Of a stretch of DNA of 64,000 nucleotides, positions 1 through 64,000 are shown one piece after another. A program made the translations under genes and the position numbers. Origin of the DNA: Epiperipatus broadwayi. Taxonomy: Eukaryota; Animalia; Onychophora. The first letter of the stretch is position 1. Every line of letters begins with the position of its first letter. The stretch is taken from NCBI GenBank assembly GCA_028023455.1, contig JAQFVV010000011.1, forward strand, positions 2,480,001 through 2,544,000, in the 5' to 3' direction. The notes beneath the pieces are model-generated. The model was not told where the DNA came from, did not search any database, and saw nothing but the letters and a program-made list of their open reading frames with translations.

Positions 1-585
1 ACACATGCATGGTATTTCAGGATTGCAGTTCTTGTTTTTCAGCATTTCAAGTTTTGATATTACAAAGAAGTTAGAATTCTTCACAATGAGTTGTTGCTTT
101 GAGAAGAAAGAAGTTATGATATTACATTGAGTTGAGATGTTAATGTATTAGAATAGCTTTTCAAAACCACAGCACATTCCAAAGAAATTTTAACAAGAAC
201 CACAATGCAGTGAATGTGAATAAACATATATTGGTAAAACAAGCTATCCTTTCAAAAATAATTAAAACATAAAACAGTGATTTTAGAATAAGAGACACAT
301 CTTAAATTGCAAACTACACCTATACCAATATATATATGACCAAAAATAATATTGAACAGAGAAAGAGAGGAAAAGAACAAAAATTATGAAATTCAAATAT
401 GACACCAGTGTCTAAATTCATAGAATAACCTAGTGTGTGATAATTCATATTTGGAAACCATTCAAAATTTGTATCCTTAAATGATAAAAATTTTAAAAAC
501 CAGGAGAATGCTCATAGATTAATATTTAAAATTTCTACTAGCTATTGTCTTTGGCAGAAACTCTTATCATGTTAGAATGTAACTT

Positions 586-933
586 TAATCTTATGTTTTG
601 ATTAGATTAATCTACTATCTCGTAGATAGTTTACATAGTTTTTTAATTAATACAATTTTAATATCATTATCAATCAGAAATCTTATAAACCAATTACATT
701 TTGGAAAGTTTTACTAACATTTATTTTTCATTAAAAAGAGAGAAAAAAGTTTTAATTCTTGTTTCTAGATTTCCCCCACCCCCACCCACCCACTTATTAT
801 ATTTTAAAAGCAAAATATACATAATCTTTTTATTTTATAAAACTGTATTTTGAAATCTGCTTATCAAATATTTTTTTAAAATTATGAAACATGTAATGCT
901 ATAAAAAATAAAAAATACAATCATATATCACAT
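586..933. repeat. Dispersed AT-rich repeat, copy 1 (other copies 4765-5137 and partial 1787-1899)
   Basis: Long near-identical runs such as ttagattaatcta.tatctc...gtttacatagttttttaattaatacaattt.aatatcattatcaatcagaaatcttat recur at ~600 and ~4780; the 3' part recurs at ~1790. Confidence 0.8.
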
Positions 934-1635
934 GTTTTCTGATTTTCCTGGGCTTCTCACATTTGGAGAGAAAGGAAGAACTGCTTTCTACTCACTCATA
1001 CTAAAGTTTTCCAAATTAATAATGCACTTTTCTATTATACAGTTATCCAGTAATTAAAAGTTTTTCTTCTATTGATGATAACTGCAGTTTCCAACATGGT
1101 TATGTTAGAATTCCAAAAAGTAATAAATTGCATGGCAATGACTACAGTTTTTCAACAGGTTTCACTCTTGACCATCCTAATAACTGACTGTACTGTAACT
1201 GTAACTTATCTAACTGTGACTGTCCCTTGTCTAATTAAGCTTGCTTCTTTCATTTTTCTTCTGCTTCCACATTTTTTCATCTACCAACATGTTTTTAAAA
1301 AGCACTTGATTAAAAGCCCAAGGCAAGAAGATGATGCTATCTTTAAGTGTTTTTACATTTAAATGTGAAAACATATAACTCTAAAATAAATCATATCTGT
1401 AATATTTGAAATTGAAGATATATCAATTAATGATAAAGATTTATTAATTAAATGTATCTTTTATATTTTCTTTATTTTACTTTTTTTTTTGTTTTGTTTT
1501 TATAACACAATTGGAAAAGTGACTTTAATTCACTGTCACTTGGTTCTTTATTTAAATTTTTATTTACTGAACCGCATCAGTTTTATTTTTAATTTAAACT
1601 GCTTTAACTGGGGAGAGAAAATAAATCTTTAAAAT

Positions 1636-1760
1636 ATATATATATATGTGAAACAGTGTGTCTGTTTCAATATATATATATATATATATATATATATTGA
1701 AATATATATATATATATATATTGAAACAGTGTATCTGTTTCAATATATATATATATATTT
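1636..1760. repeat. (TA)n microsatellite interrupted by a duplicated gaaacagtgtRtctgtttcaa unit
   Basis: Directly visible. Confidence 0.9.
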
Positions 1761-4700
1761 CACTAGCATTACATTACATATACACAATCTTTTTATTTTA
1801 CACAATTGCATTTTGAAATCTACTTATCAAATTTTTTTTTAAAATTATGAAACATGTAATGCTATAAAAAAATAAAAAAGTACAGTCATATATCACATGA
1901 TCCCACTTTTTTTTAAGCTTGTTGAGAAATTAGCAAAACTTTTTGTTTATGTAATGCTATATATGTAAGTTATATATATATATATCACTAGCATTACATC
2001 ACACACACACACAGTTTGATAGGTAAAATGCATCAGTTTGACCCATTTTAGTTCTGATATCTTATTATTAATTTTTCTAGCTTTACCATTTGATTTTTTT
2101 CCTCATTTTTATTTACTTATTTATGTAATATTTTTCTATCAAATAAGGGTCCAATTGCATACAGATCAACAAATCAGAGAGGGGGACTTTTTTACACTGC
2201 TGTATCTCATAGGCTGTAATCTACATTGATTGACAATAATTATGTCATATATGATAATGTGTATAAAAAGAGTAAGTGCTGCAAATAGCAGATACATATG
2301 GCTTATATTTGACATATATAAAAATACTTTAATTTACTTCTATGCTGTAATTTGTCTACCAGCAGGTTGAATGAGACCAGAACTTTCTTCATTGGGTCTG
2401 CATCTTAGAAGATATGGGGTCACTTTGAATGGCAATATTCATCCACTGACCATTTGACTTATGCTAAAATGAGGTTTATTTATTATATGATGTTGGGGAT
2501 TTTTCCTTCTCATGAAAGTAACCTCAGTTTATCTGCAACTATTGTCCAGGGTGCATATTTTTAGATAAGAGACTGGGATGACATCTCTCAGCATGTTGGA
2601 TGGGTCCTGAACCTTTTTACTGGAATCATGTTCCCCCATTTAGCCCATTAGCAGTCTTAAGTTCACACAAATGCAGCCTATGTTTAACCTCCATAAACTT
2701 TATCTGCACTTCCCCCTCCATAACTCTATTTACCTACACAAATCTACACCTACTTGACAGATTATTGTGCATTATTTTATTTAAATTTTTTTATTATAGA
2801 TTTCATTTTATTTATTCTAAGCTTTATTCAATTATTTATTATTTTATCACAATATTTGATTCTCTACAAAAAACTTTTATTTTATTATTGTATATCTACT
2901 CTAAAACTATTATTTTATTTTAATTAATAAAATTCAACTCTGTTTCCTTCATGTTATTACTTCTCAAAACAAAACAAAAAAAAACTATTTTATTTATTTC
3001 ATGATCTTGCCATTATTTTTAAAAAAACATTTTATTTTCTTTCTTTAATGCTATTTCCATTGTCATAATCCGTGTATAATATTTTTTTTTTTTTTAAATT
3101 CATCCAGTTAATATACACTCTAACCCCCATAACCTTTGTCAGGTGGTTTTTAATTTTAATTTTCTTCTATTTTTAAATCGAATGGAGTGTTTGATTAAAC
3201 ATTTAAAATCAAATGAAGTGTTCGACTAACTAAAAAAAAAAAAACCCTCAGACCACTCTAATTCCAACCTGGCTATAAACAACTCCAATAATGAATTTAT
3301 TTATCTCTCTGGCCGCTTTTCTCTCTCTCCTTTTTAATTATATTATATTTTTAACTATTATTAATTATTTTGATTCTTAATATTTTAATTTTGTTTGCAT
3401 TGGTCTATTTCTCTTTTTATACTGCTAACTAATTTTAACTTTTATTAAATATGCAATTTAGCATTTAATTTAAATTTTAGTTTCAAACTTTTTTAAAAAA
3501 TTTTAATTACAACTTTACTTTTTTAAATTATGCTGGGTCAATTTATGTCACTTTGGAACTCACATTGGATGGGATTTGAACTGGGTCTGAAGAGAAAGTT
3601 TAACTCCCTTTTACAATAATTTAAAAAAACATGGAAATGGACTGGCCCTTCAAGCAAAGGGGAGAATACTATTGATAGCATAGCCTTCAATCTTACCTAC
3701 AATCAGATTGTGCTATGCAAAGCTGAACATGATCCCATTTTCAGACCATGGCTCATCTCAACTGCAGGATACAAACCCCTGCCATCCTAAGCATTTCATT
3801 TGTTTTGAGAATCAATCTCAAGTGCCAGCCAACCATAGGTTATATCAGTAGGCTTCAAATGACAGGCACACATATTCAGGACTTGAAATATCCCATGACT
3901 AGCTCATACTCTTAATCAGGGTCCAGCACATTTTCTTAACACATAAAAATAACTACACTTAAATTAATAGTGATGCAGTGACAAGAGAGAGAGAGAGAGA
4001 ATAGACCAAATAATACTTAATAAAACATTAATATTTATTCACACACACATATCTAATATAATATAAAGTAACACAATATAATATGTTACATAAAATATGA
4101 TTACTTTCAGGCTAAAATTATGATAGTCATTGTAGACCATTACTTAAAAATATCTTTACCTAGGTTTTTATGATTATCAGTTTTCAACCAGTAGGCTTTC
4201 TGGTTGGCATCAATTTTCAGGACTTAGTTTTCCATTTTTGTCTTGACAATAAAAGAGGGAAAGAGAGTTTGTGTCAGAATCTATTTCACCATTTTGGGAT
4301 TAATTTCTAGTGAGGGTTTAGATTATTATAGTCAATTTTGCTGACAACTAGGGCATGATGTTGTTGAACACTCCTAAAGATGGTCTAGCACTGCATGTTG
4401 CTAGATCTAAAGCTTTTGCATTGCTGTTAACTGCAGCAGTAATTGATTGGCTTACTATTGTGTTTACAGTTTCTGAGTATCTGGATTTCTGGATGTTTGG
4501 GTTTTTATTAGAAAATTCTGTCTACATTCTGCATTCTGTGCAAACTGAATAATAATAATCCAAACTGAATTACCAATTGAAGACCAGACTGATTTACAGA
4601 CTCAAGAGAAGAATGATCTAACAGATTGCAGATCTGACTAAATAACAATAGACCATAGTAACTTAATATACCTTTTCCTTCATTGTTTTTAATTCCTTAT

Positions 4701-4764
4701 CATAGTTTTTAATTTTGATCACAACTTGAATCTGTTTTTTTCTTAATTATTTTTACATTTGCTT

Positions 4765-5137
4765 TAATCTAGTGCTTTGCTTAGATTAATCTATTATCTC
4801 ATCAGTAGTTTACATAGTTTTTTAATTAATACAATTTCAATATCATTATCAATCAGAAATCTTATCAACTAATTACATTTTTGAAAGTTTTACTAATATT
4901 TATTCTAACTTTACATATTTATTTATTTTTACTTTATAAGTTTTCTTTAAAAAGAAAGAGAGAGAAAAAGCTTTAAATCTTTTTTTTTAGATTTCGCCCC
5001 CACCTGTTTTTTTAACAAATAGTCTTATATTTTAAAAGCAAAATATACACAATCTTTTTATTTTACAAAATTGCATTTCGAAATCTATTTAACTAATCAA
5101 ATATATTTTTAAAAAATTATTAAACATGTAATGCTAT
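4765..5137. repeat. Dispersed AT-rich repeat, copy 2 (paralog of 586-933)
   Basis: By-eye alignment to 586-933. Confidence 0.8.
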
Positions 5138-5814
5138 ATATGTGAGTTTTATTTATATATCTCTTGCTAGCATTACAATATATACATTTATTTTTATTTT
5201 TTAGTATTTGGATATTTTACAACTGATTTTTTGTAAATATTCGTATTCAAATTTAAAAACTTAGAATCCAAATGATGTGACCACATTTCTAGCTGCACAA
5301 CATCTGTTAGGATATATAAAGATGATAATATAAAATACTAATAGTTTAAAAAAGGAAGTTCAATTAATTATTGAAATTCTGTTTCTATAGGTAAATAAAA
5401 TTAGAATAAAAATAAAATAATAAGACAGATTTTTATATAGCAAGTTGTGTGTAATTAACAAAGTAAATATAGCTAAACAAAATCAAAAGATCAATTAAAA
5501 TATTATTTCTTTGTAGAGTATGTATGCTATTGTTTTGCATTCTATATATTTTTTAAGAAATATGAAACCTTAAAAATAAGAAACAGATGCTGTTTTTCCT
5601 ATTATTTCATTTTTAGTTTGCAATTAAAATTTAAGAGGGAAGGTGTTGCCAAGCAACATTATAAAATTTGAAAACCTGTAACAACAATAAATGTAACTGA
5701 CCATGGTCTGGAGATAATTTTAATTGCAAATTAAGATTTAATTTAAATTTTAAATTAAAATTTTCAACCACCCAAAAAATACATCCTGTTTTTTTAATTA
5801 CAGCGGTGATAGAT

Positions 5815-6135
5815 TATATAACATACATAAAACTGAATCAAGCTTCCATTTGCTATATTTGTGAGAAGCTGATTTATAGAAGGTTAGAAAGCATCTCCAA
5901 GAGAAGGACAACTAAGAAACTATGGGCCATAATGATTTTGGAAGTTGTAAAACTGATCATTTGCATGATAGCTGAGATTGAACATTGAGAAATCATTTTC
6001 AGCTGCTAAAGTCATGGAAAGCCCTGAATGCAATTTGAAAATGTCCAACATGGCACTACTAGATATCTCCAGTGTACATCTGACATAATCACTAATTGTT
6101 CTATATGCTAATGACATATTGCTCTGACCAGTGAA
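5815..6135 (+). pseudogene. Degenerate non-LTR reverse transcriptase fragment
   Basis: ICEKLIYRRL resembles the RT K(L/I)FEKII..RL motif; IVLYANDILL at ~6095-6125 resembles LYADD; interrupted by stops and frameshifts. Confidence 0.5.
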
Positions 6136-6473
6136 TCTATGCCTTTTCCAAATCTATTGCCAAGTAATCAATTAAGGATTAAATAGAAGCTAAACCTATC
6201 TGCTTAATGGTCTCCAAACAACCCTCAAGAGATTATTTCTTACCAGAAAAAAAAAAGAATGAAAAAGTCACTGAAAACAAGACCATCATTTAATAACTGA
6301 AAAATTATTCCTAAAAATAATAACAGAAAAAAGTGAATGGTAACTGGAATTGAAGTGCACAATAGTTAAATACTGATAAGCTATCTCATTTGATTAATAC
6401 TGTATTATATCATAGTATTTCAAATAATTATCACAAATAAATTAACAGTATTCACAGCTGCTATTATTATATT

Positions 6474-6774
6474 TTATATAGTGCTCATGAATAGCTAGCT
6501 ATTAATGAGCTTTTCTGACTATCCCTATTCCCAGACCAGTTTCTAGCTGTTGGCTAGCTAGGAAATTCAGACATTAGATCTAAAAATACCAGCCTAAGCC
6601 CGGCATTTATCTAACAGTTAACTATTAAGGAAATTCTGGGCTTAAGCTGGTATTTTTAGATCTAATGTCTGAATATCCTAGCATCTCACTGATGAAATCC
6701 AACAGCTAGAAACTGGTCTGGGGGTAGAAATATTCAGAAAAGCTTATTAAGAGCTATTTACAGTCATTATATAA
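6474..6774 (+). mobile_element. Old fold-back element with hammerhead motif (HHR family 2)
   Basis: Imperfect inverted arms ~6490-6600 and ~6638-6758; right arm carries the hammerhead core. Confidence 0.75.
6684..6723 (+). ncRNA. Degenerate minimal type I hammerhead ribozyme
   Basis: UCUCA-CUGAUGA-AAUCCAACAGCUA-GAAA-CUGG-UC-UGGGG; stem I pairs, stem II is broken here but intact (UAGC-CAACA-GCUA) in the opposite arm. Confidence 0.65.
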
Positions 6775-7439
6775 CATTTGTAGTACAAGCTTATTAAATT
6801 AAGTCATGTGATGTATGACTTGATTTCCTTGCAATTATAGCTGTTAGTTTGCCTAATTTATTGGATGGAAATGGCCAGTTTTATTAATAAAACATAAAGG
6901 CATTAGAAAAATTTCAGAGCTACTACTACTGTAAAATCATATTTTTATTAGATTTGGACATATGAAAGAAATTAACAATACAAGAATTTTTAAAAAATAT
7001 TTTATAGTGAATATGAGTATGGTTACCAAAGATTATTTCAACAATATTCTAAACAAGTGTAATATTGATTGCTCTCATTAAGAAGTTATAGCTGAGAACA
7101 GAATATGATAGAGAGTTATGACAAAAATGTTGGTTTTTAGAAAAAACACTACAGTGAACATTAAAAGACAGTATCACAAATTATTAATTAAACAAAATAA
7201 TTGAGCTCTCTATATATTTGTGGATCACAGATTGGTTTCTATAGTTATTCCAAAACTCATCTTAAGTGTGCTTTGTCTTTTTTTTTTTTACCTTGGAGTT
7301 GGAAATAGCCGTATTCTATTGTGGGTATCTACTGATGATGAAATTCATAAGTTACACCATCATTCAGATGCTATTTATAAACAATAATAATAATTAAGTA
7401 GTCCTATATTTCAATCATTATTATATTAGATGGAAATGT

Positions 7440-8025
7440 AATTGTATTTATATATTGGACTATTTCCATCATCTAATGTGAGTATTAAATATCTTGAGAA
7501 AAATCCAAATACATTCAACTGTTAGTAATAGCACACATGTTAGTATATACACAATATTTTGAGAGGTACAAAAAAGAAAATTTAAAGCAGCTGCTCACAT
7601 GATGATGGCAAACAATCCCATAAGTTAACCTAGTGTGACTATACATAATGTACAGAAACCACTAATCAATTTTGCTCTTTGGAAAAAGTGGAGAAATCAG
7701 GAGGAATCTCATAGATAAATATATGAAATTTTTACGGAATGTTGTTTTGGCAGAATGGCTCAGCTGGTTAGAGGGTTACTGTAAAATTTCAATACTCAAG
7801 AATGTAAGAGTCCAGGTTCGATTCCTATGCTAATATTATCACTGGTCAGGCCAGCAACACATGAAGAAGAGGAGAGACTAATACCTCTTGAAGCATTGTA
7901 CATATACTAATCTGTGTGCTATTACTAACAGTTAATATATTTGGAAGGACATTAAATATTCATATTAGATGATGGAAATAGTCCAGTATAGAAATACAAT
8001 TAAAACACCATCACCACAAACCTTC
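7440..8025 (+). mobile_element. Fold-back element with internal tRNA-like Pol III boxes (family C)
   Basis: Inverted arms 7440-7568 / 7882-8001, tail 8002-8025, A-box TGGCTCAGCTGG 7756-7767, B-box GGTTCGATTCC 7815-7825; related copies at 45290-45665 and 63636-64000. Confidence 0.75.
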
Positions 8026-8159
8026 ATGGAAATATAAAGGTTTAAATTAATCATAGAATTAAACTTGGATGGAATGCTTTTATAGAAATAATTTAATATT
8101 AAAAGGAAATATGCTTGTGTGTTTTTAAAAGGTTTTTAATAAGTTTTTATTTATAGATC

Positions 8160-8545
8160 AGAGATGTAGACACTTAACAGAAGAGCAATACAGAGACTTC
8201 AGACCAATCAACAAAGTATAGCAAGATGCAGAGATCGAAAGTGAAATACGCAGGTGAGAGAACAAACAGATGTTACTGAATCATTGACAGAATTCAAAGA
8301 CTGATGGGCTGGGCATATTGCTAGAAGAAATGATAATAGATGAATAGTTTAAACCTGAAACTAGATTATAAGAGTTTGTAAATGATCTAGAAAAAGATCG
8401 CATGTGAAATAGATGTATAATATAAAGAAGTGGTCTGGGGTGGTGTGAAGAAGAGAAGCTAAAGATCGGAGATGGATTAAACTTGAAGAGACTTTTTTCT
8501 GCAGTGGATCGATGATGGTTGAAAATATGATAATGATGATGATAT
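8160..8545 (+). mobile_element. RTE-like LINE 3' end fragment
   Basis: Encodes degenerate WAGHIARRNDNR; ends in a (GAT)n tail. Confidence 0.8.
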
Positions 8546-8658
8546 TTCAGTTAGATGCTATCTCAATATAGATATAAATATGGAAACGATTATTTATTAT
8601 AATCCTTCTTATGTATTACAATTAAGTACTATTTACAAATTTATGTCCAAGCACGCAC

Positions 8659-8780
8659 CATCTTCACTTCCAACCTTTATAATGCGGTGATAGAAAAAGC
8701 AAATGCCGGAGCTAAAGTTTCTAGATTATAAAATGAATGAAGTTGTTATTGCTTTTTGGGTAGTCGAATGAAATAGCCAC
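8659..8780 (-). other. Possible 5' exon ending in ATG of a leftward host gene
   Basis: Acceptor ttaatgttattcag| at 8781-8782 and AAGATG|GTGCGT donor at 8657-8658; region is CpG-richer than background. Confidence 0.3.
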
Positions 8781-9226
8781 CTGAATAACATTAAATAAAA
8801 ATCTTTCCAACTTAAATCCATTTCTCCTGATCCACGTTCTCTTCTCCACTCACTAAAAAAAGTCACAAACAATTTCAAGGGGAGGGGGGGACTATGACAT
8901 TTTATAAAATATATTTATTAATCGGAAATAGAGGGATCATATTAAGAATTCCTTTTATTGATCAAACTACATCAATATAAATAATAAATTAAAACATTCC
9001 GAATCAAAGCTAAAACATTATCGAATTCCACGCTCATGAAAATATTTCAAAACCTACACTAGCAAAGTTTTTTTAAAAAATAATAATACGAATTAAGGTT
9101 AAAAAAAAACATTTATAAAATAATCTTTAACAAATGATTAACAGCTCTCTTCTTTTTATTTATTCAAAAAATGATAAAAAAAAAAAACAAGATTAAGTCT
9201 ATTTTTAAACTGTATTGATTTCCTAC

Positions 9227-9300
9227 CTGAGATGCGTGCGTCTGCGAAAGCAGCTCCGGCGCCAGAGAGGTGGAAACAAGCTTTAGATTAAATGGTAGTC
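9227..9300 (-). other. Possible non-coding first exon in a GC/CpG-rich patch
   Basis: Minus-strand donor CAG|GTAGGA at 9225-9226; GC-rich island; 5' boundary unknown. Confidence 0.3.
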
Positions 9301-10809
9301 ATTAAAAATAGTTACAGTTTTCATTGCTAAGGTGGAGACAGCTAAGACACAAGATGAATTGAAATGACTAACTAGAATTTATTTATTTATTTACAATGAA
9401 AAATGATGTTAGAATTAAAAATATCTTATTTTGAAAAAATAGTAATTTTTTTATTCTTTGCACATATTAATGTAAAAAATTCCAATATATATACGCAAAT
9501 TTTATTACCTATTATTAGTTGTATTAATGCTATCTGTCGGAGCTTATTACCAAGAGTGGCGAGCTCTAATGCTTGAAGTCCACGTATCGAGATTCCAGCT
9601 GTCATTGTCGATGCTCAAACTTCTGGTCAAACAATAAACATCTTATTTACCGTATATTACGTATATTATTAGTTGTAGTATTCTGCATAATTTACTGCCA
9701 TAGTAAAACGGCAGATTCTGGAATCGCAAGTTCATGGATCGCAGCTCCATCTGTTACTTCCAGTACTTGAACTTACGACTTTCCGAACAATAGGTGATTC
9801 AGTTATTTTACATTTTATTCGTAGTAATATTAAATGCCATTCTGGCAATCATATTATAGCATATCTCCAGCACAGATTTTATTCAAAGCATGTTGATCAT
9901 TCAGGATCAAATTGGTTTTTCTTTTATCAACACATTTATGCCACCTAATTTAAGTCTTACTAATCAGTAGATATCAGATTATAGGACTTAAAAACCGCTA
10001 TTGAGTGCTATCCTATCCAATATCCTAGACTAGTATCTACCTTTTGGCACTAGGATCTAGCAACTATTGACTTGTAAAAATTACACTAAATGTTTGTTTT
10101 TTTGTTTATTAATGTATTGAAGAAGATTAACTGCTTTAATGCTGGTCTTCCCTTTTTTTATTCATCACCAATCCTTACAAGCATTGTATACAGTAGTTTT
10201 CTATGAAATCAACATCTCAGTATATGACCAAAATAATACAATTTCAATCTGGTTATTTGGGATTTAGCAAGAGTTCTGTCCTAAACTGATTAAGTAACAA
10301 TCCGCTGTTTGTTCCCTTTAGGTATTGCCAAAAGTCTTTGAAACAACACAAATTTACAACTGTAGTTTCATCTTTTTCAGTGTTGTGCTGTCATTTTATA
10401 AACAACTACAGGAAAATAACACTGCTTTCAGGTGCAGGACCTGATGTTAAGCAGTTGTTTATTGCCTTGGAGACTCTTGGAAGTAGATGTTTACTTGAAA
10501 CAAGGATAGATTGAATTAACACAAAGGTCACCCAAGTGTTTCTTAAAAAGTAATGGCCTTGTCTAGAAAATATTGGATCAAATAGAAACTGCATGCACTC
10601 TTTGCTTGGATTTGGATGCCTCGACTAATATTTGTAATATCAAACAGTATCTGTTCAAGATTTTTCCTGAGGGATGGTCAGGTGAGGAAACTATTACTCC
10701 ATTATTGAGAGAAAGAAGAGAGCAATATGAAACATCTAAAAATCATTCCCAGGTTTCTCTTTAGTTTTATCTAGTGATAAATCTATTGAACAGTCTATCT
10801 ACATCTGTT

Positions 10810-11400
10810 TATCAATGCCATATTCCTTATCTGTCATATTAACAATGGGTTACAGGCCATTCTTCTCTCCACTTTTCTGTATGTTTCCAATGTCATTAAC
10901 CCCATGCATTTTGTGATGTAACTTATACCACAACAGTCTGCTCATTCTTTTTTCTTAGCTCATTTGCAAACCCAATCATGGTATCTCTTTCCACTGTATA
11001 TATATATATATATCAATGTATCTATAAAATAGTGTAATATATGTATGTTTTCACAAAAACCTATTCATTTGTTCTTTTAGACACAATGCATCCAAGAAAA
11101 CTTTGATATCATTTCAAATGCAACAATTCTTGCACTATGTCATTTCCCCAATGCCCATGTTTTGCTACCATAGATTACAATGCCATATCAAATTTTTCAA
11201 TAGTTTAAAATTTGCCCTCAAACTTATGCTTCTGTTTTTTTTATATGAGCACCAACTTTGTAAATGCCTTCAATGCCAATAATAATCATTCATTTACTGA
11301 AGAGTAACTCAAGAAAATAAAACCTCTCAATAATTTCTAGGTCTTATTTGCTGACCATGTTTATAAGAATCTTTTACCAATGCTGAAGCCAGCTAAAGGT
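10810..11400 (-). mobile_element. Degenerate LINE (RTE-like) 3' region
   Basis: Minus strand gives IYGSKTWAL (cf. LYGSETWAL) and RLLWYKLH (cf. RLRWYGH), with stops. Confidence 0.55.
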
Positions 11401-11708
11401 TCTGACCATCATAATGTTTGTTTGGAAGTTTGTGAGATGATGACCTTGTAATTGTAATTATATTTAGCCTATTTCTATCATCTAATTAATATTAATTGTT
11501 AAATATATATTTATAAAAAAACTCAAACTTTTTTAAATCTTTCCATATATATATATAATAACAAGTCAGATGTCACATGACTTATATATAGCTTGCACTT
11601 ACAAATATGTAAAATTAAGAGCATGCTAATAGCTCTAAACAAGCTTTTTTTTATTTATGATAAATGCTACTACAAGAGAAGACATTCAAATCATTTTTAT
11701 CTTGGATT

Positions 11709-11764
11709 GTCCCCATCCCCAGACCGGTTTCGACCTTTGGGTCTCTTCAGTGAGGAGTTGGGAC
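11709..11764 (-). ncRNA. Intact minimal type I hammerhead ribozyme
   Basis: Minus strand: UCCUCA-CUGAAGA-GACC(CAAA)GGUC-GAAA-CCGG-UC/UGGGGA. All core nucleotides present, G10.1-C11.1, 6-bp stem I with distal extension GUCCC/GGGAC, palindromic ACCGGU stem III, GUC triplet; predicted cut between 11722 and 11721. Confidence 0.9.
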
Positions 11765-13878
11765 ATTAGATTTAAAAAAAAACCAACATTTTTCATGGTA
11801 TTATTCCCTCTTTTTCAGTTGCTACTGTCACTGGCAAAGAATCAAACATGGGACCTTTAGATTCATATTGATTGTAAGGCAATACTTTAACCAATTACAC
11901 TATTGTGTCAAAAGCAATAATCAATAGAAACTTCATATATTTATATATAAGGTTTTTTTTTTTTGCAGGCAAGATTTATGAGTGGTTTCCAAATATGAAT
12001 TATCACACTATATTCACTTATGGGATAGTTAGCCATTCTAATATTTGTTCAATTTTATTCTTTGTACTTTTTCTCTCTGTCCAATATTTTTGTCTTTTCC
12101 TGATCAAACCCATGTTCATTAGTACTTACATGATCAATACTTTAGATACATCTGTTTTTCTTGTCTAATCACTAGTTTTTGCTCTTTTAATCTGTTTTCA
12201 ATAGTATGACTGCTTTTAGTAATATATATCCTTTTAGATTCATATAGCATTATGTAAATGCAGTTTTGGTTTTTCAGTCAAATCCATAACATTCTACAAT
12301 GGATCCTAACCTTTACAAATATACCATGAAAAGAAAAGAAAACAAGAAAAACAACTCTAGAAATAAGTTTGCAGTGATTATACAAATCAGTCTGTGAATT
12401 CATAAATAGGTTCATATATAGAATATGTTGGTTCATCTTTCTGTTTGATATTTTATGATTTTTCTTTTATGATGTAGAAATATTAGCTTTGTCTAAACTG
12501 TAACGTAACATATATAGCAAAGCCTTAATGACTAGTCTGGCTTAGTTTGCTTAACTAGCTTTCAACTTTTATGAGTTATAGACATAGCAAAATAAAATAA
12601 GTAACTTGGGGTGAAAGTAGACCTCTTTCACACTAGGAGTAATTTAATTATTATATTATCCTTTCAAGTCAGATGTCTCTTGAAACACAAATAAGTGTAT
12701 ATAATTTCCATATAAACTATTAAAAAGTTCACAATCTCAGTGGCTACATTGGCACAAACAATTTATACATTATATATTAATCTTCTGCATCATCAATTTC
12801 TCTCTCCTGCTTGGTTAAGCTTCTGTCAATTACCCTTTGCTGGTAATAATCTTTTCAATACACAAACAAGTACCTGCTTACCATTGTTTCATTTTAGACA
12901 ATCATTGTTAGTCAGTCCACTAGCCAGTCTATCATGGTCCATTTTTTATTGCTGATCATATTATTATTTCACAACAACGTTTAACTGGTCTAACCATTTC
13001 ATGGGGAAATGAGAATAGCCTGAACAAGATTAGGTATTTGATTTTCATATACAATGAGACTGTAGTCTTAGACCTATAAAATGGTTATTGAGCCTATACA
13101 TGTACATGGTTTCATCCATTCAAATTTGCATACACTGCGCTCCCACAAACTTTCAAACTCAAATCCTTCCTTCACTGGAATCCATACCTATATAATTGAA
13201 TCACATAGGAAGAATAACATAAACACATATATAGCAGAGTTGCATAGTGTGTGTTACAAGAACTCCATCCTCTTACAATCCATTGGAAATTTTTAGCACA
13301 GAACATGACACCCCTACAGTCAAAAGATGGCAGAGAAAACTAATCATTAAAGTATTGCTACATATGTGCTGCATATATTTATTGTTGATTTTTCTTTTAA
13401 TTTCTTCAACATATTTTTTTTTCTCAAATACTTCAACACATCTCTAATTTTAGCTCTCCAATGTATTCTATTCTTTGCCACTTTCTCAATGGATATAGGA
13501 TATTTCTTTAAATCTTACAACATAGCTGAGGTCTACCTCTCCCACAAAAATCATACTCAAGTCCTCCATAAATCACCCTTTTAGGAAATTTAAAAAACAA
13601 CTTTTATAACTAAATGGCAGAAAAATACCTAACAAAATATTTAAAAAATGATTTAGGAATATTTTAATGGGAAAAATACTCTACATCCACATTGTAACAA
13701 CAACAACAACAAAAAAAAAAACAATTTTACTTTCCTTTTAAACTGAAAAGTAAAAACAAAAAAGAAGAAATTGCCTTCTTGATTTAATCCTATCATTGCA
13801 AAAAGGTTTGTGTTTGACAATCTATAACAATCCACTAAACCTACTATCTGTGATTTTCCTCTTTTTTACAAAAAAGAA

Positions 13879-13908
13879 GCGTTGGTGGCCTAGCGGTTAG
13901 AATAGCTG
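13879..13908 (+). pseudogene. 5' half of a tRNA-Gly(UCC)-like sequence
   Basis: gcgttggtggcctagcggttagaatagctg vs the eukaryotic tRNA-Gly(TCC) start GCGTTGGTGGTATAGTGGTTAGCATAGCTG; no 3' half follows. Confidence 0.65.
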
Positions 13909-14214
13909 GAGCTGCGCTTCCGCATTTGACGTATATAAAAAAAGAATTATTCTTACTACTGTTCTTTATTTCTGAATCTTTTTATTATTCTATATGTAGA
14001 ATGAATTTCAAGATTTTTCATATATTTAAATGTTTTAAATTATGTTTGCTATGTTTTAAATAATTTAAACAAATGATTATCTTCACAACATCCAAAAACA
14101 GATTTTTAAATTAACTTATAAAAAGAAAAGTAATAAAAGAGTTAAAGTAATTATATTGACTTTAGAATTGATAATCATCACTTTTAATTATTAGAGGTCC
14201 ACCGTATGATTTTT

Positions 14215-14570
14215 TCAAGTTAAATTCAGTTATTCCGATCCGTAGCTTTTCTTCTCCACATCCAATTTGTTAGCTTTCTTTTCATCCAGCCATTTCATGC
14301 GTGGTTACTTTCTGTGTCTTTTATAATTTTTTGAGACACACACACCTCTCAGATTTCAACAGTTTATCTGATATCTTCCTGCAATACAACCAGCCCCTCT
14401 TCATTTAATTCTTTTGATTATTTCAATAAAATCTGTTACTCTCATCCACATATTTCATTTTGAACTCTTTTTGTAACTCTTGATATACATTTTTCGTTAC
14501 TTCACTGTGTAATCTGAAGTATGCCTTCTGCCCTTTTGTTAAGATTTAAATTTCAGATTCATAAGTTAGA
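14215..14570 (-). mobile_element. Degenerate RTE-like LINE 3' fragment
   Basis: Resembles the 17712-18125 and 34748-35200 segments. Confidence 0.5.
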
Positions 14571-14807
14571 AATAATAAGATATATTTATTTTTTTAAAAA
14601 AATCTTGCTTTTAAACGTATAGAAATATTACCTTTTAATAATAACTTATTTCTACCAAAATCACTCCATCTAAGTTTAATTCTATGATCAATGTCATATA
14701 TTATGTTTTTTTTGCTAATTCCTGATTATCAATTGTAATTTTTTACTATTGTGAAAGTCATTGAATATTATTAATAATTTTTTTTTTGGTCATTCATTAG
14801 ACTAGAG

Positions 14808-15065
14808 ATTATCCAATAATGAATAATATTTCTGTAGTGAAAATTTCACAACATCACTCTGATGTAAAATCGGTACTGGTTACAATCTGCTTTTAACACC
14901 TTGTGGTAAGATGTAATCATAACCTATGACTAAAAATGTGAAAAAAATCAATGTCATGTGACTTTGGTCATATATTTCTGATTACATCTTACCACAAAGT
15001 TTTAAAAAACTGGTCCCTTACCTTGTGTGAGAGTGGTATAGTGAAAATTACATTACAAAAAGTAT
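14808..15065. mobile_element. Fold-back element of family B (no hammerhead retained)
   Basis: Imperfect inverted arms ~14826-14935 / ~14965-15065; arms match 42290-42425 and 42655-42785. Confidence 0.7.
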
Positions 15066-16190
15066 TTTCGTATCTTTAATTCTACTTGCATTTGATAACT
15101 CTTGCAATATTTTCTGGAGCTCTGAAGCATTACCTTCAAAATTTAAATGATCTAAATAATCTTCATGTATTTTTTAGTTTTTCTTTTCAATGTACAAAAT
15201 GCTATGTATAAACTGTTGTAAAAAATTTTGATGATACCGAATCACTCTGTCACCCACCATTATTATTAATCTCAGTGTAATCGTAACAGTTACGTTTTGA
15301 TAAAATATTTTTCAAAATATGACAAGATCTTGGATCTCTATTTTGATGGTCTAAAGTTTTAAATAATATGTAGTTTATCATAATCTACAAATCCAAAACA
15401 CTGGCCCTTTCTATAACTAAACTCAATATTTGGATATGATTCACCTTTAAATCCAGCTAGTTTCTTTTGAATTACTTAAATCCAAAGTTCAGACTATCTT
15501 GATAAAGATCTTGAATAGAACTGGTAGACGATGGATATCACTACTGCATCTTTCAATCATCTGGTCTATCTTTTATATGTAGATGTTTGATTTTTTTGCC
15601 AACAGTTTTTTTATTTCTTTACCAATTACTTTTAACATATCAATAATAAATCCATGATTTTTTGGAGATTCCTCCCTTTTTTATATAGATTTAATCCTCT
15701 TTAAGATTTGCTGCAGTGGCAGATTTTGAACCTTAAGATACTCAGATTGTATCCAGTTCCATCACTTTCTTGAATTCCCAATCAATGAAGTTGTTTGACT
15801 ATTTATTTATGGAATTTAATTATATATCCGACTTCTTCTTTTAAAATGCTTGGTAAATCAGATATAATTGTAGAGATTGCTTTGATTTTATGTTCCTTAT
15901 TGTTATATAAGTATTTGTAAAACTTTTCCACACATTTCATATCATTACTTTTTTTTATTCAATTGCTAAAACAACTTTCCCTCTGATATCCTTTAAATTT
16001 TTGAGACTTTTGTTTTTTTAATAATTCTTTTTTATACAATTTTACAAAATTCCAGATATTCAATTCTTATTGGATTATTTTTATATTTCTTCTTTTCTTT
16101 ATAAACTATTTTCTCAGATGAATATTGTTACATGGTGCAAAGAATTCTACTAACATTACCATATGTATAACAGCAGCCAAATGTAATTCA
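15065..16190 (-). mobile_element. Degenerate RTE LINE internal fragment (RT region)
   Basis: Minus strand QCFGFVDYDK at ~15380-15410 (cf. LCFGFVDYEKAFD at 35.8 kb) and LAGFK; many stops. Confidence 0.6.
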
Positions 16191-16596
16191 CCTAAACTAT
16201 AAATTTTACAAAAAAGAATCAGTTCTTAAGTAGAATGACTGCTGGAAGCTTGCCAGCCATTTTATTTCAAACAATCCATTTTCTATGGCTCCTAGTATAA
16301 ACAATACGCATTACCATATTCAATATTTACCTTTTTATTTATTTATTAAAATGATAAATAAAAAAACATATAAGTCCAAAGGGTCGTAATAAAAATTTTT
16401 TTTAATGTAAATTCACTACATCTGCTGCAAACTAATCTCAGTGCACTCACAAACAATATTTTGCAGCTTTCTAACCACATTCTTTTCCAAATAGATGGGT
16501 GTTTAGAACATGTTTGCACTCAACACCCCCATTTCATTTCCTTTCGCACATAAAGGGTCGTATCATGCCCATTATTATAACTTTTCAGGTGTGAAC

Positions 16597-17312
16597 GATC
16601 CTGTAATTTTGAAAATATTCAAATGCACCTTGTTTTGTTGATGAAAGATTCCAAACTTTAATCATGTTTCCAAAAATAAGGCAAAAAAACAAATGTTAAA
16701 AAAATTACCATATGTCAATGAATGTTTTAAAAAATAATAATTTTAGCATATGTTATCTGTTCACCTCCTATTAAGTGCTTATCATGTGTTAACATTTGGA
16801 TATTATGTTGCGAATGGAATTTATTAAAAAATGTATTCAATTTTTTTAAATTAACATTTAATTTAGAATACATGTTAATATTTTTTAAAGTTAACAAGCT
16901 ATAAATGTTTAAGAAAATAATTTTGAGAAGAAAAAAATATAAATAAATACTTCGACCCTGAAAATAGTTAATTTTTTTTTCTCAAAATTATTTTCTCCAG
17001 TATGTATAACTTTTAAAAATATGAACAAATGTATTCCAAATGGAATGTTAATTTTAAAAAATTCAAATTATACATTTTTCAATAAATTTCATTCACAAAA
17101 TAACGTCCAAATGTTAACACATGGTGAACACTTAACACGATGCAAACAGATAACACATGGCTAAAATTATCATTATTTTTTTAATATTCATTAACATGGT
17201 GATTTTTTTAACATTTTTTTTTTTTTACTTTCTCATTTTTGGAAATGTAATTAAAATTTGAAATCTTTCATTAATAGAACAAGATGTAGTGAAATATTTA
17301 CAAAATTTTATT
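16597..17312. mobile_element. Large imperfect palindrome, MITE/fold-back-like
   Basis: Arms of ~340 bp align in inverted orientation around a centre near 16950 (e.g. aaataattttgagaagaaaaaaa / ttttttttctcaaaattatttt; tgtgttaacatttgga / tccaaatgttaacaca). Confidence 0.7.
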
Positions 17313-17711
17313 ATCTTTTTAATAAATAATAAAGAAGTAAATATTGAATACAGTAACTTAGTCAGTCATCTCTATTGGTTATACTAGAAGCCCGTGAAAA
17401 TGGATTATTTAAAATACAGCAGCCGACAAGCTTCTGGCAGGGATTTTACATAAGTACCAAAGAATTTAAGCAATGTTCCAAGATCAATTAAATAATCTAG
17501 CAATAATTTTTTTAAAAAATGATTTATCTAAAATCACAAATTATAAAAAAAAACTAATAAGCTATTTCCTGTAACTAAAGTCTGAAGAATAATTTATTGT
17601 CTTTGTTTTGTTTTTTTTTATTCTCTGCATTTTTTATTACATTTTAATTCATTTCATTTCATTTTTCTATATTTCTTTTAGTTTCATAAAAAAACATTGT
17701 TATATTTAGTA

Positions 17712-18125
17712 CATATTTTTTCCCTATTATTCATCATCATCAACCATTATCAATCCATTGCAGGACGACAGTCTCTCCAATCCATCTTCTTCAATCTTTA
17801 GCTTCTCTTCTCCACATCACCCCTGCACATTTTCTTATTTCATCCATCCATCTCACATGTGGTCTTTTTCTAGATCTTTTACAATCTCTTGGAATTCAGT
17901 TTAAAATTTCAATTGACCATCTATTATCATCTCTTCTAGCAATGTGTCCAGCCCAACTCCACTTCAGTCTTTTAATTTTTTCAATGAGATCAATAACACC
18001 TGTTTGTTCTCTTACCCATATATTGCATTTTTGATCTCTTCTTGCTACTCCTAACATGCATCTCTCCATACTTCTTTGAATGGTTTGAACTCTCTGCATT
18101 GCTCTTCTATTAAGTGTTTCTATTA
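17712..18125 (-). mobile_element. RTE-clade LINE 3' end
   Basis: ORF 17896-18099 reads QRSMERCMLGVARRD...IKRLKWSWAGHIARRDDNRWS, typical of the RTE C-terminus; (GAT)n tail at ~17712-17722. Confidence 0.9.
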
Positions 18126-18692
18126 ATATGTATTGCTTTCTTCAGTATCTTAATTAAATAAAAAATAGACTTTTGTAATAATTAGTTTGCTACATGGCAA
18201 AGACATTCTAGCTGTCTCTCCAAGAGAAAACGGTGAAGAAGAAGGCAGCATTTATCAAGCTTTCGATTTGTCAGATAATGAGTGTTTGAATATAATGTGC
18301 TTGTTTTATTCTCTAATAGCTGTAGACCCATTTAATCAATCAATGTTGGATAGTAATCTATGTTATTAATGGCTACCTACCTGAAAAAAAATTTGTAAAT
18401 CTTTTAAAAAAATTTTTATTTAGCTTGGATTTAAGTAATTCGTAATAGATTTGTTAGACAATGTGTTATCTCTGTAGCACGAAACACTTATAAATAATTT
18501 TAAAACGGGCAATTTTTAAGGCTTGCCCTCAAGCACCAAAGTTTATTATCCCCTGCTCTGGTTGAGGTTGCAGCAAAATTATACTTTAATGATATATTTT
18601 ATCCTGTACTTTTTGCATTGCACATACTATTTTAGATTTGTATTATTATTTGGCATACGAATGTGAAAAACTAATTTAACTATCAATGTTTA

Positions 18693-18805
18693 GTCTTGTG
18701 TTGTTAGCCGAGAGGTATCGCAGCCGCCATGCAAGCAAGTAGTTGGTTGCAGACGGTTGAGGTTCGTGTCCCGGCCGATGCTATGACATATGAAAAAAAA
18801 AAAAA
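18693..18805 (+). mobile_element. tRNA-derived SINE with poly(A) tail and 15-bp TSD
   Basis: A-box-like tagccgagagg, B-box-like ggttcgtgtcc, poly(A); aactatcaatgttta at 18678-18692 and 18806-18820. Confidence 0.9.
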
Positions 18806-19568
18806 AACTATCAATGTTTATTTAAAGATTATTATTCATATCTAATGGTTGTAAAAATATTAATTATTTTCATATTTCTTTATTCTATTCCTACCATGTA
18901 ATATGTGTTTTCATAACCATAATATGCAGTGTAACAAATTTTATTAGTGAATGCACTATTTCTCCACCATAAGGTTTTTCAAAACTATTTAATATCTAGT
19001 GAAATCTGTTTCAAAAATTAACATTTAATTATATCTATATCTTTAAAAAAAAAAAAAACCAAGAAAGACAGCTGAATGAATATGGAATTTTATAGTCAAA
19101 TTATTTGAATAGATAAAACTGTAGAGAAAGTAGTGAAAAATCCATAATTTTGATTTGACTCCATTTTATTTATCATTAGTTTTGAATAACAAAAATGAAT
19201 TGCTAGTTAATAGTTCAAATTTTTGGAAATTTTATAAAAACAAAAGAGAAAATTTCATGTCAGAATTCCAGTTACTTCACTTACATTTGTAGTTATATAT
19301 TACATACAGGTTAGTGTCCAACATGTTGATATTCTGCACTAACTTATGGGTTATTACTAACATGTGAATATATTTGAAAAGGCATAAGAAAAGGTTGAAT
19401 TTTTCTAAAAAACATCTAGCAATTAAACTAGATGATAGAAATGGTCAAACGTATAATTATAAGTAAAATGTCATCATCACAATCCTTTATAGAAACTATA
19501 CTTGATTTACAAATTCTCAGAACTTGATTATTCTCTAAATATCTTTGAACAACAGTGAGAATTGACTG

Positions 19569-19881
19569 AGCCCATAAACATCACATGATCATCATTTCTT
19601 ATGCTTGCTTATAACTGTTATTAAACAGGCAAAACTCCCTATATGTATTACCACTCAGTGCAAACCAGAGGAATCAATGGATGCCAGAAGGCTTGTGCAT
19701 AAAATCTCCATCTAGTGCCTACTCATCCAATATCCCCAGACTAGTTTCTGACTTGTGGGCTTCATCAGGGAGGATGAGTAGGCACTAGATAGGGATTTTA
19801 TGCCCAAGCCTTCTGGCATCCATTGATTACTCTGGCTTGCACTGAGTGGCAATACATATAGAGAGTTTTGACTGTTTTAAT
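19569..19881 (-). mobile_element. Fold-back element with central hammerhead motif (HHR family 2)
   Basis: Inverted arms start at 19620 and end at 19881; 51-nt tail 19569-19619 (shared with the 29590 copy); flanking repeat tgagaattgaYtR 19556-19568 / 19881-19893 (11/13). Confidence 0.85.
19732..19775 (-). ncRNA. Degenerate minimal type I hammerhead ribozyme
   Basis: AUCCUCC-CUGAUGA-AGCCCACAAGUCA-GAAA-CUAG-UC/UGGGGAU; core intact, palindromic ACUAGU, stem I 6/7 pairs, stem II weak. Confidence 0.7.
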
Positions 19882-21526
19882 GAGAATTGATTAACTCGCT
19901 TTGCAATGTTTTTCTTAATCTTATGGCTTGTTCTTTTTCATTAAAGCTCTATTTTTTTTTTTTTAGATAAGAGCAAACACCAGAATCCAAAGATTAGCAC
20001 TATAACCATGGGATTCATCACGATTACATACTTCATCTTACAATAATTTAGCTCATATTTAAAGCTCTATATACATGAAGATAAAAGTAGTTTTTTTAAA
20101 AAAAAATCCAATAGCAAAGCAAAGTCCTCTCTAACGTTACTTATAGAAGAACACTGAACAAGAAGATAGTACTCAATAGGCTTGACAATTGCTGAATGAG
20201 GAAGGGTTGAGTAGTTTCCCACACTTGCTTTATCCTTTATCTATGAATTGCCAGATACCCTGTTACAAACCAATTGGATATTTAGTTGGGTTGGCAATGG
20301 ACAAGCTACCTGAAATAAGTCTTAAGCCTCTTGGAAATAATTTTATTTAGCCCAAATTCTAACACTAGGACAAAGATATGGCAAAAGGATGTGCTATTTC
20401 TCTACCATGAGGTTTTTCAAAGCTATTTAATTAATAGCCTGGCAAAACATTTAAATCAAGAAGGATAGTAGAATAAATGTAGTATTTTATAATCAATTTT
20501 TGCAAAATATAAGAACGAAAAGGGAGCAGAAACAGATTTAAAAGAAAATGTACAATTTCTATATGATAAAAATGCTGCAAAGACGAATAAGGAAGGAAAA
20601 AAATCTTTTATTTTTTTATGTTGGAAATAAAAAAGCCTTTATCCTGAGGGAAGTTTTTGTTTTTGACCTCATAAAACAAAGTAAAAAAAAAATTCAAATC
20701 ACAGTTGTTGTTTTTTTTTTGAAAAAAAAACGGTAACTTTCAAGCAAGATAAAAAATAACTTTAAAAAAATTATATCAAGCAAAATAAACATCATTAAAG
20801 ACACATTCTTGTTAAAGATTAAAATTATTTCATGTTTACAGAATGGATTTACGTCTTTAATATAATACGCCCTCTTTAGGCAATGTTAACATTCAATTAA
20901 AAAAATACAGTAAAGTATTTTTTCTTTTCTCTTTTATGAGCAAAATATTGTTTCCAAATTAACAATATCTTATTATTTATTAATTGAAACAAACTGATAA
21001 ATAGTTTACACACATTATACAATAGTCTAAAATTAATTTCTCATAATATTATTTTGTTAACAAAATTATTAAACGTTGGACAAAATTTGCAAAAAATTAC
21101 GCGACGGTTTATTTTCATTATCTGATTAATACAAAATTTGTATACGACATTTTAAAAATATATAAATTTTCGTAAAATAATCTTTAGTTCATCTGTATAT
21201 ACGATCTAAATATTATATATTGCATTCTGTTTACATTTAAGTATACTTTTAGGAATAACATTTCATTCTACTAAAACCTAAGTTCCTCTCTGATAAAATT
21301 CTGGGAATGGTGGTCATGATAGAACAACCATCTAGAGTTCACTGATTATATCAAACTTAGAATAAATCTTCTGAAGTAAAGCAAATAGAGTAAATTATTT
21401 CTAAAATTATGATATATTGTAATTTAAAAAACAAGTATATTGACACAATGCCTAAATATTACTTACTTTTTCATATTTTTTATTTATCCATAATCATATA
21501 ATCATTAAAATCAGTTAATATTTAGA

Positions 21527-21585
21527 TAATCCCAATATCAATAACAATCAACAATCTCAACCTGTTGTCAAGGCAACCACCTTTT
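21527..21585 (+). repeat. Short dispersed repeat (second copy ~61918-61978)
   Basis: cccaatatcaataacaatcaacaatYtcaaMctgttgtcaaggcaacc is present at both loci. Confidence 0.75.
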
Positions 21586-22041
21586 AACAATAATTATGGA
21601 ATACCACCTTTATTCAAGGTCCAATACATTTATATAGATACTAAAGATTGCAACTTGACCCCAGAGACTACAGACTAATAAATAATCAAGTATAATTGAT
21701 TTCATTCTTAATAATAGAACAAATATTAACTTTTAAAGACTTTCCAAAAAGTTTGCTCTGTTGCAATTTCAAAAATTGTCACTATTTTAGTTTATAAGTA
21801 ACATAATTATTTACTATCTTAAAGATTTAAGAAAATACATTGCAAAAATATCAAAAAGACTTCTATTATATCTCAACTATTGATATTTAAAAAAAAAAAT
21901 TAATTAAATATAGTTTAAATATTATGTAGGGAATCGGTCAGAATTGTATGCTCATTTAACAAGGTTTAGAATCTAAGCAAAAGTACCCTAAATCCATTCA
22001 TGCCCGGGATACACAGGTCAGGAGCAATCATGAATTCTGCC

Positions 22042-22148
22042 CTATTTGCTCTTCTCTAAAACTATAACATTATGAACAACACTTCTGATGATAACAGATG
22101 AAATTTTATTCATTCCGGTCCCGGAGACACAGTGGAGAAACATGAGAT
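22042..22148 (-). CDS. Candidate exon of the minus-strand host gene (to first in-frame stop)
   Basis: Acceptor ataattaccttgtag|; phase matches the 22592 exon, giving ...LLE-D-LMFLHCVSGTGMNKISSVII...; 3' boundary uncertain. Confidence 0.3.
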
Positions 22149-22591
22149 CTACAAGGTAATTATTATAAATAAAATATCAAATCTTGGCTCAGTCAAATAT
22201 CTTATGTGAAGGGAAAATCTATAAATTTAAATAAATTGCAACAGCTAGCATTATGAAAGAAATATGAATTATGATATAGTCTCCATCCAGAAAGAGCAAA
22301 ACAGAACAACCCAGAGAAAAATGTTCATTAAAGTAATCAGTTATAACTTTTAAATAATATTAATATTATTATAAGGATTAAATGAGATTCAATGAGTGAG
22401 AGTCAGTAAGACACAATGCATGAGTAATTATTAACACATAATAATTTAATGAATATAAACAATTTTAATTTACATTAGAAAACATAGCACAGATTTAATG
22501 TGGTCAATAATTTGCACATAGGCAAACGGTTTAGTATGCTAATGAGCTGCAAATAAAAATATATTAATATTACTAACACTATGATCATTAC

Positions 22592-22693
22592 CTTCAAGTA
22601 ATGATGAAAAGATATTTATAAATTCACCTCCAAAGAGAGGTTTATTCTTGATATGACAGCTAAACAACTTATCGTTCATGAACACATCCAGGC
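22592..22693 (-). CDS. Candidate 102-nt phase 1-1 exon of the minus-strand host gene
   Basis: cctcatttgtacag| acceptor, |gtaatg donor, only one open frame: LDVFMNDKLFSCHIKNKPLFGGEFINIFSSLLE. Confidence 0.5.
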
Positions 22694-24148
22694 CTGTACA
22701 AATGAGGAAGGGGTTAGCTTAAATAAGCCTTACTATGACAATCCTAAAAATATTCTATTAATTATTAAATGAATGGTTTATGAACATCACTGCATCACGT
22801 CTTATAGATAATATGGAACTACACATAAGGAAGAGAACTCGCAGTGCTGACTAAAATGATAGCATTAGAAATGAAATACATGTCCATCTTTGGACTGGAA
22901 GGCTTTATCATATATAAGAATCCACTTATATTTATAACAAGGCAGTATTCGAAGAGAGGAGTGGTAACGTTTCCATGATACGTTTGCCGACATTACCAAT
23001 GCAGAGCCTTAACAATCTAATGTTTGTCCTGAGATCGGTACTACCAAATCTCATTCTTAGACAAGTTACATGAAGAAAATCCGGGACTTCCAGAGGAATA
23101 AGTATGATAAAGCAAAATACGAATTCTTGAAAATGCTATCATAAGTAAGCATCGCGAATATAGCTTAAGTCTTAAATGACTAATGCATTAATTCAAGCTT
23201 AATAAAACAACAGTATCATGCGTAACACCATGACAAAATATTAACCCACTCAGCAACGTACGTAAAATCTTAGCAAATTAAGATGTCAAATGTAGAAGAG
23301 GGGAAAATATTATTTTCCTATTTAATAAGCCCCAAGTATTCTTAAATAAAATTATATTATAAGCAAGTTAACGCCTCAATAGCATGAAAGCAATAAATAA
23401 TTATTAAAATAGATTAATAATCAGATTTATTTAGAGAACATAAAATGCATTTAAATCGATAGCATCAACAACAAAAAGTTTATCTTATCCCATAATATGA
23501 CTTTTTAAACAATCCGCCATTAAGCATATATTTTCAAAATATTCAATCGAATGAACTATGATCAATAAGAAAATTTTACATTTAACTATTTAAATATTCC
23601 AAATATCGGAATGATGGCTGAAAATAATATACGTTCGCTAGATTGAAACATTAGCATACTAAAATTAATTCAATAAAATACATTGTTTCAAATAAGTTTT
23701 GCCGCATAAAAATAAGATAACTAAAGTGTGAAACTTTAAAACTAAGATAGATTTAAAATACATAATTCTGTGCTAGCATTTTATATAACGAGATTTTTAA
23801 AGCTCTAGAGAGAAAATCATAAATTTAACAATGACAATAACTGAGCTTATAGTCAGTGTTCCTATAAATAAAAGAATACATTATGAATATAATTAGAATT
23901 TAGGAAAGAAGTGAGGAATATTAAGAGTTCATTCTTCGGCAAAATGGATTACCTTTAGAAGTTATGGCTGCCATTTAGAATAACATATACAAAGGTCAGC
24001 AAGGTACAATATTAACAAAATAATGGTAAACATCTTCCAATAGTTCTTTCACAGTTAAACATAACATTTCTCAAGTAGTGATGGCATGGCGGAAAAGGCA
24101 GGACAAAGGCGATCTAAGATCAGGGAGGCAAATCTTTCCACTACTCAC

Positions 24149-24235
24149 AAGTCATTCTGTTTTCACTCCCTAATTGAACACAAGAGAAAGGGTGATTTGA
24201 ACTCTTTTTGCACGTTCCTAGAACTTTTACTCCTC
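24149..24235 (-). CDS. Candidate 87-nt phase 1-1 exon
   Basis: tttcaaatatag| acceptor, |gtgagt donor; GVKVLGTCKKSSNHPFSCVQLGSENRMT, phase-compatible with 22592-22693. Confidence 0.4.
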
Positions 24236-24774
24236 CTATATTTGAAATTAGGCAATATTGGAAGATGTAAACAAATATGTTTCAGAAAGCATTATTTAAA
24301 CATATTTTTTTAAAAATTGGAAATAGTTTTAAGGATATGGTTTTGTTAACTTGTAACTTAAAATAGTTAAATGAGAATGACATTTTTTAAATTGTAATAA
24401 TACCTTCTAGAACTTTCTGGCATTGCTTTAGCTTAACATTAATCGCATTTATTTTCGTATCTGAAATATATATACGCATATACACATTTATCTAAGTGAA
24501 GGGAATTTACAAGCTTGGAAGTAAAATATAATTAAGTTAAAATAATAACACATCTGGTTAAACATAACCATTTGGAATAAACAGGGTGGAAGTTATATGT
24601 GTATATGTGTGTGCTTAACATTCCTGGATGACCAAATAAACATAAACTGGTTCAAACCCTACTTTAAAGGTATGTAATGTCATCAGGCAGTGAAGCTAAA
24701 TATGTACTACAGATTTACCACTTCAGTAGTAGTGAAGCCGGATATTTGTTCCAGCAGAAGAAAAATTCACTTAC

Positions 24775-24828
24775 AAGCTTAGGATTGTTTTTAGATAATT
24801 TCCTCATAGCTATATTAATGCCGGTGTG
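24775..24828 (-). CDS. Candidate 54-nt phase 0-0 exon
   Basis: tttttttctttatgtgtag| acceptor, |gtaagt donor; only frame 0 open: HTGINIAMRKLSKNNPKL. Confidence 0.45.
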
Positions 24829-25874
24829 CTACACATAAAGAAAAAAATCAACAGCAATGCAATTTTTATCCATAATAAAATTTAATACGCTAATCTTCAA
24901 TAATGATTGGGTAATGTTTGCTGACAGAGAATGAATTATTCATAAAGGAAATCTATTTTACATAAAAATTAACTATAATAATAAATATGATTGTGAATTA
25001 AAAAGTTACTAATAAGTTAAAATTATAACACTAATATAAGCATTTACCACTTTTCAGTTATTGGTCTTATTTATAAATGCTATACATCAACTTACATTAA
25101 ATAGACATTAAAGAATTAAAACTTTAACTTTGAAAGTTTCAAAATATTAAATAAAATTGTCAGATAGTAAGTGATTTGAATATCATACTACTTGAGTTGT
25201 TTCCAACTCTTTGGCCTTCTTATGGTCAAAGACATTGTTTTATACTGCCGCATGCAGTGATCACGTATTACTCGTATCCCACTATTTAAGCTAAAAAACT
25301 TAAATACTTCAAACATCCCAAGTACAAACTTGTCTGTTGATACTTTTTTAGCAACTATATTCTTAACTCATTTTAAATAACTAACCATTTTGGCTAAAGG
25401 AATAATAAAACTAATAAGTACTAATAAACTTCTAATCTTATGTTAATTAGATAACTGTGTTGTATGTCTTCAATTCTAGAAGCACAATATTTTAATTTCA
25501 CAATTATGATCCATTTCAACAAATGTAAAACAATTATTCATTTGCTACACAAAGTTTTTAACAAGTTATTTTTGCAAAGTCTGTTATTTAATTATTCTAT
25601 TTTGGACTTTTTAAAACAGGAATTCCTAAATTTTTTTTGGAATAAAAACCACATAAATAATCTTTTTAATGAATGATGGATGAGAGAAAATGAGTTTTTT
25701 AGAAGAACATCTCCAAATCTAGGAGCAAAAAAGATCTGAAAGTCAAAATCAAATTAAATAATGCATTTCATTAAATACAATTTTAAAAACTGAACAATAT
25801 ATTAAAAACAAAAAATTTCATGTGATGCATGCCACTGTTTGCCTTCTCTGATTTTTGTAACATCAGGTTTAATA

Positions 25875-26700
25875 TCATCATCATCATCAATAGTATTTTC
25901 CTAGTCACATCATCAATTTATCCATTTTTTCAATCCATTCTCTTCATTGCCCAGTTCTTCAATTCCATGTAATTCTCCCAATCTCATATCATCCAACAAT
26001 GTCAATATTTTCCATTCTTTTTTCTTGCTTTCACTCACCATTTCCTCCAAAACATCTTTCATTAAACTATACCTTCTTTTTATATATGTCCAATCCATTT
26101 CTAATTTCCTCAATCAATTTTTCTTCATTTCTTCTTTTTAGAACTTCTCCATTTGTTATTTTATTTATACAATTAATTATTTTCCATTCTTTTCTATGAC
26201 CACATCTCAAAGGCTCCAAATCTGTTCTTAATTTTATTACTTTGTCCATGTTTTATAACCATACAATAGTATACTACCTTCTTTTTTCAAAGGTACACAA
26301 AATATTTTCCAATGCTATTCCATCCTCACTCAGCCAACTACCCAAATATGTAATTCCTTTACATGTTAAACTATGTTATCATGGATTTCAATTTGCAATC
26401 TTTTTACATTTCTCCTTATACATAAACACTTACTCTTCTCAACACTAATCCTCATTCCATATTCCATACATCCTTCTTCCAATTTATTCAACATATTCTG
26501 AAAACACTTTTCATCCTCAGCTATAAGAATCATACCATTATCAAATCTTATACATTTTCTTACTCTACTTCCAATGTTTGCTCTTCCACAGTCTAAATAA
26601 TTATTTAATATGTGGAATATAGAAATAACTATAAAAAAACATGTAACTGTTGATCTATGATAAACCATTGAATTTTTAATTTTCACAAGTGCACATTTGA
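25875..26700 (-). mobile_element. RTE-like LINE 3' fragment (RT motif 5 to tail)
   Basis: RFDNGMILIAEDEKCFQNMLNKLEEGCMEYGMRISVEKSKC (cf. RFADDMVL...YGMKIN..KTK); (GAT)n tail at ~25878. Confidence 0.8.
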
Positions 26701-27033
26701 AAAAGTTTATTTGCAAAGGAAAGAATTTCCAAAAAATAGATACTATTTTTTTAGTAGTGAAGAATGAAACTGAATTAATTTTTCATTTTTATATAATGTT
26801 CTCAACATATTGTCTAATTACATTGAAAAGATTCTGTAATAATTTAAATGTCTTTTTACTGCCTAAGAAATCATGTATTTTTAATGTCAGCATATATTCT
26901 CCTGTATTTTATTTCTACATAACAGTAATCAATAAATATTTGAATCATGATTTATATATCTCCTTGTATGATGACACACATATATATATATTGGATATAT
27001 TTTGGCTATTGTCTTTTATATATGCAGAAAAGA

Positions 27034-27142
27034 AGCATTGATGGTCGAGAGGTCAGCGCGACTGCCTTGCACTTGCAGGCAGTTGCCCGGGTTGCGGGTT
27101 CGCGTCCCGGCCGATGCTATGACACTTTAAAAAAAAAAAAAA
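27034..27142 (+). mobile_element. tRNA-Gly-derived SINE
   Basis: AGCATTG...CGATGCT acceptor-like stem, ACTGCC...GGCAGT anticodon-like stem, cccgggtt/gcgggttcgcgtcccgg, tgacact + poly(A); homologous to 18693. Confidence 0.85.
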
Positions 27143-28179
27143 TTAAATGGAATTTGAGTTAAATCCTTAGATTAAACATCAATATTTTTTTTAAAAAACA
27201 ACAGAAATGTAAACTAAAATGTTAAACTCATAGATTTCCTTCTCCCACCAGTGTTAAAAATAGCATATTGTTACACCTGTACTTTTGCTTTAATAATAAG
27301 TGCACTGGTTATTACAATTCAGATTACATTTTACATTATGGCTACTAATAACTAAATATGTATTTACTGATCAAAAATTGGATTACAGCTAAGTTGGGGA
27401 AACTTTATGGGGGGGAGGGGTTTATAAGACTACTTAGGATTCCTCCTCCCCAAATGTCATCTCATCTTGCATAACAATTATGCCATGAACAAACTAAAAC
27501 AGTGCATATAGACCCTTGAGTTTCGGGGACTCTTTTGTTTTATGCATATAATCAAATAAGTATTATAGTATATGTTACAAATATTAAAGTTTTTTTCTTT
27601 TTTAAATTTACATAGGGATCCAAAAATTTTAGGTATGCCCTTGCTTAGCAAACTCTTACGTTTATTACCTTACTTACTGAACAGGAATTCACCATTATAT
27701 ACATTAAAAAAACTAAACTATCTATATCTATAAACATCTATTATTCTATTTAACCTAAAATCTTTTTTTAAAAAATATGTTTGAAATTTACGTTGTTTTT
27801 TTTCAGCAGCACAATTCCTATGTGATTTGTAACCCCCTCTCCCCACACATATATATTAATAATATGATTTTTGACGTAGAAACAACTTAATGTTGATAAT
27901 ATTTTTACAACATTGAGTAATAGTACTTTTTTGTTTTTTATAAATATTAGGAGCTTTAAGCGACATAGTTGTTATGTTGTTTTTGATTTATTGTTGCCTT
28001 TTTCTTTCTGCCTGTTTAATTCCATTTGTATGTTTGATTTGTTAGCAGACTATTGTGAAAACATTTTTATTTATTAGCATTTTAAAATAGCATCATATGC
28101 ATTTATACATGTAAATACGTGCACATACCCTATAAGAGAAGCAAATTACGAATAATGCCAATCAAACAATTACAATTAA

Positions 28180-28530
28180 AAAAATCATACCGCATATATG
28201 TAGTAATTTAGTTCCAGTTATATATACTGTAATGGAATATGAATAGACACATGTTGAGGATAACAAAAGCATTGAAAGTGAAGTACATAGATGTGAAAAC
28301 AAACGGGTGAAGATATTGCTAGAAGAGATGATAATAAATACGCAATCGAAGTCTTAGACTGGATCTCTCAAAAATTTGTAACAGATTTAGAATAAGAACA
28401 CAAATAAGATGGATGGATGAGATAAGAAAATTTGCTGGATGTAAAGAATGAGAGGTTTTGGAGATACTGGATTAAACATGGAAAGATATCATACTACAGC
28501 GGATCAATAATGATTGGAAATGATAGTGAT
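28180..28530 (+). mobile_element. Degenerate RTE LINE 3' fragment
   Basis: Resembles 8160-8545 (gatggatggatgagataagaaaatttgctgga...ctacagcggatcaataatgattgg). Confidence 0.6.
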
Positions 28531-28674
28531 TACAGTTATCAATCTAAGTTTTTATTATAAATATTAATTCACTTAAAATTTCTTAGAACAGTTAAGTATA
28601 TATTTATATTACTGAGGTTAAGTTTGTAAATAAGAATTTGCAATGTGTAGATCACCAATTTTACGCTAACTTAC

Positions 28675-28698
28675 AGCTGATGTCTTCTGTCTGTGCAC
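28675..28698 (-). CDS. Candidate 24-nt microexon
   Basis: ataatttacacag| acceptor and GCT|GTAAGT donor; frame-preserving (VHRQKTSA or AQTEDIS). Confidence 0.35.
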
Positions 28699-29589
28699 CT
28701 GTGTAAATTATTTAGCATTACAGGTTTTACAATTCCTAATAACTATGAATGCACTATTAGCAAATGTAGCATATTCTGAAAAAAATAATAAAAAACCCAA
28801 ATATACACAAGAAAAGAACAAGTTTGCTTCAGATGTTGATGAAAATGAGAAGTACGCAAGGCATAACTTCTTTGCCATACAAATAAATTGTTACAAACTC
28901 TATTACAAAAATTTCAACTACAACATTCAACTGGCAGAATTTTCTAAACCATAGTGCTACCTAGTACAAGCTATAGTAAACAATAGATAGTAGAAGGTTG
29001 TACATTATTATACCCATCTAATACCATCCCATCTGATATTCTTAAACTAGCTCTAGAATATGGCTTTCAACTGTGAGGAACCTTGAATTTGGGAGAAGTG
29101 CACCTGGATTTTTTTTATCTAATTCACCTCTCCAGTACCTTTTTGATTAATTATAAACCTATTATTCCAAATTGAAATGCAATTGTTTGCAAAGTCATAC
29201 AGATCTGAATTCAGTATCTGTATGTTTCGATGTCTTTGATCTTTTTTAATAACCATAGTCACCAGAGCTGCTTATGATTAATGATGCTAACACTGAATGC
29301 CTATAAAACTTCTTTCTAATAAATAATAATTCAAATTTATTCTACATAAAATTGTCCCAGTATGTCTAAATCTTCAATAAATTTGTTTCTTATGAAGTGA
29401 TTTGTGCACATGTTATTACCAAAGTCATGTGGATTGACTTTACACACATATATATATACCTTGTGATTTACTCAATAACAATGCAATTTCAAATTACAAG
29501 CCTAAAGTTAAGAATTTCTACATACAAACACATGCACTTATAAATATGCACACACACACGTACATATATACTCATATTATTAAACCACT

Positions 29590-29715
29590 AAACATCACAT
29601 GATCACTATCTCATACTAGCACATAATTGTTATTAAACAAGCCTTCTGGCATCCATTGATTGCTCTTGTTAGCACAAGATGGCACTACTATATGGAGAGT
29701 TTTGCTTTGTTTACT
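29590..29715. repeat. Truncated copy of the 19569-19881 family
   Basis: taaacatcacatgatca...gttattaaacaagccttctggcatccattgatt...gagagttttg matches the tail and arm of 19569-19881. Confidence 0.75.
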
Positions 29716-29845
29716 CATATTATTATTAATATATGTAATAATCAGTGATACTTTATTATCATTATATGTAGAAAATAATATATTAGTAATAATGCGTATT
29801 GACAATGAAAATAATTAATTCTTAAATATAAATTTTAGTTTTTCA

Positions 29846-29930
29846 ATTTTTTTTTTACTTCTCATGCGTCATAGCATCAGCCGGGAAGCGAACCCGCTAA
29901 CCCGGGACAACTGTTTGTAAAGCAGCTGCT
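29846..29930 (-). mobile_element. tRNA-Gly-derived SINE, 5'-truncated
   Basis: Minus strand cagctgctttacaaacagttgtcccgggttagcgggttcgcttcccggctgatgctatga followed by an A-rich tail. Confidence 0.75.
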
Positions 29931-31559
29931 GAATGCATTTTTGATGCAGGGCGTGTTATAAATAAGACTATGGTACACCAGGTTGAGACTGCATTCAATT
30001 TAAAGGACTAAAATAATAAACATCATCCTTTGCGGATTATTTTCCCCCCATTAATATACATTATTACTAAAGTATTATATATATATATAATATAAGCAGA
30101 TATCTTTATATAAACGAACTAAAAAATCATTGTCAATTTTATATTTCTTATTATATAATTCAGTTTGCTTAAAATAAAAATAATTTTATACTATTTTATT
30201 AATACATTTTAAACTTTAGTTTAGATATAATAATGAATTTTGAAATGAATAGATTTCTTGCTTTACAAAAGAAAGCTAAAATTGCATATCGTTATAAAGT
30301 ATAAGACTCCACGGTTAGTCATGCCTTGAGGGAAAGATCAAATGGAGAGCATGCAACATTTGATTACAAAAAAAATCATAGACACTAAATTCTTATGATA
30401 ATAGAATCTGCAGCATTTGGAAATATATCTGAAAGGCTTTCAGATCATCAAATAATTATTATGACTATTATACAGATGTTTACATAAAACCCATCAACAT
30501 CATTTTAAAGCATTTACAGACAATCTGGTTTAACTTATTATATCATAAAAAAACAATTTAAAAAACGTTATCTAGTTTTGAACATGAGAAATCCATTATG
30601 TTCAGCATACTTTTAATACAGATTCTGCCAAAACTATTAAAACTTAGTTGATAGTGAAATTCATCTGTTACTTTAAAATAAAGTTTATAATAACTTCATA
30701 AAAATAAAAATATATAATAAAATATTAGATAAATGAGAAGGGTATCTTAATATTCTATGATGCAAATTTAAGTTCTAATCTCATTAATAATTTCTTGACA
30801 CAAAATAGATTCATTTCGTATATAAACATGTTTCAGTCACCACTCAGCCTGGTCAGATATTGTAGAAGTTTAAATAATTGTTCACCAATTTAGAATAACT
30901 GCCAAAATTCTAAATATAAACAATATCCTGAAAACTATTCATTTTTGTATTCCATCTGTCACACTTTTAAATAAGATAAATAAAATCAACTTTATATAAA
31001 ATAATCTGGCATATTTTGATTTATAATTACTATATTTAAAACTTTTGGATATGCATTTTATGAGAATATCTTATAAAAATTAGAATAGTCAAATCATATT
31101 TTAATGGATATATACATTTTCGATTTATTTTTAATGTCCTTTATTAATATATGTACACAAAGTTTTTAATATATATATATAAAAATTAAGCACTCAAGGT
31201 GCATATACTAAAGCTTTAGCTTTATATAAGTATTACCTGCTGACATTGCGCTTAATAAGAATTAATATATATAATTAATTAAAACTTGTTTTTTTTCTTT
31301 GATATAAATCTTTTTTTTTTAAAGTAAATTTATTGACTATGGATACAAAGTAGAAATAGTAAAGCAAATACAATAGGAAAAAACAAAAAATTGTCTTGAA
31401 TCCCTATGAACATTCTGACAGTTTGAGCAACATACACTCTTTTCAGCAGTCTTGTCATTCTTCTTTAAATTGAGAGTTCGGTATCTTTACTTGACAAAAC
31501 ATGGGCAAGGAATCAAAAAACATTCCTCAGCCTTACTACCATTATAGGAGAACTGATCA

Positions 31560-32330
31560 TTTGACTCTCAATTGCTTGAAATGGGTACACCTAGACATGG
31601 CTAGAGCCACCTTAGTGGCTTATGTAGAGTAACCCTTGGACAGACTGTTAAAGAAAACCCCCAACGCTGACATAAAAACTATTATGGCAATACCACAAAC
31701 TTCCAGGTATCATTATAAATTCTTTCCAGTGAAATCATTTGATCCCTCTTTCTGACAGGCTTGATTTTGCACAAAATTTCATTATGTAAATTACTGTTAC
31801 TCTTCCTAAATATCAGATGGCATCTCATTGTCCAGACTATATAGTTCATGATGATTGACAGACTAATTATTCCAAAGATTCCAGTTTTCAGACATTCATT
31901 CAGGTTAAAAATCCTTTGTTTATAGGATGTCATTCAATCATTGAGTATTGGTCTGCATTTATTTAATACCACAAAACCAAAGAATAGATGCTGCATTGAT
32001 TTATTCTCTTGATTGCACATCTGGCAGACTGGATTTTGTTTGGCAAAGCCTCTCCTCATGACTAAAAATTCACTGGTGGGAAGTGCAGTCAAATTTACTT
32101 TTATGATGAAATCCAGAAATCTTCCCTCCAGTATCCAGAATTTAAATTTCCTGATTAACAGATCGTTCAAAAGTTCCATGAGTGGCTGTGAAAGGGTTAA
32201 CCAATTGGTATACATCTCAATATTTCAATTTAGCTGACAACAATTCACCTCCAATACTTTCCCCCTTAACCAATACAATAAGGCTCTCCAGCCAAACGAG
32301 AGGTTTTAAGGGCGGGGCCTATCCATAGAC
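31560..32330 (-). mobile_element. L1/Tx1-like LINE C-terminal (zf-RVT-like) fragment
   Basis: RFLDFIIKVNLTALPTSEFLVMRRGFAKQNPVCQMCNQENKSMQHLFF: CxxC...H zinc-binding pattern downstream of RT. Confidence 0.75.
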
Positions 32331-33339
32331 TGAGGCGAGTCAATGAGGGGAATTAAGAATGAAAAACAGCTTATGTAAACCACTCTTTCAGCCCAACCAA
32401 CAGACTATGGGTCCTCTGATACAGAAAGGTTTGAATAGAGTGAAGGGCAAGACTATCATCTTATCTTAAGAAAAAGATATTACTTTTATAATTTCAGCAT
32501 ATTGTTACATTAATTGGAATTAAAAGTGATATATATTTAAAAAAGGCAGATATTTTTTAAAGACAGCTGTAGGAATAATTGCTTGTTTATCAGAATAGTA
32601 CAAATTGATGCTTATTGATATGGAAAATCCTCATATAAAGAGCTCTCATACGAAGGATTAGATTGGTTTAATGCTAAAATTTAGTAATTCTTGTTATTTC
32701 TTATTTGCATTTAGCTTATTCATTTTAGAAGTTGTTGTGAGAGATTTTTAACATAAAATAAATGTTTAAAAAAGAAGTACAATCCATATTTATCTTTTAA
32801 AATGAATTTTAATAATTACAAAAACTGCATTTTTATATGGTTCTCTGCTGGGTCCTTTTGCACTACCAGATCAAGGATAATAAAAAAATAAAATTAGATA
32901 AGAACTAAATATTTACTTGAAATACAAATAGCATGCTAAAATCTCTTTGCTTTGTCTATACCATACTATCAAGGTTTTTTCTAAAATATATATAATACTT
33001 GGAAAGAATGCTGAAGATCAATGAAATGAATAAAGACTGAATTATATTATCATGAATATAGTTGAGAAACATGAAGAAAAAAAACAGAAAATGAGTTTAT
33101 TCATATGAGTGCAAAGATTGATCTTCCCATAATAACAATAATTCATATTAATGGTACAGAATTAATCTTTAAAATAGTAAACAAAAAAAATGCTATAGTC
33201 ACAAAAATTGTTGAAGGTACAATTTTTAATATTTTGACAGATTAATATAATAATTAAAATAAAAACAATTGCTTAGGAGATCAAAAATTAAAAAAGCAAT
33301 TAAATAAAAAGTTAAGCAAATCCAGTTATTTTTACTTTG

Positions 33340-33800
33340 TTGTAAATCAATCCAAGAATCTTTAGTTTTCAAGACCATGATCCATGAATCTTTATCTCAA
33401 GAACATTATTCAAAAATCTTTATGTGATTCAAAAACTTTAGCTCTTGAGCCTATTATTTAAGAATCTTAATATGATCCAAGAATCTATATCTTCAGTCCA
33501 CAATCCAAGAATTTTAGCTCTCGAGTTCACGATCCAAAATCTTTAGCTCTTGAGTTCATGATCCAAAAATCTTTACATAATCCAAAAATACTTTTTGTAT
33601 CCATGATCCAAGAATCTATGTGATCCAAGAAACTTTAACTCTTGAGTTCATAATCCAATCTTTAGCTCTCAAGTCTGTGATCCAAAATAATCTTTGGTTT
33701 TAAATCTAAGATTCAAGAATCTTTATGTAATCCATGAATTGTGATCAAAAAATTTTTGCTCTTAAATCTAAGATTGAAGAATCTTTATGTGACTTTATTG
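33340..33800 (+). repeat. Degenerate composite minisatellite
   Basis: Repeated core tccaagaatcttta followed by either gctcttgagttcatga (~30-nt unit) or tgtga (~19-nt unit). Confidence 0.85.
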
Positions 33801-33995
33801 CTGAGCAAACATTGAATGATGCTTTAGAATAATAATTTTGTTTTTATAGTTAAGACTTTCTTTCTTGACAAAGTAGTAAAAAATATTCTGCAATCATAAA
33901 GTTTAGAAAATAATTCATTTTAGAGGATTGGAAATAAATATAATTTTTAAATACTGAGTGAAAATATACATCGATATTTTGCTTACTTAAACACA

Positions 33996-34245
33996 TGAAT
34001 AAGCATTTATTTTATAACGTCTTGCGTGCGATTATAATTACGATAGAATGACAGCCTGTTAAGCTAATTGCGCAGACGCTGTGAGAATGTTATTAATAAA
34101 TGAATACCTTCGAACAACCACATGATATAGTATTACTCTTATACAAATACTATATCATGTGGTTGTTCGAAGGTATTCATTTATTAATAACATTCTCACA
34201 GCGTCTGCGCAATTAGCTTAACAGGCTGTCATTCTATCGTAATTA
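33996..34245 (-). mobile_element. Young fold-back insertion: perfect 100-bp inverted arms, 39-nt tail, 13-bp TSD
   Basis: 34035-34134 is the exact reverse complement of 34146-34245 (11-nt loop); ttacttaaacaca at 33983-33995 and 34243-34255. Confidence 0.92.
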
Positions 34246-34319
34246 CTTAAACACAGTAAATAATCAAACATTATTGAAAAATTAATGTGTATTTTACTGA
34301 ATATACATAAAATACTTAC

Positions 34320-34409
34320 CTGATAGAAATTGTCTTTCCGTTCTAAATAACCTCGGAAATGAGACTGAATACAGATTGCAGCTCGTTCTTTTTTGGAATT
34401 ATTATCAAC
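34320..34409 (-). CDS. 90-nt phase 0-0 exon encoding an IQ calmodulin-binding motif
   Basis: ctgtattttattttatag| acceptor, CAG|GTAAGT donor; VDNNSKKERAAICIQSHFRGYLERKDNFYQ matches IQxxxRGxxxR. Confidence 0.8.
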
Positions 34410-34747
34410 CTATAAAATAAAATACAGAAAGTTTAAGTAATGAAGTTATTGACTATTTAAATAAACTTTACAAAACTTTAAAATCTTGTCCACACCTTAA
34501 ACAATAATCAATATGTTTAATGATCTAAACTATTTTAATGTTTACCTAAAAGAAGTAATTCAATTTTTCTTCAGTTACATTAGTAACATTTTCTTTTTAT
34601 TTAAACATGACGAATAAAAATTTTAAAAAATCGAAACTGTATGTTTACGTTCACAGAGTGTACGAACATATATGCGACCATGAACATATATCTATAGTAT
34701 GTTAAATGGTTTGCAGGAAAGCAAATTGATTACTCTAGAGAAACATA

Positions 34748-36005
34748 ATCATCATCATCATTTTCAACCATAATTGATCCACTGCAGGATAGTCTCTCTG
34801 AGTTCAATCCATATTCTCTGATCTCTAGCTTCTCTTCTCTACATCACCCCTACACACTTCCTTATTTCATCCATCAAACTTACATGTGGTCTCCTTCCAT
34901 GTCTTTTACACTCTCTAGGAATCCAGTTTAAGATTTCAACTATCCATCTATTATCATCTCTTCTAGCAATATGTCCAGCTCAACTCCACTTCAGTCTGTT
35001 AATTCTTTCTATGATATCAATAACTGCTGTTTATTCTTTCATCCATGTATTTCATTTTTGATTTCTTGTAGTTACTGTGTATCTCTCCATACTTCATTGA
35101 GTGGTGCGAAGTCTCTGTATTACTTTTCTGTTGAGTGTTCAAATATCGGATCCATAAATAAGGACTGGTAAAACACAGTTATTAAAAGACTTCCTTTTCA
35201 AACACATAGTCATATTTCCTTTTACTATTAAATTATTTCTACCATAAGCACTTCAAATAAGTTTAATTTTATGATTAAATTTTATTCATTACATTTCCAT
35301 CTGTAGTAATAATCTGACCAAGATATTTCTTCTAACTCATCATTCTCAATCTTTATTTTTTTTCTTTTGAGAAAATCCATTGAATATTACTGTAGTCTTT
35401 TTAACATTTACCTTTAGTCCTATTTTCTTACTTTGATCTGATAACTTTTGCAACTTTTCCTGAAGCTCTAAAGCATTATTTGCAAAAATGACTACATAAT
35501 TCTGCAAAATCTAGATGATTTAAATAATCTCCATTTACTTTTACTCCTTAATTTCCCATTTTAATCCACAAAATACTTCTTACAAATGCTATAAAAAGTT
35601 TTGGAGATATGCAGTCACCCTGTCTTACATCCTTTTCAATGTTGAATTTCCCAATATCATTATGTAATCTAATTGTTGCTGTTGCATTTTTATAAATATT
35701 CTTTAAAATATGACAATATCCTGGATCTATACCTTGATGATCCAATACTTTAATCACTGAAGAAATGTTTATAGAATCAAATGCCTTTTCATAATCTACA
35801 AATCCAAAACATAATGACAACTCATAATCATTGGTTCATTCTAAAAACATTTTTAAATCCAGTTTGTTTGTTTGGTTGGCCAATATCAAAGTTTGCTGTA
35901 GATGAGTTATAATTGATAAGTCTGTAATTTCTAATTTTTTATCACCTTTTTTAAAATATTAATATTGGATTCTTTAAATTATCTGGTACATCTTTATCAT
36001 TTAAA
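34748..36005 (-). mobile_element. RTE LINE, RT to 3' end (sense part of a 5'-inverted copy)
   Basis: KKGDKK, LCFGFVDYEKAFDS, DVRQGDCISPKLF, FAELCSHF (FADD-like), WIVEILNW...; (GAT)n tail at 34748-34760. Confidence 0.85.
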
Positions 36006-36019
36006 CAATTGATTTAAAA

Positions 36020-37235
36020 AGTAGACATGTATTATATTACAATGGTATAAACATTGGACATACAAGGGGAATAGAATTTATTATAAATAAAAAAAAATAG
36101 AAGGATATTTTGGAGATTGATAGTGTATTGGACAGAGTGGCAAGAGTTACTAATTGCAGATAATTCAAATTTATGGTTCAACAAGTTCTCATTGTAATAA
36201 AGAAGTAAAGAATTTTTATATGGATATACAAAAGGCTTTTGATCAGACCAAACAACATTTTAAAACTGTAATAGGAGGCTTTATTGCTAAAATTGGTAAA
36301 CAATTATGGTGATAGAAATAAGAGAGGACATAGATTTGTGAAATTTGCAGGAAAAAAATACCCTTTATATTATGAATTTTTTCTTTGAGAAAAATATTAA
36401 ATGGAAATGAACATGGATGCATCCAAATGAAAGTTTGAGAGTCCTCTAGACAGCTATCATTACATCTGATTGACTGTCATACAAGCATTCTAAAAAAAGC
36501 GCATGCGAGAGGTTTCAGCCTTTCAATTTAATTTTGACTAATAGAAAATATATATTTCAAGATTATAAAGTTCTTAATAAATTCAACAAATGAGGGGATA
36601 ATCAATTAGTGACATGTTAGATATATTTTAATGCAAAACTAGAGACAAAAATTTATTAAGAAAAACAATATTCACAATTGGTTTCTTAATCTTCAGAAAT
36701 ATTCTAATGAATTTAAATTAAAACTTGCAAATTGTTTTCAAATATTAACAGATTTTGAACATGATTCAGAATTGAATGAAATCAATAGGAAGATAACTGA
36801 TACACTTTTAAAAACTGCAAGAAAGATAGCCGTACAAAAAAACAGCAATTGACCAGTAAAATTTCTACTGAGTCAAGACTTAAGAAAATAAGAAATATGA
36901 AAATATATATACATGATGCATTAAGAAGAATTGAATATCTTGAATTTTGTAAAGTGTTTGTGTAAAAGAGTTGATAATGATATAAAAAATTATAAATGTG
37001 AACTACCAAGGAAAGCTATGGAATAGAATAAAAGTCTCAAAAGTATAAAACAACATCTTGATATTGGTAAGAAACTTATTTCTGCAATAAGAAAAAAAGA
37101 TGAACAATTTACTGAAAAGAGAGATGATACCATGATATGTGTAGAAGAGTTCTATCAAGAATTATATAGCAGTAAAGAACAAGAAAAAATACTTATTACA
37201 ACTACTACATCTTCTGAATTGCCAAGATTTTAAAT
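36020..37235 (+). mobile_element. RTE LINE endonuclease/linker region (inverted 5' part)
   Basis: GINIGHTRGIEF, IGGFIAKIG (GDFNAKIG-like), ICEICRKK, VEEFYQELYSS: the RTE region upstream of RT, in opposite orientation to 34748-36005. Confidence 0.75.
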
Positions 37236-38174
37236 GAAGTGATATCTTTTTTTTTTTTTTTTTTGGCATAATAATAATTACTATAATTTGATTTACAAGT
37301 GCCATATTTCTTGCACTCACATATTTGACAAAGTACCTTTCAGATAAATATATTAATAATAATTATTAATCACTTTATAGGCTAGAGATTATAACATCAT
37401 TTTTAATCCAGGTATAAACTTTAAATTTAATTAGAGATTAATATATCCATTGTTATTCAACACAATCACGTGGTATTATTAATTCTAACTTCTGACTTTT
37501 TCCTCATGCTCAATATCTTAGGTATATTTAAAACTTTTAGATATCACACAGCACTTGAAACAAATGAAGAAATACATCTGATGCTTTTATTTATATTAAT
37601 ATGTGTGTGAGGGAATAGATGTTTTAAGTATGTCTTAACAATGTAAGCAATAAGAATACTATTTATTAATCAAAAGCAGTGATCAATTACTATTTTACAG
37701 AGATTTTAAAATATAATTTATCCACAAAAATATTCAGGTGTACATGAGTAGCACCAGAGTTCCTAAATAGATTTTCCCTTTAATGTCATGTAATTTATCC
37801 CTTTTTTCTCCAAATATTCTCAAAATTTTATACGTGATTTAATTTTGTTCCTGCTGCTATTTGTCCATCAAAATTATAAAATGTGTTAACGGAGAATCAA
37901 ATGGTTTATATAAATTTATAATAAGAATAAACTAATTTTTTTAATTAAATGATACAAACATTTAATACAGTATTAACATGCATATTAATAAATAAAATTG
38001 CTAGATAACCAGATATTCTCAATGGGATTAATATCACCCCGAGGGCAATTTATTTGCAAGAAGATTCAACTGATAAGCCAATCAATTTATAGTGTAATCT
38101 TTATTTTATTTCTTCTTCTTAAAAAGTATATTTAAATTTAAAACATTGATTTACTAAAAATATTATGGTAATGA

Positions 38175-38310
38175 GTATTGGTTGCTGGTTCAACACGAAA
38201 TACGTTTATTGGAGATCATTTATCTTTTACACATGTATGTGGTCATGTGAATCGGTTGGGTGAGATAAAGTGGATAGCTGAAGGTAGCTTAAAAGTCTGT
38301 GTTCAAATCT
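38175..38310 (+). repeat. Degenerate single copy of family A (3' half of hammerhead plus downstream head)
   Basis: tgctggttcaacacgaaatacgtttattggagatcatttatcttttacacatgt aligns to 39304-39360. Confidence 0.6.
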
Positions 38311-38920
38311 ATATTAAAAATATTATATAAACTTTAGGCTTACTATATTGACTTTAGATATGAATTCAGTTAAGTCTGAATACAGAATTAATAATAATTA
38401 TTATTATGTTCAATCATTCTGTTTTAATTTAAATGCAAATTAAGACTTTTTTATAATTATCAAGATCTTTCCATAGCTCAGATTTTAGTAATAACTTCAA
38501 AGTTACGCCATCTGATTTCAGCTACATCTCGTAAATTTTGTTTTGTATGCGTGTGAGAAAAAGACCTTAAAAATTTATCAAAACAAGAGTTATAAAGTTC
38601 TTACTAAAAATGAAAATAAAATTATATTTATTTGTTGACTGGTTTTTAATGATTATTTCATTTAATAAATTATAAGTTTTAAATTCTGTTTATATTTCAC
38701 TTAACACTAATTATTGAAAGTGTTGCAAATACTTTACAAATTTCATTAATGTTTTTAGATAAATAAGGATAAATTAATACATTGTACATGCTTAAACCTG
38801 CATTTATATATGTAATATAGGCGGGATTCGAACTCAGACTTTCACACGACCCACTACTCTCAGTGCCATCTCATATTGCTGACCCACTTGATCACACACA
38901 TGTTGAAAAGATAAATAATC

Positions 38921-38964
38921 ACCAATATACGTATTTCATGCTAAACCAGCAATCATCAGTTGGT
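38921..38964 (-). ncRNA. Minimal type I hammerhead ribozyme (HHR family 1)
   Basis: ACCAA-CUGAUGA-U-UGCU(GGUUU)AGCA-U-GAAA-UACGUA-UA/UUGGU; 5-bp stem I, palindromic stem III, U.U at 10.1-11.1. Confidence 0.75.
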
Positions 38965-39290
38965 CTAGATTACTATCCTCACACATATATGTAATTAGAA
39001 CTCAGCTTTATATTAAGATAGCCAATCTTTATACTTTAATGGACAGGCTTCAAACTATTCCAACTCACAACTCTTCAGCCTTCCATTTCATTGAAAATCT
39101 GATGATGGAACGTTCAAAGCCCTTGATAGTGCCAAGGTTTGAACGTTCCACCATCAGATTTTCAATGAAATGGAAGGCTAAAGAGTTGTGAGTTGGAATA
39201 GTTTGAAGCCTGTCCATTAAAGTATAAAGATTGGCTATCTTAATATAAAGCTAGAACTGATTATATATATGTGTGAGGATAGTAATCTAG

Positions 39291-39334
39291 ACCAACTGAT
39301 GATTGCTGGTTTAGCATGAAATACGAATATTGGT
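39291..39334 (+). ncRNA. Minimal type I hammerhead ribozyme (inverted twin of 38921-38964)
   Basis: Same motif but the stem III loop is UACGAA (palindrome broken by one substitution). Confidence 0.7.
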
Positions 39335-39784
39335 GATTATTTATCTTTTCAACATGTGTGTGATCAGGTGGGTCAGCAATATGAGATGGCACTGAGAGTA
39401 GTGGGTCGTGTGAAGGTCTGAGTTCGAATCCCGCCTATAAATAAGGATAGAAAAATAAGCATTTTTCTCTATTAAATACATGATAAATTATTTTAAAACA
39501 ATTTACTTTAAACATTACAATACATAAAATTAAATAACTTTTTTAAAAGAGCTGTCAGATTTAAGCAATCTTTTAATTGGACAAGTTTAGTAGCCAATAC
39601 AATGAATAAGATAGACGCTTTTGGGTATAATCAGAAGACCATCATGTTTTGTTATCATGATTTATTGTGATCAGTCTCAATAGATCACCAGATCAAGCAC
39701 CGATATCTAATAATCCTTCATCAAAAATTTAATACAGGATTTATACCTAATAATTTTTATTAGTCATTATTATCCAATATATAT

Positions 39785-39960
39785 TGTGACAGAATGGGTT
39801 CGAATCCGGTCACAACTAGTATAACAGTTGACGGTCATTACACATATATGTAGATAGTATATATATATTTAATTATATTACATGGTGGTGGCTATATAAA
39901 TACACAGAACGTCGGGGAGGTGCTCTGTCATTTTGAAATGGTATGTATGTGCGTGTCACA
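39785..39960. repeat. 176-bp unit bounded by TGTGACA...TGTCACA (solo-LTR- or MITE-like)
   Basis: 7-bp inverted TG...CA termini and an internal B-box-like ggttcgaatcc; no TSD found. Confidence 0.3.
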
Positions 39961-40199
39961 AACAAAACCTAGGAAATTCGAGCAGAAATGAATTTTTGCT
40001 TTCTTTTGTTATTACAAAAAAAAGCAGAAGGTGATAAAAGCTTTCACACTTCAACTAAAATCTGGTTAGGCAGCAATTGGAGAAACAGGAAGTGCAGATT
40101 TAGCGAACTTTCTAGAATGAATGGAGGGGATTATAAAAGAAAGGGACCCAAAATTCTCCTTATTTTGTCCCTGCAGAGATTGAATCGTTAACACAGCGG

Positions 40200-41400
40200 A
40201 ATCGTTCATTCCATTTCAAAATCAAAATCACAAGTTTATCTAATGGTGGCCGAAAAGGAAATGTTGGGGTAAAACCTAACGTATCGGGCTCGAACCCCTA
40301 ACTCCCACTAACTGCAGCTGCTACACTCAATAATAACAAGATGCCTCTCTGGGTTAAAACAACTACCAACATCAGAAGCATAAAGCGGATCCTCATCAAA
40401 CGAAGGCTGTATAATAAATTAAAGAACAGGAAAACTCACGATGGATCATATATCTAGTTACCTATGATGATCAGAACTATTAGAAGTAAAAATATATTCT
40501 TTCACAAATTACCCGGGGATGTACAGGTAATAAAATAACTTTATGTATTGATTTACTAAGAAAGAAATTATTAATCAATTCTTTAGGCTTGCATATGAGA
40601 ATTCAACTAACAAACAAAAAAAAAAACTTTTTGTTAAGATTTTACTTACGGACATTAATTATCACTATTAGATATTGAGGTCACATGGGAAACTCAGTAA
40701 AGTGACCTCTAATAGTAATAAAGAAACAAAGAGAAAAGTAGTGGAAGGGAAATCTTTTTCATCCCTAATACAACACCTACAACTTTATAACCCGATAATA
40801 CCCTTTAACCTTAACCAAAAAATCACCTTATGGGAAGCATACAATATAATCAACTATAATCAACAACCCATTAAAACCAGCCTAAAAGTAACCAACAAAA
40901 GACTCATTACACACTTCAAAAGATGGAGTCTGGAACCCAAATTCCTTGACTTCATCATTAAAATAAATCTTAATGCGCTACCCACAAATTGGTTTCTTTA
41001 TCACTGAAGAGGTTTTACCAGCATTGACCCTATATATGGTCTGTGTGCTCATGAAGATGAAACCATAGACCATATTATACACTGGTGCCCAAGACTTAAA
41101 ACTCTGAAAGATATAATTATAATCAATTCCAACATAAGACCTGATATGATTTTCTCACTTGAAAATGCCATTCATAATGGATTTTTTTCAATAATAAGGC
41201 TTTCTCCCTTTGTCCTTTATTCCATATGGATAGTGAGATGCAAAAGTCTCATGGAATTACCCCCCCCCCACAAATCATACCATTGTTTTATCAAACGCTC
41301 AAAAAAAATCAAGAAACGTGACCAGCTCCTTGCCTCCAGTAAAGTCTTTGCTGACACCTGGTCTTTAACTGCTCTTTCCTTTTCCTGATTATCAATTCCC
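40200..41400 (+). mobile_element. L1/Tx1-like LINE C-terminal (zf-RVT-like) fragment
   Basis: KFLDFIIKINLNALPTNWFLYH*RGF...LCAHEDETIDHIIHWCP; clearly homologous to 31560-32330. 5' boundary approximate. Confidence 0.75.
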
Positions 41401-42194
41401 ACCTACCCAGCATTATAGAATAGTCAATTATAAAAGAAAATATTCATGTTTATATTAAAAATGCTAATACCATTAAACAAGTTCTTAGAATCTCTTCACT
41501 ATACCTAACCACATAAGAGTATAACATTGTGCTCTCATAACATAATCTAGCCAGATGACAAATAGAACATTATATAATCATATTATTGTACAGTTTATTC
41601 ATTTATTTATCCTTTATTAGTATGTAATCACTATTTATTGTTAATAAAATTTTTATTGAAATGAAGATTGCATGCGTGTGTGACAAATCAAAATGGCAAA
41701 ACTTTAAATATATTTATGTTAACAGGTTCAGGGTTAAATTATATTTATTTTTCTTAGTGTTTAATAAATCTGATTTAATAATGAAACTGTATGTAGAAAT
41801 CTTGTTGTGATATTTTTCTTTCTTTATGTATTTTGAAACTCTTACTCTCATTCATGTCTACTCTCGGCCATGATGCCACCCGACCTGAGTCTGAGCTAGC
41901 TGATGGTCAAAACCTCTCTCACCTTAAGACAGTGGCTATTATTGGTAATGTATTCACTTCATGTAATTCTTATTTTGTTATAAGATTGGCACTTGGAATC
42001 CTAGGAATGTCCATAAATATGTGTTGGGAATCTATTAGAGTTACTGAAAATGAATTTATAAGATGTTATCAATTAGTGATTAAGTCAAAAATAGTTTTGG
42101 TTAAATATATATGTAAGCACGTATGTTTTTAGTTGAAAGTGTGTTAGGTGAAACTTATTATTAGAGTGATTGGGGGGGGTGTTGTTACAATATT

Positions 42195-42425
42195 GAACAA
42201 TGATAAAGATATATATATATGAGATTGTGGTCAGGGCCAACTGATGAATGCTGGTTCGGCAACATCTTGGGAGTGATAGATTTTTTTCACATGTCTTTGG
42301 TCATATGTTTCTGATTACATCTCTTCACAAGGTATTAAAAGCAGACAGAAGCCAGTCCCTATCTTGCTTGATAGTGGTGTGGTGAAATTTACACTACAGA
42401 AATATTATTTATTATGGGATAATCT
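42195..42425 (+). repeat. Family B direct repeat 1 with decayed hammerhead
   Basis: GCCAA-CUGAUGA-AUGCU(GGUUC)GGCA with GAAA lost (core at 42241); remainder matches 42555-42790. Confidence 0.75.
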
Positions 42426-42554
42426 CTAATCTAATGAATAACTCATAAAAATTATTAATATAGTTTCATTAAAGTGATTTGTGTCAAAGTTGTGAGAGCA
42501 GCACATTTGACATTTGTCAATCAAACTGTAGTAATTTGCTATCTATCTGTATAT

Positions 42555-42790
42555 ACTGAATAATGATAAAAATATGTGTAAGAGATTGTGATCTGGACAA
42601 ACTGATGAGTGCTGGTTCAGCATAAAGTGTGCATCTTGGAGATAGATCTTTTTCACATGTCATTGGTCATATGTTTCTGATTTCATTCCTCTACAAGGTG
42701 TTAAAAATAAATAGAAACCAGTCCTTATCTTTTGTGAGAATGGTATAGTAAAATTTACACTACAGAAATATTATCCATTATAGGATTTAT
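42555..42790 (+). repeat. Family B direct repeat 2 with decayed hammerhead
   Basis: ACAAA-CUGAUGA-GUGCU(GGUUC)AGCAU-AAA-GUGUGCA-UC-UUGGA (core at 42602; G12 missing). Confidence 0.75.
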
Positions 42791-43423
42791 ATCTGCTTAC
42801 AAAACAACAGCTTTTAATAACATAAACTGAATTCTGACTTAAAGATATTCAACTAACTAAAATATATTACAAAACGAATTCATTGTTTACTTCAATAAGA
42901 TTAGTACAGTAATGATTCTTCATTAATAGATACTTCATGGAGAAATGTACAGTTTAATGCAATGATAAAATGTCAGCCTAGGGCAGTGGTGGCAAACCGT
43001 TTTATATGTGCATACCAAATAGTACAATTATTTTTTTGTCCAACCTCTGTGTGCCGGGAAATTTTTAGTAGGAAATAAACAGTAAAAATTTAATTGTTAT
43101 AAAATTTTATTATATACCCTTATATATATAATATCAAATAATATAAGTATAATAACAATATTCACTAGAATAAAAACTACAAAATTTTAAAAAATGCCTG
43201 TATAAAATTAAAGATTAAAATTCTTTGCTATAGCTAGCTTCGGTATATTCCACCATCTTATGTGTGTGTGTGTTTGTGTGTGTGTTACATATATAGACAC
43301 AGGTATATAATGAGTCTGTGTTTCAGTTATTAAATTAAATTAAGGAGTTGACTTAAAAATTCACAAAATAATTGTATACAATACATTTTGCCATGTAAAA
43401 ATCAATACTAGTTATAACTTTTA

Positions 43424-45971
43424 TTAATGAGATTTTTGTTTTGTACTTTGGATGTCAAATGTTGTATATCGGGTTTATAAATTGTAACTTTAAGCAATGC
43501 ACCTGATATGCTAGATTCATCAGTCAGCTTATTTCTATAACTATCTCTTATAAAATGTATTTCGGAAAATAATGATTCACAAGAATAAATTGAGGAGCAA
43601 ATAGACAGTAGAGCAGTTGCTAGTTTTTTTTAACAGTTATAGGTTTCAGGAATGGCATTCCAAGTTCTTCTCATTTCATATCCTGTGTTCTTTTTAATTG
43701 TGTCTAATAACCGATCATTTTCAATTACTTCGAAGTCCTTTCTTAAATCGACAAATTTTTGTTTACATATGGAACTAGACTGAAAATCAATTAATTGCAT
43801 TTCTAAATCTTCAAAGTTGAACCACTCAAAAATCTCTATATTGAGTTTATCTAATCCAATGATATCACAATATAAAATAAATTTCGATGTTTCTGCAAAT
43901 TGCCTGAAATCGTGAAACCTTGAAAAAAAATCATTGCTTATCGCCTGAATTACTGCAGAAAATTCTTGTATTATATTAACTCAATCTGGTTTTTCATGAG
44001 TTTTTAAATCTAAGAAGAATTTTTTTGTATTTGAGAAATACCTAAATGTGTTAGAAATAATGTCACCGTTGAAAACTTGCAATTTATTTTCAAATGCTTC
44101 AATTAAATCAAACATAACAATAACTGTCTTATTAATACTTTGCAACTTAACATTTAATTCACTCAAATGTGAGCATAAGTCAGTGAAAAACATTAATTTG
44201 CAATATATATATTTTTATAATTTTTTCATTATGAAAAAAAAGTCTAATTCCATCTAAACAGTTCACGAATCTTTGTAGAACTTTTCTGAAACTTAAACAT
44301 CGAACATTGTTATACATAAGTAAATCATTATAGACAGACTTTACCTCATGCAGTAATTCCAAAAATTTTCTTTTATTTAAAGCGTGTGCAGATAATAAAA
44401 TTCACCACTTTTATTACAGCACTCATAATGTCTTCCAAAGACTTGAAACTAGTCTTGGCTCATAAAACCTGCTGGTGTATAATACAGTGAAAACCAAGAA
44501 CTGACTGACCAATTTGTTTGGTGAATAAATTGAGGAAACCATTTTCCTTTCCAATCATACTACAAGAACCATCAGTAATAATTGACACAATTTTGTTTAA
44601 ATCAATTTGTTGCAAATATCCACCCCTTTTGTTGTTATTGCTAACGATGTTATATTAATCAATTCTTCTTTAATATGATTTACAACACAATAACGAATGA
44701 AAATTGCTAAACAAGCTGATCCAGTTGTATCAGTACTTTCATCAAGACAGAGAGACACAAAGTCAGAAGAATTTATATCCGTTTTTTGCTGATAAGTTAT
44801 ATTTTTAGCCATGCTCAGAATTCTGTCTTTTACCATGTTCCTAGCCAAAGGCAAATTCTTTATTCTCTGAATAATCTTTTCCTTGTTTTTAAAGTCTTCA
44901 AAGAGAACAGGTGTGCATTCCAACCATGTTTCCTTCACATATTCCTGGTCACTAAAAGGTTTTCCGCATTTAGCAATGTGAGCTTGTAAGATGTTAATTA
45001 ATTTTCAATAACAAGAAATATAATTGGATTAAAAAATTAGAAGATGATTGGGATAAATACTATTATCAATGTATAAAATATCTGCCAAAAAACCAAATTG
45101 TAAGAAGATGGGGTGGATTTTCCCTACTGTGTGTAAAATATGGAATAGTGTTTATTATAAAAAAAATGTTTGTTAGTTATTTTGTAAGAAAAAAAAAAAG
45201 TTTTTTGTTAATATGTAAATATTTGTGATTTTTTTTTATTTTTCTGTTAATAAAGTTATTTTACTTAAAAAAAAATTAGAAGCGGTTATGTTCTCCTGAA
45301 GGTTTGTGATGATGGTGTTTTAGTTGTATTTCTATATAGGACTATTTCCATCATCTAATATGGGTATTGAATGTCTTTAGAAAAATTTAACTTTATTTAA
45401 TGTAATTCATCGAAGTGTTTATTTATATGTAAATTGTTAATTTTAATAATTATATATATATATAAAAAGATAAAAACAATGATTTCTATATGATGGCATT
45501 ATTTTAGTAATTGCTAACAACTAGTAAGTAAATAGGCCTAACCTGTTTGATGTGCTATTACTAACTGTTGATTGTATTTGGAATATCTAAATAAAGTTAA
45601 ATTTTTCTAAAGACATTCAATACCCATATTAGATGATGAAATAGTCCAATATAAAAATACAACTAGAAGCGGTTATATTTGAAAAACTGCTGATAAATTT
45701 TATTAGGGATGCTGACTGCGTATTTTTGTTTTTAACTACCTGAACAATAAATTCCTTTTGTTCTTCCTTACGTTTCTCAAGGAGCAGTGTATGATTAGTC
45801 TCATAATGCCATTTTATTAAGAATGTCCTGCATACAACTGTCCCGGAACATAAAACGCACACCACTTTATTTCCTTTATTAATCATCCCATACTCTTGAA
45901 TCCACCAACTTTGGAATTCTCTGCTGCTTGTTTTTAATAGTAGTTTTTGTTTTTTTATTTTCACTAGCCAT
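43424..45971 (-). pseudogene. hAT transposase pseudogene (GTF2IRD2/EPM2AIP1/ZBED5-like family)
   Basis: VCVLC...HYETNH zinc finger, SLCLDESTD, FHCIIHQQ (CxxH), NNVRCLS (RWLS motif), CESLFSE...RNKLTDE dimerization region; stops, frameshifts and insertions at ~44995-45663. Confidence 0.9.
45290..45665 (-). mobile_element. Family C fold-back insertion nested in the hAT transposase, 31-nt tail, 13-bp TSD
   Basis: Arms 45321-45399 / 45588-45665; tagaagcggttat at 45277-45289 and 45664-45676 (the duplicated bases encode ITAS of the transposase). Confidence 0.88.
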
Positions 45972-48900
45972 GTTCGGTAAAACCATAAGAAATTTACGAA
46001 AATTGATAACAAAAATATTTCTTTAAATATTTCAAAAATCTTCACTTTAATGTAATGTTTAAATTAATTACCTTTAAAATTCAGCTACAAAGTAATAGTA
46101 TTACGCAGTGCACAGACGCAATATTACTATTCTTGCCACAATGAAATTTCAAACTCAACTGAGTACTCTGCATGCACTCTGTCTGTATCAACACATCCCA
46201 ACTCGTGACGTATCGCAAAGTATAGTCAGGACAAAAAATAAGCAAATCTAGAGGACGTTCAATTAATAGCCACAAAGCTGAGAGATTATTATAAATATAA
46301 AACTTATAAAAGAATAATCCGATGCACGTGTATTGAACAACAAAAATTGGAGCAACTTGTTAAATTATGGACAAAATATCAATTTAAAAAAACTTCTATC
46401 ACTTAATACAACTTATGTACTTGCCGCGCGAATCTTCGGTCTCACTTTCTGTGAATGTGTTCTTTGTCTGCACGCATTTCTTCCCCTTTGAATATCACAA
46501 TTATATCATTACTATAAGGAAATTTTTGTTCGGCCGATTGTTCAAATTTAGTATTCTATGGCTAGATGGTGCCTCAAATTTTTGAAATTTTGCATTTTTC
46601 GTTGTAAAATGAAGATACAATTTGAAAATCGATAACGTGCCAGAAAAATTTTCATACGTGCTACCTGTGACACGCACGCCAGAGGTTTGCAAAACGCTGG
46701 CTTAGGGAATCGACCAACCACTAATCACAGTGCTATCTATCACGTTTGTGGTCAAACATTTTTGACCTACAAAGCAACAAACAATTCAATTATTTTTTAA
46801 TGTAGCAAACAGTTGACTATTTATTACAACAACTAGTAAAAAACAAAACATAAAGGCATTATTTATTAGTTAAAATTTTGTCAAGAAAGTTATATATATA
46901 ATGTATTTGAAAAACTAATATCTTTGCCAATAAAAGATCTTTATTTATTAACCATTTCAAATTTTTCATTAAACTGAATCATACGAAGATAGATTAACTC
47001 TGTATATACATATATGTATATGTTTGTGCGTGTATAAGATAATATCAACATATAAGAATAAATAATCTCAGGAGGATAAAGATTATTTAATCAATTTATT
47101 ATATTTTGTGTGATGGTTCAGATGTTACCTATCGCATATGATTAGGTCCAATTACTGAATTTCCAGCTGTTATATAATAAATTAGCATTTCCTTAGTAAA
47201 AAATTATGATAACTTAAACTGAAGTTATTAAAAAAGAAATTGTAAAGTATTTAATTCCAGAAATAACTTGAATAAATTTCCTCATACTGCATTCGAACCA
47301 AAGAATTGTGTTTAAACTCTGGCTGATAGATTACTTTTATTGGGGTTTTTTTACGTGCCAATTATTTTACATTAACCGGTAATAAAGATTTATTAATTCT
47401 ACTAAATGTCATTTAGCATATATAAAACAGTTGGTTTTTTTAAATTCTCAACAAAGAAATGTTGTACCACCGCCATCTTAAACAAATATATTTCTTGACT
47501 CTTCAAAATAATGAGAAGTCTGAAATAAAGACTGAAATAATAAAAAAACAAATATTTAATATAATAATAAAAAAATAAATTTCATTAATAATTAGAAATA
47601 GGTGTTGGAAAAAAATAATAGAGTTTAAACTAATGCAATTTAACATTAATTATAATATCAAGATTATAGAATGGCAAAATCATTAGTTGGGGGAAAAAAA
47701 CACCTAAACAAAACAAGTGTATATATACAGTATATGTAAGTGAAACTCCTGTATAAAATTAATTTTTGTAAAGTCAAGAAGAAAAAACTATCAAACCAGA
47801 TATATATAAATGAAACTCCTCAGTATAAAAATACTATTCAGAAAGTGAAGAGAAAGTAAAAATTTATAATAATAATTCGCTTTATTTGAGTCTATTTTAA
47901 TAAATTACTATCGAAAATAAAACTTGATCAATTATAATTTTTGGAAAAATATCTTTGGCATATAAATTCCAACGTAAAGGAGAGATTACATCAAACACTT
48001 TTACAAAATAAACAATGATTGCAACGAGGCATTTATTCCTGTCAGAACTCCGCGGTCATTTTTTTAAAAACATATTTGATAAAACTGAGTGAAGAAACTT
48101 TTTTATTTATTTGCTGTCGCATTAGGATTTTATTGACTGCATTAGTTCTATATTTTAAATTGCTGATAAAGGTTTTTTTCCCAGTTGTATATATGTCTAT
48201 TGAAGTTCGACAAAAGACAAAACACACCCACCCACATACATCTTTAAGCATTAATGTGCAAAAAAAAAAAAAATCATTATACACACAGGAAAAATCCAAA
48301 CCTATTCTTATCAAGTGGATTGTATATAAATGTACAATGTTTAAAGGCATTGTCTAAAAAGAACAGAATCCAAAGCAGGAGAACATTAACGACATTCACC
48401 TTGGAGTAAAAGTAACTTTTAGAAAGCAATTGAGAATACAACTTATATACTATTACTTAGAAAATTCCTATGTATATTATTCAGTCATAGAAAATAGATG
48501 CCAGTCCAACTAAAAAAAAGATCCATGTGTAGTTAATTTGATAAATCAAGTGAAATAGGTTTTATTACTTTTCATGGTCTGTAATAATTACTAACAACCA
48601 GTATCAGAATCAATAATGTGGAAGAATGCTGATTGAAAGACATATCCAGAAAGTATGTTAGATAATTTAAACATTGAAGAAGACTTTTTAAAATATATAT
48701 TTAAACAATGTGTTGCTATAAATACACTAAGTAAATATAGTGACTCAATAGATTTTCTATCAATTCTGAAATAGAAGATGCTAAATAGATGTCAAAAAAA
48801 TTGATGAAATTTTGTGTAAATGATATTCTACATACATAAATAAATAAACTCAAAAAACATATAACAACAAATGTTATATATATTAACACAAAGATAAATT

Positions 48901-49699
48901 TTTTTCACCATGTTTCATTGCCCTCCTCAGTATAACTTATGTATTATTGTCAATGTTCTTGCAAGATAATAGATTTATATAAAGTTCTACATGTGCACAG
49001 AAGTATGTATATACACCTGTGCATTATGATTATTATATTTCATTTGCAAAATAACTAATATATTATATACACATACATAAATCTATGGTGCAAACAGTAA
49101 ATACACAGATGATTAGTTATCATATGTAAATCACACCAATCAATGCATAAACCAATAGAATATTAGCTATCTGTTGTGAAGATGACACTCAAATAAAAAA
49201 TGGAAATCCACTTATTATCAGGGTCTTGATTAAAATTGATTAAGATTAAAGTTGCCTAGAAGTTTTAATAAACTCCATTAAACAGGCCAGTATAAACTGT
49301 TTGAAGGTAGATTATCATTTTTATAACCTTTCAAACAAACTACTCCAGTCAATACTTAAAATAAATCAATAGGATATCAACAATCTGTCAAGGCAACACT
49401 CAGATAGTAAATGAAAATCAATCAATAACAACAAATCAGTTTATTTATTTTTTTCATGTGTCAAGGCATTGGCTGTTTATTTTTTACTTACACAATATAT
49501 AATAAAACAAGAAAAGATTTTTACTCTAGCACCATCTATAGTAAGGTTGTATAATCAATAATTCCCAGATGGTAGCAAAAAGTCAATCTGGGAATGGGTA
49601 TTAAAATCCTTTACTATCTAGTAATTATTTTTAAACTATAAAAAGAAAAAAAAAACATTATTATTTTATTACAAGTGCATAAATTGAAAAAAATACTAC

Positions 49700-50060
49700 A
49701 ATGAATTATATCTATTTCTATTTCATAATAATATAAATGAAGAAATTTGGAAAAGAGTAAATGAAAAAAAAAAGATTGTGGGAGTAAATTAGAAGTAAAA
49801 AGAGAAATTGGATTGGACATATATTAAAAAGAAAGCATAGTTTAATGAGAAATATTTTTTGGGGAAATGATACATGGAAACAAAAAGAAAAGATGGAAAA
49901 GATTGATGTTGCTGGATGATGTAAGAGATGGAAAGAATTATATAGAACTGAAGAGTTGGGCAATAAAGAAAATGGAGTGGCTAAATGAATAAATTAATGA
50001 TGTGATTACTCTGTGGACCTATCCATTGGACAGAATGCTATGGATTATGATGATGATGAT
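49700..50060 (+). mobile_element. LINE 3' fragment related to 25875-26700
   Basis: aaattggattggacatatattaaaaaga...gagttgggcaataaagaaaatgga and a (GAT)n tail. Confidence 0.7.
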
Positions 50061-53000
50061 ATAAAATGTTAGTAAATAAATTGTATCATATAATGATAAC
50101 ATGATCAAACATTCTATACAAGATACACCTCATAAAAAACAAGAGACAACTTAATCATTGATGAATATACAAAGGATAAAACAATAAATATCAGAAGGTA
50201 TGAATAAAAGTAAAACACCTAAAAAATATCAACAGCAAAAGAATAATAATGTGTTTAAATAAACATTTTTTTGTTGTTGTTGTTGCTCAATTTTAAAAAC
50301 ATTAATGTGTGAAAAAAATCATATTATTAATTGATATAATTTTGCTTGTACCTCTTTTTCAATGTGATTGGAGTAATAGAAATAGAATTTAACCATAAAA
50401 CTATAATTCCAATAGTCTATCATAATGCAAATCATCCTTGTATTTATTATTAATGAACTTAGATATGGATTCTGTATAACTCACTCTAAATTTCTTACTG
50501 TGGTTGTTAATTTCATATTGTCTAGTGAACTATAATATGTGTATCGATCTCATATATTCATTAATAAAAAGAGATTCCAATATGATCTTGTATTATCTAA
50601 AATTTTATGAGATTGTTGATCTAATATTGCTTTATTATGAATTATTTTAGAGAAAGATCATTATTTGAAAATATTACAAACTTTATTTTAATTGATTATT
50701 TTATGTTTTGTTACTATTTCTGAGAAGACCCAAATATTGTTACTATCCTACTTCTCTACTATAGCATAACTATATTTAGTGTTAAAGTCTGAGATCATAA
50801 TTCTAGAGATTTTTTTGAAAATACTTATCAATGGTGAAAATTCTAGAGACCTCATCTATACTCAATAGCCATCTAAAATCCTTGCCATTAATTATATTCC
50901 CATCTATGAAGAATGTAATGTGGACAATTAATGTTATGATAAAGCATACAGCTAAAACCTCTTATGAAAGAAAAATCTCTAAAATTGAATAATATATTTG
51001 TTTTCATTCCTCTCATTAGGTGAGTTAAAATTATTACGGGATTTATTATTTGAATCAGATAAAATGAATTAGTATATATTTTTCTAAACTTATTTAAGTC
51101 GCATGTTGGAAGAAGTACTACTATACCTATTAAAAATGATTAGATACTGGCTGAGATCAGGCTTAATATGCTGCTCTAAATTATTTGAAGACTCAAAAAA
51201 AATTCATAATAGAGAGAAGGTTAGAAAATACCAATAAATTGATAATCCATTTTTTTATTTAGACATACATAGAATACCAAATCTTGTACCAACACTAACT
51301 TTTAATAACATTACAGCAAGTTTATATTAAATATTGAAGATATATTGGTGCCGTATTTTAAAGTATATGTAAATTTTCTCACCCAAAAAATACTACAATA
51401 TTTTTAACTCAAACAAACAAATAACTTGTAAATAAAAAAAGAACGATTAATTAAGCCCAACACTGAAAGACTTAAACTCTTCAATCATAGATAAACATTT
51501 TGTCCACACTTGTAATCCATTAATGACCAATAAGTTAAAACAATGCATTATGGATTATCTGGAATCATATAATATACACTATCATACTCTAAGAATATTA
51601 CAAAAAATATTTTAAAATACCTGATTAGATTGCCTTACAAACTTACTTTAAAAGAACCTTTGATTTTGCTAATTATCAAACATTAGATAAAAAGTTGTAA
51701 GCCTGATTTTGAACGTGTTAAAAATTATTTCAAAGTGATGTCCATTAACATAAGCATTTTTCCAATACATATATCTTTTTTGATGAATTGGTTGCAATCA
51801 TACCAGAATTTATATTCTTTTTCTTGGGAATAAGCATTATACATGTAGATAATATCCTGATTATTATAGGAATGTAGCAAACTTCCAAATTATATATTTT
51901 AATTTATAGGTCTCAGTGACTCATAATAAATTAATAAAATACAATAATGCTGGAAAGATCCAATAATAAATTTAATAACTTTTTGTAAAATTTTTTGGTT
52001 CGTTTTGAGATATACTGTAAATGGATTTTTGAACTATTATGTACACCAAACTTATAATTTCTTATTCTGCTATATTTGTTAATATGCATGATTTTTAACA
52101 AGAAAGCTTATGAGGCCTAATGCAATAGGTTTGTGGCATTTAAGATTTAACTTTTATTTTTACCCATTTTAAAAATATTGAGAAGAGCAACATGGAATCA
52201 ACAAGACAAGAGCTAGTAGCATTTTAAATGAGAAAAAAATGTGTTGCAGTGTTCCATAAGCATCAACTGAATTATTAATCATGTTCAGTGTGTTATTTGT
52301 TATGAATATCGTGAACTGTAAATGGTCAAAATTCTGCATATGAAATCCTTGTTCTTACCCTTTTATAATTCTTATAGAGTTAAGATCATCAAGCACTGAT
52401 AAAAAAATTTTTTCTTATAATCTCGTTTTTTAATCCGAATTGTTATAAAAAAAAATATAATTGGAAAAAATCAGTAAATATCCCTTGTAATAATCCATAT
52501 ATAGCTAATGACAGGCAGATTATTTTAAAAAATAGAGAGAAAAAATAGCTTGTGAACGTTTAGTATCATTATTTGATAAGTGTGTTGCAGAATACCATAA
52601 ATACAAGGAAACTTGTTTATTAATCTTATTCATGATATTATTTTTATTAAATGAAACACTAAGCCAGATTTTAATGCCAGTATTTGTAATAAGTGGCAAG
52701 AAAAAAATTAGATTCATTCAGATATTATTTACACTTATTTTACAAGATTGATGTAACCTTATATTTTAATTCAAAGTCATATGCGCAATGCCCCAATTTT
52801 TCCCCTCTAAAACATAAAAAAAGTTTCCGTCTAAAGAGTTATTCTGTTTTGGGGAATCAATAAAATAAAAGATAATGGTTGTAAAAACAAACAAAATCTT
52901 ATGATTAAAAATTTATTATATAATTCTCTTAGCGAGATAGATATCTAAACTCTACTATTAAAACAAAAATGAATAAAGAATATGCATGGATGAGAACAAA

Positions 53001-53606
53001 AATAATTTAATGAAAATTATATGAAAGAATACTGTCGTGATTATTATATAATACTCAGAAGGTTGGAATTCAGCATCATATTTGTTTTCACCACAGCTAT
53101 GCCACTCACTGTAAGTTCTAGCAATTATTAGATACTTGATAATAGTGCTTCATAAATCCTTATCCAATGCTGTCAACAACTTATGGCTTTTATCAGTGAA
53201 ATGTGAAGGTTCTTGGAACAGTGTAATTGAACTTTTAGTATTTAATGCACCTTCCCTACAGCTATCATCATTACCTCTAGCTTAATGTCTTTTCCCTTCA
53301 CCATACCTTATTTAATTAACCTGTCAATTATCTAGTCTTTTGCCAATCTAACCTACTCTACCTTCTACTATCTTAACATTGAACAACCTTTCCCCCTCAA
53401 TTTACTAATTGCCAAACTTCTCATTCCATTAACTGCATCCTAAATATTATTATTATCATCATTGTCACTATTGTTATTATTATTTATTATAGCTACTATA
53501 AATGCATCAGGCACATATATGTTGTGGCACCATAAATCTACTGAATTTCCTATGTATATATCTCAGACCAATAATTTGTTACACAATACATATACTAAAT
53601 TGCATG

Positions 53607-53616
53607 TTGCCACATT

Positions 53617-53655
<39 letters not shown>

Positions 53656-53663
53656 ATGTGGCA

Positions 53664-53664
<1 letters not shown>
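53607..53664. repeat. 13-bp inverted repeat enclosing a (TA)n tract
   Basis: ttgccacattaca (53607-53619) / tgtaatgtggcaa (53652-53664). Confidence 0.85.
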
Positions 53665-53695
<31 letters not shown>

Positions 53696-53698
<3 letters not shown>

Positions 53699-55832
53699 AA
53701 TGGATGTTTAAGACACCATTACAAAAATTATAGTTTTATAGGGGTGAAGAAAATAAAATAAATTTTATATAAGGTTTCGTTTGTAAAACTTGATTAAAAG
53801 TTTTTTTTAATGCTTGTACAAATATATATGTATGTGCGTGGGAATTATATTTTAATACCACAGTTATATTTGTTTTTTTTTTTTAATTTTAATTTTGAAA
53901 AAAAAAAAAAAGAAAACTAAGATTATTTTTTTTTGTTAAATTTATGTAAAAGTAAAGTGTACAAATAGATTGCTTTTCAGATTTGGGGATTTAGATTGAT
54001 AAGGCTAATTAAAAAGAAAGAAAACAAAAAGAAAAGAATTTTTCATTAGTTAATTCCTAGATCTGTAAAGGGCAATTTATTTCGTTAATTAGATAACTAT
54101 TGTTATCTAGATCGAGAATTTTTAAATTTTAATTAAAAAGAAAAAGTTTGGTAATTGGTTTAAGAGATATGATTCGGAGATAACAGGCTGAATCAGGCCA
54201 TTGGTTTATCTTGGACTAGCTTTCAATACTGGCATCAGCTAGAACACTTGCACCAGCGCAAAGAGACAGACACCAACTCTGACAGGAGAATTGCACGATT
54301 CCTGCCAAAATACTTGGAAAGAACGATTCCTGCATATTCTGAAAGCTGATCCAGTAATTATTCTACCTAGAATGAACATTAAACCTACAGCAAGAATATT
54401 TTCTTTACCATGATGTGCTAAGCTTCTCGCCAGGACAGGTTCGGACATCCTGTGTCTCCATTAACTGCCTATAATGCCATAAGAACCGGCTCCAAAGAAA
54501 CCACTAACCAACTCGCCCAAGCCTACCGTCAGTGAATCCAGAGCAACGGACTATACTTAAGAAGTCTAGTGCACTAGCATTTAAATTAATTATAAAGGTA
54601 CCTTACAGTTTTGCAATTTAAATAATATTGTCTTATATGTGTTTCCCTTTTTTAAAAAAATATAAATGTTTTTCAAGTTGTATCTTATGTAATTCGATTT
54701 CTGTGTGCTTGATTTTTTTTTTTTTTTAACGAGTGCTAGTTTCAAACCTATTACTGTCCATCCTATTTAAGTCTTAGTAAGTAAGATAGTAGTTTATTTA
54801 TAATCTCACATTCCTTTTATTATAGAAAGCAGTCTGGATATTACAGACTATTTTATTTGACTTCTGGCTCGTGACCCATTTTATTATTAGTTCTACTTAT
54901 GTCGTGAAACTTTATTTATAATAGACTATTAAGAAATATAATAGTTCTTAGTTTTATTTCTTCAAGCTTCCAATTCGTTTATTAGGGGCACGTACGATCG
55001 TTTTAACCCTCTCAATAGGTAGATCGTGAGCTCCTAGCCTGTCTCACTCAGAGGGAGGTCAATCGATTGAAAGTAATAACTTTCAACACTCTTTTTATTA
55101 TTATTAATGTTTTGGAAGCTACCTTCGTATTTCTTAGACTATTAAGAAATATAATAGTTCTTAGTTTTATTTCTTCAAGCTTCCAATTCGTTTATTAGGG
55201 GCACGTACGATCGTTTTAACCCTCTCAAAAGGTAGATCGTGAGCTCCTAGCCTGTCTCACTCAGAGGGAGGTCAATCGATTGAAAGTAATAACTTTCAAC
55301 ACTCTTTTTATTATTATTACTAATGTTTTGGAAGCTACCTTCGTATTTCTTCTGTTTCGACATAAATCTCTTTTCCTAACTATGGGTTATAAGCAGGAAG
55401 CTAACCTCCCTTGTCTTACGTGAGATCACTGTATACTTACTAATACTTCTGCTACTGCCAGTATTTTGCACTCTTTCACGCACAGGAAATCGCTCTCAAA
55501 GCCATATAAATATTTTAGTTTAATTTTGACGAATGTACGTGTAGTACATATTTTAAGTGTGCTTTAAAGTTTATTATTTAGATTTATGTTTATTTAATCA
55601 TACTTTTAATAAAATTATTTATTTATTCCTTTACTTAGTTGATTTTGTTTTCTGTTGCTACCTTTCCAACTCACTGAACAAAACATAGATCTCATTTGCT
55701 TGATTGAGCTAGTCCGGCGCATTCGATTCGCATATCCTGTAACCCCTTAAAAATAAATGTCTAGTTCCAAATTTCGGACTAGTGGCGCCCTGGCGGTCAG
55801 TTTATGCGAGTCTAAAGCTTTTGTCCGGTATA
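53696..55832 (+). repeat. 5' LTR
   Basis: TGTAATGG...CCGGTATA; roughly 97-98% identical to 58060-60201 by eye. Confidence 0.92.
54923..55351 (+). repeat. 213-bp tandem duplication inside the 5' LTR (also 59290-59715 in the 3' LTR)
   Basis: agactattaagaaat... starts at 54923 and 55136, and at 59290 and 59503. Confidence 0.95.
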
Positions 55833-55847
55833 TAGGATAGTAATTTT

Positions 55848-55869
55848 TGGCGCAACCAAACGTGGGAGC
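55848..55869 (+). promoter_or_regulatory. Putative primer-binding site, tRNA-Lys(CUU)-like
   Basis: tggcgcaaccaaacgtgggagc resembles TGGCGCCCAACGTGGGGC with insertions; lies 15 nt after the LTR end. Confidence 0.5.
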
Positions 55870-56233
55870 CGATATTAAAACTTTACGTGAGATGTTTTGT
55901 TCGGATGGTTGGGAAAAATAAACAGAAACGGTAGGCAAAAATAGGTGAAATAAAGTTAGTGGTAGAATAGAAGTTGATGGAAAGATGCAGGTAGTTTCGG
56001 ATCTGTCCGTATTTAATGTTTTGATATTCAAAAAGAGTTTATTAATTAGTTCGACGTTCATAAATTTTTTTAAAAAAAGTAAAGAATTTAAGTTTGCTTT
56101 GTAAAAATAAAATAAAGTTAGCTGTTGAAGATTAAATAAAAAAAAAACGTTAATAAACAGATTGAAAAGAAAAGTTCAGTTGGTAATTTGGAATAAAAAA
56201 ATTAGATTTAACGGAGCTAAGTTTATTTTGAAA

Positions 56234-57592
56234 ATGGAAGCTAAAGAAGAAAGCGATAGAGAGGCAGGTTGGGAAGAGAGCCCAGTTTCATTTAAACACC
56301 CCCAGATAGTAGAAAAAGAAGAGAGCGAGACACAGACGATGATGAAGATGATGATGAAGTTGATAATAGAAATGAAACAAAATCAGCAAGCCGAGTTGAA
56401 AGAAATACGACAGGAGTTGCTGGAAATGAAACAAAATATAACAAAACAAAATATAGAAATAAAACGGAGTCAACAAACAATACTGGAGGAGCTGAGAGCA
56501 GAAATGAAAGGAATGAGACAGGAAATATGGAAGAAAGTCGACAAAAATCAGGCAGCTATAGAAGTCATAGAGAAAGATAGGAATAAGGAGGTTCAGGAAG
56601 TTGAAATAGTAAAAGAAGAGATGAAAGAAGTAAAAGATGAGGTACAGCAAGATAGTGTTAGGACAGGTAGTTTAGAAATAAAGATGGTGCAGGTAGAAGG
56701 GATGTGCAAGGAATGGATAGACATACATAAAACAACACAAGTAGAATTGGAGATGTTAAAGGAAGGAGGAATTCAGAGAGAAATAGATCTGAGGGTTGAT
56801 GGTGTTGTCAGAAAATTAGAAAAGATGTTTCAAGGCATAGAGGAAAGTAAGGATAATTTGAAAACAGAAGTGCAACAAATGTGTAGTGATATGATAAAAG
56901 GACTCGAATATAGGCTAGCTGGGATAGAGAATAAACATAGGGCGTTCTATACTGAAGACAAACAGTATGAAACAGAAAATGAATATAGAGAGTCAGGAAG
57001 TAAAAGACAGGAGGGGCCCTCCAGTAGATTCTTGGAAAAACAATTCCTAATAGAAACGTTCAAGGCTGAGGTGGGAGAAAGCCCATTAAAACATTTAGAA
57101 ACTTTAGCTAACATGTTTCGTGTCCAAGACTGGCCGGAAAGGGATAAAGTTACAATCGCTAGTAACTACCTTCGAGAAACAGCCTCTGACTGGTGGCACA
57201 CTTTATTCACCAAACCAAGAACATTTGAGGAATATAGGCACACCCTTTTAAGAACATTTTGGAGTGAAGCCAGACAGGACGGGATACTCTATAAAATATC
57301 CCATGAAAGGTGTCCCAGCGTCTGCGGTGAAACATACACGCAATTTTTTTTTAGACAAGTAGCGAGACTCAAGGCATTAACGGCATTTCCGTTGTCCAAC
57401 GATCAAGTCACAAGGACTATCCGGCATAATATGCCACCAGACATACAACAAATGATGTTAAGTAATAATGGGCGGTCGATAGAAGAAATGGCGGAATTTT
57501 TAACGGCTGTAGATTTTGGCAATGTTACAAGAGAACCTGTAGACAGGTTCAGAAAATTAGATCATACTGATCAAACTCTCCATAAGAAGTAA
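56234..57592 (+). CDS. gag: Retrotransposon Gag: long N-terminal coiled coil plus Ty3/gypsy (Arc-like) capsid domain, 452 aa from first ATG
   Basis: Uninterrupted ORF; E/K/Q/M-rich heptad region followed by FKAEVGESPLKHLE...WPERDK...YLRETASDWW...FEEY...FWSEARQ...HNMPPDIQ, the retrotransposon-gag capsid signature; no CCHC knuckle or protease follows. Confidence 0.88.
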   Translation: MEAKEESDREAGWEESPVSFKHPQIVEKEESETQTMMKMMMKLIIEMKQNQQAELKEIRQELLEMKQNITKQNIEIKRSQQTILEELRAEMKGMRQEIWKKVDKNQAAIEVIEKDRNKEVQEVEIVKEEMKEVKDEVQQDSVRTGSLEIKMVQVEGMCKEWIDIHKTTQVELEMLKEGGIQREIDLRVDGVVRKLEKMFQGIEESKDNLKTEVQQMCSDMIKGLEYRLAGIENKHRAFYTEDKQYETENEYRESGSKRQEGPSSRFLEKQFLIETFKAEVGESPLKHLETLANMFRVQDWPERDKVTIASNYLRETASDWWHTLFTKPRTFEEYRHTLLRTFWSEARQDGILYKISHERCPSVCGETYTQFFFRQVARLKALTAFPLSNDQVTRTIRHNMPPDIQQMMLSNNGRSIEEMAEFLTAVDFGNVTREPVDRFRKLDHTDQTLHKK

Positions 57593-58042
57593 CCGCCTGA
57601 CCGAGTGTAAGTGATATTGATCGGACGTGATGCTAAAAAAAAAATTAAAAAAAAGGGATTTGTAATTGGACTACGAGTTGAGAATAGAAATTTATTTCGA
57701 CGTAGGTGATAAGCCTGAATGAATTTTGTAAATAATATTATATAATTACAACTATATATGTGTGTGATAAACAATATTACATTTTGATATTTTGAATTCT
57801 GTTCATTTTTATTTAATAAAATGTATAGTGGCTATCGTAATTGTATTACTTTGTTGTAAATAGTTATTTTAATAGATCGCCAGTATATTCCTGAAAATTT
57901 ATGTTACTTACAAATGATTTAAAATAGTATTCGTTAGGGTAGTCGGACGGATTTGATTTTTTTTTTAAGTGAGAACAAACTTAGAGAAAACTGGTTAGTG
58001 GTAGGCAGAGCAAAGTCAACTAAGTTTTTTTTTTTTTTTTGT

Positions 58043-58058
58043 GATGACGGAGAGGCAG
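58043..58058 (+). promoter_or_regulatory. Polypurine-tract-like site
   Basis: gatgacggagaggcag immediately upstream of the 3' LTR. Confidence 0.6.
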
Positions 58059-58059
58059 T

Positions 58060-60201
58060 TGTAATGGATGTTTAAGACACCATTACAAAAAATTATAGTT
58101 TTATAGGGGTGAAGAAAATAAAATAAATTTTATATAAGGTTTCGTTTGTAAAACTTGATTAAAAGTTTTTTTTTAATGCTTGTACAAATATATATGTATG
58201 TGCGTGGGAATTATATTTTAATACCACAGTTATATTTGTTTTTTTTTTTAATTTTAATTTTGGAAAAAAAAAAAAAGAAAACTAAGATTTTTTTTTTTTG
58301 TTAAATTTATGTAAAAGTAAAGTGTACAAATAGATTGCTTTTCAGATTTGGGGATTTAGATTGATAAGGCTAATTAAAAAGAAAGAAAACAAAAAGAAAA
58401 GAATTTTTCATTAGTTAATTCCTAGATCTGTAAAGGGCAATTTATTTCGTTAATTAGATAACTATTGTTATCTAGATCGAGAATTTTTAAATTTTAATTA
58501 AAAAGAAAAAGTTTGGTAATTGGTTTAAGAGATATGATTCAGAGATAACAGGCTGAATCAGGCCATTGGTTTATCTTGGACTAGCTTTCAATACTGGCAT
58601 CAGCTAGTATACTTGCAGCAGCGCAAAGAGACAGACACCAACTCTGACAGGAGAATTGCACGATTCCTGCCAAAATACTTGGAAAGAACGATTCCTGCAT
58701 ATTCTGAAAGCTGATCCAGTAATTATTCTACCTAGAATGAACATTAAACCTACAGCAAGAATATTTTCTTTACCATGATGTGCTAAGCTTCTCACCAGGA
58801 CAGGTTCGGACATCCTGTGCCTCCATTAACTGCCTATAATGCCATAAGAACTGGCTCCAAAGAAACCACTAACCAACTCGCCCAAGCCTACCGTCAGTGA
58901 CTCCCGAGCAACGGACTATACCTAAGAAGTCTAGTGCACTAGCATTTAAATAAATTATTAAGGTACCTTACAGTTTTGCAATTTAAATAATTTTGTTGTC
59001 TTAGATTTGTTTCTTTTTGAAAAAAATATAAATGTTTTTAAAGTTGTATCTTTTGTAATTCGATTTCGGTGTGCTTGATTTTTTTTTTTTTTTTAACGAG
59101 TGCTAGTTTCAAACCTATTACTGTCCATCCTATTTAAGTCTTAGTAAGTAAGATAGTAGTTTATTTATAATCTCACATTCCTTTTATTATAAAAAGCAGT
59201 CTGGATATTACAGACTATTTTATTTGACTTCTGGCTCATGACCCATTTTATTATTAGTTCTACTTATGTCGTGAAACTTTATTTATAATAGACTATTAAG
59301 AAATATAATAGTTCTTAGTTTTATTTCTTCAAGCTTCCAATTCGTTTATTAGGGGCACGTACGATCGTTTTAACCCTCTCAATAGGTAGATCGTGAGCTC
59401 CTAGCCTGTCTCACTCAGAGGGAGGTCAATCGATTGAAAGTAATAACTTTCAACACTCTTTTTATTATTATTAATGTTTTGGAAGCTACTTTCTTATTTC
59501 TTAGACTATTAAGAAATATAATAGTTCTTAGTTTTATTTCTTCAAGCTTCCAATTCGTTTATTAGGGGCACGTACGATCGTTTTAACCCTCTCAATAGGT
59601 AGATCGTGAGCTCCTAGCCTGTCTCACTCAGAGGGAGGTCAATCGATTGAAAGTAATAACTTTCAACACCCTTTTTATTATTATTAATGTTTTGGAAGCT
59701 ATCTTCGCATTTCTTCTGTTTTGACATAAGTCTCTTTTCCTAACTATGGGTTATAAGCAGGAAGCTAACCTCCCTTTTGTCTGACGTGAGATCACTGTAT
59801 ACTTACTAATACTTCTGCTACTGCCAGTATTTTGCACTCTTTCACACCCAGGAAATCGCTCTCAAAGCCATATGAATATTTTAGTTTAATTTTGATGAAT
59901 GTACGTGTAGTACATATTTTAAATGTGCTTTAAAGTTTATTATTTAGATTTATGTTCATTTAATTATACTTTTAATAAAATTATTTATTTATTCCTTTAC
60001 TTAGTTGATTTTGTTTTCTGTTGCTATCTTTTCAATTTTCCGAACAAAACATATAAGTTCTCATTTGCTTGATTGAGCTAGTCCGGCGCATTCGATTCGC
60101 ATATCCTGTAACCCCTTAAAAATAAATGTCTAGTTCCAAATTTCGGACTAGTGGCGCCCTGGCGGTCAGTTTATGCAAGTCTAAAGCTTTTGTCCGGTAT
60201 A
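58060..60201 (+). repeat. 3' LTR
   Basis: Direct repeat of 53696-55832. Confidence 0.92.
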
Positions 60202-62775
60202 ATATATATACCATGCTTTATTTGATTGTATTATATCATATTAACTTTGATGATGATAGTAAACCCACTAGTCATATTTTCTAAGTATTCTACATCATAG
60301 TGATACTTGGAGAATAAAATAATAAACTTTTGCAACTAAAAGACTGCCAAGGACACTTATCTCTAGTACCACTTTCATTATTGAAAGAATACTTTTGGGA
60401 ACTCATCTGATCTCATTATCTTGAGAATAATATAGTAGTATTAACTGCTCATCTAAACATATACTTTCCTCAAGGTAAATGATAAAATATTTTAAACTAG
60501 ATTTGGAATGAAAGTGAAAAAATAATATTTATAAAACAAAATTTATTTGCAATAATTATATTATTTAGAACTATTGTAATCTATTCTACATAAAGTAGAT
60601 AAATATAAGTAAATATTAAAATAGGGACTATATTCGTATTGGAGAAAGGTCACCAAACTTGACTGAATTTAATTCCATAAACTCTGATGAGCCTACATGA
60701 ACTATTGAACCTTACCTTCACACAATTATTATTATTAATTAACAAAAACTATAATAAGAAATATTAAAGATAAAAAAAATAGATTATTTGTTCTAATGAT
60801 GTTTAAATATTAAGCCTCAAAAAATTAAAAAAAATAAAGAAATATCAATATATCTGTTATAGTATCTATTAAATGTTAGGCATTGAAAAGAAAAGAAATA
60901 TTAAAATATGTGTGCTAATAATTTTTAAAACCGGTGAAAAGAAAATAAATATTAAAATATGATCACTTTTTAAAGCCCTTTTCTCTAGATAAAATGGATC
61001 TATCCATATGAATTCTGATTTTTACAACTAATTGACTAGAATGGGTTAGAATCTTTGGCTTAATTGATATACATAAAAGCACTCTCAAGCAACGTTTAGT
61101 GCTTCATTCTGTTTATCTTCTTTAGCTATTCTTTTAATTAGCAGGTATAATGGTGACAGGTATGAATTGCGATCCATCATTGTTAGATCTACAAAGAGTG
61201 GGTAAAAGATGACTGACATCTTCTTGTTATTTCATCAGTGATGGTTAGGGAAAGGAACAACATTTAAAATTGTCAGTAGGTTACATAGTTCCAGAATTTA
61301 AGAACCAGTATGCCAATAAAATGATTTTACTTCCTCATGGTGAAAATTTCAACGATAGTTTGTTTTTCTATATTAGCTTAATTAAGAGTTCACAATTCAG
61401 CATCTATTTACCCAATTAAGAGATATCATTCTGACTAGATAAATTCCCTTAATAGCCACTAAAAAAATTTCTTTAATGGTTGTGATGAGACTTAATGGCA
61501 GTTCTTCTATAGATTTTTTCTTTGCAAATTCATTCTCTTTTTTCCAATTTTTTCATCAGCCCTTGTTTGTATGAGAATTGTTAATCTCTTTCAGCAACTA
61601 TTGCCCACTTTATATCCCATCTACAATAGAATTCAACAATCGAGGTACCTTTGCAATTTTTGTCTCTTCAAATTCATTTTAGCTAACTACATCTTTTTCT
61701 TTTTCTAATATCAAAATAATATTTCTTTGTCTTTACAAAAGAAAATACAAAAATACTTTTTCTCCTTATCTTTCCCAATTGCATTCATTTTTATTAACAT
61801 TTTCCAAATTTAACATTTTTAAATGCAGAAACATTGGATAAATAAATTATTTCTAAATCACTTAAATCAAATAGATTAATTAGTTTTTGATCAGCAAAGA
61901 ATCAGTTAACGCTTATACAATCCCCAATATCAATAACAATCAACAATTTCAAACTGTTGTCAAGGCAACCTCATTTTTACAATATGTATATATTATTTGA
62001 AAGATAGAAAGAATAAAATAGAATTTTAACATTACACACAATTACTTCTGACTTTGATATTTTTGATTATAACTGTCATCCTTTTTAAAAATTTATAATT
62101 TTCAATGGAATATCTGAATTCTCCATCTAATTTTTTTTAAGTCAATATTATTTATATATTTTTATCTTTCCCCTAATGTTGGTTTTCATAAGCTCTTTTA
62201 AATGTATCAGTATCATCAATTAATGTACTAGTTCAATGTATCGACCCCACTTAACTTTTATAAAGCTGAAATTATTTCCATCTGGCCAGAAAGCTTGTAG
62301 GGTCAGTCTACTTTATGACAAATAGGGTCTGGTCCGTTAGAGTATGAATATTACAAGTAGGCTTAGATTGAAAACATTCATATTTTTCAAACTGGGCTTA
62401 TAGTCTGATAATGAAACAGAGAGATAAATGATGACTGATAGAAAAAGGTGTATTAGATCTTAAAAGTTTAGATGCTGGTCCAAAATCCAATGCTCCACAC
62501 TAATATAAGCTATAAATTTGAAACTAGTCTCAGATATCAGATATACCAGCACTGAATGGGGATTTATTAGGTAATACAATCTGGTGTTTGTTAGTAAGGT
62601 GTACAATACATGATATAGCTGTGGTGGAAAAAGTATGCCACTGATATATCAATAGGCAAGCTGAAATCATGTGATGTATTCATATAAAAGTCAAAATTCT
62701 AAATAATGGAATCATTGTCATAATATAGCTGAAAAATAAAAAGTCATACACATGTGCTAAGGCAATATAATATAG

Positions 62776-62845
62776 TTTTTTTTATATGTCAAAGTGTTGG
62801 CTGGGAAGCAAACCCGGGATAACTGCTTGGAAAGCAGCTATGCTA
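62776..62845 (-). mobile_element. tRNA-Gly(UCC)-derived SINE/retropseudogene, 5'-truncated
   Basis: Minus strand agcatagctgctttccaagcagttatcccgggtttgcttcccagccaacact vs tRNA-Gly(TCC) AGCATAGCTGCCTTCCAAGCAGTTGACCCGGGTTCGATTCCCGGCCAACGCA; A-rich tail. Confidence 0.8.
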
Positions 62846-63635
62846 ATTAAATGATGAAAAATTACAATCAACAACAATAAACAGTAACAGAAATGTCTTC
62901 AAATCCCTTATATTACATCTGATATCCAGGTATATAAAATAAACTTCTATTTAAAATAAAGGAAATGATAAATGGTATTTGATATATATATTACCTGTAT
63001 AATCTTCCTCACTCCTGATAAGATATAGTCACATTTCACTAGATGAGTTTTAAAAAATAACTTTAAATGATATATAATGCAGCTAAGAAAGTCAATACAC
63101 TTGAATTCGACATACTAAAGGTTATCAGTTTGACTACTAATTATAAAAACTGAATTTAAAACAGTAGTAAACTTTCTATACAGTAGTGCCATCTACTGCA
63201 AGCCTAATAATTGATGAACACAAAAAGGATGACCATATAATGATTTAAAGGTTTTAAAATTGAATTTATAATAAATAAAGCTTATAATTAATGGTCTAAT
63301 ATTTATTTGTCCAGCTTACATAATGCCAGACTTTATTTGTATGAAATGCTAAGTAAATGTTTAACAATTTAATATTTTAATGAAAACTGTGTTCAGCGTT
63401 AATGTGAGTACTACTTCATTACAAATATGTTCTTGTATTAATACAATTTACATGATTTGTGTACTTTATCTGAGGTTAAGCATAGAGCTACAGATTATGA
63501 ACTTAATGTTCAATTATGTGCTGGATTAAACTCACGATATGCAGATGGTTTTGTTCAATGTTATAAAATTTATTAATTAAAAATAATATGTATATAAATT
63601 TAATGTAAAAAATGTAACTTAATTTAAATATTGAA

Positions 63636-64000
63636 AATACATTCAACTGTTAGTAATAGCACACAGGTTATTATATGCACAACATATCGAGAGGTATTAC
63701 TCTCCTTTCTTCTTCAAATGATGCTGGCCTGTCCAGTGACAATACTAACAAGGGAAGCAAACCTGGTCCTTAGATTCCTGAATATTGTAATTTTAAGGTA
63801 TTGCTCTAATCAACTAAACTATTCTGACAAACGCAACAGTCAGTAGAAATTTCATATACTTATCTATGAGGTATTTCTTCATTTCTCCACCTTTTCCTAA
63901 AATCAAATTTGATTAGTGGTTTCCATTTTTGTATAGTCACACTAGATTGAATTATGGGGTTGCTCACGATCATAATGTGAGCAGATTCTTTAAATTTTCT
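63636..64000 (-). mobile_element. Family C copy (runs off the window end)
   Basis: Reverse complement of ~7580-7940. Confidence 0.75.

Follow-up and report, generated by a model that had tools for sequence, protein, structure and literature searches.

A single-ORF LTR element encoding an Arc/Ty3-like capsid protein in Epiperipatus broadwayi, probably an internally deleted Ty3/gypsy retrotransposon

An LTR element whose only product is a capsid protein can be read in several ways: as a member of a gag-only family, as a capsid gene on its way to domestication, or as a copy of a retrotransposon that has lost its enzymes. The question is raised by an element at positions 53696-60201 of a 64-kb stretch of Epiperipatus broadwayi DNA (the whole stretch analysed, hereafter the window). 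The evidence presented below indicates that it is probably a non-autonomous internal-deletion copy of a Ty3/gypsy (Metaviridae-type) retrotransposon, neither a new kind of element nor a domesticated gene. As found, it is a pol-less Ty3/gypsy derivative, and its annotation is routine.

The element is 6,506 bp long because its LTRs are 2.1 kb each; they make up 66% of it and leave an interior of 2,227 bp, in agreement with the two thirds and 2.2 kb given in a preliminary description of the sequence. Its non-coding parts and flanks are the following:

53636-53695, no strand: left flank, a (TA)n tract (sequence read).
53696-55832, + strand: 5' LTR, 2,137 bp, beginning with TGTAATGG and ending with CCGGTATA; direct repeat of 58060-60201.
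54922-55348, + strand: two tandem 213-bp units in the 5' LTR (repeat family D1, 91-99% identity).
55833-56233, + strand: leader, or 5' untranslated region, 401 bp, 28% GC, closed in all frames.
57593-58042, + strand: non-coding 3' interior, with stops in all frames and no pol or env remnant.
58043-58058, + strand: PPT-like purine-rich run of 16 nt, one base 5' of the 3' LTR (sequence read).
58060-60201, + strand: 3' LTR, 2,142 bp; direct repeat of the 5' LTR.
59289-59715, + strand: two tandem 213-bp units in the 3' LTR, counterpart of the pair in the 5' LTR.
60202-60210, no strand: right flank, (TA)n (sequence read).

The terminal repeats are long, direct and in the same orientation, as the structural definition of LTR retrotransposons demands. 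They differ by 54 substitutions and 8 indel events over 2,133 aligned sites (K2P 0.0258). The insertion is recent, since the LTRs are still complete and 97% identical. Both start with TG and end with ...GGTATA, which makes the element TG...TA and not the canonical TG...CA; bases of the 3' LTR may have been lost at the (TA)n flank. ATATAT is found on either side of the element. However, both flanks are (TA)n, and this match is uninformative as a target site duplication (TSD) because, within a TA microsatellite, it is indistinguishable from the repeat itself.

The preliminary description held that PPT-like and PBS-like sites and a TSD were all retained. The PPT-like run does adjoin the 3' LTR, but the TSD carries no information and the PBS-like site is interrupted and stands 15 nt away from the LTR. 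Two features are relevant here:

55848-55869, + strand: PBS-like site, 15 nt past the end of the 5' LTR; an interrupted tRNA-Lys-type PBS.
55783-55790, also 60152-60159, + strand: TGGCGCCC, identical to nt 1-8 of the lineage's PBS, within the LTRs about 50 nt before their end.

Three relatives of the element (L001, L002 and L006, described below) carry an exact tRNA-Lys-type PBS 18-mer, which in the relatives lies 2-3 nt past the LTR. This 18-mer has no match within 3 mismatches anywhere in the 64-kb window, and the PBS-like site can be aligned with it only by allowing three one-base interruptions and one mismatch. Such interruptions exceed post-insertion decay by far, about 0.03 indels being expected in 18 nt. 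The distance from the PBS to the ATG is 386 nt in the window element, compared with 216-394 nt in the relatives. Neither an Rfam scan nor a tRNA scan gave a match in the window, which thus contains no host tRNA with which the PBS could be compared. With its PBS interrupted and its 3' LTR end non-canonical, this copy would seem to be a poor template.

The octamer TGGCGCCC occurs only twice in 64 kb, both times in the LTRs, against a chance expectation of 0.04. Its presence inside both repeat copies, the 15-nt gap from repeat end to PBS-like site, the non-canonical 3' terminus and a TSD that is not verifiable would be in keeping with a locus that never inserted as such, but arose as a partial tandem duplication or rearranged LTR-internal-LTR array with a right-end deletion breakpoint in (TA)n. 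We regard this origin as highly improbable: the repeats begin with TG, the PPT-like run lies exactly where the 3' repeat begins, gag stands between the repeats in the right orientation and the same microsatellite is found on both flanks, all of which a simple LTR element accounts for more economically.

The coding part of the interior comprises:

56234-57592, + strand: shortened gag ORF, 452 aa, from the ATG at 56234 to a stop at 57592, with an in-frame upstream TTG at 56162.
56309-56989, + strand: N-terminal amphipathic helical region, aa 26-252, a domain in the MA position (AF2, periodicity, composition).
57059-57262, + strand: capsid N-lobe, aa about 276-343; four AF2 helices, profile match to the Arc N-lobe.
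57263-57562, + strand: capsid C-lobe, aa about 344-443; five AF2 helices, Foldseek matches to dArc1 and to the Arc C-lobe.

This ORF, correctly described from the outset as single and intact, is the sole one of at least 150 aa in the entire 64-kb window. It is not accompanied by enzymes. The motifs CX2CX4HX4C, D[ST]G and YxDD are absent from all frames of the element, and tblastn with the pol proteins of the relatives gave no match in the window. As in the preliminary description of the element, neither a zinc knuckle nor a protease, RT or integrase was found, here across the whole 64 kb. The 467 bp 3' of the stop (about 470 in the preliminary description, which called them AT-rich and non-coding) indeed have a GC content of 28.7%, and every frame in them is closed.

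A neutral-decay simulation at the observed LTR divergence gave probabilities of 0.42 for the absence of nonsense mutations and 0.15-0.53 for the absence of frameshifts, which makes the intactness of the ORF unsurprising; the probability of an intact ORF under neutrality is about 0.06-0.22. Purifying selection as deduced from intactness found no support, the departure from simulated neutral decay not being significant. That the frame has stayed open is due to the fairly young age of the copy (LTR K2P 0.026) rather than to demonstrated selection. Two observations would be equally compatible with ongoing constraint: no other long ORF exists in the 64 kb, and 8 out of 8 capsid residues invariant in the family are retained.

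Searches with the whole protein alone were uninformative: a word search returned no match, not even to itself, an exact-sequence look-up of the 452 aa found no record, a search of the PDB gave only a caveolae coiled-coil (E 0.8) and a Pfam search only Retrotrans_gag (E 1.9). The C-terminal 200 aa, by contrast, have 124 distant relatives (exhaustive HMMER, phmmer; best E 2.2e-10, 19-30% identity), which carry Ty3_capsid, Arc_capsid_dom or Retrotrans_gag domains. On its own, the window capsid domain matches Ty3_capsid with E 2.7e-4 and 20.8 bits, under the 29.1-bit Pfam cutoff. A profile built from this domain and its relatives (A1) matches Arc across both lobes with E 4.4e-16, the alignment extending through position 170, and dArc1 with E 2.3e-4. 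Among the invariant residues, F276, P284, L291, W320 and W343 lie in the N-lobe and Q348, L382 and L423 in the C-lobe. Since the pLDDT of the C-terminal domain stayed under 50 when AlphaFold was given the full-length sequence alone, an alignment-based AlphaFold (AF2) model was used instead; it predicts nine helices (pLDDT 87.9, pTM 0.74) and superimposes on dArc1 with TM 0.60/0.72 and an rmsd of 3.2 A. The top Foldseek matches to this model are all Arc, dArc1/2, PNMA2, Copia, Ty3 or HIV CA. Sequence, profile and predicted fold thus support the assignment of the ORF C-terminus to the Arc/Ty3-like two-lobed capsids, as had been proposed, and the comparison with dArc that had been called for yields a predicted capsid fold.

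The N-terminal part had been described as about 200 aa of predicted coiled coil. Long helices are indeed predicted (aa 26-140, 145-176 and 179-252; pLDDT 60-80 in the single-sequence AF2 model), and this region of about 220 aa is devoid of proline and 40% charged. Its hydrophobic period, however, is 3.60 residues, a value matched by 0 of 300 shuffles, and a classic heptad coiled coil, with a period of 3.5, was rejected. Judged by its periodicity, the predicted helix is of the hendecad, apolipoprotein-like type. Family profiles of the N-terminus (A2 and A3) match apolipoproteins and generic coiled coils. The relatives' Gag N-termini are likewise amphipathic, with a period of 3.6-3.67 throughout the lineage. 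This hendecad-type amphipathic region in the matrix position of the Gag lineage is a previously unremarked feature.

The N-terminus was also compared with the Arc NTD, and homology between them was rejected: with the two profiles A2 and A3, Arc was matched solely in its capsid, and full-length rat Arc is matched by profile only at residues 216-351. This bears on the reading of the locus as a capsid gene en route to domestication, either Arc-like or as a restriction factor of the Fv1/Ty1 p22 type, in which the protein would be kept by selection. A helical N-terminus of about 200 aa followed by a bilobed CA without NC parallels tetrapod Arc, the family CA profile matches Arc best, and the ORF is intact with its conserved residues kept. 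Yet the complete, 97% identical LTRs leave the locus still element-like, the intactness of the ORF is not significant against neutral decay, and the resemblance to Arc stops short of the N-terminus. We consider domestication very unlikely.

The nearest relatives with enough sequence context (L001, L002, L006 and L007) are all Gag proteins of autonomous elements, with pol directly downstream. RVT_1, RNase H and integrase domains lie 40-170 nt downstream of gag, and the order in pol is PR-RT-RH-IN. Their Gag ends in a basic, R/N/Q-rich tail that is absent from the window copy: 27 aa follow the capsid in the window ORF, against 100-260 aa in intact relatives. In its LTR pair, its PPT-like run and the position of leader and PBS, on the other hand, the window copy resembles the relatives. 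One relative is located in NCBI assembly GCA_031432195. Another, P0007, was examined as a possible second gag-only LTR element and rejected, as it belongs to a gene cluster with multiple capsid repeats and no LTRs. The LTRs of L001 are 400-450 bp long, compared with 2.1 kb in the window element; LTRs so different in size (0.4 against 2.1 kb) fit poorly with a deletion from such relatives.

Neither a second copy, nor a solo LTR, nor a partner is present within the 64-kb window, and neither a second copy nor a partner was found among 15 billion proteins or in DNA collections, which evidently lack the host genome. Metagenome and viral contigs scanned with the back-translated protein yielded no relatives, and exact words of the LTR had zero matches in contigs from metagenomes and prokaryotic genomes. 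Within the collections searched, with the host genome outside them, the element is a single copy and all its near relatives with enough sequence context carry pol, as the preliminary description would have it for a one-off internal deletion. The inferences that the element transposed in its present form, as a TR-GAG-like parasite or a domestication intermediate, had rested on the PBS and TSD; with an interrupted PBS, a TSD in (TA)n and pol-bearing near relatives, they are left unsupported.

The same results bear on the possibility that the element belongs to an amplified gag-only family, an animal counterpart of TR-GAG making its own Gag/CA and using the PR, RT and IN of a partner. In its favour are the LTRs enclosing just one gag ORF, which is intact, together with a PPT and a PBS-like site, the retention of all family-conserved capsid residues and a lowish neutral probability of intactness (about 0.06-0.22). 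But besides the lack of any copy, solo LTR or partner in the sequences searched, the PBS departs beyond expected decay from the 18-mer common to three relatives, the LTR ends in TA and not CA, the Gag is devoid of the relatives' basic tail, and the 6.5 kb of the element exceed the TR-GAG limit of less than 4 kb. Membership of such a family is rather unlikely. Still less likely is an amplifying gag-only invertebrate family that also expresses the truncated protein, which would then either travel in an autonomous partner's capsids or interfere with them. If an amplifying family did exist, it would be the first TR-GAG-like family in animals; were its protein to act in this way, the stage immediately preceding the birth of an Arc-like gene would be caught in progress.

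An internal deletion accounts for the locus as follows. Modelled on the relatives, the parent would have had the layout LTR, tRNA-Lys-type PBS, gag, pol (PR-RT-RH-IN), LTR, with a gag specifying an amphipathic helical N-terminus, a two-lobed capsid and an R/N/Q-rich basic tail; the parent family itself is unseen, identity to the nearest relatives being no more than 19-30%. In an AT-rich, TE-rich genome, the Gag tail and the entire pol could have been lost through a template switch while the element was reverse-transcribed, or through a deletion at the locus at a later time. The LTRs would have been left with the leader, those parts of gag that specify the MA-position domain and CA, a non-coding 3' stretch of about 470 bp and the PPT. 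Having no enzymes of its own, the copy would depend for any movement on PR, RT and IN provided in trans by an autonomous relative. Its protein, if expressed, would consist of a helical N-terminus and CA with no nucleic-acid-binding tail, and might be expected to self-associate or to co-assemble with the Gag of the partner.

A deletion origin would mean that the Arc-type layout, a long helical N-terminus and a bilobed capsid without NC, can arise in one internal-deletion step, starting from a metaviral Gag whose N-terminus was long and amphipathic beforehand and which had no zinc knuckle. How the variable N-terminal domains of metaviral Gags work, and where the Arc NTD came from, are open questions (PMC10516033), on both of which the hendecad-type N-terminus bears.

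Several known systems invite comparison. LARD, TRIM and further LTR derivatives with internal deletions (listed in PMC4350172) are non-autonomous and need the enzymes of a partner, as the window element is proposed to do, but they carry no ORF, while the window element retains most of gag. TR-GAG are non-autonomous plant LTR retrotransposons (Chaparro et al. 2015, PMC4350172), defined as smaller than 4 kb with at least 2 genomic copies; they were described from plants and from brown algae, and Drosophila yielded no candidate. Like them, the window element is bounded by LTRs, has Gag as its sole ORF and is without pol; in contrast to them, it is 6.5 kb long and its host is an animal.

Arc of tetrapods and dArc1/dArc2 of Drosophila are domesticated Ty3/gypsy capsid genes; Arc genes are LTR-less, host-borne and conserved across species. 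The bilobed CA fold predicted for the window protein is common to all of these, and tetrapod Arc shares with it the long helical N-terminal region and the absence of NC. The Arc NTD, however, has no sequence homology to the window N-terminus, and the window ORF, unlike the LTR-less Arc genes, is flanked by 97%-identical LTRs. Mouse Fv1 and yeast Ty1 p22 are Gag/CA proteins, truncated or encoded on their own, that can interact with a related element's capsid. By analogy with them, interference is a possible consequence of the architecture of the window protein (Fv1 is cited in PMC10516033).

Finally, the autonomous Ty3/gypsy elements L001, L002, L006 and L007, from environmental or Logan contigs, differ from the window copy in four respects, the R/N/Q-rich tail, the downstream pol, LTRs of 0.4 kb and a perfect PBS, all of which it lacks. 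In their Gag, as in the window protein, an amphipathic N-terminus precedes a two-lobed CA and there is no zinc knuckle, and their PBS motif lies similarly far upstream of gag.

The anatomy proposed in the preliminary description, an LTR pair around an interior with one ORF, is real and not a chance pattern. Its parts are:

53696-55832 and 58060-60201, long direct repeats (LTRs)
56234-57592, ORF of 452 aa from ATG to stop, the sole ORF in the interior
58043-58058, purine-rich run, one base 5' of the 3' repeat

Both repeats start with TGTAATGG and end with CCGGTATA (termini TG...TA), and each contains two tandem 213-bp units. Aligned globally over 2,133 sites, they differ by 54 substitutions, of which 32 are transitions and 22 transversions, and by 8 indel events; the K2P divergence is 0.0258. 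About 12 LTR-LTR differences fall within 27 nt (54627-54653 versus 58992-59019), compared with a background rate near 2%; the cluster marks a tract of local rearrangement or conversion, and it raises the divergence estimate slightly. A small inverted repeat, TGTAATGG...CCATTACA, lies at the LTR start (53696-53723). Within the 2,227-bp interior, neither the leader (401 bp) nor the stretch of 467 bp that follows the stop is open in any frame; both have a GC content of about 28%. The ORF, whose start codon has A at -3 and G at +4, is the only one of at least 150 aa across the whole 64 kb. Zinc-knuckle, D[ST]G and YxDD motifs are absent from every frame of the element, and tblastn with the Gag relatives and two pol proteins of related elements matched nothing in the window outside the ORF. 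Both results uphold the claim that the element carries gag without zinc knuckle, protease or RT.

Searched as a whole, the ORF gave only Retrotrans_gag in Pfam (E 1.9) and nothing among PDB sequences, and a word-indexed protein search returned neither a relative nor a self match. Because the claim hinges on relatives, an exhaustive HMMER search was run with residues 251-452 (cut-off E 1e-3 or better). It retrieved 124 proteins at E <=1e-3 (best 2.2e-10), with 19-30% identity; among clusters standing for 15 billion proteins, nothing exceeded about 30% identity to the capsid domain. These relatives carry Ty3_capsid, Arc_capsid_dom or Retrotrans_gag domains, and the window domain alone matches Ty3_capsid at E 2.7e-4, below Pfam's cutoff. 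Profile A1, built from the window capsid domain and 60 relatives, matches rat and human Arc over both lobes (E 4.4e-16), dArc1 at E 2.3e-4 and PNMA2 weakly. The AlphaFold model obtained with A1 (pLDDT 87.9, pTM 0.74) has nine helices, 4 + 5, and the top of its Foldseek ranking in the PDB is taken up entirely by capsids of retroelements or retroviruses, including the Arc CTD (E 7e-5), the dArc1 capsid (TM 0.60/0.72, rmsd 3.2 Å, 160 columns), dArc2, PNMA2, Copia, HIV-1 CA and Ty3. All eight columns invariant in the closest relatives are kept. The two-lobed Arc-like capsid is thus supported by profile, model and structural matches (dArc1, Ty3), and the concern that structure prediction might not support a capsid fold falls away.

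The coiled coil of about 200 aa described upstream of the capsid stood in part. Single-sequence AlphaFold does place three long helices over residues 26-252 (pLDDT 60-80), in a segment devoid of proline and 40% charged, but the hydrophobic periodicity, which is highly significant (matched by 0/300 shuffles), peaks at 3.60 residues. The N-termini of the relatives P0001, P0002, P0003, P0009 and P0125 have periods of 3.62-3.68 and identity lags of 11, 18 and 29. These periods (3.60-3.68) do not fit a 3.5-residue heptad coiled coil; the pattern, in the relatives and at window 56309-56989, suggests hendecad-type amphipathic helices. Profiles of the family N-termini matched apolipoproteins A-IV, A-I and E, which is consistent with such helices, and in the matrix position of a Gag lineage they possibly bind lipid or membrane. 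Since a survey (PMC10516033) calls the origin of ARC's N-terminal coiled coil (about 200 aa) unknown, with no metaviral homologue found, homology to it was tested. It was rejected: full-length rat Arc (7r24_A) was matched in its capsid only, and Arc was missing among the matches of the N-terminal profile. Arc resembles the window protein in layout, but without detectable N-terminal homology.

An amphipathic N-terminus followed by CA is common to the window ORF and its nearest relatives, and P0003 and P0125 align with it over both parts. On contigs that are long enough, the relatives prove to be the Gag of autonomous elements:

L001, LTRs of 0.4 kb, gag at 626-2611 and, beginning 90 nt downstream of it, a pol of 1,158 aa (RVT_1, RNase H, integrase)
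L002, L006 and L007, PR/RT/RH/IN 40-170 nt past gag (in L006 as much as about 500 nt)
L003, a protease remnant kept

Intact relatives continue for 100-260 residues past the capsid in an R/N/Q-rich tail without zinc knuckle, whereas the window ORF stops 27 residues past it and the copy has neither such a tail nor pol. We consider the element to be, with fair though far from full confidence, a Ty3/gypsy derivative of the ordinary kind, produced by internal deletion, in which the matrix-position and capsid parts of gag were kept. The youth of the copy would account for the still intact ORF, and movement, if any, would depend on a helper.

ORF decay was simulated under neutrality, with the LTR divergence of this copy as clock. 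The simulation expects 17.5 substitutions in the ORF and gives a probability of 0.42 that no nonsense mutation arises and the start codon is kept; the probability of no frameshift is 0.15 counting every frameshifting LTR indel, or 0.53 without homopolymer indels (runs of at least 6 number seven in the LTR and one in the ORF). The joint probability, about 0.06-0.22, means that intactness is no proof of constraint. Incipient domestication of the capsid gene, for which there is no positive evidence, seems to us very improbable. Elsewhere, the relative P0007 (L004 2883-4904, L005 10001-12022) has 673 aa and contains a capsid-like repeat three times in tandem; this repeat recurs in neighbouring genes, and neither pol nor LTR was detected around P0007 at L004 and L005. 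The genes there form a gag-derived cluster in an AT-rich organism.

L001, L002 and L006 share an exact 18-nt PBS, with 2-3 nt between it and the LTR upstream and 216-394 nt between it and gag downstream; we take it to be putatively of the tRNA-Lys type, as in Drosophila gypsy. The window holds no match to it within three mismatches. The PBS-like site reported earlier is a homologous motif 386 nt upstream of gag, but 15 nt separate it from the LTR, and it has three interruptions and one further mismatch. Simple post-insertion decay does not explain this, because the LTR indel rate predicts only about 0.03 indels for an 18-nt stretch over the time since insertion. The first eight bases of the relatives' PBS, TGGCGCCC, occur in both LTRs (55783-55790 and 60152-60159), about 50 nt before the 3' end, and nowhere else in the 64 kb (0.04 expected); they may mark where the LTR/PBS boundary once lay. 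Both flanks of the element are (TA)n, so that the supposed TSD is worthless as evidence. The 3' LTR may have lost a few bases at its (TA)n flank, which would explain both the TG...TA termini and the gap of 15 nt. ATAT/TATA targets are favoured by some gypsy-group elements, and a (TA)n insertion site is thus at least in character. Immediately to the left lies a (TA)n-centred 50+50-nt palindrome (53586-53685), whose arms contain TGTAATGTGG and CCACATTACA, sequences similar to the inverted repeat at the LTR start. Judged from the sequence of its PBS and 3' terminus, this copy is probably a poor template.

Nothing else of the family lies in the window, be it a further copy, a solo LTR or a gag/pol fragment. 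DNA scans of the viral, metagenome and prokaryotic genome collections, both protein-guided and by exact words, were negative too; the host genome is evidently absent from the protein and DNA resources covered. The window (28.5% GC) is TE-rich intergenic DNA, probably of an invertebrate animal; tRNA and Rfam scans of it gave no match, and no intact host gene was detected in the region of the first features below:

26369-26716 (-), 31937-32215 (-), 35551-35820 (-), 40675-41004 (+), 45632-46045 (-), LINE reverse-transcriptase (RVT_1, zf-RVT) and Spin-doc/hAT-type zinc-finger fragments
583-725/4762-4904, 815-915/1778-1878, 7429-7518/45311-45400, 17778-18049/34805-35076, short dispersed repeat pairs, 80-91% identity

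The repeat pairs probably represent families of MITE or SINE type that have no relation to the LTR element.

The element might also belong to an amplifying gag-only family, an animal analogue of plant TR-GAG (PMC4350172). Its single gag ORF without pol recalls such elements, but it is larger than their definition allows, and we regard this origin as unlikely. The initial observation was correct and careful; on present evidence the element belongs to an already known kind.
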